From Chiloscyllium plagiosum (taxonomy: Eukaryota): a stretch of 64,000 nucleotides of DNA. The position numbers were made by a program, and so were the translations under genes. Positions 1 to 64,000 of the stretch are shown in pieces. The stretch spans positions 26,064,231 to 26,128,230 of the forward strand of contig NC_057719.1 of the NCBI RefSeq assembly GCF_004010195.1, in the 5' to 3' direction. The notes under the pieces are model-generated. The model saw only the letters and a list, made by a program, of their open reading frames with translations. It had not been told where the DNA came from and made no database searches. Each line of letters starts with the position of its first letter. Position 1 is the first letter of the stretch.

Positions 1-163
1 TTAGATCAGAGTGGTGCTGGGAAAGCACAGCAGGTCAGGCAGCATCTGAGGAGCGGGAAGGGTTCCTGTTTCCTGATGAAGGGCTTTTGCCCGAAACATT
101 GATTTTCCTGTTCCTCAGATGCTGCTTGACCTGCTGTGCTTTTCCAGCACCAATCTGATCTAA
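1..163. mobile_element. Palindromic Penelope-derived non-autonomous element (family A) with hammerhead motif
   Basis: Arms ttagatcagagtggtgctgg... / ...ccagcaccaatctgatctaa; CTGATGAAGGGCTTTTGCCCGAAAC at 73-97. Confidence 0.75.
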
Positions 164-204
164 ATAAACCATTGTCAGGTTGGGCTGTAGACCATGGAGG
201 GATG

Positions 205-334
205 AATGCTAATGAAGGGCTTTTGCCCGAAACGTCGAATCTCCTGTTCCCTGGATGCTGCCTGACCTGCTGTGCTGTTCCAGCAATAAAGTTTCAACTT
301 TGATCTCCAGCATCTGCAGACCTCACTTTCTCCT
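205..334 (+). mobile_element. Penelope-derived family A copy
   Basis: ctaatgaagggcttttgcccgaaacgtcg...catctgcagacctcactttctcct, same as the other family A copies. Confidence 0.75.
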
Positions 335-2139
335 ATTTCAGCTTTAACCACTGCCACTGGTGTTGTTGGTCCACCAGAGGATGGAAATCTTTTTTTTCTC
401 CTAAAAAAGGGATTAGAGAAGCAGATGGATTTTTAGGACACTCCTGTAGATTCATGGCCATCACTTGTATTTCATTCTGGAGTTATTATTTAATTGAATT
501 TAAATGACCCCAATTGCCATGTTAAGATTTGAATTCATTAGTCTGGACTCTGACTAATTATACAACTGCTCGCACCTCCTCCTCTGGCTTCCCACCCCGC
601 CACAATAATTTGCTGTACAAGTTTACTTCAATCTAGATTTTAATGATTAATCATTGGCATTATCAAACTTCCAGCCATCCAGCTCAAATTTCCAAGTGTA
701 CCTTTTACAGGTGCACTGCTAATGCACCAGAATTTGCAATAAGGAATACTGCAAGTATTTCAAAATAACGCATTCTTTAATTTTTCTTTAGAACAAGAAT
801 TGCTGGTACTACTGCAGTGCAACATTGCTTGTGTTAATATTAGATACATCATAGCTATTGTTCTTAATCAGCTTAGGTATTTGAAACAATCTCATCATAT
901 TCATAAGGAAAATATGCAATTGCACTGTAAAAAAACCATCTGAGTGATGGAAAACAATGCATAAAACAGTCAACTACAAACTTCCATGAGAACCCTTATC
1001 TAAATTGGATAAAGGTTTATTTAATCTTTCTTTCCAACACATGTTAAAATCTGTCAAACTAAAGCGAGCTACCCACACTTGCAGGATAATTCTGAAATTG
1101 CACTCCATTGGAAACATTTTCCTTCAATTTCCATTGGGACCACTGCAGGCTGCTCCAAAAATAATTCAAAATTTTAAATGATTTTTGTGGGACTAAGAGG
1201 AACTCTTATGAAATTTTTAATAGGAAGAGCTTTATGTAAGTGTGCTTCAATGGAATGTGCGATCTGAGAATGGAATTTAATTATGGAGAGATCTGTTATA
1301 GCAGTTATTTCTCAATCATGCCTTCATGAGACTAAATTGCTGAAAAACAAGAGTAACCTCGATCCAGTTATTTGTGGTAACATTAAATATGACAGCAGTC
1401 TAAATGTAATCATTTAAAATTACAATGACAATAACAAGCATTGAAATGTTTTCAATGGAAAGGATTGGGTAGTGAGCTGAAACAATTATTTCGCTCAAAT
1501 CCATGCTTGGTCATCTGCATTCTCTCCACTTCAAAAATATAAATATGACTCTTCACTACTGCCTCTACTGTCCATTACAAAAAGCACCATCGTACCTGCC
1601 CCATGATATTATTCAATATTATTAATTTTTTTTAAATTACAAAACTTCAGTCATCTCAATGTAGCCAAAACACCTAAGCAAAACTTACAGAGGTAAGCAT
1701 TGAGCATATTGCCAGGAAAATTTGGAAAACATATTTTAATTTTTTTTTTCTTGCTATCAGGATGCTTACAAACACATATCTTTTCCCATCCTGTAACCCA
1801 ACCTGATCTCTGCCTCTTCCAATTCCACACATCCCCCATTTTCATCGCTCCACATTGCTCATTGTCCTTCAGCTGACTCTGCATCATGTTCTCAATTTCC
1901 CTCCCTAAGCGTCTGCCTTTCCACCTCCCTCTCATCTTTTCAGTTACCCACAACATGCTCTTGGTGGTCCCCTGTTCCCACATCTTCTTATGTCACTCTG
2001 CATTAAATTTGAAACCTCATCAGCTAAAAGCACTAAATTAATGCAAGTTGCTTTGATATTTAGTTACTGAATTTAAGATGATCATCACCGAAAGGAGGTG
2101 CAGAATCCCAAACTCACATTAGCTGAAATGTTTTGATCT

Positions 2140-2750
2140 TAGTCATGGAGTCATACAGCATGGAAACACACCCTCCAGTCAAATACATCTGCACCAACCA
2201 GACATCCTAGTCTGACCTAGGCCAATTTGTCTGCATTTGGCCCATATCCCTCTAAACCCTTCCTATTCATATACCATCCAGATGCCTTCTTTATACCGAC
2301 CTCCACCATTTCCTCTGGCAGTTCATTCCATACACTCACCTCCCTCTGCATGAAAAAGTTACTGCTCAGATCCTTTTTAAATCTTCCCCGTCACCTTAAA
2401 CATATGCCCTCTAGCTTTGAACTCACCAACCATAAAAGACCTTGGCTCTTCACTCTATCCATTCCTGTCAAGACTATATAAACCTCTATAACGTCACCCC
2501 TCAGTCTCCAAGGCTCCAGGGAAAATATCCCTCGCCTATTTCGCGTCTCCCCATAACTCAAACCCTCCAATCCCAGCAACATTCTTGTCAATCTTTTCTG
2601 CACCCTCTCAAGTTTAACAACATCATTCTTATAGAAAGGCAACCTGGATTGTACGCAGTATTTTAAGAGTTGCCTCACCAATGTCCTGTACAGCTGCAAC
2701 ATGACATCCGAACTCCTATACACAATGTCTTGACCAATGATGGGAAGCAT
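2140..2750 (-). mobile_element. CR1 (HER1-like) LINE 3' fragment
   Basis: ORF 2391-2750 carries the LYRTLVR..LERVQKR..RLRGDVIEVY CR1 ORF2 C-terminus; gactc(t/c)at-type tail. Confidence 0.85.
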
Positions 2751-3544
2751 GTGTTAGGAAACATGGGTTTGCAGTAATAGGTCCTTGGTACCCACTGGCA
2801 ATAAATACCCACCTGCTCCACTTGTTTTATAAGGTTGCAGATGTCAGCAGCAATGTACCTTCAGGCACTCAACGTCCTGAGTCTCGGGAGCATAGTCCGA
2901 TTGAGAGAAGTGATTCTCTGCCTGTGACATGATGTTACAATCTCACCTACGTACAGCTGGATCTTGGTGTCAGTGCCCTTCCCCTCTGCTCAATGGAGGG
3001 GCCTGGAAATGAAGAGAAGGCTCCTGGTTTCGCTCCTGATGGTGTGTGGCCCTAGTTCTAGCTAATGAGAGAGGGTAGAAAGTGGAAGTGCATGAACAGC
3101 TCTCGATGCACAGAGAAGAATAAGAGCCCTAAAAAGAAGCTGAAGGTCAGTGAAGGTTTAAGTGGGTGAAGTGCCTTCCAAGACGTTAGCAATCACATGT
3201 TAAACAATGTAAGAGCAGTAGCCTGTCTCCTGGCCAAGCCCAGAGCTCTTCATAGCATTTCTAGCTTGTCAGTTTTGCTGAAGGACCCCCAACTAGTTGC
3301 CGATAGGTCAGGAAACAGGTTTCCTCACTGTGGAATTCAGAACTCAAACAATAAAACAGCCAATAATTGGTTTATTAGCTACCTTAATCATTTCCTAATT
3401 ACTTACCTAGCCAAGAGAATTTCACATCCATCTTCAAAATCTCCTCAGGAAAAACCAGAATAAAAATGGGATTATGACAGATACCAGAGTGCAGCCAATG
3501 GAAGTGATCTTCACAAGATTGTAAAGAATTCTGCCAATGATGTC

Positions 3545-3857
3545 AGCTTGGTTCAGTTAACAACACCCTCAGACTTCAGTGGGTTCAAATTCTGCACCCA
3601 ATGGTTGAACGTAAAAGGTTAGACTAACACTCCAACAGAATGCTGCACTGTCGCAGGTAATTTTTGTCCATTGAGACATTCATCAGAGGGTTTGTCTGCC
3701 TCTTCAATAGAAGTTAAATATCCCAAAGCAAAGTTTTGACAAGCAGCAGAGAAGTTATCACTGGTGTTCTGGCCAATATTTATCTCCTAATCAGCACCAC
3801 AAGAAAGAAGTGATCTGGTGTGATCGCAGTGCAGTTTGTCGAAGCTTCCTGTGTGCT
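3545..3857 (+). mobile_element. DeuSINE (SacSINE1/AmnSINE1-like), decayed
   Basis: tRNA-like head plus Deu-domain motifs tgctgcactgtc..., ggtgttctggccaatatttatc, gatctggt. Confidence 0.65.
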
Positions 3858-5611
3858 GTCACCTCACATGCCATCAGCACTTTGCTGTGAATCCCTAAGA
3901 GTACAGTGACTTACAGTGAGACCGCAGCCGGGCTCTGATGGGAGTCAGTGTTTGCACCACTTTACAAGTTCTCTGCATATTAGCCAGAACCCAGAATCTG
4001 GAGGTCCCAGCTCCCAACCCAGTGCCAATCATTTTTGCCAGGGGAGAGAGAACATTTAAAAATCCATAGTTCACAGTAGCAGCAAAATGCTTCTGCCTTC
4101 AATAAGAAGCAATTTGATTTGCTGGAATGATCAAAACATCATTAGTGAGGTTTAGATAATTGAGGGAAAGATCTAAACCTACTGGAGTGCTTTTGAGAGA
4201 TAAGATGCCCCTTTGGGGCTGTTGAGAGGAGATATTGAATATGTGTAAAAGGTGGATAAGGTCTGTGGAACGGAATAGCTGTGGAGTCACTTAAATCCTC
4301 TCTTCCTTAAATTTTGAAGAGACAGGCCTGCAGTTGAAAAAAAATTGAGCGCTTGCTGTTTTAATAGATGGCTGTGACATTAGCCAAAGACTATTTCAGC
4401 ATGAGCACCACTTGGCTGTTTCCACAATCTATTACAAACACGATAGGGGGCTTAGAGGTTTACAGTTTGACTAACAATTTGACTACTTATAAAGATATAA
4501 GCTGTTTTTGAGGTGCAGCTATGAATACAGTTCTTTATTAATCTTTGGAGGGGATTAAGTGCTTGAAAGAAATTGTTTTTACAAAAGGTTAGGTATGTTC
4601 AAGAACTTAAATGTATTGAATGGGGTGGTATTATGATTTTTTTAAATATAAAGAGGATAGTAGATACTTGGAACATTATTTTATTTCATCTCCCCCCTCC
4701 AACTCCTAAGGTCTGCCAATAGTGTGAAGTGGGTCATGTGGCATGAAAGGTATAGGGCAAAAGTTGGTGACTGGGGGTTAACAGAGATAGGCTGAGATAG
4801 ATAAAATTGATCAGTTGGGGAATCAACACTTCTGAGGAAAGGGCAGGAAAGTGGATTTGGGGAGCATTGGATCAGCCGTGATCTTAATGAATGGTGGAGC
4901 AGGCTCAAGCTAATCCTGTTCCTATTTCTTATGGTCTCATGGATTGACATGAGTTGGCACTGAGTTGGCACTGCGGCAAGAAAGAGCTTTGGGGATGTGA
5001 AGGTTGGCACTAAGTGGGCATGAGGGTCATCAGTTGACACAGAGAATGAGGGACTCTGCAGGTGGAAGGAATGACATAGGTTAGCGTTGGGTGCGGGGGG
5101 TGAATAGGGAATGAGGCCGTGGGAGGGGTTAGGGCTAGAAAGGTGTGTTTGAATTATTGCTTCCATTACACAAGATTCATTGTTGCCTTTTTGGCACCCA
5201 ACAGCCCATGGTCGTTGCTGCACTATTTCCAAGGTTGATGGACTAAACTCCAATTCAGACTGCCCTCCTGGAAGGACATTCAACTATTTGGAACAATTGC
5301 TCCCAAGTCTGGATTTCAGAAGTACACAACTCAGAAGTAAAAATATGACCCAGTTTCACCAGCTTTGGTGCACCTCTTAAAGCAGACTTGTAGATTTTGG
5401 ATTCTAACCGATACACTGCTTTGAAGAAGCAGACAGCCACTTTATGAGATAGAAGTCGAGCCTGAAGAGGTTGGTAGGTAAATTGGATAGGGATCTGTTG
5501 TTCTGCAGATAAGTGAACTTGATCTGTGCTAGCCCCATGGTGTAGTAATTGCACACCAGCAGCAGGACACATTACCTTTCCCATACTGCCACCAGGTCTT
5601 CTCCTCTGTCA

Positions 5612-5699
5612 CTATGGCGAAAATGAGTACTGCAGATGCTGGAGATTAGAGTCAAGAATGTGATGCAGGAAAAGCACAGCAGGTCAGGCAGCATCCCTG
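5612..5699 (-). mobile_element. Truncated Penelope-derived family A copy
   Basis: TSD ctcctctgtca at 5601-5611 and 5700-5710. Confidence 0.75.
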
Positions 5700-6142
5700 C
5701 TCCTCTGTCAATTAATGTAACAGTGATACAGTGCTAACAAGCTTCCTTAATTCATGCAGTAATGCGGACAGCATTGGCAGGACCAGCATTTAATAGCCAT
5801 CTCCATCCACCCAATTTTTCTAATCAACCTGCTCAGAGATGTTATTATACCTCTCACCTCTACAGCAGATGGCATTTGAACCCAGGCCTTCAGGTCCAGG
5901 GGTAGGGACACTACAACTGCGCCACAACCCACTCGTCTTGAATACTGAGTGACGTGGTAAGCTGTTTCAGAGGGCAGTTAAGGAGTCAGCCAAGTTGTTG
6001 TGGATCTGGATTCTGTAAAAATAAAAGGGCAGATTTCCTTTCCTGAAGTACATTAGTGAAGCAGATAGGTTTTTAAGACATTTTGGCAGTTACATCAGCA
6101 CCATTGCTGAGACTAGCTCTTTATTCTAGATTTAGGTAATCA

Positions 6143-6470
6143 ACTCACCAAGGCTCCTTCAACAGCATCTTCCAAACCCACAACCTCTATCCACTCTAAA
6201 AAACAAGGGTAGCAAATGCATGAGAACGTCACCATCGGCAGGTTTCCCTTCAAGTCACCACACTACCCCAACTTGGAAATATAATCACTGTTTCGCCACT
6301 TGGTCAAAATCCTGAAACTCCCATCCTAATAGCAGTATGGGTGTGACTGCCCATTGCAGACTGCAGTGGTTCCAGATGGCAGCTCAGCACTTTCACAAGG
6401 GCAAATTCGGGATGGACAATAAATGCTGGCCTTCCCCGCGACATCCACATCCCATGTACCAAGTTTTTAA
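6143..6470 (+). mobile_element. LINE 3' UTR (CR1/L2 group) inserted into a tRNA-derived SINE
   Basis: ccaaggctccttcaacagcatcttccaaaccc...gggatggacaataaatgctggcc, same family as 22210-23035. Flanking SINE halves at ~5960-6140 and ~6470-6572. Confidence 0.6.
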
Positions 6471-6572
6471 AAACTGAATTTAATATCCCCAGCTGCTAAA
6501 CTGGGATTTGACCTCATGTTTTCAGACCATTGGTCCTAGCATCTTGTTTATTGGCAGAGTAACATCATTACT

Positions 6573-6903
6573 GTGGCACAGTGGTTAGCACTGCTGCCTC
6601 ACAGTGCCAGGGACCCAGGTTTGATTCCAGCCTTTGGTGACTGTCGGTGTGGAGTTTGCACATTCTCCCTGTGTCTGCTTGCGTTTTCTCTGGGTGCTCC
6701 CGTTTCCTCCCACAGTCCAAAGATGTGCAGGTCAGATGAATGGCCATGTTTTCAGACCATTGGTCCTAGCATCTTGTTTACTGGCACAGTGTTAGATGCA
6801 TTAGTCAGAGGGAAATGGGTCTGGGTGAGTTACTCTTCGGAGGGTTGGTGTGGACTTGGGCTGAAGGGCCAGTTGTCACATTGTAGGGAATCTAATCTTA
6901 ACT
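6573..6903 (+). mobile_element. HE1-type V-SINE
   Basis: tRNA-derived head gtggcacagtggttagcactgctgcctcacag, V domain ggagtttgcacattctcc...gggtgctcc, CR1-derived tail ending aatctaatct. Confidence 0.9.
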
Positions 6904-7642
6904 TGCTACTTTTCGCATAATCTGACATGCAGCAGCCTGGACAGGCCCATCCACCCAGCTGATACTGCCCCAGGCCTCTCAATCAAGCTTCTATCAGCTT
7001 TACTGACCTCACAAGGGAAGCAACTCTTCAGAGTATGAGAGGGAGGAAACCTTCTTGCAAGAAAGACACCATCAGTTGGCACTTGATCGTGAATTAACTG
7101 GACGGCAGTTTTCATGTTTGCCATTAAACAAATCACCTTTCACACATTTGGCAAAGTGCTCTGCAGTGTGGCTTTACAGCACAGTGCTGATTCAGAATGT
7201 CAGCATGTCACAAATGCACATGTTCCTAAACAGTTTGAATGTCGTTTAATTCATGGTTAAAGCATTAGTGTAAATGTAACAAAGTGTGTGAACTCAGTGC
7301 AGACCCATATGATTTTGAGTTTCAAGGGATGAGCAGGTCACCTGATTTGCTGCAATTAATTCATTGTCGTCTGCAAGATATTTGGATGGTTCCTCACCTT
7401 CCAAGCCTTACTTATCCTGTTGTTGCTTTTGCAATTGCAGGCTTCTCTGTACAGTGAGGCTGAGTAGAGCAACCAATTAAAATGAATTGGTCATTATTGA
7501 GGCATAGTGAAGAGAGCCCCACAGATATGTCAAGGCACCTGAAACTTCTTCAGTATCCCAATTGTATACTCTATTATTAATATTGGTGGTCCCCTGGCTT
7601 TGATTAAAAGACCACAAGAAGTAGGAGCAGAGTTCGACCGCT

Positions 7643-8128
7643 CAGTCATAGAGTCATAGAGATGTACAGCATGGAAACAGACCCTTCGGTCCAACCTGTC
7701 CAAGCCGACCAGATATCCCAACCCAATCTCGTCCCACCTGCCAGCACCCGGCCCATATCCCTCCAAACCCTTCCTATTCATATACCCATCCAAATGCCTC
7801 TCAAATGTTGCAATTGTACCAGCCTCCACCACATCCTCTGACAGCTCATTCAATACACGTACCACCCTCTGCGTGAAAAAGTTGCCCCTTAGGTCTCTTT
7901 TATATCCTTCTCCTCTCACCCTAAACCTATGCCCTCTAGTTCTGGACTCCCCAACCCCAGGGAAAAGACTTTGTCTATTTATCCTATCCATGCCCCTCAA
8001 AATTTTGTAAACCTCTATAAGGTTTACCTCTATAACCTCTTGGGCTTCAGATTGGTATGACAGGTCGGCGCAACATCGAGGGCCGAAGGGCCTGAACTGC
8101 GCTGTAATGTTCTATGTTCTATAAGGTT
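7643..8128 (-). mobile_element. Young CR1 3' fragment with a nested plus-strand CR1 tail (8040-8122), both inside an older CR1 (~7610-8700)
   Basis: ORF 7530-8000 is a CR1 ORF2 C-terminus (TRGHRFRV..FFTQRVV). TSD tctataaggtt at 8014-8024 and 8118-8128. Confidence 0.85.
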
Positions 8129-8703
8129 CGAATCTGCTGCACCATTCAACAAGACGATGGCTGAGCTAATCATTCTTAACTCCACTTTCCTGCTTCTTAA
8201 TTTTGATTCCTTTCCTGATTAAAAAGTCTGTTGATCTCAACCTTGAAAATACTTAATGACCCAGTCTTCCGAGGAAAAGAATTCCACAGATTCACTGCCT
8301 GACAGAAGAAATTTCTCCTCAATTGTGTCCGAACTTGGCAAACTTTTATTTTGAAATTATGCTCCCTTGTTCTAGTCTTTCCTAAAGGGGAAACAGCTAT
8401 CCTGTCAAGCTTCCTAAAAAACATGTATATTTCAATGAGATAACTTCTCTTTCTTCAAAATTTCAATGAGTACATGTCCAAACTACCCTATTTCTTCGCC
8501 TATGAACATTTATTTATATCCAAGAAAAACCTAATGAACTTTCTCTCTACTGCTTTCAATGCTAGTATATCTTCCCCAAGATAAGGGACCCAAAACATTC
8601 ACAGAGTACTCTACACGTCTAACCGGTGCCATTATGACTTTAGCAAGATCTCTCCATGTTTATACTCCTCCTTTTGAAATATATGACCAACAACCTATTT
8701 GCT

Positions 8704-8824
8704 CAAGGTTTGCGAAAAGATTTGTAGCTTGAGTGTCATTTGTCATAGTTGTGGGTATGTTTGCTGAGCTGGGAAGTTGATTAGCAGACATTTTGTCCCC
8801 TGTCTAAGTGACATCTTCAGTGCT
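8704..8824 (-). mobile_element. Penelope (Poseidon-like) pLTR fragment with decayed hammerhead
   Basis: Reverse complement cactgaagatgtcacttagacaggggacaaaatgtctg...cagctcagcaa resembles 25833-25900. Confidence 0.65.
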
Positions 8825-9535
8825 GAGGTGGAGATGGTCAAGAGTGTCCAGTTTCTGGGAGGGATGATCACTAACAATCTGTCCTGGTCCACCACCCCAA
8901 TAACACTTCTACTTCCTCAGGAGGCTAAGGAAAGTCAGCATGTCTACAAAGGCGGTGACCAATTTTTATAGCTGCACCGTAGAAAGCATCCTATCTGGAT
9001 GCAAGCTAGCTGGATGGTTTGGTAACTGCTCTTCCCAAGACCATAAAAAACTACAGATTCATGAACACAGCCCAGTCTATCATGCAAACCAGCTTTCCAT
9101 CCACTGACTCCATTGTTACTTCCCGCTGCCTTGGTTATATTCTCTTCCACCCTCTTCTGTCAGGCAGAAGTAATAAAGGTTTGAACACATGCACGAACAG
9201 ATTCAAGGGGGACAGTGAGGTCTGCAGATGCTGGAAATCAGAGTTGAGAGTGTGTTACTGACCTGCTGTGCTTTTCCAGCAACCACAATCTCAACCACAA
9301 ACAGATTCAAGACCAGCTTCTTCCCCACTATTATCAGACGTTTGAATAGACCTCTCAAATGTTAATTATGATCTCTTTCTCTCTCTCTGCACCTTCTCTG
9401 TGGCTGTAACATTGTCTCCTGAAATCTGTTCTGCTACCCAAATGCATCTGTGATCTGCCTGTACAACATGAAAAACAGCACTTTTCAATGTATCTTGGTA
9501 CATGTGACAACAATTAATCAAACAAATAAACTCAA
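8825..9535 (+). mobile_element. Rex1/Babar LINE 3' fragment, interrupted by family A insertion 9208-9299
   Basis: EVEMVKSVQFLG..ITNNLSW motif; same family as 52738-53672. Insertion TSD aacagattcaag at 9196-9207 and 9300-9311. Confidence 0.75.
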
Positions 9536-10020
9536 ACCTTACAGAGTTGGCCAAATCTTTGCTGTATGTGTACAGCTGTACAAAAAATGTAAAGATTCCA
9601 TGAACATATATAAACCTTCAACACAATACAAAACAAAAATTAAAACTTATTAAATGTCCTTAATAATAGACTCTTGTATTTTCCTAATGGTGTCAGACTA
9701 ACTGACATATAATTCTGTGTTCTCCTACTTTTGAAGTTATATTTGTTATCCTCTAATCCATGGGGACCACTGCAGCATCTACAGAAGTCTGAAACAAAAC
9801 AAAATCAATGCATTTACTATGACTGCAGCCACCTCTATAAAACCCCAAGGGTGTAGTCTATCAGAGTTTCAGATTCAGCAGTTTTGCCAGTACTTTTTCT
9901 TTACTAAAATTAATTACTTTTTGTTTCTCACTCTTTTTAAACCTATGGTTCTACATAATTTCCACTATGTTCTTTGGATGTTCTCTTTTGAAGACAAATG
10001 CCAAACATTTATTTTCATTT

Positions 10021-10220
10021 AGATTAGAGTGGTGCTGCAAAAGCACAGCAGGTCAGGCAGCATCCGAGGAGCAGGAGAATTGATGTTTCGGGCAAAAGTT
10101 CTTCATCAGGAATAGAGGGCAGGAAGCCTCCCCTCGGATGCTGCCTGACCTGCTGTGCTTTTCCAGCACCACTCTGATCAAAACTCTGGTTTCCAGCATC
10201 TGCAGTCCTCATTTTTACCT
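10021..10220. mobile_element. Palindromic Penelope-derived family A copy
   Basis: Inverted arms; 14-bp TSD atttattttcattt at 10007-10020 and 10221-10234. Confidence 0.85.
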
Positions 10221-10256
10221 ATTTATTTTCATTTGTCATTCCCTTATTCCCCAGCA

Positions 10257-10845
10257 GAATATTGAATATAGGAGTTAGGATGTCATGATGTGGCTATACC
10301 GGACATTGGTGAGGCCCCTTTTAAAATACTGTACACAATTCTAGTCACCCTTCTATTGGAAGGATGCTGTTAAACTTGAGGGTGCAGAAAGGATTAACAA
10401 GGATGACGCTGGGATTGGAGAGTTTGTGTTGGAGGGAGAGGCTGAATAGGCTGGAGCTTTTTTTCCCCTGGAACAGAGGAGGCTGAGGATTAACCTTATA
10501 GAGATTTCTAAAGTCATGAGGGGAATGGATAAGGTCATTTTCCAAGGATGGTGAAGTTCAAAACTAGAGGGGAGAGATTTAAGGTGAGAGGGGAAAGACT
10601 TAAAAGCAGGTATAGCAGAGGGTGGCGTGTGTAAGGAATGAGCTACCAGAGGAAATGGTGTAGGCTGGTACAATTACAACATTTAAAAGGCATCTGGATG
10701 TGTATACGAATAGGAAGGGTATATTGCGATATGGGCCAAAGGCTGGCAAATGGGACTAGGTCAGATTGGGATGTCTGGTGGGCACAGACAAGTTGGACTG
10801 AAGGGTCTACTTGCATGCTCTATGACTCTATAACTTCTGTATAAT
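10257..10845 (+). mobile_element. CR1 LINE 3' fragment
   Basis: Homologous to 2140-2750 and 7643-8038; ctatgactctat tail. Confidence 0.85.
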
Positions 10846-11691
10846 TTAATGGTCATCCCACATTTCCAGAGGGAACTTTATTCCTGCATTTTCATTAATA
10901 TGAACAATTTCATGAACAGTTTGTCATTGTTCATCTACCATCATATCTTATTATCTTCCCAAACTGCCTCAGACAACTCACCAAGTTTGGTACATACCCA
11001 TAGCACTCTTCAAAATAAACTGAAATTTCAACATTCTTGCCTAAGAATTTATTTCTATAAGACTGTTAGAGTCTATTAGAGAATTTATTTCTCTAATCCT
11101 GTCTTATTAGGCAGCACCAGATCCACAATAGTCTCCTTCCTAGTTAATTCCTCAACATATCATTCATTCTCGGGATCTGTTTCAAATTCATTGCATGAAC
11201 TCATCCCTCAAGTTACATTTGTCAATTTGGCATGCCCAGTTGTGTGAAGATTAAAGTTATCCTCAATATTGCATTATGCTTGTTACATACTCCTTTGATC
11301 TTACACATCAATATTCTATCCAGTATTATTAGGTGACCTATAAATTACTGCCACCAATTTCTTCTGTGCTTGTTTCCTTTTTAACTTCCACCCATACTGA
11401 TTCTAATCTTGCTTTTCTGAGATAAGATACTTTCCAACTTCTGCTTTTATCTCATTTTTACTATCAGGTTACATCACCGACTTTTCCATTTTGCCTACCT
11501 TTTCTAAAACTCAAGTACCCTGGAAAATTTAAGTCCCCAATCTTGGTCACCCTGCATACCTTGGTCACCCATCTCTGTAAGGGCCACTAGGTCAAACCAC
11601 TTTATCAATACTTGTACCATTATTAAATTCTCTGTTCATTCCAGTCTCTATCTGCTTGATTTTAACTAAGTTACTTCTCTGCACTAGTCTT

Positions 11692-13330
11692 AAGAACAAA
11701 GAACAGTACAGCATAGGAATAGGCCCTTTAGCCCATTAAACCTGTACCAATACATACATCTTTCTAAACTCTACACAGTCTATATTCCCTGCCTATTCTT
11801 GTATCTGTAAAGATGCCTCTTAAACATTGTTAATGCATCTGCTTCTACCACTTCCAGGCCTCTGTGTAAAAAACTTGCCTCTCACATCTCCTTTAAACTT
11901 TCTCCCTTTTACCTTAAACCCAGGCCTCTTAGTAATTGACATTTCCACCCTTTGGAAAATGACTTCAACTATCTGTTCTATCCATGCCTCTCATAATTTT
12001 GTAAACTTCTATCAGGTCGCCACCTCAGAATCCAATGTTCAAGTTTGTCCAATCTCTCCTCACAGCTAATACCTTCCAACCAGGCAACATTCTCGTAAAC
12101 CTTTTCTGAACCCACTCCAAAGCCTCCAGATTCTTCTGGTAGAGTCCATAGAACAGGACTGTCCACAATATTCCAAATTTGCCCGAACTGAAATTCTACA
12201 CATCTGCAACATAACTTGCCAATATTTATCTACACTCTGACCAATAAAGGCAAGCATACCATATCCTTTCTTGACCATTTTATGCACTTGTGTTGCCATT
12301 TTCAGGGAACTGTGGACCTGTACCTAGATACACCTGTATGTTAATGCTTCTTAGTATTCTGCCAATTACTGTACACTTTCCTCCCGCATTAGACCTTCCA
12401 AAATGCATCACGTTGCATTTGTCTGAATTAAATTTCATCTGCAATTTGTCCACCCACATCTCCAGCTGTATCCTCTGGCAATTATCCTCACTGCCCACAG
12501 CTCTCCCAATCTTTGTGTTGTCTGCAAACTCACTAATCAGATCACCCATGTTCTCCTCAAATCATTTATATATGTTACAAACAATAGGTCCCAGCACTGA
12601 TTCCTGCAGAACCCCACTGGTCACAGATCTCCTATCAGAAAAATACCCTCCCACTACTAGTCACTGTCTTCTTTAACCAAGCCAGTTCTGTATCCACCTT
12701 AATAGCTCTCCACCGATTCCATGTAACTTCAGATGCTGTATTAGCCTGATGTGGCTTGTCCATGGCCTTGCTAAAGTTCATGTAGACAACATCAATGGCC
12801 TTTCCATTATTAATGACCTTTGTCACTTCACTAAAAAACTCAATCCATTTTGTAAGATGAGATCTTCCTCACAAAAAGCCATGTTGCTTATCATTAATAA
12901 GTCCATATTTCTCGAAATGTGAGTAAATCCTGTCCCTAAGAAACTTCGCCACTAACTTCCCTACTACTTACGTAAGACTCATCAGTCTGTAATTACACAG
13001 ATTATCCCTGTTGCAAAACAAGGAAGCAAAGGAACAACGTTCACTATTCTCCAGTTGTCTGGGACCTCTCCTGTAACCAAAAAGGATACAAAGATTTTGT
13101 ACAAGGCCTCATCAATTTCCTCCTTTACCTCTCTCAGTATTCTTGGATAGATCCCAATAGCTCCTAGGGACTTGTCTACATTAATGCTTTTCAAAACATC
13201 CAACACCTCCTTTTATTTTGACCTAAAATATCAACATGGTCCTCTCTACACCCACTCTCCACCATGTCCTTTTCATTTAGGAGCCTACTCCTTGTTTAAG
13301 TAGACTCCTACTTTCTTCATATTCTTCAAG
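11692..13330 (-). mobile_element. CR1 LINE ORF2 (RT) fragment
   Basis: ORF pieces VDKSLG..GIYPRILRE, DVVYMNFSKA, ISEFADNTKIG, KFNSDKCNVMHFG. Confidence 0.9.
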
Positions 13331-16300
13331 AACTCTGTCTTCAGTTTCCGAAACTATTCATACACCTTTCTTTTCTTTTCAATTAAGCTTATAATTTCTC
13401 CATTTGTTTCTTCTTCAGAGGTATAACTTTATCCTTAGCTGAACCTTCTTCTCCCTTTATTAATTTAAAGATCAAGCCATCATCGTAGCCATTTTATCCT
13501 CCACAACGCTGAACCAAGCTGAGTTTAAATGGGCACAATACTAAAGAACCAACCCTATTGTTCCCCAGAATGAGCATCTTCCAATCCACAAGGACCATTC
13601 TAGAATCTGGAGAATTCTGTACGATCAAAACAGTCCATCCACTGGATGGATTTGAAACTCCTGACAATTACACCACTCTTGCACCCTTTCATTGGTTGTT
13701 TTCTGCTGATTTGTATAGATCAGGTAGCAATCTACAGATCATTACTTTTGAGGTTCTGGCTCTTAATTTGTAACTTAGCTTCTCAAACTCTCATGGCTGA
13801 GCTTCATTCCAACAACGTTGTTCATTCCTATGTGGACCACAGCAATGAGAATCCTCCTCCTCCAGTTCCAACTCTGAGGAAACATTCTTAACCCTGTTAT
13901 TGGACAAACAAACACAGCTTGGGGGCTCACAGAGAAGCTGAAAATAATATTATCTGACTATACTTTCCACTACCATTCCCATATTACTTTTCGCACTCTG
14001 CATTTAGATGGGTTCCAGTACTAAAGTGTTGTGATCAATTTATTAGTCTTCCCATCTGCTTTTGTTCTGATTGAAAATGGTTGCAAGTACTCATACCTGT
14101 TGGACAATTGCATATTAGATGCCTCTATTACATATCTTCCTGAGTCACTGTCACATTGTTTGTCTCTGACTACTAACCAAATCTAAACTGCATCTAATCT
14201 AAGCATCTGACTACCTCCTAGATCAAAATGTCGAAGTAATTACCTTATCTGATACATGGCAATTTCTGCATTGATGTCTCCAGTTCAATACCTCTTGTTG
14301 CAGGTACTATTGTTGTGGTTGTTCAGGATTTCCCTGATCTCTTTGATATCCCACATGCTCCAAATGCATCATATTTCCAGCACTGCCTGCTCTATTCAAT
14401 TTTGTTTTATTTATTTTGACAAATTGAAGGTTTATGTAATTAATGCATTTGGATTATTTTTAATTTTGAAACTAATTAATTTAACCAGTTAAAATTATTA
14501 ATTTAACAAAATAAAAGTTCTGGATTTTAAGTTTTAAATAATTACTGCCTCCAGTTTACACACACCATGACACCACATTCTCATCTTGCTTAAGGAATTT
14601 CTTTCTTTTGGGTTTGTTGGTGACTGTCTTGAGTCACCTCCAGTCACGTTCTTCTCAACAAGTGGAAATACCCTCTCTGAATCCACATTCATAATACCTT
14701 TCATAACTTCAAATAGCTCAATCCTTCTGCTCACACAAGAAATGAGGCCTGTTCACTCTTTCCTGTAATGTGTCTCCGATATCACCCTAATGGATCTTCT
14801 CTACACGATCTCCAGTGTTTCTATATGATTTCTGCAACATGACAACTAGAAATGCAGGTTTAAGATCATTTCACTAATTTTCAATGCCTCTAGAAATAAA
14901 GCCTAGTGCTCAGTTTGCTTTTTATTATGACCTTGCTAACCTGTGTCACAATTTTCAGAGATTGTGAGTCAAGATTCCTTTCTTCCTCCATCCCACTTAG
15001 ACTTGCATCTTTCTTGTGACCTCTGTATTCTTCCCACCATAGTATTTATACTGACTCCCATTTACCTGTGTTAAACTTTATTTAGCAATGACTTGTTCAT
15101 TTGTGGTTTATTAATTCCCCTCTGTAATTACACACACACAAACTTAAATATTGTACTGTTAATTTTAGGTCCTGTTTGAAAACACCAGCCAGTGATTATC
15201 ATGATTTGCCGATGTTATCCATCCTCACACTCACAGATTTGTGGTTTATTGCCTTTCCAATAATTTGCACAAACATTTCTGGTTGACTGTGCTTGATGTG
15301 GGAGGTCATTCTAAGGAAATTGCAACTCCTGATAAGATTTGAAAAGCTGTGATGAACTGCTAAAGTTGCACATTGCATGCATTATTATAAAATAGCACAC
15401 CAATAATCTTCATATTCATATAGACTGAAGAACAGAAGGAGATTATAGTCATCAGAATGCGATTATTGCAATCAGAATATGATTATGCATAAAATCATGT
15501 ACAAGTTTCACATTTTATATTTTAGATTACATGCATAATTCAAGACGAATTTGAAAAATGAATTTGATTTTGATATGTTGTCAGGACATTTTCAAAACAT
15601 ACTGTGAATCCAGTTAGATTTCTCTCCTCATGTAGAAACAATTTGTTTTAATTCAGCACAGAATGATGAGAATCCCACTGTTGCCCATCTATTATCCAAG
15701 GAAGTATTTCTAACTATCAAATGTGGAAGTATGCTAGAATTCGTGAATACAGAAAATACCTTTGAGTGCACACTTTTGAAACGCCTGTCACAGATGCCCT
15801 GGAAAAATGATGCATACTATATTTCTCAATTACCAAAGGTAATCCTCTTATCTCCACATCTTGAATATTGCATTCTAGCCTTAAACAACATTACTGCTTC
15901 CAACAACATTGCAATTCCACAGATCTCACTGGAAGCTGTTTTCCTGTGTTCTAGAAAGTGGGCATATAGTATCATCTGGGATCTGAGCAGACAGGACAAA
16001 GATAACAAGGCTCATCTGATTTTAAATTGATAGAAATTCAAATGGGTTGTTTCTAGACAAACATTTCACTCCACCTATTTCATTGTTTGTCTCAATTCAG
16101 TGATACAATATTTTTATAATTACAAAGTCAGCCCCACTTTCACCCTGTGTGGTACTTATTCACATAGGTTAGTGATCACTTTGCCTCCAATCCTAACCCC
16201 GACTCATATTTATCCAACTTCTGGTTAAATAACCAGTATCAACCAGTAACGGAATCTCCCTGCACTGTTTTATTCCATGAAACTCTATAGCACAGAAACA

Positions 16301-17362
16301 CATCATTAACCAAGAAAGGTTTATATTGGCATGTGTGCTCTCCACCAGCTCACATTTTTCAACATCTCTTTTTTATTTGTTTCTCCCTCATGTGTTTATT
16401 TAGCTTCCTTTCAATGCATCAATGATACTAATGCAATTTGCACACAATTAGTTGATTTCACATTCACTCTGCTCCCTGAAAAATGAATCATCTCCTTATT
16501 GGATTTGTGTGATTAATTGCTATAGTTTCAGAATCCCCCTAAGTGGAAGCATCTATATGCCTGCTCTATCAAATCTCATCATTATTTTGAAAACCTCCAT
16601 CAGGTCATCTCTCCGGAGAAAAGCAATCCAGCCTGTTAACTCTGTTTGAAGCTAGTTATTTTTAAACCTGTGCCCTCTTACACTGACCCAACAATCCAGG
16701 CCACATGGTTTATTAACACTTTTAGCATCTTAAAGGCCTGGACCATTTTGCATTCAATGGCAAAATAAAATGGAAGAAGGTAAGTATAAAATCACTTGAA
16801 CAGAAACTTGGAACGTGCCAGTGCGTTGTGCTGTTTATTCAAGGGAGAAGAGACTGTCCCAGTGAAAGTTTTATGACACAGGGGGTCATGGTAACCATAT
16901 GTTGAGCATAAGAAGCTGCACATTAAACAGCCACATAAACTAGAAACTCCGCAAGGAACACAGAATCATTCCAAAAAGTTGTTTAAGGGGAGGAGGGTTC
17001 TAACTTCTACAAGCAATTTCAACCCAAACATTTAACCAGTGTCAGTCTGAATCTGCTGGAATAGATCAGAGGGCGCCGTGCATCTATTTGAATAAATTGT
17101 GATGCTAAAGGGACGTGACAGGAAAGGTACCAAGTCAGGAGTTGTGTGTATCTTCTGCAGTAAACGTTGCTTGAGTCTCCCAAGCGGCACAAGAGCAGTT
17201 CTACCACAATGCCTTTGACACGTTCATACAAAGTGGTTTCTATGGCAGCATATATTCGGTTAGAGCCACATCCAATCCGGATCAACATTTTATGACTGCT
17301 CAGAGGAGTTAGGTTGTTGAAGAGAAGGAGATGAAGGAGCAGCTTTGTGGTGTACTCCTTAC

Positions 17363-17476
17363 CTGGCTCTGTGCAGTTCTTCGCTTGAGTCTCGTTGGCG
17401 GTCACCGCGACCATTAACTTCCTGTTCCGCCACTGTAGATCCAGTGTGGCTGGGTGTCCAGTGGCCTTCCCGTTTT
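17363..17476 (-). CDS. SLC24A4: SLC24A4 coding exon 2 (114 nt, phase 1-1)
   Basis: Acceptor ctaattgataattccaacAG and donor G|GTAAGG. Encodes (E)NGKATGHPATLDLQWRNRKLMVAVTANETQAKNCTEP versus recalled human WRNRKLMAPVNGTQTAKNCTDP. In frame with exon 1 across a 794-nt intron. Confidence 0.95.
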
Positions 17477-19650
17477 CTGTTGGAATTATCAATTAGCACG
17501 TGTTATTCTTTCATGGGGAGGACGCCGATTCCTTAGCCGGGGGACGCTGGCGTCGAAATCTCCCTCCAGCCCCAAACCTTTGATATGATCTTTCATTCAA
17601 AACTCTCCATCTCCTGCAAGTAATAGGCTGCAGCACCCTTTTCAAAACTTATTGCTACAAGATCTTAATATCAAACGGAACCATTCCGGGCAACAAATTG
17701 AGCAAATACCAAACACCATTCATTCATAAAACCCGAACAATTGCAGAGACTCAAATGAATAATACTTTTAAAATCTCCATGAATGCGCCCTTTCAGAGAG
17801 AACTTGATGCATTTTATCACGTCGTTTTTTTTTGGTGAGGGGGCAATCTTGAGGGGTTAAAGATGACAGGCATGGTAAAAATAAACCACCTTGACAAAAC
17901 GAGATGAAACTTACACATCTCATCCACGGTGGCTACATTGAGGAAGCTATATTTTGGAAAGAAATTTAGTCTATAAATATCAGGGACTATAATCCTATCG
18001 ATTTGGACAAGGCCACATAGAACTCGGGTTATGAGTTCATGCCTCCGCTGCTGTCATGGGGAGCTATAAAAACTTAAAAGAGCGAAATCATTCCAGTTGC
18101 AACAATCCAAATCACCGGCATTATATTTCAACACAAGGCGGCTGCGAGTTCTACGTTTTAATTTAAAGGCATCTCGTTTACAATCGATTAAACCTCTCTC
18201 CGTTTCCAGCCAACAAAGGCAATGATGAGTGGAAAAGTTCAATTCTTCGACAGGGCACTCTCTCACTCACCTAGTCTGGAGAACAGGCTGCACAAACACC
18301 ACGCCAGGAGCAGAATACTGCAGGAAACGCCGACCTGGTACAGGAACATCTCTTTCCTCCTGCGAACTTTGGTCATTTTTGCAAACGTTGACATTATTGT
18401 ATTCCTCGGTCGCTTGGTCCTGGAATCCATCGCCTCTGACAATATGTTTTTGTGTTATTGCGAGCGGGGTTGGGGGTGGGGGTGGATGGTTGGAGAACCT
18501 ATTTTTTTTTCTCTCTCTGTCCCTCCCACCCCCTTTTCCAGTATGTTTAAACTCGGGCGCCAGTTCTCATTGCATGGCTTTAAAGGAGGGATAAGCAAGG
18601 CTTGATGCAGTGTCGTGATCACATGTGAGCTGCGGGGTTTAGAGACCCGGCGAGAGAAAGAGAGAGACAGTGTGAGACACAGTGAGAGAGTGAGAGGCTG
18701 TCAGTTTCAGGATGCTCGCAGCTTCGTGTAATGACGAAAGCTCGTCAATTTCTTCGAATGGGGATTTTTCTTCCCCCCCCCCGTCACACCGAAGATTGAC
18801 AAAGCAGCCGGCGCCTCTTTTTTTTGTTAAGGGAAAATTTCAAAGTAAAATGATCAACTGATAAATTGTAGATCCTGATTAATACTTAAGCAAAAAAAAA
18901 GTCAAGTTCTTGGTGCTGGTTTCAATGTGCTCCCAGAGCCGTGTGACACTCACGGCCAGTTACTGAGTCGCTGCTCTTCCCAGTTTGATGCCGAGAACTT
19001 TAACTCCGCCGAACATGGGCTTTGAGACTGGCGGTTGATCCCTGACAACATTAGAGCGGCATAATCCCTGCTTTCTGCCGAAAACCGGCAGGAATTATCC
19101 TGTGTGTGTGTGAGAGAGAGAGAAAGAGAGACACAGAGAGACCTTGGTTAAAATTTGAAAATAGGGAGAGCAGCCCTTTATGCATTATCATTGCCTATCG
19201 TACACCAGGTGAATGGTGGTTAAAGTATGGGGTGAATACACTGAATAAGGAGCATTTGGCGATTTCAACTTTTATATTAGGGGTCGACAGGACGCGGCTT
19301 CTTAATCGGTTCTGACGTTACCAAATAACAGCGCCTCTGCTTGAGTTGGAGGTGTCAAGTATTTTGCTTCAGATGTCAATATGAATGAGAGGGACAGGTT
19401 GGAGCCGTGCGTATTTCAGGTCGAGAGTCAAGTCCCAATCCTGAGCGCTGGTTCCTCTTGCCTCTGAGAGGCGCTCAGCCACACGCTGGGAACACTAGTA
19501 GAACCGGGGGATTAATTACTTCCTATCATCCTCTCTGTAAAATGAATGCGATCCCGGAAGGAGGATTGCTGACCAGGGCGTTTGTTTAACAAAATGTGTG
19601 TTTAGCTAAATTGGTTGTCTGGAGATTCGTGTCATGTGAGAAGCGCATTG
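17380..19650. promoter_or_regulatory. CpG-rich promoter/first-exon region of SLC24A4
   Basis: Visible CpG retention against a CpG-depleted background, largely free of interspersed repeats, spans exons 1-2. GA/TG tracts at ~18652-18695 and ~19101-19141. TSS not determined. Confidence 0.7.
18271..18430 (-). CDS. SLC24A4: SLC24A4 (NCKX4, K-dependent Na/Ca exchanger) coding exon 1
   Basis: Minus strand translates MDSRTKRPRNTIMSTFAKMTKVRRRKEMFLYQVGVSCSILLLAWCLCSLFSRL+G, matching the recalled human NCKX4 N-terminus (KVRRRREMLPQQVGFVCAVLALVCCASGLFGSLG). ATG is in strong context (gaggcgATGG). Phase-1 donor G|GTGAGT at 18270. Confidence 0.93.
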
Positions 19651-20039
19651 CCAATCACAGCCAACATGTGGACTGCTGATTGCAGACTCTCTTTCTGACT
19701 CCAGAAGTCGAGGGAAGCCATTCGTTTGGTCACACCACCAATTTTCATGTTGTCTGCAAACTGACTCTTCATACCTCCGACATTCATGTCAAGATCATTA
19801 AAAGATAAAGTCACCATAGTCTAACTGGACCACAGGGCTCCTCTCTCATTAGATAAAGAGAGGGACGAATGGTGGTGGGTCACTAAATCTCAGGTGAAGG
19901 GCAAACATGAGAAGCTGAATCCTTCATGGTAACCTCAGCCAGTGTGAGAATTGAACTCATTTGTGTCACGCTGCATTATGAACCAGCTGTACAGCCAATT
20001 GAACTTTCTACAGTATTCTAGGGCAGCCAAAGTATTAAG

Positions 20040-20670
20040 CTGTCAGTAGTTGCTATAAGCTTCTTTTTTTTCCCTTTATCTAACCTTTATATCCCTTGAT
20101 GTCCAGGATTCTCAGCATTTGTTGGTCCCATCCTGCCCCATTACAGGAACATGTTGAGACGGCATTCTTGTTATTGCCCCGTTGAATGGCGGATGTGGAT
20201 TTAGAATTGTTATTTCCAGGCTATCCAGAAACAAAATTCCCAATTCCCGGAATCTGTAGCCCTCCCTCCTGCTCCAAATTTTCAATTACACATTCATCTT
20301 TTCAATCACCTATTCCTGTATTCACTAGCACATGGGACTAGTAGTAATCCAAAGACTATAACCTTTGAGGTTGTGTTTTTAAACTGCTACTCACTGCAAG
20401 ATGAAATCCTTCTTTTTACTTGTATCGCTAGTCACAATGAGAACCATGTCCTCGGACTGTTCACCCACCCCCATCCCCCATCCCCCTTCAGAATACCCTG
20501 CAGCTGTTCAGTGACATCCTTAATCTTGGCCCGCAGGTAACATGCCATCTTGGGGTCACACCTGAAGTCACAGGAATGCCTGTCTGTACCCCTCACTATT
20601 GAATCCCCACCACTAATATTCTCCCTCACTTTCTGCTCCCTCCTTATGCAGCTGGGCTCCACAGATGAAC
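20040..20670 (-). mobile_element. CR1 ORF1 (SGNH esterase-like) / ORF2 start fragment
   Basis: GDSIVRGTDRH..C..AKIKDVTEQLQGILKG is typical of the CR1 ORF1 esterase domain. Confidence 0.75.
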
Positions 20671-20676
20671 GTGGGT

Positions 20677-20822
20677 GGCACGGTGGCACAGTGGTTAGCA
20701 CTGCTGCCTCACAGCGCCAGAGACCTGGGTTCAATTCCCACCTCAGGCGACTGACTGTGTGGAGTTTGCACATTCTCCCCGTGTCTGCGTGGGTTTCCTC
20801 CGGGTGCTCCGGTTTCCTCCCA
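20677..20822 (+). mobile_element. Young HE1 V-SINE running into the assembly gap
   Basis: ggcacggtggcacagtggttagcactgctgcctcacagcgccagagacc...ccgggtgctccggtttcctccca, with CpGs retained. Confidence 0.9.
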
Positions 20823-21503
20823 NNNNNNNNNNNNNNNNNNNNNNNNNNNNNNNNNNNNNNNNNNNNNNNNNNNNNNNNNNNNNNNNNNNNNNNNNNNNNN
20901 NNNNNNNNNNNNNNNNNNNNNNNNNNNNNNNNNNNNNNNNNNNNNNNNNNNNNNNNNNNNNNNNNNNNNNNNNNNNNNNNNNNNNNNNNNNNNNNNNNNN
21001 NNNNNNNNNNNNNNNNNNNNNNNNNNNNNNNNNNNNNNNNNNNNNNNNNNNNNNNNNNNNNNNNNNNNNNNNNNNNNNNNNNNNNNNNNNNNNNNNNNNN
21101 NNNNNNNNNNNNNNNNNNNNNNNNNNNNNNNNNNNNNNNNNNNNNNNNNNNNNNNNNNNNNNNNNNNNNNNNNNNNNNNNNNNNNNNNNNNNNNNNNNNN
21201 NNNNNNNNNNNNNNNNNNNNNNNNNNNNNNNNNNNNNNNNNNNNNNNNNNNNNNNNNNNNNNNNNNNNNNNNNNNNNNNNNNNNNNNNNNNNNNNNNNNN
21301 NNNNNNNNNNNNNNNNNNNNNNNNNNNNNNNNNNNNNNNNNNNNNNNNNNNNNNNNNNNNNNNNNNNNNNNNNNNNNNNNNNNNNNNNNNNNNNNNNNNN
21401 NNNNNNNNNNNNNNNNNNNNNNNNNNNNNNNNNNNNNNNNNNNNNNNNNNNNNNNNNNNNNNNNNNNNNNNNNNNNNNNNNNNNNNNNNNNNNNNNNNNN
21501 NNN
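20823..21503. other. Assembly gap (N run)
   Basis: Continuous n characters. Confidence 1.
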
Positions 21504-21681
21504 TTTTTTTAAAAGTTATATTCTCAGGTTAACTGTAACAATTGGTGTCAGCCAGATAAGATGTTAAGATGTTGAAGGTGTTAGCCCCCGTGTTCCCTGT
21601 CTATGCCATAATGTTTAGACTGATTCTGATTTAAAAAGTGAGATAACAGAGTCTTACATGGATTCATGCAGTTTTTGAGCA

Positions 21682-21975
21682 AAGTGCAATGTAACTCTGC
21701 AAGTACAAATTCACCCCACAAATTATATGTATATGTGTGCATGTGTGATTGTGTGTGTCTGTCTGTCTGTCTGTCTGGGGTGGGCGGTTGTGAGTGTCTG
21801 TGAAAGAGAGTATGTGTGCGTGTGTGTGGGAAGTACAATGTAACTCTGCAAGTACAAATTCACCCCACAAATTATATGTATATGTGTGCATGTGTATTTG
21901 TGTGTGTGTCTGTCTGTCTGTCTGTCTGGGGTGGGCGGTTGTGAATGTGAGAGACAGTGTACATGAGTGTGTGTG
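21682..21975. repeat. ~150-bp tandem duplication containing TG/TCTG microsatellites (probably within a PLE 3' region)
   Basis: aagt(g/a)caatgtaactctgcaagtacaaattcaccccacaaattatatg occurs at ~21682 and ~21831. Confidence 0.8.
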
Positions 21976-21987
21976 TAAAGTGTCTAA

Positions 21988-22083
21988 GATGCTGACTGCA
22001 AGACACTATTCCTGGACTGGTACACAGTGATGCTGACTCAGGGCACTATTCCTGGACTGTTGCACCATAATGCTGTCTGCAGG
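21988..22083. repeat. ~41-bp tandem repeat, ~2.3 copies
   Basis: gatgctgact...cactattcctggactg repeated. Confidence 0.75.
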
Positions 22084-22209
22084 ACAATTTAATCACACCC
22101 AACAGATTCTGTTCATCTTGTCAGTTATCATGTTGTCAATACCATATTAATAATTATTGTTCAGGTTCAGGAACATTTATGGTACATAAGATACTGAAGT
22201 AGTCTTTGT

Positions 22210-23035
22210 CCAAATGCAATAAGACCAAGGCAACATCCAGGCTTTGGCTGATGACTAGCAGTTAACATTGACGTCTCAAAATTACTCAACAACGAAAATC
22301 TACAACAAGAGAAAATCAAACATCCTGGCATTCAACAGCATTATCATTGCTAAATTCCACACTATCAACATTCTGGGCGCTACCACTGACCAGAAACTGA
22401 ACTTGACCAGCCATATGAATATTGTGGCTATAAGAGTAGATCAGAGGCTTGGAATTCCATGGTGATTAATTCACTTTCTGACTCCCCATTGCTTATCCAC
22501 CCCTCACAAAGCACAAATCAGGTACATAATGAAATACTCTCCACTTGCCTGGATGAGTGCAGCTCCAACAACACTCATGAAGCTTGAGACCATCCAAAAC
22601 AAAGCAGCCTATTTGACTGGCATTCCATCCACCATCTTTAAATTGCATTCCCTTCATCTTGGTCACAAGGTGGTAGATGTGTGTACAATCTTCAAGTTGA
22701 GGTGCTCACTGAGGCTCCTTCGCCAGCACCTTCTAAGCCTATAACCTCTACCACATAGAAGGACAAGGGTAGCAGACATATATGAATACCACCACATACA
22801 ACCTACCCTCCAAGCCACACACAATCATAATTTGGGACTGTATTGCTGTTCATGTATTTTCATTGAGTCAAAATCCTGGAATGTCCTTCCTAATAATACT
22901 GTGACAGTTCCTACATCCAAAGGACTGAGTGTTCAAATAGGCAACTAAACATCATCTTCTCCAGGGCAATTAGGAATGGGCAATAAATGCTGACCTAGCC
23001 AGCAATACAATAGCCAATGAATGAATTTTTAAAAA
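22210..23035 (+). mobile_element. LINE (CR1/L2 group) ORF2 C-terminus plus 3' UTR
   Basis: INILG.T.DQKLN.TSH and MKYSPLAWMSAAPTTL.KL..IQ.KAA; tail ggcaataaatgctg...atgaatgaat. Confidence 0.75.
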
Positions 23036-24494
23036 ATTGCACGGTGCCTTCTTTTTCTTTATTTATAATATAGTGTTTATATGGTGCTATGTTTGCTCAG
23101 GCTTAAAATTAATGACATTTCTATTGATACAAATCAATTGACATGAATTGTTTGGATCATAAACCTATCCTAGGAATACACTGGATGTCAGGTATTTTTT
23201 CTATTTCAGGTTACTCTATTCAATAGTATATTTGTGCAAATATTTATTTGATTTTCTGTTGCTCAGTAACTGTGTCCTATTTCTGCATATTTTCTGAAAG
23301 TGATCTGTTGTCTTACTGATGAAATAATCCTTGTTAAAAGTTAGTCACAGTTTATAACTGTGAAGTTTGCTTATTCTATAGCATGGACACTAACTCTTGA
23401 TATCTACTGTTCAGTCTTTGTACTAGCTTGTCACATATATCTTTCAGGTTTTTCTATCTTATAAACTGAATGAACTCTGCAGATCTTTTATCATAAGGTT
23501 GATTTTCCCCTGTTAGGATTTATCTGCATTTCTGTCTGATTATTACTTCCAACACCATCTGAATGGCTCCCTCCAAGTAAAATCTACTTTGGACTGTAAC
23601 AAATCTGACAAAGATAAATTAAGAATTCCAACAACCTTTTTTGTCTCTTATGAATTCTAGTTTCATAACCACAGTTTTCCAATAATGTTTGATCTCTTTT
23701 ATTTGATCTCACTCTTTCAAGAAGTTTATTTGTTCTCAGATTAAAGTAATTGTCAAAAGTCTATAGAGCTTGATTAAAGTATCTGTGGGCCTATTACATT
23801 GTGATGAGGTATAGCATCATCAGCTTTAATCCCAATGAAATATAAATGCATTTACTTGTCCAGCTTCTGATTAAGCATCTATTTTGGAAGCAATTCTATA
23901 TCTTAACTGCTTTATCCAAAACGTTCAATTCTGTGTTCTATTTGGCCCATCTCTGAAAGTTGTTCTTCATAACAACATTATTGATTTTGCAATTTCTTCC
24001 TTATGTGACCATTTATTTTTCTAAATCTAAAGCTTTTTAATTCTGTTGCTCTACTCTCATTCCTTTAAAGGCTTTTAATCCTGCAATCTTTTATTGCTGC
24101 TTTATTCTCATTGCATGAATTATTTTTTACATGTTTGTATCCCAATTTTGTTTTATTTTCCTTGGCTTAAAGGCATTAAACAGTATGGTTTAGCAATCCT
24201 ACTTCCTTGTGCCGCTTGCTGGAGGAGTCACCTGCACTGTTGTGGTCAAAATTGACGTTTCCTACTTCTATGGCTAAAATGGCAGTATCCCGCTTTCCAT
24301 GGTTAAAATAGAAGATTCCAGCCTTTTGGTGGGCAAAATGGATGATTGTCCACTTTCGCAATCTAATAAACAATTCCCATCTTTTTCCCTAACCAACTAA
24401 ATCCTGTTGCCTGCAGCCTTAAAAATGAATCCCATTTGCTGAACAGCTTTCTCTCGATGATTCACTTGTAATACTCCCCGATACATGATAGGAG

Positions 24495-25913
24495 CGATAC
24501 CAAAGACTAAAACACTTAGTAGAAGACTCATGCCATTCCATCCACTCCACCCAAGAATTCCTGAAGACCATCAAAGACACCAAGATTGAAGAGGATGAAA
24601 TAATGGTCTTTTTTAACGTAACAGCCCTGTTCACATCCATCAACATCAACCTGGCCAAGGCAACACTGACTACATTATTAGAAGACCCAAAGGAACATAC
24701 ACCAAACACCACAAACTTCATCAGCAAGGATAGTATCGTCAAGCTACTGGACCTATGCCTAACCACCCATTTCACCTTCAACAAAAAAACCTACAGACAA
24801 ACCAATGGAACACCCATGGGATCGCCGATATCAGGGTTCTTAGCAGAGGCTGTAATGCAGAGGCTTGAGTAAACAGCTCTGCCAACCATCCGACCGAAAC
24901 TCTGGGTCTGCTATGTGGATGATACCTTTGTCATCACTGAACAAAACAATTCAGAGGAAACCTTCAAAGGCGTTTACTGGCATAATATTCACTAAAGAAG
25001 AGGAAAACAACAACAAACTGCCATTCCTGGATGTCACAATAGAATGAACAGCCAATGGGGAACTACAAACTAGCGCCTCCAGGAAACCAACACATACGGA
25101 CCAAATATTGAACGACAGAAGCAATCATCCCAACACCCACAAACAAAGCTGCATCAGAACATTATTTCAACAAGTCAGCACCCACTGCAGCTCAGAGGAA
25201 CTACACAGAGCAGAGGAAAATCACCTATACAGTGTATTCAAAAAGAACGAGTACCCAATGAACACAGTCCATCGATTTATGAGCAACAAACCCAAACAAG
25301 CAGACAAAACATGTCCAGAAACCCAAGTTACTCTCCCCTTACATCAAAGACATTTCAGAAGTGACTGCTAGATTACATCATGGTAGCCCACAAACCCACC
25401 AACACACTAAACCAGCAGCTAATGAACTTGAAACACAGACAACTAGCAAAACTAATGTCATCTACAAAATACCATGCAAGAACTGTAACTACATTGGATA
25501 ACCAGGCAGAAAACTAGCCACCAAGATACATGAACATCAATTAGCCACAAACCGACATGACCCACGCTCACTAGTATCCTTACATAAGGATGAGAAAGGA
25601 CACCACTTCGACTGGGACAACACATCTATCCTAGGACAAGCCAAACAGAGACACACACATGAGACTTCCTATAATCATGGCAATCCAACCAGAACTCTAT
25701 CAACAAACACATTGATTTAGACTCCATCTACCACTCCCTGAGAAAAAGAACAGGAAATGACATCACCAACCCAAGGAAACTCAAACATATAAATAGAAAG
25801 CGGGCTATACCACCAGTGCTTCATTTGGAGCCTCACTGAAGATATTACCTAGTATGGTGATGAAATGTCTGAAAACGAACCTTCCAACTCAGCAAGCAAA
25901 CCTACATCCAGAA
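24495..25913 (+). mobile_element. Penelope-like element (Poseidon-type), 5'-truncated: RT, GIY-YIG endonuclease and pLTR
   Basis: FNVTALFT, GTPMGSPIS, YVDD (24912-24923), LPFLDV, NVIYKIPC..C..YIG. Hammerhead motif at 25836-25869. TSD ccttaaaa at 24417-24424 and 25914-25921. Confidence 0.92.
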
Positions 25914-26173
25914 CCTTAAAAGTTACATAGATTCCTGTTTCCTTTCTCCAAATGAATTCCAGGCAGCCTTATTAAATTCTTCCTGCTTTAATCATGTCTT
26001 CAGTTATGGATCTCCTGCACTGATTGCAATCTCCTACTTTGTTCTTCCATTGGAATTCATTTGCATGGACTTCTAAATTGCCCCTTTACTGTTTTATTTC
26101 TGATCCTGAGATGTTCCCGGTACTCTGACTTTGGTTTAAATTACTACCATGGCTCTTGATTTCCCTTACTGCA

Positions 26174-26281
26174 AAGTTAAAAAACACACATCAGTACTTT
26201 CAAATAAATCTGTTGGACTATAACCTGGTGTTGTGTGATTTTTAACTTTGCCCACCCCAGTCCAACACCAGCATCTCCACA
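26174..26281. mobile_element. Penelope-derived family B short insertion
   Basis: gttggactataacctggtgttgtgtgatttttaac, shared with 29727-29870. TSD tcccttactgca at 26162-26173 and 26282-26293. Confidence 0.75.
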
Positions 26282-26869
26282 TCCCTTACTGCAGCTGCGC
26301 CTCATAGTATCCATCTGTGTGATGGTGACAATACTGACCCTGAGGTGTAAGTGTTTCTTTACTTCTATTCTTTTCAGTCTGTAACTGTGCCATTTATTTT
26401 AATGTTTTCCCATTGCCTACCAGGGATTTGAATTTTGTTCATGGGACTTCTAATGTCCATTTACTCAACGTGGCTGAGCCTTTAGCTTGAACTGCTCCTA
26501 GCAGAATCCAATGCAATCTGTCTGATGTGACTAGTGTATCAACTCCATGTAGTTCCCAACCCACACTTGCTCCTGTGCAGCTCTTGGTAGATTCTGACTT
26601 GTAGAACTCGCTGCAAGTTTGTTTGCTGCATGTGCTGCAAATTGTCTGACCAAGTTGCTCTTAAAGCTGTAACTAGAAATTTCCTCTGGGTTCACCGAGT
26701 TTGTTGTGGGCAGCTGAATTGGATTCTAATCTGTCCTGCTGCATACCATGTCTAATGAGCATGCAACTCCAACTGCTGCCAATGTGTAGTTGGGGAGATT
26801 GCTGCAACTATGCTCCTTTTCTGATTGGGTCTAAATAGAAACAGCAAGGAACTACTTATCTTCACCCAG

Positions 26870-27340
26870 CAGCGCTGATGCCCTCATACTGATACCACCT
26901 GGTATTGATGCCTCATTGATTCTAATACCTACTGGTCCCATTAACTTGCCAAAAGTGATACCTACTGGTAAGGATGCCTCACAAATACTCTTTTTGCAAT
27001 CTTTGTACTTTGTTCTTTCATTGGACTTTGTCTGCTTAGGCTTTATTGCTTTATGTCTGGCCTTGTGATGTTCCTGGTGCTCTGACTTTGGCTTAAATTA
27101 CTCCCACGGCTCTTGATTTCCCTTACTGTAGCTACATCTCATACTATCCTTACCTTATTACATCAATACCTATTAGAATTGAAACTTTACTAATACTGAT
27201 ACCAATTGGTACTGATATATCTCTAATACTGATACCTGTTGGTACTGATATTCCATTAATACTGGTGATTCCTCATACTGAAATCTCATTAATACTGATA
27301 CCTCACCAATACCAAACCTACAGATACTGATAGTGCACTA
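26870..27340. repeat. Degenerate 33-bp minisatellite (two blocks)
   Basis: ctaatactgatacc(aat/tgt)tggtactgatat units at ~27150-27340; related units at ~26870-26990. Confidence 0.7.
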
Positions 27341-28759
27341 ATATTTATATAGCAGTATGAGAGTGTGACATCCATCACCCACCCCTTTCTTCTCAATTTA
27401 TTTGCCACTTTTCATGACTAACATTCTGAAGCACTGTTGAGACTTTAAAATTGTAATTGCAAAATTCATTTTCAAAAGAAGACCGATGCAGCCAAGACTG
27501 ACCTGTGGATGTAAAACGAAGTGGCTGTCTGGAAAGATGACCCACAGAATGTCACACTTGAAGATACAGAGGGAACTTTAAATAACAAACCTTCTAAAGG
27601 GGAACAGGCAAGTCAAAACAGACTGGACTGTGATCTCTTGTGACTACAGAGACAAAAGGAATTAGAATCATTGAACAAACTGTGTAGACATTGTGGGAGA
27701 GAGTGGATACATGACTCAGTAGGAGAGACCAGGATTAGAGACAAGAAAAACTTTATGGTTTCAGCATTAGATTCATCAGTTGGGCATGGAGGTGTGTGGG
27801 ATTAGACTTCAGTTGTCAGAAAGGAAGTAGAGTTATAACTGCTGCTTTATGTTAGCACACATCCAATTAATGTTCAGTTTTATCCCCAACAAACAAACTC
27901 TGTAGATTCTCTAATAATCTGTGTGCCATAGAGAAGAATGAAAAGTCATTTTGCTTTGTTAACAAGATCTTGGACAAATCAAAACAAGGATCTTTGACAT
28001 CTTTGACATTATTGTTACGGTTTAGAAATTATGCTGAACAACATCACCTGATATTTCCTTATGGGGGTGAAGTGTCGAATTTTGTTTGATGATGTTCCTG
28101 TGATGCATCTAGGAACATTTTACAATGTTAAAAAGTGGTTTATAAACGCAAATAGTTGCTGAAACTACAGAGAAACTACAGAGACTGATTGGATTGCTCT
28201 TTGACAGAACCACTATAACACAATTGGCTGAATGTTTCTTTATGTTCAATAAGATTCATCCATTAGAGTAATTCCATTACAAATAGTTGATATCAAAGGT
28301 GATTTTTCTGACATTACAACTGCACGTTATGGATTGCTTGCACAATAGAGAAAATTTGCTGGAGTGAATTTTGTGTCCAGAACTCCACATATTTTTTCTC
28401 TCCATTAATTTAAATGGATGGGAAATTTAAAGACTCATTTTGTGCAATTCTTTGAACTGTCCTCAGTCTGCTGTGCCAACGGTGTGGCATTAAAACCCTC
28501 CCCATTTGAAAATATGTACCTAGTCTGCCTTGCTCCAATGGCAAATTACACATCCTCGAAGAAAATGATTGCAACTTCAGTGTCAAAGCTGCCGTTGTCC
28601 TTGGAGAAATTACACCACTTGCTGACAGATTTTTCATTTACTGATCAGCAAAACTTTCAGAGATAATGCAAGGACTTCAACCATGAGCTTGTTCAGAAGT
28701 TACATTTATGCTGAAGTCTGCACTGTATCTAACTCAAGCTGTAAAGCAGTAACATTTGA

Positions 28760-29050
28760 AATTGAGGCCTCATTTGTCCTTTTAAGTGAACGTACACGAT
28801 CCCATGGCATGATATTGAAGAAGAAATTATTGTGTTCTATCTGGTGGTCTGGCCAATATTAATCTAAAAACCAACATCCCGAAGCAATGGTCTGATCATT
28901 GTGGTATTGCTGCTTGTGGCACCTTATTAAACCATATTTCTTGCCTTCCAACCATAATTGCACTTCAAAATTACTCCTGTGGTTGTAAAGTACTTTGAGT
29001 TCCGAGCTCATGAAAAACAATACTGTAAATAAATGCAAATTTTACTCATT
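28760..29050 (+). mobile_element. DeuSINE 3' part
   Basis: gatcccatggca..gaagaaga..ctggccaatatt..cacttcaaaa..tgtaaagtacttt..taaatgcaa. Confidence 0.65.
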
Positions 29051-29726
29051 TTATTTGCATATCTCAAACTAATATCTGTTCAGTACATTTTATGCTGGTG
29101 TTTACTTTATCTTTTGCTCATCTAATAAAAATCCAGTAACACCTTATATCTACTCCCTACAGGAGATATATTTCCCCTCTATAAGTAAGTCAGCTATTGA
29201 AAATATATCTAGCAGCTTAGCAAAGGAAATATATACATACCAGAGATCTGTACTTGCTTAATGCAATATTTAGACACAAGCGTGCACTTCCCTATATTTC
29301 AGAAACCTTTCAGCAAGAACTATTGGATATTCGGTGACAGCAAAAGATCTACCTAATGTCACTTATTGAAGATAGATAGGATGAAACTGAAAGCTGCATA
29401 ACCATAACATGGCACGTTTGAGATTGTAAACATTAATTGTTAGATAAAGCTAATATAATTAAGAGGGATTGCAAGACACCTAAGGAGATGACAAACTGAA
29501 AATTTTAGCCTTAAAGTACAACATGAAATTTTATCTGATTTGAAATCAACTGAATCAATGTATCTCTTTACTGAAACACGTAATGTGAAAAACAGCATAA
29601 AAAGGAATTGAAAGAGAAAATGGTAGACTCATTTGCAGGCCAGGTCAGACAACATCTGTGGAGATAGAAGTAAAGTTATTGAGCTGAATTAGGGATAGTA
29701 CTGATCAGTTCCCTCAATCTGATTGA

Positions 29727-29870
29727 TTTGGAGATATCGGTGTTGGACTGGGGTGTCCAAATTAAAAATCACACAACACCAGGTTATAGTCACCACCTGA
29801 TGAAGGAGCGGCGTTCTGAAAGCTAATGCTTCCAATTAAACCTGTTGGACTGGTGTTGTGTGATTTTTAA
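29727..29870. mobile_element. Palindromic Penelope-derived family B copy with hammerhead motif
   Basis: CTGATGAAGGAGCGGCGTTCTGAAAGCTA at 29797-29825; inverted arms; TSD ctcaatctgattga at 29713-29726 and 29871-29884. Confidence 0.8.
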
Positions 29871-30109
29871 CTCAATCTGATTGACTGCCAGTTCTTATAG
29901 TACCAGCGCTTCCCAGAATGCAGTAGCTGTTGGGACATCAAGTATCCCCACAAAGAAGATCAATATCAAATGCTGGCTTTTTTTGGGCAGGGAGGGATCA
30001 GGCAGCCTCAGAAGGGAGAAAGAATGTAAGGATGGTGGTGGGTTTTGGAGTGAAGCGTGGACGCATAAAGGGGGATATAATCTCAGGACAGGAAGACACA
30101 ATGTGCACA

Positions 30110-30335
30110 GGCTAGACCAAGTTCCTTCCCTAAAATGACATTAGTAACCAAATGGGCATCCCCCAACAATTGATAATGGTTTCATGGTCATCATTAGACT
30201 TCCAGGACATTTTTTAAAAATTGAATACAAATTCCATCATAAGCCATAGTGGGATTTGAACACAAATCCCCAGAGCATTACCTGGGTCTCCAGATTAATA
30301 ACCTAGTGATAATAGGAGTATGGCATCACCACCCC
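30110..30335 (-). mobile_element. tRNA-derived SINE (family unnamed; related copies ~395-580, ~5960-6572, ~46700-47015)
   Basis: Shared ggtttcatggtcatcatt...gtgggatttgaac...cagagcatta...ctagtgataata; B-box-like gttcaaatcc on the minus strand. Confidence 0.65.
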
Positions 30336-31384
30336 ACTCATTCCTGGGGGTATATGCTTTTTCTCCTGTCACATTCCAGCTGTAAGTGGCTTCCTTGTTA
30401 GATTTTTCATATTTTCTTCCACGCTGCTATTCTGTTATTCCACCTGACCTGGACAGTTTCTCCTCTTGCATCATCATCACTCGCTTTTGCCTTGCACTAT
30501 CATTTCTTTGTCATTAAATCACTCCAATTCTCCCCACCATCATGCATCTCTTTTAACTAATCCCTGACACTCTTTTCCCTGGCTTTGTACTTGATTAAGA
30601 GCTGTTCATCTTACTAACGTCCTGAAAAGTCATCAACCTGAAAGGGTAACTCCCTTTCAATTTCTGTCGATGTTCTCTGAACCTCTTGAACTTTTCCAAC
30701 ATTCTTTTACTATGCTTTAATGTCACACTTCCAGGATCCACAGTATTTTGCTTTATGTAAAACAACGAAGACAAGCTAATACAGTCAAATCCTTGCACAA
30801 GCAGCAGTGTTGTTTGCAGCTATAAATATGGTTTATGTATTTAGAGAAATAGAAAATCCTTTCATGGATGGAAACACAGCTGAGCAGGTTTTCAATGACA
30901 TTTAGAGATTATACAAACTAATCCTCGGCAATGCAATGTGTGTGATTTGGAAAACCTGACTAACATTTTCCATTGAGAATAAGTTTCTAAATATAAAGAA
31001 AATATGTTCGGCCACAAGAAAACAGACATGATGAATATAGAAGGATTCAGATTTTCAGTAAAACATACAGCCATGGAGTTTCCATTTGTTACAAAGTACA
31101 ATATGGATGCAATTCACCAAACTAGTAGAAAATAAATCTTAGAATTTTAGACAAAGGTGAGTTAGAAAATTACAAAATCAATGGTGGGAATAGACAACAT
31201 CGCTTGACCATTGTGACTTAAATTCTCTGATCACTCTCCTCCCATTCTGCTAAATTTCATCTAGTCTCGTAGTCACGTAGTCTCCTTGACCAAGTGGAAA
31301 AACCACTGCAAAAAGGGAATGTTTAATACTGATTTTAACTCTGTTTAAGTGTACAGGTTTTGAGTGAATTAAAGTCAGGCCAAA

Positions 31385-32030
31385 GTGTCAAGTGTAACAC
31401 TCTTATCTCTGAAAGAACATTGTTGGTTAACGTCCCATTGTAAATTCTGAATTCATAAATCAAATGGAGTTTGGAGGAAGTGCTGCACTGTCAGAGGTAC
31501 TGCCTTTGGAGAAGACATCATGCTAAAGCTTGGTCTAGCATCTCAGGTGCACGATAAGATCCCATAGCATGATTTGACAAGGGTAGGATAATGTGTGGTG
31601 CAGTAATAAAGGACTATGCAAATTATGATTGTGTAACTGATAAGGTGAAATCAGGATAGCAGAAAAGAAAAATGTGAACATATAGTGAGAGGTCTTAGTC
31701 ACTTCACTGGAGAGCTGTATTCATCAGCCTGGAATGGATCGATGTAGATAAAGTGTGTTAGAATACAGGAAAGAGTGACAGATCCTTACTTGAAGATAAG
31801 TAGCTAGCATTATGACATGTAAACATGCACAACCCAGAATAACTCAGGAAAAGCATCTAACAATGCTCATAGCAGAAGATTCTCTGGTCACTATCACATT
31901 GTGCTTGGGTGAGATTAGTTTTTGCAAATTGCCTGATGTTATAACAGCATCTACACTTCAAAGCTGCTATTTCAGTGCTATTTGGGATGTCCTATGGGCA
32001 CAAAGGGTGTTGAAATGCAAGTGTTGTTTT
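31385..32030 (+). mobile_element. DeuSINE, split (~31385-31580 and ~31880-32030)
   Basis: ggaagtgctgcactgtcagaggtactgcc..ctcaggtg..gatcccatagca; ctggtcactatcacattg..ctacacttcaaa..aaatgcaagt. Confidence 0.6.
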
Positions 32031-34212
32031 TGTCAAGCTAAGTCTCTCTAATCTCTCAAGTGATCAAAGTTCTGAAGCTCAAGGGTGATCTGCAAAAGTC
32101 CTTACCTTCTACAGGATGCGATCTCTGCCCCAATCTGGATCTGACCCAGGTCCATTTGGAAAGTCAGCACTACCACAGCCAGACATTTATTCCAGAGGTT
32201 CACAATTCTCTTGCAAGATACCATAATCATAAACCTTTACATGAATTCAAGATTCAATTCATTTAGTCCAGGATCCTCCCTCAAAACTAATAACATATAG
32301 TGCAATGATTCAGGAGGCTCTTTAAAATGAGTTGAATTCATTTGTGGAGAGAGCATATTCTAAAATCTATTTCAATCAAAATATGTTTTAATGTAGAAGT
32401 TCCAGACCAGTGAAATTTTGAAATGGTTCTGTGTAGGTTCTTCTTAAAACAAGTCATTTAATCAAATTGTTCACAGATGAAGAATAGGACACCTTTATTA
32501 AAGATACGTATTCTTAGTCATAAAACCATTTTCAGCTGTACTAATGACACTGCGCCAGGTTTGTGCCCTTAAATACAGCAAAAAATATTTTTATTGGTAA
32601 GATATGCAAGTCAACAATTATGTTCTACTGCACTGATTGCATTAGTTCGTGGAGCATTTCATGTTTGTGATTATGCAAATACATTTTAGCAGAATCTTGA
32701 ACTGTAGGTGTAATTATTAGTGCATTTGGAACAAAATTCCATGAGACAGTCTAGAATGAAAACATGACCCTATCACTCCCTCTTTCCTGAGCACAAAACT
32801 AGAATATTTATAATAAGAACAAATAAAGCTGAAAGACTCAACAGGTCAGAATTCTTCTGAAAGGTCCTCGATGAGGTACATTAACTTAATTTGTCTCTAC
32901 AGATTCTGCCTGACATATCGGGTTTGCCAGCTGATATTGTTCTTATTTCAGATTTCCAGAATTTGCTTTGTATTAGTAGGATATTAAACGTCTTCTAAAA
33001 GAACTAGGAAATTCTTTATTACTACCCACTAAGTACTACAGTCATGATGTAGATCACACAATTATCTGGGAAATACTTTCATTTCAGAAATATGATTAGT
33101 TCCAGACCTACCTAGGAAAAGTAGTTTGATTGTTCACTTTTAACCCTTAATGAACATATTGACCATTCATTTCCACAAGGGGCTTTTCACAATTTTTTGC
33201 CGCGACTTCAATTGGACACTCTGTGGAAACCCCAATGATACAGCATTCATAACTTTGTCCAACCTTTTTCTAGATTCTGACTGAAGTTACAGCAGGAGAT
33301 CAGGAGAACCTCGTAAAGATTCAAGAGCATTTTGTCCAGGCTCAAAATAAGTAAACAGACCAATACATTTCAGACATTCCATTTGAAATGTAGGCCATTC
33401 AAAATTCTTAAGTGGTTGTTCTAACAGTTGTATAAAGGGCTAAGGTGTAATTCAAGCCTGGAGAATAATGGTTTTGCTGGCACTTTGATAATTGGGAAAG
33501 GATGGGGTAAAGCTTGTAAATAAAAGTAATTCCTGTTTGATTTGGGTCCCATTCATTTGTTTGATAACTGTGGACAAAATTCACATGTATCTTGTTTGGT
33601 AAAGTATATATTCAGCAACCTCCTAAAAATTATGAAAACACATTAGAGCACATATTGAGATAAGCTGACATACAGTGATCTCAAGCAGGTAAAGATATAT
33701 TCCAAGATATAGAGTAAATGTGAAAGAAAGAAACACGAGGTACAGAAAAAGATAGAACAAGTGAAACAGAGAAAGGTAGAAGAGGGAAATAAAGAGAAAG
33801 AAAAAAAGAACAGAACTAACTTGCTTACATCTAGCAGAGCCTGAGAATGTTCCAAATTGCTTAAGTGTAAATATTGTTGTAGTGTAGGAAACCCCCCTGC
33901 TCTTATTTAAAATAATAACATATAAATTGTTATGACCCCCTGAGGGACAGTTTAACATCCAATTCAAGAGATGGCATTACCAGCAGCAAAGAACTCCCCG
34001 AATTCTGAACAGGGGGATGAGTCATGGTTTTGTGCATAAGGCTCTGGAATGGGACTTAAACCCACAGTCTTAGAGCTGAAAGGTAAGAGGACTCCCTATT
34101 GAGCTACATCTGACACGGAAGCAGAATAATATCTGGTCATTGAGACCAATTACAGTAATTAATTCCAATTAAATCTGAAGTCCAAAAATGATAGTGAGCT
34201 GTTTATTCAGAC

Positions 34213-34566
34213 TTCTCCAGTTTCCTCATTTCCCCTCCCCCCACCTTGTCTCAGTCAAATCCCTCGAACTCAGCACCGCCTTCCTAACCTGCAATCTTCT
34301 TCCTGACCTCTCCGCCCCCACCCCACTCCGGCCTATCACCCTCACCTTGACCTCCCTCCACCTAACGCAATTCCAACGCCCCTCCCCCAAGTCCCTCCTC
34401 CCTACCTTTTATCTTAGCCTGCTGGACACACTTTCCTCATTCCTGACGAAGGGCTTATGCCCGAAACGTCGATTCTCCTGTTCCTTGGATGCTGCCTGAC
34501 CTGCTGCGCTTTTCCAGCAACACATTTTCAGCTCTGATCTCCAGCATCTGCAGTCCTCACTTTCTC
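34213..34566 (+). mobile_element. Longest family A Penelope 3'/pLTR copy, with intact hammerhead core
   Basis: Pyrimidine-rich 3' region, then CTGACGAAGGGCTTATGCCCGAAACGTC (34443-34470). TSD ctgtttattcagac at 34199-34212 and 34567-34580. Confidence 0.85.
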
Positions 34567-35422
34567 CTGTTTATTCAGACATCCAATGCAGTCTATAAAA
34601 AATTGCTTCAATATAAATATTGATAAAACTGAAACTCTTGAAGTAGCGCAATCCATTGAAGTCCGTCTTAATGTATTTTAAACAGCCATAGGATTATACA
34701 ACAATGTAGCACCAAAATTACCATTCGCCCAAGCCAGTCAGCAGGGCTGTTTTTCTCCATGAACCACTAACGTTAAAGTTCAATGTTAATCTTCTTTGTA
34801 TATTGTGTTTGTAGAAACAACAATCTAGATTTCTGCTTGGTTTTTCTCCTGACCTTTTCCATACATTCTTAATGATTTTATATCTGGTTGGCAACATTTC
34901 TTTGAGTTTTTACTCCATTTTAAATCAGCCATCTTAATTTTATTTTCTTTCTCCTTTCTTAATCCTAAAGTATGTTAGTTCCCAGTTTCGATTCCTATTT
35001 TGATAAGCTATCTCTGTCCTCCAATATCTTTCCCAAACTCCACTGCAATTTGCCACAGCTACTATCCACTTCACTACATCTCTGGTAATTTTGTCTCTTG
35101 CAAATTTCAATGTTGTTCCTCATGTTCCTCTGACCAAACTATTTGTGCAATTGAATTAGATTTCTACTTTCCTATGTTGAAGATGAAAATTCTGCTGCAA
35201 TGCCAAATGTTAGTAGTAACTGTTCCACTGCAAATTCAGCTTGAGAATGACATTAAAGTTCAGGTCATGGTGGAAGTGTGGAGGAATTTGGAATGGCAAT
35301 ATGTTCATTCATGACTTCAGCTTAAAATTGCCATATTGCATCTGATGGATTACTTGCAGTACCTTGCAATTCTTTTTTTTGATAATTAAGATGAGAATTC
35401 AGTTGGCAGCAGAACTACATTT

Positions 35423-36420
35423 TAATTGAATTGAATTGAATTTATTGTTATGTGTACTGAGGCACAGTGAAAATCTTTGTCTTGCGAGCAATGCAGGCAG
35501 ATCACATTGTTAAGTAGCATAGATAAGTAAATAATAGGTTAACAGCGGCAAAAACAAAAACACAGGTACAGGCGAATCTTAACAGTTTGTGAGTCCATTC
35601 AGTATTCTAACAACAGGACGGTAGAAATTGTTATGAAACCGACTGGTGTGTGTGTGTTCAGGCTTCTGTACCTTCTCCCTGATGATAGACGTTGTAGAAA
35701 AACATTGTCAGGGTGGGATGGATCTTTGAGAATCCTGGCGGCCTTTTGTTGACAGTGGGCCTGGTTGATGGATTCTATAGACGGGAGGTTGGCCTTTGTG
35801 ATTGTCCGGGCTGAGTTCACCACTCTCTGTAACTGTCTCCGATTTTGAATGGTACAGTTGCCATACCAGGAAGTGATACATCCAGACAGAACGCTCTCGA
35901 TGGCGCACCTATAAAAGTTGGCAAAGGTATTCACCGTCATGCCAAATTTCCTCAGATGCCTGAGGAAGAAGAGATGTTGTTGGGCCTTTGTAACCAGTGC
36001 GTCCACATGAAGAGTGCAAGAAAGCTTGTTGTAGATGACCACTCCTGGGAGCTTGACACTCTCCACTCGTTCCACCTCTGTGCTGTTAATGTGTAGGGGG
36101 GCATGAGTAACATCCCGCCGAAACTCAATAATGCGTTCCTTGGTTTCGCTGGCATTGAGAGCTAGGTTGTTCTCAGTGCACCATGTTTCCAGGTGCTCCA
36201 CCTCCCATCTGTAGTCTGTTTCGTCGCCATCTGAGATTCGACCGACTATGGTGGTGTCATCAGCGAACTTATAAATGACATTAGTCTGGTATTTGGTGAT
36301 GCAGTCATGGGCATACAATAAGTACAGTAGGGGGCTGAGTACGCACCCCTGCTGAGCTCCAGTGCTGAGTGTTAGTGAGAATGAAATATTGTCCCCAATC
36401 TTCACTGATTGTGGCTTGTG
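35423..36420 (-). mobile_element. Rex1/Babar LINE, 5'-truncated, RT C-terminal half still open
   Basis: 268-aa ORF with GAQQGCVLSP, KFADDTT, KAQQHLFFLRHLRKFG; (CAATT)n tail. Confidence 0.9.
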
Positions 36421-36996
36421 TAGAATTCTACATGGGTTCTTTTTTGTCTATAACGCAATTTTAGATCGTTTTCCAAACCCAGAACAGAGTCAAATTAGAA
36501 ACGAGACCAACAAAGTCAAAGAATTGTGGATCCTTTTTAGCAAGTGTCCCAGGGATAGCCTGATAATTTACAATAAATACCATCAGTAATGAGGCAGTAC
36601 TGGATTATTAGTGATAACGTCTCACTCGAAAATGGTGCAAAATACATGGACTGTATTAACTGCCTTTCAGTTCAAGTAGATTTTTAATTACTTTCTAATT
36701 AAAATCCAACTTTTTCATAATTTTACTAGTAAAAGCATCGAGAGGTGACAGCACAGAAGGCTGCCATTTGGTCCAATGTGATCATTTGACCCACTATGTA
36801 AGATCTCTGAAAGAACAGCTCACTCAGAAACACACCCCTCCCCTAAAAATGCGTACTCTTCAGCTAATTATTTGATTATCTTTGAAAGCCACAAGTGAAT
36901 CGACCTCTATCACACTGTCGACCAGTGAATTCCAGAACCTATTTATTGTTTGTCCTCAAGTCTCTATTGTACCTTTACCTTTGCCTTGAAGAACTC

Positions 36997-39932
36997 TTTA
37001 AAAGTGTTAACCTTTAAGCCATGTTCTGTCTGCCTGCAAAGTTTCAAGTCCTTGCCCACTGGCTATGGAAAAAGTTGCATACACAGAAATCAGTTGATGT
37101 GCTTTAATATCTGTTTCATAACTTATGATATGTTTTATTGCTTTAAATAAACTAACCCGCAGAGATAATCAATCCCTGAGATGGGTGTTTGATTAGCAAA
37201 TCATTATTATTAACATGACATGGTAGCAGCAATGGGATACCATCATGATGATGTCTATAAGCCTTAAACAGTTAGCAAGCAAATTAATCTACAGTGCATG
37301 TTATAACCTTTGAAATCTTCCTTAGTGCATTGAAAAGTGTTTAAAACACAGCTTTTTGTAAAGCAGACAAATCACTATTGAGAGGTCATTTTAATTCACT
37401 TGATCAGCTGTATGTTGGATCAATAGCAAGCAAAGAAGGTCAAAGACACATTATCAGAATGTCTGCAAAATTCCCTTGTTTAAATTGGAATACAGCAGAC
37501 CTCCAAACAGTATTCAAAACATTTAAACAATATTCAGAGCTTTGGATTCCAAATGTTAGTGTGTCCAATATGGACAAACAGGCCAGTAAGATTTGAGGAA
37601 TGAAGGCCTACATAGACATTACACATCAGATTATTTTCTGAGGAGCTGAAAGATCACCAAAAGGTAAAATCAGAACAGTAATTCAAAGTCAGATTAAACT
37701 TCTGTATTCGTCATCGAGAATTAGACAGAAACCTGCAGAATCTGACAATCACTACATGAGAAGATTGCAGAGAAAAAGCTTTTCAAATGGGGAGCATTCA
37801 AATCCATAGAAGCTTTCCAGAAAGATTTGCTGGACAAACTAAAGACTAGCATTGAAGAGCTACTGAAGGATGAACAGAAGTACACAGTGATCCTCGCAGG
37901 TCAATGAAGCTTACAGGTCCTAAGTAGAAACTTGATGGTTAACACAATCAACGTTCCTCTAAGCTGTGCAATCACAAGACCAATTGGTGCATCAACACAT
38001 AGCTTTTGCTTGCCACACATGGATCTTGGAGGATCCCACAGCAGCAGAAAAAAATTAGAGGGATTGTTGAACACAATCACTAGAGCACAAAGGAAATTTC
38101 CAGCCTTAAATCAATCTAACAAAGCATGTTGCATAAAAGGCCATTGGAACAGTAAGTACATAAGAGTAAAAGTTTATCCTGCAATAAATATCTCTACACT
38201 GATCCCAACAGACTATACACAAAGAGTACCTTTAAGTTACAATAAGGACCACATGTTCTAGAGGTATATATGTGAAGTGATTGACAAACTTGTGTACATG
38301 ATGAGACTAAATGTGATAAGCCCATATTTCACACTGTGAATCTCATAGAAAACATCAATATCATCGCACCAAGTATATACAAAAATTCAAATTATTGTTA
38401 TGGAAACTGGTGATTATTTGTTATTATCTAAGACTGACACATGGTCAAGTACTAATATACTACTCTTATGAGTTCTAAAGAAATCATGTACCACAGACAT
38501 GGGATGAAACTTACAATTGTAAAATTTTCAGTAAAAAAACAGTTCACATAAAAAAAAATCAATATTACTGGACCGCAAGTACAATTAATCTGTTCCACAT
38601 TGTATACACTGCTGGACCAGCAATTGCAGGTACAAAAATATGCCTTGATCTTACGCAGTCAGAACCCCTGGAATCATTCAGACATTGGGAACTCAACAGA
38701 AATGGCAGCCCATTATCAATAAACAGTGGCTGAACTGAATATGAACAAATGGATCACTTCAGTTTCTTCTGAATTAATGGAACTAAAATCTCAGCTCTCA
38801 GCTGTGGAGAGAAAATAAGAGTTCTAGAGAAAAAGGCTGAGAAACCTTGCTATCCTGTAAAATAACATCTCTGAAATGATTAAGCCTTTAAGGTATATCA
38901 CCACTCAACTTACAAAGGTGGACAAGGAGCTGGAAGTAAAAGAAAAAAACAAAGGATGAACTACAAGCCCTGTAACATCGATCCAGTGAAAAGATTGCTG
39001 ATTTATTGGGTGATGTGAATTAAACTGCATGTAAAACAAGTTCAACAAGAACAGCCATAGAAAGGCTTTAGTTCAAGCAATTTTGGAGAAAGTGACAGAG
39101 TCAATGGGGAGATGCAAGGAGCTCCAATTCATTCATAAGACAGTCCTTTCAGAAATAAACATCAGTAATGATGCGCTGGTGAAAGATAGTGTCCAAGTAG
39201 GACAGTGAGACAACCAGTCAACATTTGGAAGAGATCCAGGCATCAAAGAAAGCAAAAGTGAAACAGACATAAAGAAGCTGGACAGTTACAGGAACAAGTA
39301 ATGAAATAACACGTATAATTGAGTTATGATATACAATTAGAAGAAGTCAGTGTATAAAACTAGAAGAGTCAAAATAAGCAGGAAATTCTTAAGGAACAAA
39401 ACAGTAACTGTCGAGATTTGAACCATTCAAAAAAGAGCTTCGAAAGAGAATTGAGATCAGTCAGTAGTTAATCTAGAGAAAAAAACTTTGCTACGCTGCA
39501 TCAGGATGCATTTTGCAACATCACCTACATTGCCTGAAGGAAAAACATTATAACACAAACCAGACTAACAGACAGTCTCACCAATGACTGTGGAAATCAA
39601 TGATACCTTCAGACAAAGTCATCCTAATGAGATCTGGATGTTTCAAAAATTAGCTATACATCATAGAGACTTACATGTTACGGGAAGTAGTTAAGCCTTA
39701 TTTTGGAAAGGAGGGGGATTTAAGACAATTAACCTTTAACGACTTAGTGCACTGTCTATATGTAATGCTGCATCTGCCTGCCACCTGATCTACAATGGGT
39801 TTGGAAGTTGCACACATAGAAATCAATTGGTTTGCTATAATATCTGTTTCATAACTTATAATCTGTCTTACTGTTTTAAATAAACTAACCTGATGTATTA
39901 TTAATTATTAGACAATTATCATTAATATGACA
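36997..39932 (+). mobile_element. Internally rearranged Gypsy (Mag-like) LTR retrotransposon with both LTRs
   Basis: LTRs ~36997-37220 and ~39719-39932 share aatatctgtttcataacttat and tttaaataaactaacc and end in tgaca. PBS tggtagcagcaatgggat (37221-37238) resembles the complement of a tRNA-Leu 3' end. PPT at 39705-39718. Gag-like LNWNTADLQTVFKTFKQYSELW, knuckle remnant KACCIKGHW, protease remnant KTDTWSSTNIL. Confidence 0.8.
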
Positions 39933-41389
39933 GTCAGTATTGCTTTTTTGCTAATCACCTTAAATTAATGCCTTCTATTTCTCAATCTTCCATCAACAGT
40001 TTCAGCATATCTATTCCATCTAGATTCCTCATGATTTTGAACACTTCTATCAAATCTCATCCTAATCTTCTCTTCTACAAAGAAACCGCCTAACTTCTCA
40101 TTGTTTTGTTTTACAGAGTGAAAGTCCCACACCTTTGGAAGCTCCCTCTTCTTATTCCCTCTCTAATGCCTTCGTGTTGTCCAAATATGGACACAGTAAT
40201 CTAGTTGAGACTGAACCAGTGTCTTATGCAGGCTTATCATAATTTCCTAGCTCTTGTATGCAATGCTCCTATTTATAATGTACAGTATGCTTTACTAACC
40301 TCTTTCTCAACCTATTCTGCCACTTTCAATTATTTGTGTATCCAGCCTCCTCTGTCCCTATATACTGTTTAGAACTGCACATTTATTTTACATTGTCTCT
40401 CTTTGTTCTTCAGACTAAAATGAATTACTTCACAATTCTTCACATTAAGTTCCATTACTTGACCATCCTTTCCACTCTGCTGCCTATGTCTTCTTCAAAT
40501 TTATCATGTCTTTCCATATTCCCATCCTCCACTGTATAAAATGCCTTTCTCATTTGTTTTAGTCAATCTTCCAGATCATGGACAGATTATGCTGCCTGAA
40601 ATGTTACGCCGCAATCAATTTGTCTCAGGAACACTGTTAAAGTAACAGCTGCTCTTTATAAAGCAAATTTTACATGGTATAGCAATAGATTTATCCTCCT
40701 CAATGTTACTGGTCTCATCATGAAAACCTTCAATGAGACAATGCATTACTTCATACAGTAGTAACGTTAGTGTTTGGTGAAATTGCAGAATGGACAATAT
40801 ATTGTTTGAATACCTCTCATGGTTCTTATTTCAACGAAGCAAATTACATTGAAAAGTTTGGGAAAAGTGTGAAATGAAGAGCCAAAGTAATCCCTATTAC
40901 ATAATTGATAATAAATGTAACTCCTTTTAAAGAGTGTTAGAAAACTGTAGAGGTTTTGGTAAGATGCTGGATATTAAATGACTAACAGATTTGGAAGCTA
41001 TAATGGGATCTACTGTAGATGTCCACTGAAGCTGAAATCAAATGGGCAAAATGGACTCTTTATCCATTTAGCACTCTTTACCTGTGGGGGTTTAATACAA
41101 TAAATTCTGTAAATGTATGAGAGATTGCATGTGGGATTGAACCTGCCTCTCAAGCAGATACCTTGTTTGCCAATTAATTTGGTTGCAGTGTGCGCCCAAT
41201 GTTAATCCCACCATTGATTGGCTTTACACCCCTGCAGACATCACAGTTGTGAATGGCTGACACTAATAAGAGCTAGCTGTGCTGCTTAAAACCAGATACT
41301 ATCTCCCCAAAGGCTAAGGGCACATATGAGGTCTGTTACAGGGAACTTAGATCAGCACTTCAGTGAGACATGCTATAGAAGAAGACAAT

Positions 41390-41479
41390 GTCGAGAGTGT
41401 GGTGCTGGAAAGGGACAGCAGGTCAGGCAGCATCCGAGGAGCAGGAGATTCGATGTTTCAGGCATAAGCCCTTCATCAC
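41390..41479 (-). mobile_element. Penelope-derived family A copy
   Basis: gagagtgtggtgctggaaagggacagcaggtcagg...ggcataagcccttcatca. Confidence 0.75.
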
Positions 41480-42349
41480 TTGCTCCTACAGAAGAAAACA
41501 GTTGGACATGCATACGAAATTCCTGATGCATTGGCATGCCTGTCAGAAAACCTACGTGCAAGATCAAAGAGTGTACAGGAGTCTGATGCCAATGTGGCAC
41601 AAGGCTTTGCAGTTTATCCTTTCCAGTTTGGATGTGCTGACCAATTTCATAAGAACAATGGGCAACCCAACTACAATCAATGTCAGGTAGCCAATGTCTC
41701 ATTTTCCTTGCAGCACAGACAGAAACTACCAACTGCATTGGTACTATAATGGAGTGGAAAACCTGGTTCTTGTAAGACAAGCCCACTTTGTTGTCATACA
41801 AGCTCAGACTACTGCCACCATAACTATGGACATCAATTATCCCAATGGCTTTCACTGTGTCCCAGTGGCTCAGAAATCTGGCCTCCAGCAGCTTACTCAG
41901 ATTTCTGAGGCCCTGTTGTGCATGACCTACTGTCCTGTCTCAGTGGGACACCATTACTCCTCCCAATGCTGCCCTGCCAAAGCCACTGCTTTGGCAATTA
42001 GCCCAGGCTTGCAGCCAAAATGGTGCAATCTGAATCTATACCTTCTCAAGCTAAGATGCTCACAGTTACCTTCTAAGTCAATCCCCAACTGAAAGTCCAC
42101 CATTCATGCTGCAATCGCTGAGATAGCATTTTGTTAGCACAATAGGGAAGATGTCAGAGAAAATGTCCTCAGTGAAGCATTAACATCTCATGTTGTGAGG
42201 TGGTGGTAGGACTGTTCCTCCTTGAACTCCTTGCATAGTTATGGCATTTTGCTGAGGGTCCTTCAGCTCCTTGTCCCCTTCTCTTTTGTAATGGTTTTCC
42301 CGACCAACTGTCACATCTTCCCATTTCCCTGGAACATTGGAATCGAATT

Positions 42350-44330
<1,981 letters not shown>

Positions 44331-45892
44331 TGTTCCAATAACTGCCTGCTGCCTTGGAGCAACTGGATTGTGCAAAATCCTCCATCACCTGCCTTTTTAC
44401 TTCTCGGAGACTTTTGCAACTATGAAGAGCTTTAGACAGCACTGAGCTTCATACATCAGCAATAACAGCCTGGAGAATGCAATCAGCAAACAACGTGCAA
44501 ATTACTTCTTTAAATAGAACCGTATTTTTGGGGGGTCGAAGGTGTTCTTCTTGCTGAAAAAAACATATGTTCAGCCATGCCTGATTAAGAGAAGGTGTGA
44601 GCTGGAAAAGTGAGCTCCAATTTGGTGCTGATGGCAACAAATCAACCTGAGGTGCTGATGAATGTCATGATGTGCTTGCTGTGTACAATTATGGCATGTG
44701 TGTTAATGTCCTCGCCAATGGTGGCGTAGGCATGACTCACACCAGAAGTGAGCACGCTTGCTGCAGATGCCATTCTGGACCTTTAAGGCACTTTTAAAAA
44801 ATGTTAATGAAGCGAATAGAAACTCACAACTTGAAGATTGAGGCGACAGACTGATTGGTTCATCTCAAGTATTCAAGACTTCGCAGTCATCATCCTTCTG
44901 TGCATATGTATCGATGCACAGTCGCTGTGATATTAGCAGATGGCATGCCGCAGCTTGTTATTCACGTGTTGCTGCATAAAATAAAAGTGATATAAATCTG
45001 GAGATGACAACAGATGACGTTATTCAGCAAGTATCTAACAGACTACCCTCATTACATTCTTGATTCAAAATGGAGAAATGAGCTGAGGTTATCATGACAA
45101 TCTTTGACATCACGGCCACATTTGACTGAGTGTGGCATCAAGACCAGCAAAACTGGAATCAATGGGTAGCAGGGACAAACTCTCTGATGTTTGGAGTCAG
45201 AGCTGGCACATAGGAAAAAGATTGAGGTGTTGGAGATCAGTCATCTCAGCTCCAAGACATCTCTGCAGGAACATAGGAACAGGGATAAGCCCCACAGCCC
45301 CTTAGCTTGTTTCACCATTCAATAAGACCATGGCTGACCTTTGACCTAACTCCATAGACCTGCCTTTTGCCCATATCCTTTAAAACGTTTGCTCAGCAAA
45401 AAGAAATTATCTACTTCATATTTAAAATTACCAACTGATCCACTTGATAATTTTGTGGAAAGGAGTTCAAAACATCCACCACTAGTTCTGCAAAGAAGTG
45501 CCATCCTAACATCTCTCCTGAACAGTCTGGTCCTAATTCCCAAATTATGCCCCCCATAATTCTTGAATCCCCAACCTGTGGAAACTGTTTATCTTTATCT
45601 ACCCTGTCTTTTCCTGTTAATGTTTTGAAGATTTTGATAAGATCACCCCTTAACCTTCACTCAACAAATGTGGCTGCAGATTGTTCCAGATGTTTTATCT
45701 TTTGGACTGCTGTGCCGAACTCTCCAATATGGAGAATGAGGATATTTGTGGAGCTGCCTCCTCCACTGAATCATTTAATTGTACAACACCATTCATGATT
45801 GAGTGTGCCAGGTCTCCAGAGTTCAGATTGGATCTGTTGGATGTGGGCTCGTTTAGGTCTGACTATCCCTTGCTAGAGTTCTGTTTCCACAA

Positions 45893-46210
45893 GCACTGAC
45901 TCTCACCAGGATATAGGCTGCACAGATACTAACTGTGAAAGGGATGCAGATTCCACGTACACTGATTTTCACTGGATTTCGCACTGTTTAACATTAGGAT
46001 TCCTATTTCACAGACACTTACACACTCACCAGGATATAGGTTCTGAACACACTGAATGAGGGATATTCCTGATTCCTGATGAAGGCCTTATGCTCAAAAC
46101 ATCGATTCCCCTGCTCCTTGGATGCTGCCTGACCTGCTGTGCTTTACCAGCACCACATTCACGACTCTGATTGAGGGATATGTCCCACATACACTGATTC
46201 TCACTGGGGT
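45893..46210. repeat. Degenerate ~32-bp minisatellite interrupted by family A insertion 46067-46171
   Basis: cacactga(c/t)tctcac..ggata units; TSD tgagggatat. Confidence 0.6.
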
Positions 46211-46274
46211 GCAATAGAATCTTGGATTTGGGGTCATAGTTGCAATAAATAGGCCATCAACACTTTGGCAGTTA

Positions 46275-46495
46275 TCTCAGAGAGTTGTGGATGCATGGAA
46301 TGGGTTGCCAGCGGTGGTGGTGGAAGCAGAGTCATTAGGGACATTTAAGCGACTGCTGGACATGCACATGGACAGCAGTGAGTAGAGGGGTGTGTAGGTG
46401 AGGTTATTTTATTTTAGGTTAGGAATAATCCTCGGCACAAAATCATGAGCCAAAGGGCCTGTTCTGTGTTGTACTTTTCTATGTTCGATGTTCCA
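46275..46495 (+). mobile_element. CR1 3' end (same subfamily as 58433-58860)
   Basis: ggacatttaagcgactgctggacatgcacatgga shared with the 58433-58860 copy. Confidence 0.8.
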
Positions 46496-47408
46496 TGATG
46501 TATTTAAGTTTACCCATAGTGCCATCGAAAAGTTATGCCATAAAAAGAGGCCATTTAGTCCAATGTGAATACACAGCAGATAGAAATTCAAGAAACAAAA
46601 GACTCAACATTGTACATTGGTTTTTAGATAGGAAAGGTATATGGCCTGTGAGAGTTAAGTGCGGTTTGCTGATCCTCTTTGTTTAATCATTTACATGGTT
46701 TGGGTGTCATTGACCAAGCCAGCAATGACTGTCCAGAGAGTAGTTAGGAATCAACCATCTTGCTGTGGATCCAGAGTCACATGCAAGCCAGACCAGGTAA
46801 GGATGGCAGTTTCCTTTCCTTAAAAGGGATTCACGAAGCAAATGAGTTTTCCTGGCAATCGATAATGGTTTTATTTCATCATTGGCCTCTTTATTTCAGA
46901 TTTGCCATTGAATTAAGATTCCACCATCTGCCATGGCAAGATTCAAAGCTGAGTTCCCAGAACAATCCTAGGTTTCTGGATTAATAATCTAGTGATAATA
47001 CCATTAGACCATCAACTTTTTATTGATCCTAGAGGATGGAGACACAGAACTACCTGATCTGTGCAACTGGTGCGGGTGTGGGATGATGGTCTTCCACTGG
47101 ATGTTGTCATCTTTCTTTTCTTTGTTCTCTTCTTTTCAGGAGGTTGCTGAGATGTCAGAATATCTCACTGTTGGTCTCACTCTCCTTCAGGCGAAGACTC
47201 CAATGGATACAAGACAAGAATCAATATGTCAGAATGGTCACCTCCCAATCCTTAGCTTGTGGTGAGTTCACATTTCACGAGGAACAGCTCCTAGCTCTGT
47301 CTAAACACTTGCAAAGATAAGAGGCTGAATAAGGTGCCATGCCAACACCTTGGAATGTCCACATTCGAGCCTGACTGCAGTGTTCCAGACACAACCAAGT
47401 ATTTATTA

Positions 47409-47713
47409 AATTAGATTCCCTACGGTGTGGAAACAGGCCCTTCGCCCCAACAAATCCACACTGATCCTCCGAAGGGAAACCCACCCAGACCCATTTCCCT
47501 CTAACTAAAGCACCTAACACTATAGGCAATTTAGAATGGCCAATTCACCTGACCTGCACATCTTTGGACTGTGGGAGAAAACCGGAGCACCCGGACGAAA
47601 CCCATGCAAACACAGGGAGAATGTGCAAACTCCACACAGACAGTCACCCAAGGCTGGAATCAAACCTGGGTCCCTGGTGCTGTGAGGCAGCAGTGCTAAC
47701 CACAGAGCCACCT
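47409..47713 (-). mobile_element. HE1 V-SINE, near full length
   Basis: Reverse complement of the 6573-6903 family. Confidence 0.9.
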
Positions 47714-48500
47714 TAGACTTTTCAGAGAAAGGGTATCAATGCTGTATCAGTCACTTCCATATCTTTGTCACCCATTTATAATGGGCTTCAATTTCTTACC
47801 ATAGCTCCCACAGACACTGATTCTTCCTGGGATATGGATTCCACAGGAAGAAGAGCCAAGACAGGAGATTGGTTGGGGCAGGAGTGGAGTCTATTATTCA
47901 GCCTCAATTCAGCAGCAAGGGCACCATACTTTGGGTCCTGGATCCAGCAGTTGGCCTGAGTTAGCAGTTCAGTGGGTATGAGATCTGGCAATAAACCTGA
48001 GTCAGTGATAAAGGAGGGGATGGAGATGTCCTTCATTTGGACATGGGGGTAAAGTTGGTCAAATCCTGGTAAGGGCAAGAATGGAGAGGAGGGGGAGATG
48101 GGTGAGTGAGAGCTAAGTGGGAATGTGAAGGGCAGCATGGTGAATGCGATTTGGGAAATATTAATTTTTGGTTTTCATGTTTAATGATTGCTTCTGATGC
48201 CTGACAATTTCTGATGTCTTTTGTTGGCAACTGATTTTTAAAAAATGGCAACTGAGTGTTTTGATGACTGAGAAATAACTCATTCCAAACTATACTTCCA
48301 AATGATGACTGATCCATTAGGGCACATTTGAAGACAAATGATGTCAATATTTTCAGACAAGAAATTTTCTGCTATTTTAAGGAGGCATTAAGCTAATTCT
48401 TTTTGTCTTAAAATTGCTTAATTCCTTAGTTAAAACGCTAAAGTATCATCACTCTTAAATATTCATTGTTTTTGTTTTACTGTCACATGTGTCACATCCA

Positions 48501-48623
48501 GGATCTGAGGAGCAGGAGAAATGTTGATTCTCCAACTCTTCGGATGCTGCCTGCATTGCTGTGCTTTTCCAGCACCACACTCTTGACTCTGAGTTCCAGC
48601 ATCTGCAGTCCTCACTTTCTCCT
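48501..48623. mobile_element. Penelope-derived family A copy with short inverted arm
   Basis: TSD atgtgtcacatcca at 48487-48500 and 48624-48637. Confidence 0.8.
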
Positions 48624-49299
48624 ATGTGTCACATCCAAACTATCAAACTCTCTTTACGAAGTGTTTTCCTGTCAAGAGTGGGCTTTTGCTGGCAGTTCTG
48701 TTTGTCAATATTGTATAAGTATCAAATAATTTATATGACAAGGCCAGATTATCATTAAACTAAATCCTTGCTTGTGGTGTACATTCATTAGGAATTAGAA
48801 ACGAACTCACCAGTATAAATGTCCGCATAAATGCAGTAATTATTTGTTTCACAGATGCAATTCCGAACTAGAACTGATTGTTTTCAATATCAAGTTTCAA
48901 ATCATCTACATTAGTCATTTGCATCAGTATTTCCTAAGCACCCAAATCAAATTGCAGCATTTTTTAAAAAAAGGCAATCACACACAGTGGAATAATTTAA
49001 TAATTTAATATTGCATCGGTTCAGAGGTTGGATCAGGGTGCAGGAAATGCTGTCAAAACAAATTTAACTCAGTTCATCCTAATCCAAACTGAAAGCATTC
49101 TCACAACCTGCCTGTATTAGGAGTTCAAGAATAGGAGCTGCAGAATTGAACAATTCTCTTAAATGTTTAATATTAATGTTGAAATTTCCACTGATGTTCC
49201 AACACCCAAAGTTTGTGTTTGAAAGAAGTTGATTTTTGTTCCTGACATAGATGCCGCACATGTTCATTTTGGTTTCCAATTGACAGGAGGACCTGTGTT

Positions 49300-50930
49300 A
49301 TTTTCATGGACCGATTACTGATTTGGATATCCAGGAGGATGGACAGTACTTACAGAAATCCTGCAGTCCCTTTGAGGAAAGGGAAAGCTGAAGAACCCAT
49401 TAACAATCAACTTTTATAATTAAACTGAGCATTGCCAAAGTCCGTTATATCTTGTTTCCTTTTCTTAAGATATTATTCATTGTATCATTTTGATGGTACA
49501 ATGTCATACCTCCATTGTATACATTCAACATTCAATGGGGAGCGGTGTTGGCAAACAACACTGGCAATGTTATGCAGCTGCATCTCTTATTGTAGGCTTC
49601 ATTCTTGGTATGCTGATTATATGTAACTTGCTGGTATCACTGTTGACATGGCATTGCCAGTTGGTGATACCAGTGATGTTGTCTTGTGATGTTGCTGATG
49701 TTGTTGAATTTCACTGCTCTCAGCTCAATTATAGGTCAGCTATGCACTCTGTTCTTTCGCATTTGCCTCCCAGTTTCAGCCTCAATGTGGGATGACCTTG
49801 GAGTTCTCTCACCAACAACTTGTGCTGGGTTCCAGCCAGATTTTGACAACTGGATCCTGTCTATGTAGTTTGTCCATGCAACAGCACAGGCATGCTTGGT
49901 GAAGTGCTGACCTGTACATCAGTGAGCTATTAGAGTCTAGATTAGAGTGGTGCTGGAAAAGCACACCAGGTCAGGCAGCATCCGAGGAGCAAGAAAATTG
50001 ACATTTCGGGCAAAAGCCCTTGGGTCCTGATGAAGGGCTTTTGCCTGAAACATCAATTTTACTGCTCCTCGGATGCTGTCTGACCTGCTGTGCTTTTCCA
50101 GCACCACTCTAATCTAGACTTTGATTTCCAGTATCTGCAGTCCACACTACTGCCCATCAGTGAGCTGTTGTCTTAGTTACTCCTGGAGGAAGTATCTGGT
50201 TTGGTAGAACTGTCTTAGACTTTCTCTCATTCATTTACGAAAAGACACGTGGATCCAATTGACAATCAGGTGAGATTTGAGTTTTCTTTCGTCTCTCAGT
50301 ACTTTGTGAGAGCAGTCTTGACCACCTGGACCTGACTTTCGATAAACCCATGTCTCCTTGTGTAATGACATTGAATTGATAATATTCAGAAAATTCTTTA
50401 AATTCTCTGGAGCAAATTGAGTTGTATACTAAGCTTCCAGGAATCCCATGCACAGCAAACAGAACCTACGGCTGAGATGATTGTTGTTGCTCTCAAACCT
50501 GTTACATTTCAGATAAAAAGGAAATGTGTAGTTGCCTGCAACTTTGTGACCTAAATCTTGATCGCATGTGAGAAAAATCTGCTTTTACAATATGCTATGG
50601 TCCAGGCAGGACATCAGGAGCTATCATCTCCTCTCTCTGCTGTGTATTTATGTACTTTTGGCATATGCTGCATGTAGCTGCTATTCTTTTGATGCCTATC
50701 CAGTACATAACCATTCCAGCTCTGAGCTTATACTTACCCCCTCCCATTTGGCCTTCATGTATCTCTGGAAAAGCTCCGTATATTGTATATGATTATTCCA
50801 GATCCAGTATCAGAGGACCATTTTCTGGTGAGATGCCATCACTGGTAGACCCCTATACTGTCATATTGTTGGGCTGTGTTTCCTGTACTTCAGGGCATCT
50901 CTGGACAACATGCTAAGAAAGAATTTATAA
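49300..50930 (-). mobile_element. Gypsy (Mag-like) integrase remnant with PPT and start of 3' LTR
   Basis: IHEGQMG..K.RA...YW.GI..CSICQ; FAVHGIP..SREFKEF; WNPAQVV..PRS...TGRQMRKNRVH; purine tract ~49450-49467 followed by tataac. Confidence 0.75.
49929..50154. mobile_element. Palindromic family A copy inserted in the Gypsy remnant
   Basis: Arms ~90 bp; TSD catcagtgagct at 49917-49928 and 50155-50166. Confidence 0.85.
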
Positions 50931-50961
50931 CACATTGGGCAGATTTTTTTCATTTTTGGAC

Positions 50962-52650
50962 TAGTCATAGAGTCATACAGCATGGAAACAGGTCCTTCGG
51001 CCCACTCATTCATGACAACCAGGTTTCCTAAACTGAGCCAGTCCCACTTACTTATGTTTGGCCTGTATCCCTCTAAACCTTTCCTATCCATGTACCTGCC
51101 CAAATGTCTTTTAAATGTTGTAATTGCATCCGCTTCTACCACTTCTTCTGGCAGTTTGTTCCATTTCCACCTTCTGTGTGTAAAAGTTGCCACTCAAGTC
51201 CCTTTTATATCTTTCCCCTCTCACCTTAAACCTATGCCCTCTAGTTTGAGATTCCCTTACTCTGGGGAAAGGACCTTGGTATTTCACCTCATGATCTTAT
51301 AACCCTCTATAAACTCATTCCTCAACCTCCTATCCTCTAGGGAAAAAAAGTTCAAGCCTACTCAGCCTAACCTTATAACTCAATTCTTCCAATTTCAGTG
51401 ACTTGCTTGTAAGTTTTTTTTATACCCTTTAGTGTTAATTATGATCTTTCCTGCAACAGGGCAACCAGAATTGTACGTAGTATTCCAAATGTGGCCTTTC
51501 CAATATCTGTAACATGACACCCCAATACCTGTACTCAATGCTCTGACCGATGAAGGCAAGTGTGCCAAACAGTTTCTTCACCACACTGTCTGCCTGTGAC
51601 ACCGCTTTCAAGGAACTATGCACCTGCTCCACTGGGTCTCTCTGTTTGATAACACTCCCCAGGGTCCTATCATTAACTGTGTCAGTCTTGCCCTTGTGTG
51701 TCTTACCAAAATGCAACTCCTTGTATTTATTTGAAGTAAACTCCATTTGCCACTCCTCAGCCCACTGATTCAGTCGATAAAGATTCTGTTGTATTCTTAT
51801 ATAATCTTCTTCACTGTTTACTATAACACTAATTTTGTTGTCATCCACAAACTTATTAACCATGCCTCCTACATTCTCATCCAAATCGTTTTTATAAATG
51901 TCAAAAAAACAGTGGACCTAGCATCGATCCTTGTGGCACACTTGTAATCACAGGCCTCGAGTCTGAAAAACAACCCTCTACCATCACCCTCTTTCTGCTA
52001 CCGTCGAGCCAATTTTGTATCCAATTGGCTAGTTCTCCCTGAAGACAACATCTACTGCTCTGCCTTCATCTATCTTTTTAGTCACCTCTTCAAAAACTCG
52101 ATCAAATTTGTGAGACATGATTTCCCAAGCACAAAAACCATGCTGTCTTCTCCAAATCAGTTCTTGCCTTTCCAAATGCATGTAGGTCCTGTCTCTCAGA
52201 ATCCTCTCTAACACCTTACCCACCACTGACATTAGATTCATGGTTCTGTAGTTCCCTGACTTTTCCTTGCAGCCTTTCTTAAATGATGCCAAACCATTAG
52301 ACACCCACCAGTCTTCCAGAACATCACCCATGGCTGTCAATGATACAAACATCTCTGCTAAGGGCCCTGAAATTTCTTCCTTATCTTCCAACAATGTCCT
52401 GGGATAAACTTAATCAGGCCTCAGGGATTTATCTATCTTTAAATGTTTTAAGACCTATAGGATCCTCTCTTCTGTAATGTAGATTCTTTTCAAGACATCA
52501 CTATTTATTTCCCCAAGTTCCCTAGCTTCAATGCCTTTCTCCATGGTAAAAAATTGTCAACAAACATTCATTTAGGATCTCACTCATCTCCTGTGGCTCC
52601 ACATGTAGACAACCATATTGATCTTTAAGGGGCCCTATTCTCGCTCAAGT
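50962..52650 (-). mobile_element. CR1 LINE ORF2 fragment
   Basis: KEKSGNYR..SVVGKVLE, KFVDDNKI, RPHLEYYVQFW; gactctat tail. Confidence 0.9.
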
Positions 52651-52737
52651 TTTCAAGGCATTTCATGGCATATATCGCGTGATGGCCCACAGTGACTATT
52701 CTCACGCTATCTTCTCTTCATTTCATTGATTACATAG

Positions 52738-53672
52738 CTGGGGTCCTCAACACTGATGCCCCGCAAGGCTGTGTATTCAGCCTCCTACTATACTCCTTAC
52801 ACACTCAGGACTGTGTGGACAAATTGAGCTCTAACTCCACTTGCATATTTGCTGATGACACGACTATAGTGTGCCTGATCTCAAACAATGACAAGACACA
52901 ATATAGGAAGGAGATAGACAATTTAGTGGCATGGTGTAAAGACAACAATCTCTCCATCAATGTCAGCAAAAATGAAGGAGCTTGTCATTGACTTCAGTTG
53001 GCAGAATTATCAACACACTCCTGTCTGAATCAATAATGTTGAGGTGGACAGACTCAAGAGCTTTAAGTTCCTAGGTATAAATATCACCCAACAATCTGAC
53101 CTGGTTCATCTATGTCAATGCTACGGTTAAGAAAACACACTAATGCCTCTACTTCCTCTGAAGGCTAAGGAAATTTGGCATGCCCACAATGATTTTTACC
53201 AATTTTTGTAGATGCACCACAGAAAGCATCATGACTGGATCTATCTCAGCTTGTTACGACAACTGCTCTGCCCAAGACTGCAAGCAACTACAGAGAGTTG
53301 TGAATGCAACCCAGTCCATCATGAAAACCAGACTTCCTTCCAGTGGCTCCATCTACACTTCCTGCTGCCTCGGGAAAGCAGCCAATGTAATCAAAGGACC
53401 CTCCCATCCCAGTTATACTCTCTTTCATCCTCTTCCTTGGGCAGAAGATACAAAAGTTTTAAAACGTACCAACAGAATAGCTTCTTCCCCGCTGTTATCA
53501 AATTTATGAACAGACATCTCATACATTAGAGTTGATCTTTCTCTGCACCTTCTCTGTAGCTGTAACACTATATTCTGCATTCTATTACCCTGATGTACTT
53601 ACGCAAGGTCTGACTTGTATGGTTCGCACACAAAACAATACTTTACGTGTGAAAATAATAAATCAAATCAAT
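52738..53672 (+). mobile_element. Rex1/Babar LINE 3' fragment
   Basis: APQGCVFS, FADDTT; aatca-type tail. Confidence 0.85.
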
Positions 53673-54224
53673 TTGACAGTGTCCATCTGGTGCAATTGCA
53701 CACCAGCAGAGGTGGAAATGCTCATCCCTGCCGGAACTTCTGCTGGTGCCACATTGAAAGCTAATTGCACATTACTTCAGACACTGCAAGCCTGAAGTTG
53801 CCCTTTGCTCAGCGTTGCTGAACAATTCTCACAGAGGACATGGTCCAGAAGGGATAACCCACATTCCCATTTTTTCAGACAGGGACCTTGAATGGAGTGA
53901 TCAAAAGAGGGCTGTCCTCTAGCCTGTAGATCAGTGATAGGATTAGGGTTAAGGTTATCACCATCGGGCCTAGCCTGTCTGAACCCAGATATAGGCCCAG
54001 ATCAAAGCCATTACCATAGTTAGCAAAACATCCAGCAACAATGGAAAATGACCAATAATATCCTGAACTCGGCAAAGGTAAGTGCCACCATCTTGCCTCT
54101 GCTACCTCACACTGATAGGCCCAATGCTAACTCTAACACTGCCACTGCAGACAGATCACACCAAGGCTGATGGACTACTCTCATGATTGCCTGGAACATG
54201 TGCACTCACCAGCTCCCACCCTTT

Positions 54225-54710
54225 CATAGATTCCCTATAGTGCAGATGGAAGCCATTTGGCCCATTAACCCTCTAAAGAGAAACCCACCCAGCCCCAGCC
54301 CATCCTTATAACCCTGCATTTCCCATGGCTAATCCACCTAGCTTGCATATCCCTGGACACGATGGGCAATTTAGCATGGCCAATCCACCTAGCCTGCACA
54401 TCTTTGGACTGTGGGAGGAAACTGGAGCACCCAGAGGAAACCCACGCAGACACGGGGAGAACATGCAAACTTATTAATGTTGATCTTGTCTAGTGCACAT
54501 CCTATTTTTCACCCTACGATCCATATGTCCTTGCTTTCTATGATCTATCTGTACTTGCAAACAAAGCTTTTCACTATACTTAGGTACATTTGACAATAAA
54601 TCAAACCAATTCAATTCAAGACCACACAGACAGTCTCCTAAGGCTGGAATTGAACCCTGGTCCTAGGCACTGTGAGGCAGCAGTGCTAACCACTGCATCA
54701 CCATTCCACC
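54225..54710 (-). mobile_element. HE1-type V-SINE interrupted by a Rex1 3' tail (~54473-54620, +)
   Basis: V domain at 54400-54470 resumes at cacacagacagt (~54623). The insert matches the Rex 3' UTR and ends caattcaattcaa. Confidence 0.8.
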
Positions 54711-54771
54711 CTTCCCAAAGTACAAATCTCAGCAAACTCCTGACAAGGTCCTTAGCCATTTGCTCACTGTG

Positions 54772-55129
54772 CAATAAAACAAAGAATTGTGGATGCTGGA
54801 GATCTGAAATAAAAACAGAAATTGCTGGTGGAGCTCAGTGAACCAGGCAGCATCTGTGGGAAGAAACCAATGGCATGAAATGTTAACTCTGCTTTCTTCC
54901 CACAGATGCTGCCTGACCTGAGTTCCATAAGTAAATTCTGTTTTTGTTCCAGATCACCAGCATCAACAATTCTTCATTTTATTACACAGTGAGCAGCTGG
55001 CTAAGGATAAACTGCCTTATCTTGTGATTGCTGAGATTAGAATTTGGGAAGGGTGCCATGGTGGTTCAATAGTTGGCACTGCTGCCTCATAGCACCCAGA
55101 ACCTGAGTTCAATCCCAGCCTTGGGTGGT
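54772..55129. mobile_element. Older PLE-derived palindromic element plus inverted copy of its left flank
   Basis: Element arms ~54772-54868 / ~54890-54985; 54986-55125 is the reverse complement of ~54637-54771; direct repeat tttgctcactgtg at 54759-54771 and 55130-55142. Confidence 0.75.
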
Positions 55130-55189
55130 TTTGCTCACTGTGTAGGCTTGCTGCTGTGACAAGGCATATCAAGTTTACCTTGCATGATA

Positions 55190-56045
55190 AAGAATATCCT
55201 GATTAAAACATCATTTGTTGTATGTCACAAAAACTCATGAAGTAACCCTCGATGTCAGATTACCCTGGAAGTGGAAAGTGTCTCAAAATCTGAGTAACAG
55301 GGGAAGTGAGTTGTCTCACATTGCTGCAATGCAGTAAGTCCATGTGGTTTTTTTTATCAGCTGCTTCTGTCAAGCCAAAAAGAAGTTTTACCTCCACAAA
55401 GAAGAGTAATGTGTTATATGAGTTTCAGTGCCAGTGCAATGCCTGGTATATAGGCCATATATCCTAATGTCTGGTGGACTGTATCAAACAACATGTCCTG
55501 TTGACAATCTGCAGTGGCAGTAAACTACTTTTGCTCAACCAACCTGTGCTCACAAAGTTCAGAAAGGTCTATCCACCATTAGATGTGATTTTGCGGTTTG
55601 AAACAAATTATTAAATAACCTGGACTGTGGTAGAATTTGCATCGGAAACCAGTTTAAGATCATCAGCTGAACTCACAGTATGATGTATTTGCACATGTCT
55701 GAGGCTACATACATCAATACTTGGGACCCTGTTATGCATAGGCAAAGGAACATACATTGCACTTTAGTATATACATTGCTGCATCTTTTTTTCAAAAACA
55801 TGGGGTCTTGGAGACATTCATACACAGGTGCATCTACATTGCAATGCCCTGACCGACAGGAATCTCCTTGTTTGGTCTGAGAATGAAGATTGATAATTCA
55901 CTGTTCTTGCTGCATCATCATACTAATTAAGGCCCAATCAATCAGCTCTCTCTCTCATCATCCAGTATGAAATGGTGTTTCCTTCTTCCCATCTGTTTCT
56001 TGCATTCTGGTTCCAATGAGCACAAGATAAAAAGCTTCAACTTCT
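55190..56045 (+). mobile_element. Penelope-like element 3' part (GIY-YIG endonuclease remnant)
   Basis: KSNVLYEFQCQCNAWYIG....L...IKQHV at ~55402-55497; possible decayed hammerhead ccaatgagcacaagataaaaagcttc at ~56013-56038. Confidence 0.7.
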
Positions 56046-56419
56046 AGTCTCCTTTTAGCAATGTTTCATTTCCGTACTGACAAACATTTATTTGTATGCA
56101 GTGTTGACCTTCACATATCAAATTGACTATTATTTTAGCAGTAGGATCTGATTGGGTTGGTACCATTTCAGAGTTAAGCAGTTCTTCATATATCTCAAGG
56201 ATGACTGAAGTTCTATTGTTGAAGTATTGCTCATATCTGAGAAGTATGCCAGATAACAGCAGATGTCCAACCCTTATGTTCTTGGGTACAGCCAAGGTTT
56301 TGCACTTCAATGAGCACTGAGGGCAAAGGTCATATACATGCATTGTGATAGAGCCAGAGCTCTATTCATGTTCCTTTGCAAATCTATGAGATGGGTCTGT
56401 GAACCTGGCAGGAGCATTG

Positions 56420-57247
56420 GTCTTCCACCAAAAGTTTATTTACAACTCCCATTACTACCACTTTTTGTATTTTAACAACTGATGTTCCTTGACTATGCAC
56501 TTGCTTAAAAGCTGTGGGTTTATGAAGGCCATCTTAGGAGCAGGAGTAGGCCATTCAACCCCTTGTGCCTCTTCCACCATTTAATAATGATCTGAGGCCT
56601 AACTCCATTGAATTGAAACCTCAGACCTGAACTATTGGAGTTGATTTTTTTTTGCACAGAGAATGGTTACCTGGTGAATACAGCTTGCTGCTTACCTCTC
56701 TGAGCTTCCATTTAGCAACATGTCATTTCATGTTCGATGGACAATGTCCACTAGCAGCCTTCATTCACAAGTATTATCATTGACAAACCAGTAAGGTGTC
56801 AGTGAGCTGGTACATGCAGTGGTGAAATGCTGAAGTGTATTATTCTGTACTAGTTCGATATTAGCCCTGAGGCTGCTGGTTTGTCAATGATGATGATTGT
56901 GAATGAAGGCTGCTAGTGGACATTGTCCATCGAACATGAAATGACATGTTGGTAAATGGAAGCTCAGAGAGGTAAGCAGCAAGCTGCATTCACCAGGTAA
57001 CCATTCTCTGTGCAAAAACAAATCAACTCCAATAGTTCAGGTCTGAGGTTTCAATTCAATGGAGTTAGGCCTCAGATCATTATTAAATGGTGGAAGAGGC
57101 ACAAGGGGTTGAATTGCCTACTCCTGCTCCTAAGGTGGCCTTCATAAACCCACAGCTTTTAAGCAAGTGCATAGTCAAGGAGCATCAGTTGTTAAAATAC
57201 AAAAAGTGGTTGTAATGGGAGTTGTAAATAAACTTTGGGTGGAAGAC
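56420..57247. repeat. Long inverted repeat: 372-bp arms, 84-bp spacer
   Basis: 56420-56791 is the reverse complement of 56876-57247, with about 11 substitutions and no indels by manual comparison. Confidence 0.95.
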
Positions 57248-57249
57248 AG

Positions 57250-57657
57250 ACAGACTGGAGTTCACTGGAGTTTGAAGAATGAAACCTATAAAATTCTAAC
57301 AAGAATTCTACATCGGATAAATGCAGGAAGGATATTCCCGAGACCAGAACCAGTGGTCACTGTCCAAGGAATACATGTTAGGCCACTTACAACTGAGATG
57401 AGAAGAAATTTCTTCACCCAGACAGCAGTGAGCCTGTCAAATTCTCTGCCATGGAAAGAGATTCAGGCCAAAATAGTCAATGTTTTTTATGAAGGTGTTA
57501 GATTCACTTCTTAGGGTTAAAGGGATCAACGGCTATGGGAAGAAAATGGGAACAAGGTCATGAGTTAGGTGTTCAGGCATGATCGTGTTGGTTGGGACAG
57601 TAGTCTCAAAGGGCCAAATAGCCTCTTCCTGCTCCTGTTTTCTATGTTTCTATGTTA
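57250..57657 (+). mobile_element. CR1 3' fragment
   Basis: ETYKIL..EMRRNFFTQ; (ttctatgt) tail. Confidence 0.8.
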
Positions 57658-57729
57658 ACCATCCTATCTGTCAAACTGCAGGCTCTAGGTATTGAAGCTG
57701 AGTGCACGAGAAGAACTGAAAGGGGAAGA

Positions 57730-58900
57730 GTTACGGAGTAGGGATTTCCTTTTGGTATCTCACCAGTGAAGTTGCATAAACACCTGGAGTCTGCCTGACT
57801 TTCATCTTATGTTTATATACGGATCCCATTACCATCACTTTCTTGCGAAAAAGCTGCTCCTTTAACAAGGTGATGTTGTCCTTGGTTTCCTTTTCAGAAA
57901 GGTCGTAAAAGACACAGACTCTGAAAAGTCTAAGTGGAAGGGTTTCAGGGTGAGTTTGATTATAGCTAACAGATACTGCCTCATGCAAAAGGCTTTCAAC
58001 TTTTAAAAAAAACTTATACAATGAAAGGGGAGTGGCCAGTTCTCCCAGCTAAGCTTTTCTCTGGTTTGGTTTTGGTTTAGCAGGCAGGACTCAGGGAGCT
58101 GCTGGACCCAAGAAGTAAGTCCATGCTGATTTCTTTCTGACTTCTCTTCTGTCAGATCCTGTGTTTAATTTTACCTTTAGTGCCAAGGGGTGTTTATGGG
58201 GATTGTTGCAAATATTTGGAGCAGCATGATTTGTTGGGCTAATCTGTTGGTTTTTTGGATAGGTTGTTATTCGGTATTCTGTTGTCTTTTGTTTGTGTTT
58301 CCTTCAGTAATCTTGTAAATAAATTTGATTTTGCTTAAAACTAAGTGGTTTGACCCGCTGCATCTCTCCTGGAATATCCACTGTACACCTACTTAAAACA
58401 ACTAGCGGTGTTAGGGGCTGGGCTACCTTCTTATAGAAAAGTACAGCACAGAACAGGCCCTTAGGCCCATGATGTTGTGCCGAGACTTAATCCTAATGTA
58501 AAATGTAGTAACTTAACCTATGCACCCCTCAACACACTGCTATCCATGTGCATGTCCAGCAGTCGCTTAAATGTCCCCAATGACTTCGCTTCCACCACCT
58601 CAACTGGCAACACATTCCATGCATTCACAACTCTCTGCATAAAGAACCTACCTCTGACGTCTCCTTTATACCTTCCTCTTAATATCTTCAAACTATGACT
58701 TCTCGTACCAGTCAATCCTGCCCTGGGGAAAAGTCTTTGGCTATTGACTCTATCTATTCCTCTCATTATTTTGTACACCTCGATCAGGTCTCCTCTCTTC
58801 CTCCTTCTCTCCAGAGAGAAAGGTCCGAGCTTAGTCAACCTTTCTTCATAAGGCAAGCCCTCTTGAAATGTTTTGAGGGGTCTGGCCTGGTCCATAATGT
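57730..58900 (+). mobile_element. Probable solo LTR, interrupted by CR1 (58433-58860, minus)
   Basis: gttacgg... start, internal aataaa (~58318), ...ggtccataa end; termini are imperfect. The CR1 insert is clear from ORF 58518-58907. Confidence 0.45.
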
Positions 58901-59071
58901 TCTGCATTGCACCATCATCCCTTTTGAGATTTAATCAGCGTGCTCTCTAAATAAAAACACAGACCCTTCCCTTTTGTTATTGTCATGCTCTATTTTCCTC
59001 TGGCTTCATACTGTTTACTTATTCATTCATGGGATTCATGTGCCAGAATTTATTGCCTATTATGAATAGCA

Positions 59072-59304
59072 CTGAAAATGTGTTGCTAGAAAAGCGCAGC
59101 AGGTCAGGCAGCATCCAAGGAGCAGGAGAATCGACGTTTCGGGCATGAGCCCTTCTTTAGGAATGCCCTTCTTCTCGATTCCTGAAGAAGGGCTCATGCC
59201 CGAAACGTCGATTCTCCTGTTCCTTGGATGCTGCCTGACCTGCTGCGCTTTTCCAGCAACACATTTTCAGCTCTGATCTCCAGCATCTGCAGTCCTCACT
59301 TTCT
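59072..59304. mobile_element. Young palindromic family A copy with two opposed hammerhead motifs
   Basis: CTGAAGAAGGGCTCATGCCCGAAACGTC at 59182-59209 (+) and a G5-mutated copy at 59133-59160 (-). TSD cctat(t/c)atgaatagca at 59056-59071 and 59305-59320. Confidence 0.88.
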
Positions 59305-61497
59305 CCTATCATGAATAGCAAACCTGTTTAGAAACAGTAACATCTCACACATAAGTTGTTTCTGATGAAACATCATGTATCAGAAATGTTAACTCGCTGT
59401 CCCGTTTTCCACAGATGCTGCCCAACCTGCTGCGTGTTTCCAGCATTTTTGGTTTTCACTTTAAAAAAATGATGCTGTCTCTGTTTGAAGTGCTTCCTGT
59501 ATTGGACTCTCTGTCACAGAGCTTTCACAAAACAATATAATGTGAGAAGGAATGCAATGGCAAAATTAAATGGTTTCTGATACAGAAGTCCAAAACAAAT
59601 ATATTTAAGTACTGCCAACTTTGCATCAATTAAATAAAGTTACAACTTCACTTGTTAAACTATGACGTATTTTAAACTGACTTTTCCTGGCGCAAAGATT
59701 AAATCTCATAATTAGTATGGAAAACCTTGTTTCCCTTTTTCTGCACCTCATAAACTTCTTTGTGTGGGCTTATACTTCAAAAATTAAAGTAATTAACTGC
59801 TCCCAAATTGCATTAGTGATGCATTTGATTTTTATGATATGCTAATTTCTCTATGCAAGATGATATCTTACAGATAGATCAGTTTAAAAATGATTAAACC
59901 ATTGAACTAATTAAAATCAATCATAACTTTTTGATCCACTGTCAGGCGGAGATAGTATGCCGTTGTGAGATAAGACACTTTGGAACAGGGCAGAGAAAAA
60001 CATCATTATGATTTAGTCTTTTCAAGGCAGTTGAAGATCTGCAAAGTGTACATATTGGAAATGAAAATAAGAAGTGCATGCAGGATATAGCAAAGAGGAA
60101 AGTTGAAAGAGTTCTCATGTTAATAAGTGGACTGGCCAAAATCATGTCGAAATAATTTTGGGATGACAATAAACAATAAGCAAACAAAAAAACAAAAAAT
60201 GCTGGAGAAACTGAGCAGGTCTGGCAGCACCTGTGGAGAGTGAGAGAAATAGTTAATGGATTGGATCTTTACGTTTTTTTGGTAAAACCATTTTACTCTG
60301 AGTTTCCTGTCAGATGATTGGTCACGGCCCGTATTGGGATGCTTCTCAGGTAACTGTCTGCTGTTCAGCTCGCTAATTTGTCAAGCTGCATCTTTGGTGC
60401 CCAGCTCAGGTTATTGTTTGGCAGATGTGACAGAGCTGCTCACTGCTGCTGGGATGTTGCCATGCTCATGCTGCTGGCTCCAGCTCCTGATGTGCACTTC
60501 CAATGCTCCAAAGCAGGAAGGCTGCTGTTTCACCATTATAACCAAGCAATTGACCCAGAAAGGGAACACAGCACCCCTGTTTGTCGGATAGAGACCTGAA
60601 AACTTTGGATGACAGAAGGACAGGGCTGTTTCCTCCAGACTGTCAAAAGTAGATTATACCGCAATCACAGCCAGAGTGGAGGAAGGTCGTCCCCCAGGTT
60701 GGTACTCTGCCCAGTGTGAAAATTAATGCACAACAGTACTGTCAAAAGGTGAATGACCTGCTGTGCTCTGCAAGATAAAGTGAAATTATTCTGTCTCTGC
60801 TCCCTCGCACATGGCCACCAGATGTTGGAAATCTGAAACAAAAGCAAAAATTGCTGGAGAAACTCAGCAGGTCTGCCACACCTCTCTTACCAAGGCTCCT
60901 GGACTACACCCCACACTACTGCATGCATCATGTCCATTCAATGCCTCTCCCCAACTCCGCTTATCTTTCCAACAGACTAAACTTTTCCCAACTTGGTCAG
61001 CTCACCACCTCTCCCCACAATTCTATTATGTTCAAAGCTTCACGTTGTAGGAAAAACTGTGGTATAAGAGCATGGGGATGGCAGATATTCCTCACCCAGC
61101 AAGAGAAAATGGTGCTGATGTTGGCTGGAGAAGATGGTGACCGCTTGTGTGGGCTTCTGAGACCTCTCTATCCAGTTAAATGAGAGAACTTCATTGTGCT
61201 GTGCAACACTGCTCACCAATTAATACAAGCAAGAACGCATTCTTATCACAAACAACTGACTTACATAACTGCTTCTCCCTATTCTCTTATGCAGGCATTT
61301 GTGAAACTCAATGGCCTTGGACAAAAAGGAGGTCAATGCCAATCTCCATCCCCAGCCCTGAGGAGGAAGCCACTCAATGATGCACCAGCAAGGCTTTTCC
61401 CTGCAGCCTCTACTATCTCAGTAACTTTTTGCCCAGGTTGTGGTGGGGATTTCTTACCAGATTAAAGTGGGATCACAACCTGGAAAGCACATCATTG

Positions 61498-61626
61498 AAT
61501 CCTGATGAAGAGCTTATGCCCAAAACATCGATTCTCCTGTTCCTCGGATGCTGCCTGACCTGCTGTGCTTTTCCAGGACCACACTCTTGACTCTGACCTC
61601 CAGCATTTGCAATCCTCACTTTTTCC
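61498..61626 (+). mobile_element. Family A copy
   Basis: TSD aagcacatcattg at 61485-61497 and 61627-61639. Confidence 0.8.
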
Positions 61627-62034
61627 AAGCACATCATTGGCATATCTTATCCGAGATGAGGCCAAATTGCTTCACTTAGATGGTTGTGAATCTTTGGCAC
61701 TCTCTACCCATGAGGGCTATGAATGTTCAGCCTTTGAGTGTTATTGGGACTGAGATCAAGTGGTTTTTGGACAATAAAGGAATCAAGAAAAATAGGGATA
61801 GTGCAGAAATCTAGACTTGACGTAGAAACCTAGGGATTTGGAGCATTTAAGGATGACATTTCTGCTACTATTTCTTTTGTTCTTGTGCCATGTGGTACAA
61901 ATTTGTCTTCCAGGAATCTGGAAAATAGGACATGAGCCATTGGCTTGATGTGAAAATGGCAAGGGGGCACATCAAAGCTGTCTTACTGAATAAAGGCTGC
62001 TCTAATCAAACATTACTCATGCACACTCAGAACC

Positions 62035-62453
62035 GGTCAGGTTGGGACATTTCTCTCTCTGGAGCGTAGGAGATTTAAGGGTGACTTTATAAAGTTTTAT
62101 AAAATCATGAGAGGTGTCGATAAGGTGAATAGCAAAGGTCTTTTCCCTAGCATAGGGGAATTCAAAAGTAGAGGGTATAGGTTTAAGGTGAGAGGGGAAC
62201 AATTTAAAAGGGATCTTAGGGGCAACGTTTTCTCACAGATAGTAGAGCATATATGGAATGAACTGCCAAAGGAAGTGATAGAAGCTGGTACAGTCACAAC
62301 ATTTGAAAGACCTTTGGACAGGTACATGAATAGGAACGTTTTAGGGCCAAATGCAGACAAATGGGATTAGTCTGGTTTGTAAAATCTGGTTGGCATGGAA
62401 GATTGGACCAAAAGATCTGATTTTATGCTGTATGAATCTATAACTCTATAACT
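62035..62453 (+). mobile_element. CR1 3' fragment
   Basis: ORF 62107-62370 MRGVDKV..SRGYRFKV..WNELP. Confidence 0.85.
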
Positions 62454-63879
62454 GGGCCCACTTGGGAAAGTGCAAATAGTCTCCAGTCCCTGGGGTCAAC
62501 AGCAAAAAGTAATAACACACTCAAAGTATGCAAGGTCTCCAATTTACCAAATTAACAACTTAACAGAAAACACTGACCAGGTTCCTGTACTTACGAAGAA
62601 CTATTATCTACTTAGAAATAGATAAGTTCTGGCCACAGATGAAAAACTATGTATCATCAAGATATCACTCTACTACTTGAAACTCTAACCCTACTTGGAA
62701 ACCTCTACATACATACAGACAGATAAATAAAGAAATATTGGTGTCATGAAAGGAGGGAAAAATACTTGGGAAACACAGTTCAAATGAACCAATGCAAAGG
62801 ATTCATTGAGATGTTCCTTTTGTTTCTGAAACTGCTCTGTTCTTCCATCTCTTGTTCCAGGTTCTTTTGTTTCTTTGCAGGAGGCACAAGGTGATTGGCA
62901 TACCAATTACAAAGCCTTTTCATTAATGGTTAAAAGAAACTGCTTGCAGCAACTAATGAAAGAAAATAATTTTCTTACTATAAGCTTCATGAGTGTTTAC
63001 AACAGAGAGAGAAGAGACACAAAAGACACAAAACCAAGACATCTCACTCTCTATTGCAAGCCCCCAATCTGTTTGCCTGCCCAGGAGCTAATCAGAGAGC
63101 TCTCATCATCAGACTCTGATGACTTCCAGTATCCACACTGATCACAGTTTCACAAACCAATCAGTAATCTGTTACCAGCTGAAATGCACACACCCTGTTG
63201 CCATACCATCTTATCTCTCTTCTCCCCCAACCTCCCCTACACTGTAAACATAATTCACAATGTCTTTCAGTAATGTGTTCTCAAAAATTCAGCATTTCCA
63301 TCATTTGTACTTGGTTTTAAAACTGTCTTTTTTCCCCATTTCAGTTTACAATCAAATATATTCAAAAAAAAACATATGATCTTTACAACTCAACTATTTG
63401 ATCCTGAAAATCCTCACCTTATCCTGATTCAAAGAACAGGATACTACTGTCAAGCCAAAAAGACATTTTGCCCATAAGGTATGTAGGCCATAAATCCCAA
63501 AGACTGGTGATGGTTCTTTGGCTGATCACAATAGGCAGACTACTGAGCATATTCAACCAACCTCTCCTGGCAAAACACAGAATGTACATTAAGTTAGATG
63601 TGATTCCATAGTGCTGCTTAACAATTATAAATATACTGGTAACTACAGTACCAACCAGGTTAAGATTATCAGCAAGAATCACAGTATAAGAGCAAGACAC
63701 TGCAGATGCTGGAAATCTGAAATAAAAACAGAAAGCATTGGAGAAATTCGACGAGCCTGGCAGCACCTGTGCAGAGAAAAACCAAGTTCATGTTTTGAGA
63801 CTGATATCACTCTTCTTTAGAAAAGGCCAATAAACTAGTGAGTTTTTTGATGCTGTTGACAGAGCTTAGCAGCAATGAA

Positions 63880-64000
63880 CTAGAATTAGAATTAGATTTT
63901 ATTGTCACGTGCAACTCAAGTACAGGGATACAGGAGTACAGTGAAAAGTGCATAAAGTTGCCATTCCTGGCGCCATCTTAGGTTCAAAGGTATCTAGGTA
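63880..64000 (-). mobile_element. Rex1-type LINE 3' end running off the window
   Basis: tagaattagaattagattttattgtcac tail, similar to those at 35423 and 42350. Confidence 0.55.

Follow-up and report, generated by a model that had tools for sequence, protein, structure and literature searches.

The fold-back near 54.8 kb raises the question of how a piece of neighbouring DNA came to lie, inverted, inside the target-site duplication (TSD) of a small insertion that resembles the 3' end of a Penelope-like element (PLE). The stretch of DNA analysed, here called the window, is 64,000 nucleotides long. According to the original prediction, the palindrome at this locus does not stop at the ends of the element but continues into the left flank.

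The fold-back and the mirrored flank

A repeat search of the window revealed three pairs of inverted segments at this locus: 54844-54869/54890-54915 (96% complementary), 54749-54838/54918-55007 (84%) and 54637-54719/55043-55125 (81%). The fold-back as a whole spans 54637-55125, and the two arms could be aligned continuously from the tip near 54870 out to 54637 and 55125. When the 601 nt of 54600-55200 were folded, they formed a single hairpin with a z-score of -18.3, and none of 20 shuffled sequences folded as well. The inverted arms, the hairpin fold and the continuous alignment thus establish that the palindrome runs on into the left flank. We also aligned the part of the flank that belongs to neither the SINE nor the element (54713-54758) to the reverse complement of 54999-55052. 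This alignment of the host part of the right arm to the left flank, on which the prediction had staked itself, gave a score of 44, against a shuffle maximum of 26 (0/2000 shuffles). Over its outer ~137 nt, the right arm mirrors the left flank.

Reading from left to right, the left half consists of a SINE head (minus strand), 46 nt of an old ORF, target copy 1 and arm 1 of the element, which is antisense and carries the tail. The right half consists of arm 2 (sense, also with the tail), the inverted target site, the inverted ORF piece and SINE head, target copy 3 and the remaining ORF (Table 1). Within the right arm, the 3' tail of the element is followed by the inverted target site and then by 122 nt more of the left flank, including the SINE head. 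Both arms reach the identical 3' end and both have the tail, unlike the one-sided 30-40-bp tail of PLEs. At the tip, the inner end of arm 1 falls between 54869 and 54876, and the tip alignments leave 3-20 nt of sense element sequence in arm 2 that are unmatched in arm 1. They permit a near-symmetrical tip eroded by two 3-nt gaps; in the alternative alignment arm 1 ends at 54869, and ~20 nt are unique to arm 2.

The element and the copied flank had been described as bracketed by a 13-bp TSD. An exact 13-bp direct repeat is indeed present (54759-54771/55130-55142), but the full duplication is 15 bp long (54759-54773/55130-55144) and contains one mismatch (14/15 identical). The site is present three times, and at the mismatch, where the left copy differs, the inverted copy (54984-54998) sides with the right copy.

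Table 1. Features of the fold-back locus and related insertions in the window
Feature	Position	Strand	Remarks
~150-bp unrelated insertion	54470..54621	-	splits left SINE just beyond the end point of the inverted copy
SINE-like head	54637..54712	-	original, template of the inverted copy; 83-88% matches to three other window copies
Old RT/GIY-YIG ORF, left piece	54713..54773	+	ends in left target copy; in frame with 55132 onward
Target-site copy 1	54759..54773	+	15 bp; first 13 identical to copy 3
Arm 1: PLE-like 3' end, antisense, with tail	54774..54876	-	adjoins original flank; putatively the primed cDNA
Arm 2: same element end, sense, with tail	54877..54983	+	14/93 aligned positions differ from arm 1
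Target-site copy 2, inverted	54984..54998	-	from alignment
Inverted copy of old-ORF piece	54999..55049	-	7-nt insertion relative to left copy; score 44, shuffle maximum 26
Inverted copy of SINE head	55050..55129	+	3' side missing; abuts target copy 3; 60/76 identity to left head
Target-site copy 3	55130..55144	+	first five bases = SINE word shortly downstream of the stop of the inverted copy
Old retroelement ORF, right piece	55132..55766	+	post-RT region, then GIY-YIG-like domain; stops and frameshifts
Other two-armed PLE-like micro-insertions	9196-9311, 10007-10234, 48488-48636, 49917-50169, 59056-59320, 1-163		one-sided tails, different centres

Between the arms, 40 of 228 aligned positions (~17%) are mismatched, and there are a few indels. 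Mismatches occur at 26/135 positions in the host part and at 14/93 in the element part (Fisher P=0.48). By segment along the arms, the counts were 16/76, 10/59, 6/47 and 8/46 (chi-square P=0.70, a test of low power). The even divergence of host and element parts fits one old event, although it has little power against two events close in time.

The site before the insertion

The head in the mirrored flank is that of a SINE-like family, of which the window has three further copies. This much of the predicted SINE head stands; HE1 SINE is the name that the prediction attached to it, and the similarity shown is that among the four window copies. The body of the left SINE continues leftward past a ~150-bp insertion, whereas the right copy stops without a 3' body, and the left copy is therefore the original. 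The head and the body of the split left SINE each match other SINE copies, in which the two are contiguous. The insertion that splits it (54470-54621) has no evident target duplication, and weak paralogues of it occur at 9447-9527 and 35421-35488. Elsewhere in the window, an assembly gap (a run of N) lies within a SINE copy at ~20820-21500.

The left flank had been taken for unique host DNA, and this was not borne out, since it is part of an older, decayed RT/GIY-YIG retroelement ORF. When the decayed flank pieces themselves were compared with Pfam, none of the five matched, and a word-based search with one flank piece retrieved no relatives. One piece retrieved nine weak relatives (E 6e-5 to 8e-4), two of which were unrelated and were dropped. 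A GIY-YIG match under the Pfam cut-off in one weak relative led to 48 longer proteins, many of them with an RT domain, and a profile was built from all 48. We observed tblastn E values down to 7e-17 for 55132-55770 against RT/GIY-YIG proteins, and the profile scored 48.9 and 33.0 bits on the right ORF piece. The old ORF, which we presume to be of the Neptune clade, was not traceable leftward of the SINE. Another remnant of this old GIY-YIG ORF family lies at 63400-63815, directly followed by an antisense copy of the same old end subfamily that is present at 54.8 kb. These are two insertions of one end subfamily into one kind of target, possibly by chance.

We further evaluated whether the ORF reads across the insertion. 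The left flank, one target copy and the right flank together gave an unbroken in-frame profile match (positions 515-563, about 21.8-21.9 bits), while the right part without the left flank scored 10.8 bits against the same profile. With random pieces of the window as left flank the score was 13.2+/-1.8 bits, reaching as high in 4/3000, and a shuffled left flank reached the in-frame score in 2/1000. The SINE copy now abutting the site, when used as left flank, gave 10.5 bits. The in-frame continuity across one target copy argues for an ancestral site that had one target and lacked both the arms and the inverted flank. From ORF continuity we infer that the 356-bp block, together with one target copy, is an addition to the older ORF. 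This approach reaches the pre-insertion site by a paralogous route and thereby answers one of the refuting conditions set with the prediction, namely presence of the right-hand SINE head before the insertion; it is compatible with the block having arrived in one step or in two. One relative lies ~4% from this sequence (rough arithmetic, from word shares of 0.22 vs ~0.7). As the arms here have diverged by ~8% each, close relatives probably carry the filled site.

The end family and its other copies in the window

The insert likely belongs to the PLEs, as suggested by its architecture and by a hammerhead-like motif in its relatives; the tie between this end family and PLEs is one that we presume. 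The insert itself contains no ORF. Downstream of the RT/GIY-YIG remnants at 24500-25500 and 55130-55770 the 3' sequence is a different one, and the end family is tied to no ORF in the window. The region 24300-25900 contains a decayed ORF of PLE-type RT plus GIY-YIG-like domain, with a different 3' end and a CTGA..GAAA motif at 25836. Seven related window copies have a CTGANGA...GAAAC pattern with a 4-bp helix. The fold z-scores of these copies ranged from 0.06 to -2.0, so that stability alone is no evidence. The 54.8-kb copy begins inside the hammerhead-like motif and retains the GAAA side only. Rfam gave no match at the gathering score. A hairpin pattern scan for further family copies found none in genome contigs and none in metagenome contigs, and further pattern scans found none in metagenome contigs or viral contigs. 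The 67 pattern matches in prokaryote genomes were taken as chance; they extend <=44 nt against the element.

As described in the accessible text of the PLE papers, inverted pLTR copies of these elements lie within the TSD, with an optional tail, and self-priming has been proposed from palindromes at the junctions (PMC3846280, PMC8557442). The protein of the anole PLE cuts both strands in vitro and extends them, with starts at two sites that bound the tail, according to the available part of that study (PMC11167929). Among the accounts offered in the same portions of these papers are self-priming on RNA, endonuclease resolution and two RT start sites (PMC3846280, PMC8557442, PMC11167929).

A seeded BLAST search identified 24 pieces of the end family in the window. 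Six of these loci (near 9.2, 10.0, 48.5, 49.9, 54.8 and 59.1 kb) are two-armed insertions with both ends and a 12-16-bp duplication, so that an inverted 5'-truncated copy beside the main copy within a short TSD is seen here and in five other two-ended copies. A further fold-back, at 1-163, is not counted among the six, its left end being cut by the window edge. When we examined whether the flank was mirrored inside the insert, this was true of one of the six, the 54.8-kb copy, with a score of 150; the others scored 12-23, with null maxima of 24-29. A right-flank score of 38 for the 59.1-kb copy was set aside because a neighbouring family copy (59383) lies in that flank. At 59165-59177, the loop of a fold-back repeats ~10 nt of the adjacent antisense arm and resembles a short templated insertion.

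The other five two-armed insertions have the tail on a single arm and no flank copy. In three of them the tail-less arm covers no element sequence beyond that of the tailed arm and may have been copied from it. In the remaining two (9.2 and 10.0 kb), the tail-less arm has upstream element sequence (~19 and ~51 nt) that is absent from the tailed arm; barring later deletion, these arms are therefore not plain copies. They fit a pair of cDNAs, primed on the two cut strands and begun at two sites, which is our reading of the in vitro result with the anole PLE protein (PMC11167929). Each arm holds sequence missing from its partner in two of the five, an arrangement that would seem to suit two RNA-templated cDNAs better. 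The general rule that had been proposed, with inverted arms made as cDNA copies, was not borne out, given the extra element sequence in two of the five other tail-less arms. It is doubtful, in our judgement, that the inverted arm of PLEs is often made from DNA at the target by snap-back of the cDNA, with the copying as a rule ending at, or being cut back to, the boundary of the tail and otherwise reading through into host DNA. Read-through is rare in the window, with one case among the six insertions, and the view of PLEs as generators of host palindromes draws on that one case.

Origin of the mirrored flank

Since the SINE/ORF junction and the target site are specific to this locus, the outer arm was templated by DNA at the locus and not by element RNA. 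Capture of the flank from RNA of this end family was thus rejected, and for the outer ~137 nt, which copy the locus-specific junction, the prediction that the inverted flank does not come from element RNA was correct. The prediction had gone on to derive the inverted arm from copying of the cDNA at the target. What stands of this is the DNA templating of the outer arm at the locus; the timing at integration and the general rule go beyond it.

We consider it probable that a PLE 3' end was inserted here and that the integration intermediate was remodelled by fold-back DNA synthesis. A staggered cut at the 15-bp site of the old ORF would leave 15-nt 3' overhangs, and the left top-strand end would prime ~100 nt of cDNA from the 3' tail of the element. 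The end of this cDNA would fold back near the short palindromes of the hammerhead region, and either the PLE RT or a host repair polymerase would copy the cDNA, together with the target overhang and ~125-140 nt of flank that had been resected or displaced. Joining of the displaced strand to the intact right end would follow, probably by way of ~5 nt of microhomology at the overhang tip, and the duplication would stay whole. The same product would result if the arms were joined already before the last fold-back, or if synthesis towards the element began from a right end that had invaded the left flank.

The inverted copy returns exactly at the first base of the intact right target copy, the position expected of a free end. 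In all three paralogous SINE copies, moreover, the five bases with which copy 3 opens recur a short way downstream (this five-base word is found in 3% of random 25-mers). The exact return and the five-base match favour remodelling at the time of integration. Microhomology at the right junction is possible from the sequence, and would require a 12-nt deletion in the copy and a later insertion into the left SINE. The extra sequence at the tip of arm 2 speaks against a pure snap-back, because a plain copy of arm 1 cannot exceed arm 1; under a snap-back, later small deletions at the tip must therefore be assumed.

No such deletion is needed by a serious rival, which we regard as possible though tentative, namely an ordinary two-armed PLE insertion with the tail on the left arm only, followed soon after by a replication template switch that was seeded by the near-perfect palindrome, copied the tail, target and flank in inverted orientation and returned at the target copy. 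The element would then have seeded the duplication without its integration making it, and a longer tail-less arm is indeed seen in two of the five ordinary copies. A fork stalled at the base of the hairpin may be expected to halt near the target copy, and short-range switches creating inverted repeats are known from ape genomes, as reported in the accessible text of PMC7954356. A PLE-free inverted duplication also lies 1.3 kb away, so inverted duplications arise here without PLE integration. This duplication (56420-57247) is younger, with 372-bp arms that differ by 11 mismatches, an 84-nt spacer without a match elsewhere in the window, and no PLE sequence; its left arm is probably the copy, since the right arm seems to run on without a break into the repeat remnant beyond it. 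What argues against the template switch is that the old arm end has left no remnant and that the target copy is intact at the return point. The inner arms, moreover, are not visibly older than the outer ones (8/46 vs 6/47, a comparison of low power).

In a further scheme, which we think improbable, target-primed reverse transcription from the tail would have extended the left end on both sister chromatids, and the two extended ends would have fused head to head; a later break of the fold-back, ~140 bp inside one sister, would then have been joined to the right end. This would account for the shared start position of the tail in both arms and allow arm 2 to be the longer. L1 is known to yield replication/fusion fold-backs that contain two cDNAs, but the products in the available text are large rearrangements (PMC11702581), and the scheme requires a germ-line fusion, a break very near the junction and capture of the intact right end. 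That the symmetry is coincidental or artificial is scarcely credible. SINE copies are frequent in the window, yet two independent SINE insertions in opposite orientation were rejected because the non-SINE part and the SINE/ORF junction are mirrored as well, and the right SINE has no 3' body. An assembly fold-back would yield near-identical arms, and the ~17% divergence with indels rules it out; the old ORF is, furthermore, continuous once the block is removed. The reading of the structure as a MITE/TIR transposon was also rejected: 54705-54771 and 54986-55060 match each other and otherwise have two 22-24-nt matches in the window, and the outer arm is contiguous flank. The probabilities that we attach to these explanations, including the remodelled integration intermediate, are judgements and were not computed. 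The finding is one old case, and it is a footprint, not a mechanism.

We compared the locus with known systems as these are set out in the accessible parts of the respective papers. As in PLE insertions, 3'-end arms lie head to head, a 12-16-bp duplication surrounds the whole unit, and hammerhead-like motifs occur, here in related copies (PMC3846280, PMC8557442, PMC11167929). Unlike the PLE insertions with a one-sided 30-40-bp tail in those texts, both arms are tailed here, and unlike those described there, the inverted arm runs into mirrored target and flank. The tail is optional in PLEs according to the same texts, and a two-sided tail marks a variant that is compatible with membership.

In the available descriptions of L1 insertions, inverted duplications of genomic DNA with a preserved TSD are explained by self-annealing of resected ends (10.1101/2024.12.14.628481; PMC11702581). 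Our locus resembles these in that a break made by a retrotransposon would have been remodelled by self-annealing and synthesis, with the TSD kept and short microhomology. The two inverted duplications reported there, however, are at the reciprocal (unprimed) end and fold in host DNA, whereas here the fold is in the element and the primed flank is copied. The one primary-end case of L1 in these sources is an inversion, while ours is an inverted duplication, and the L1 cases are somatic or experimental, while the PLE case is old. As for L1 and R2, the inverted adjacent flank is absent from the pre-insertion site, here deduced from ORF continuity, and the TSD is kept. Snap-back 5' junctions of R2 in PRINT are a named class, in which cDNA anneals onto cDNA or nearby target DNA (PMC11371274, in its accessible text). 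They are alike in that the 3' end of the cDNA primes synthesis on its own cDNA or nearby target before joining; what differs from R2 as described there is that synthesis here would have run through the whole cDNA and the priming site into the flank inside the TSD. At yeast double-strand breaks, fold-back insertions of 10 to >150 bp with 0-5 bp of microhomology are on record in the part of PMC11724301 available, and there too an inverted copy of one break end is joined to the other end. The yeast hairpins form in chromosomal DNA without a retroelement, whereas here the hairpin is in the element.

We found no PLE insertion with host read-through in searches of an open-access library; the accessible portions of PMC9977147 and PMC4209133 hold nothing on it. 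Fold-back remodelling of the ends of retrotransposon insertions is already known, and what is new is its probable occurrence on the primed side of an old PLE-like element.

Because the inverted arm carries site-specific flank, DNA-templated fold-back synthesis must have taken place at a PLE insertion. A mirrored flank within the TSD is a simple signature that can be counted genome-wide. If read-through copies were common and always returned at the TSD, they would argue for a broken-end intermediate of PLEs like that of L1. Should snap-back occur often, such copies would settle the origin of the inverted pLTR and of the one-sided tail, and in shark genomes PLEs would steadily give rise to host palindromes and inverted SINE pairs, in numbers that can be counted.
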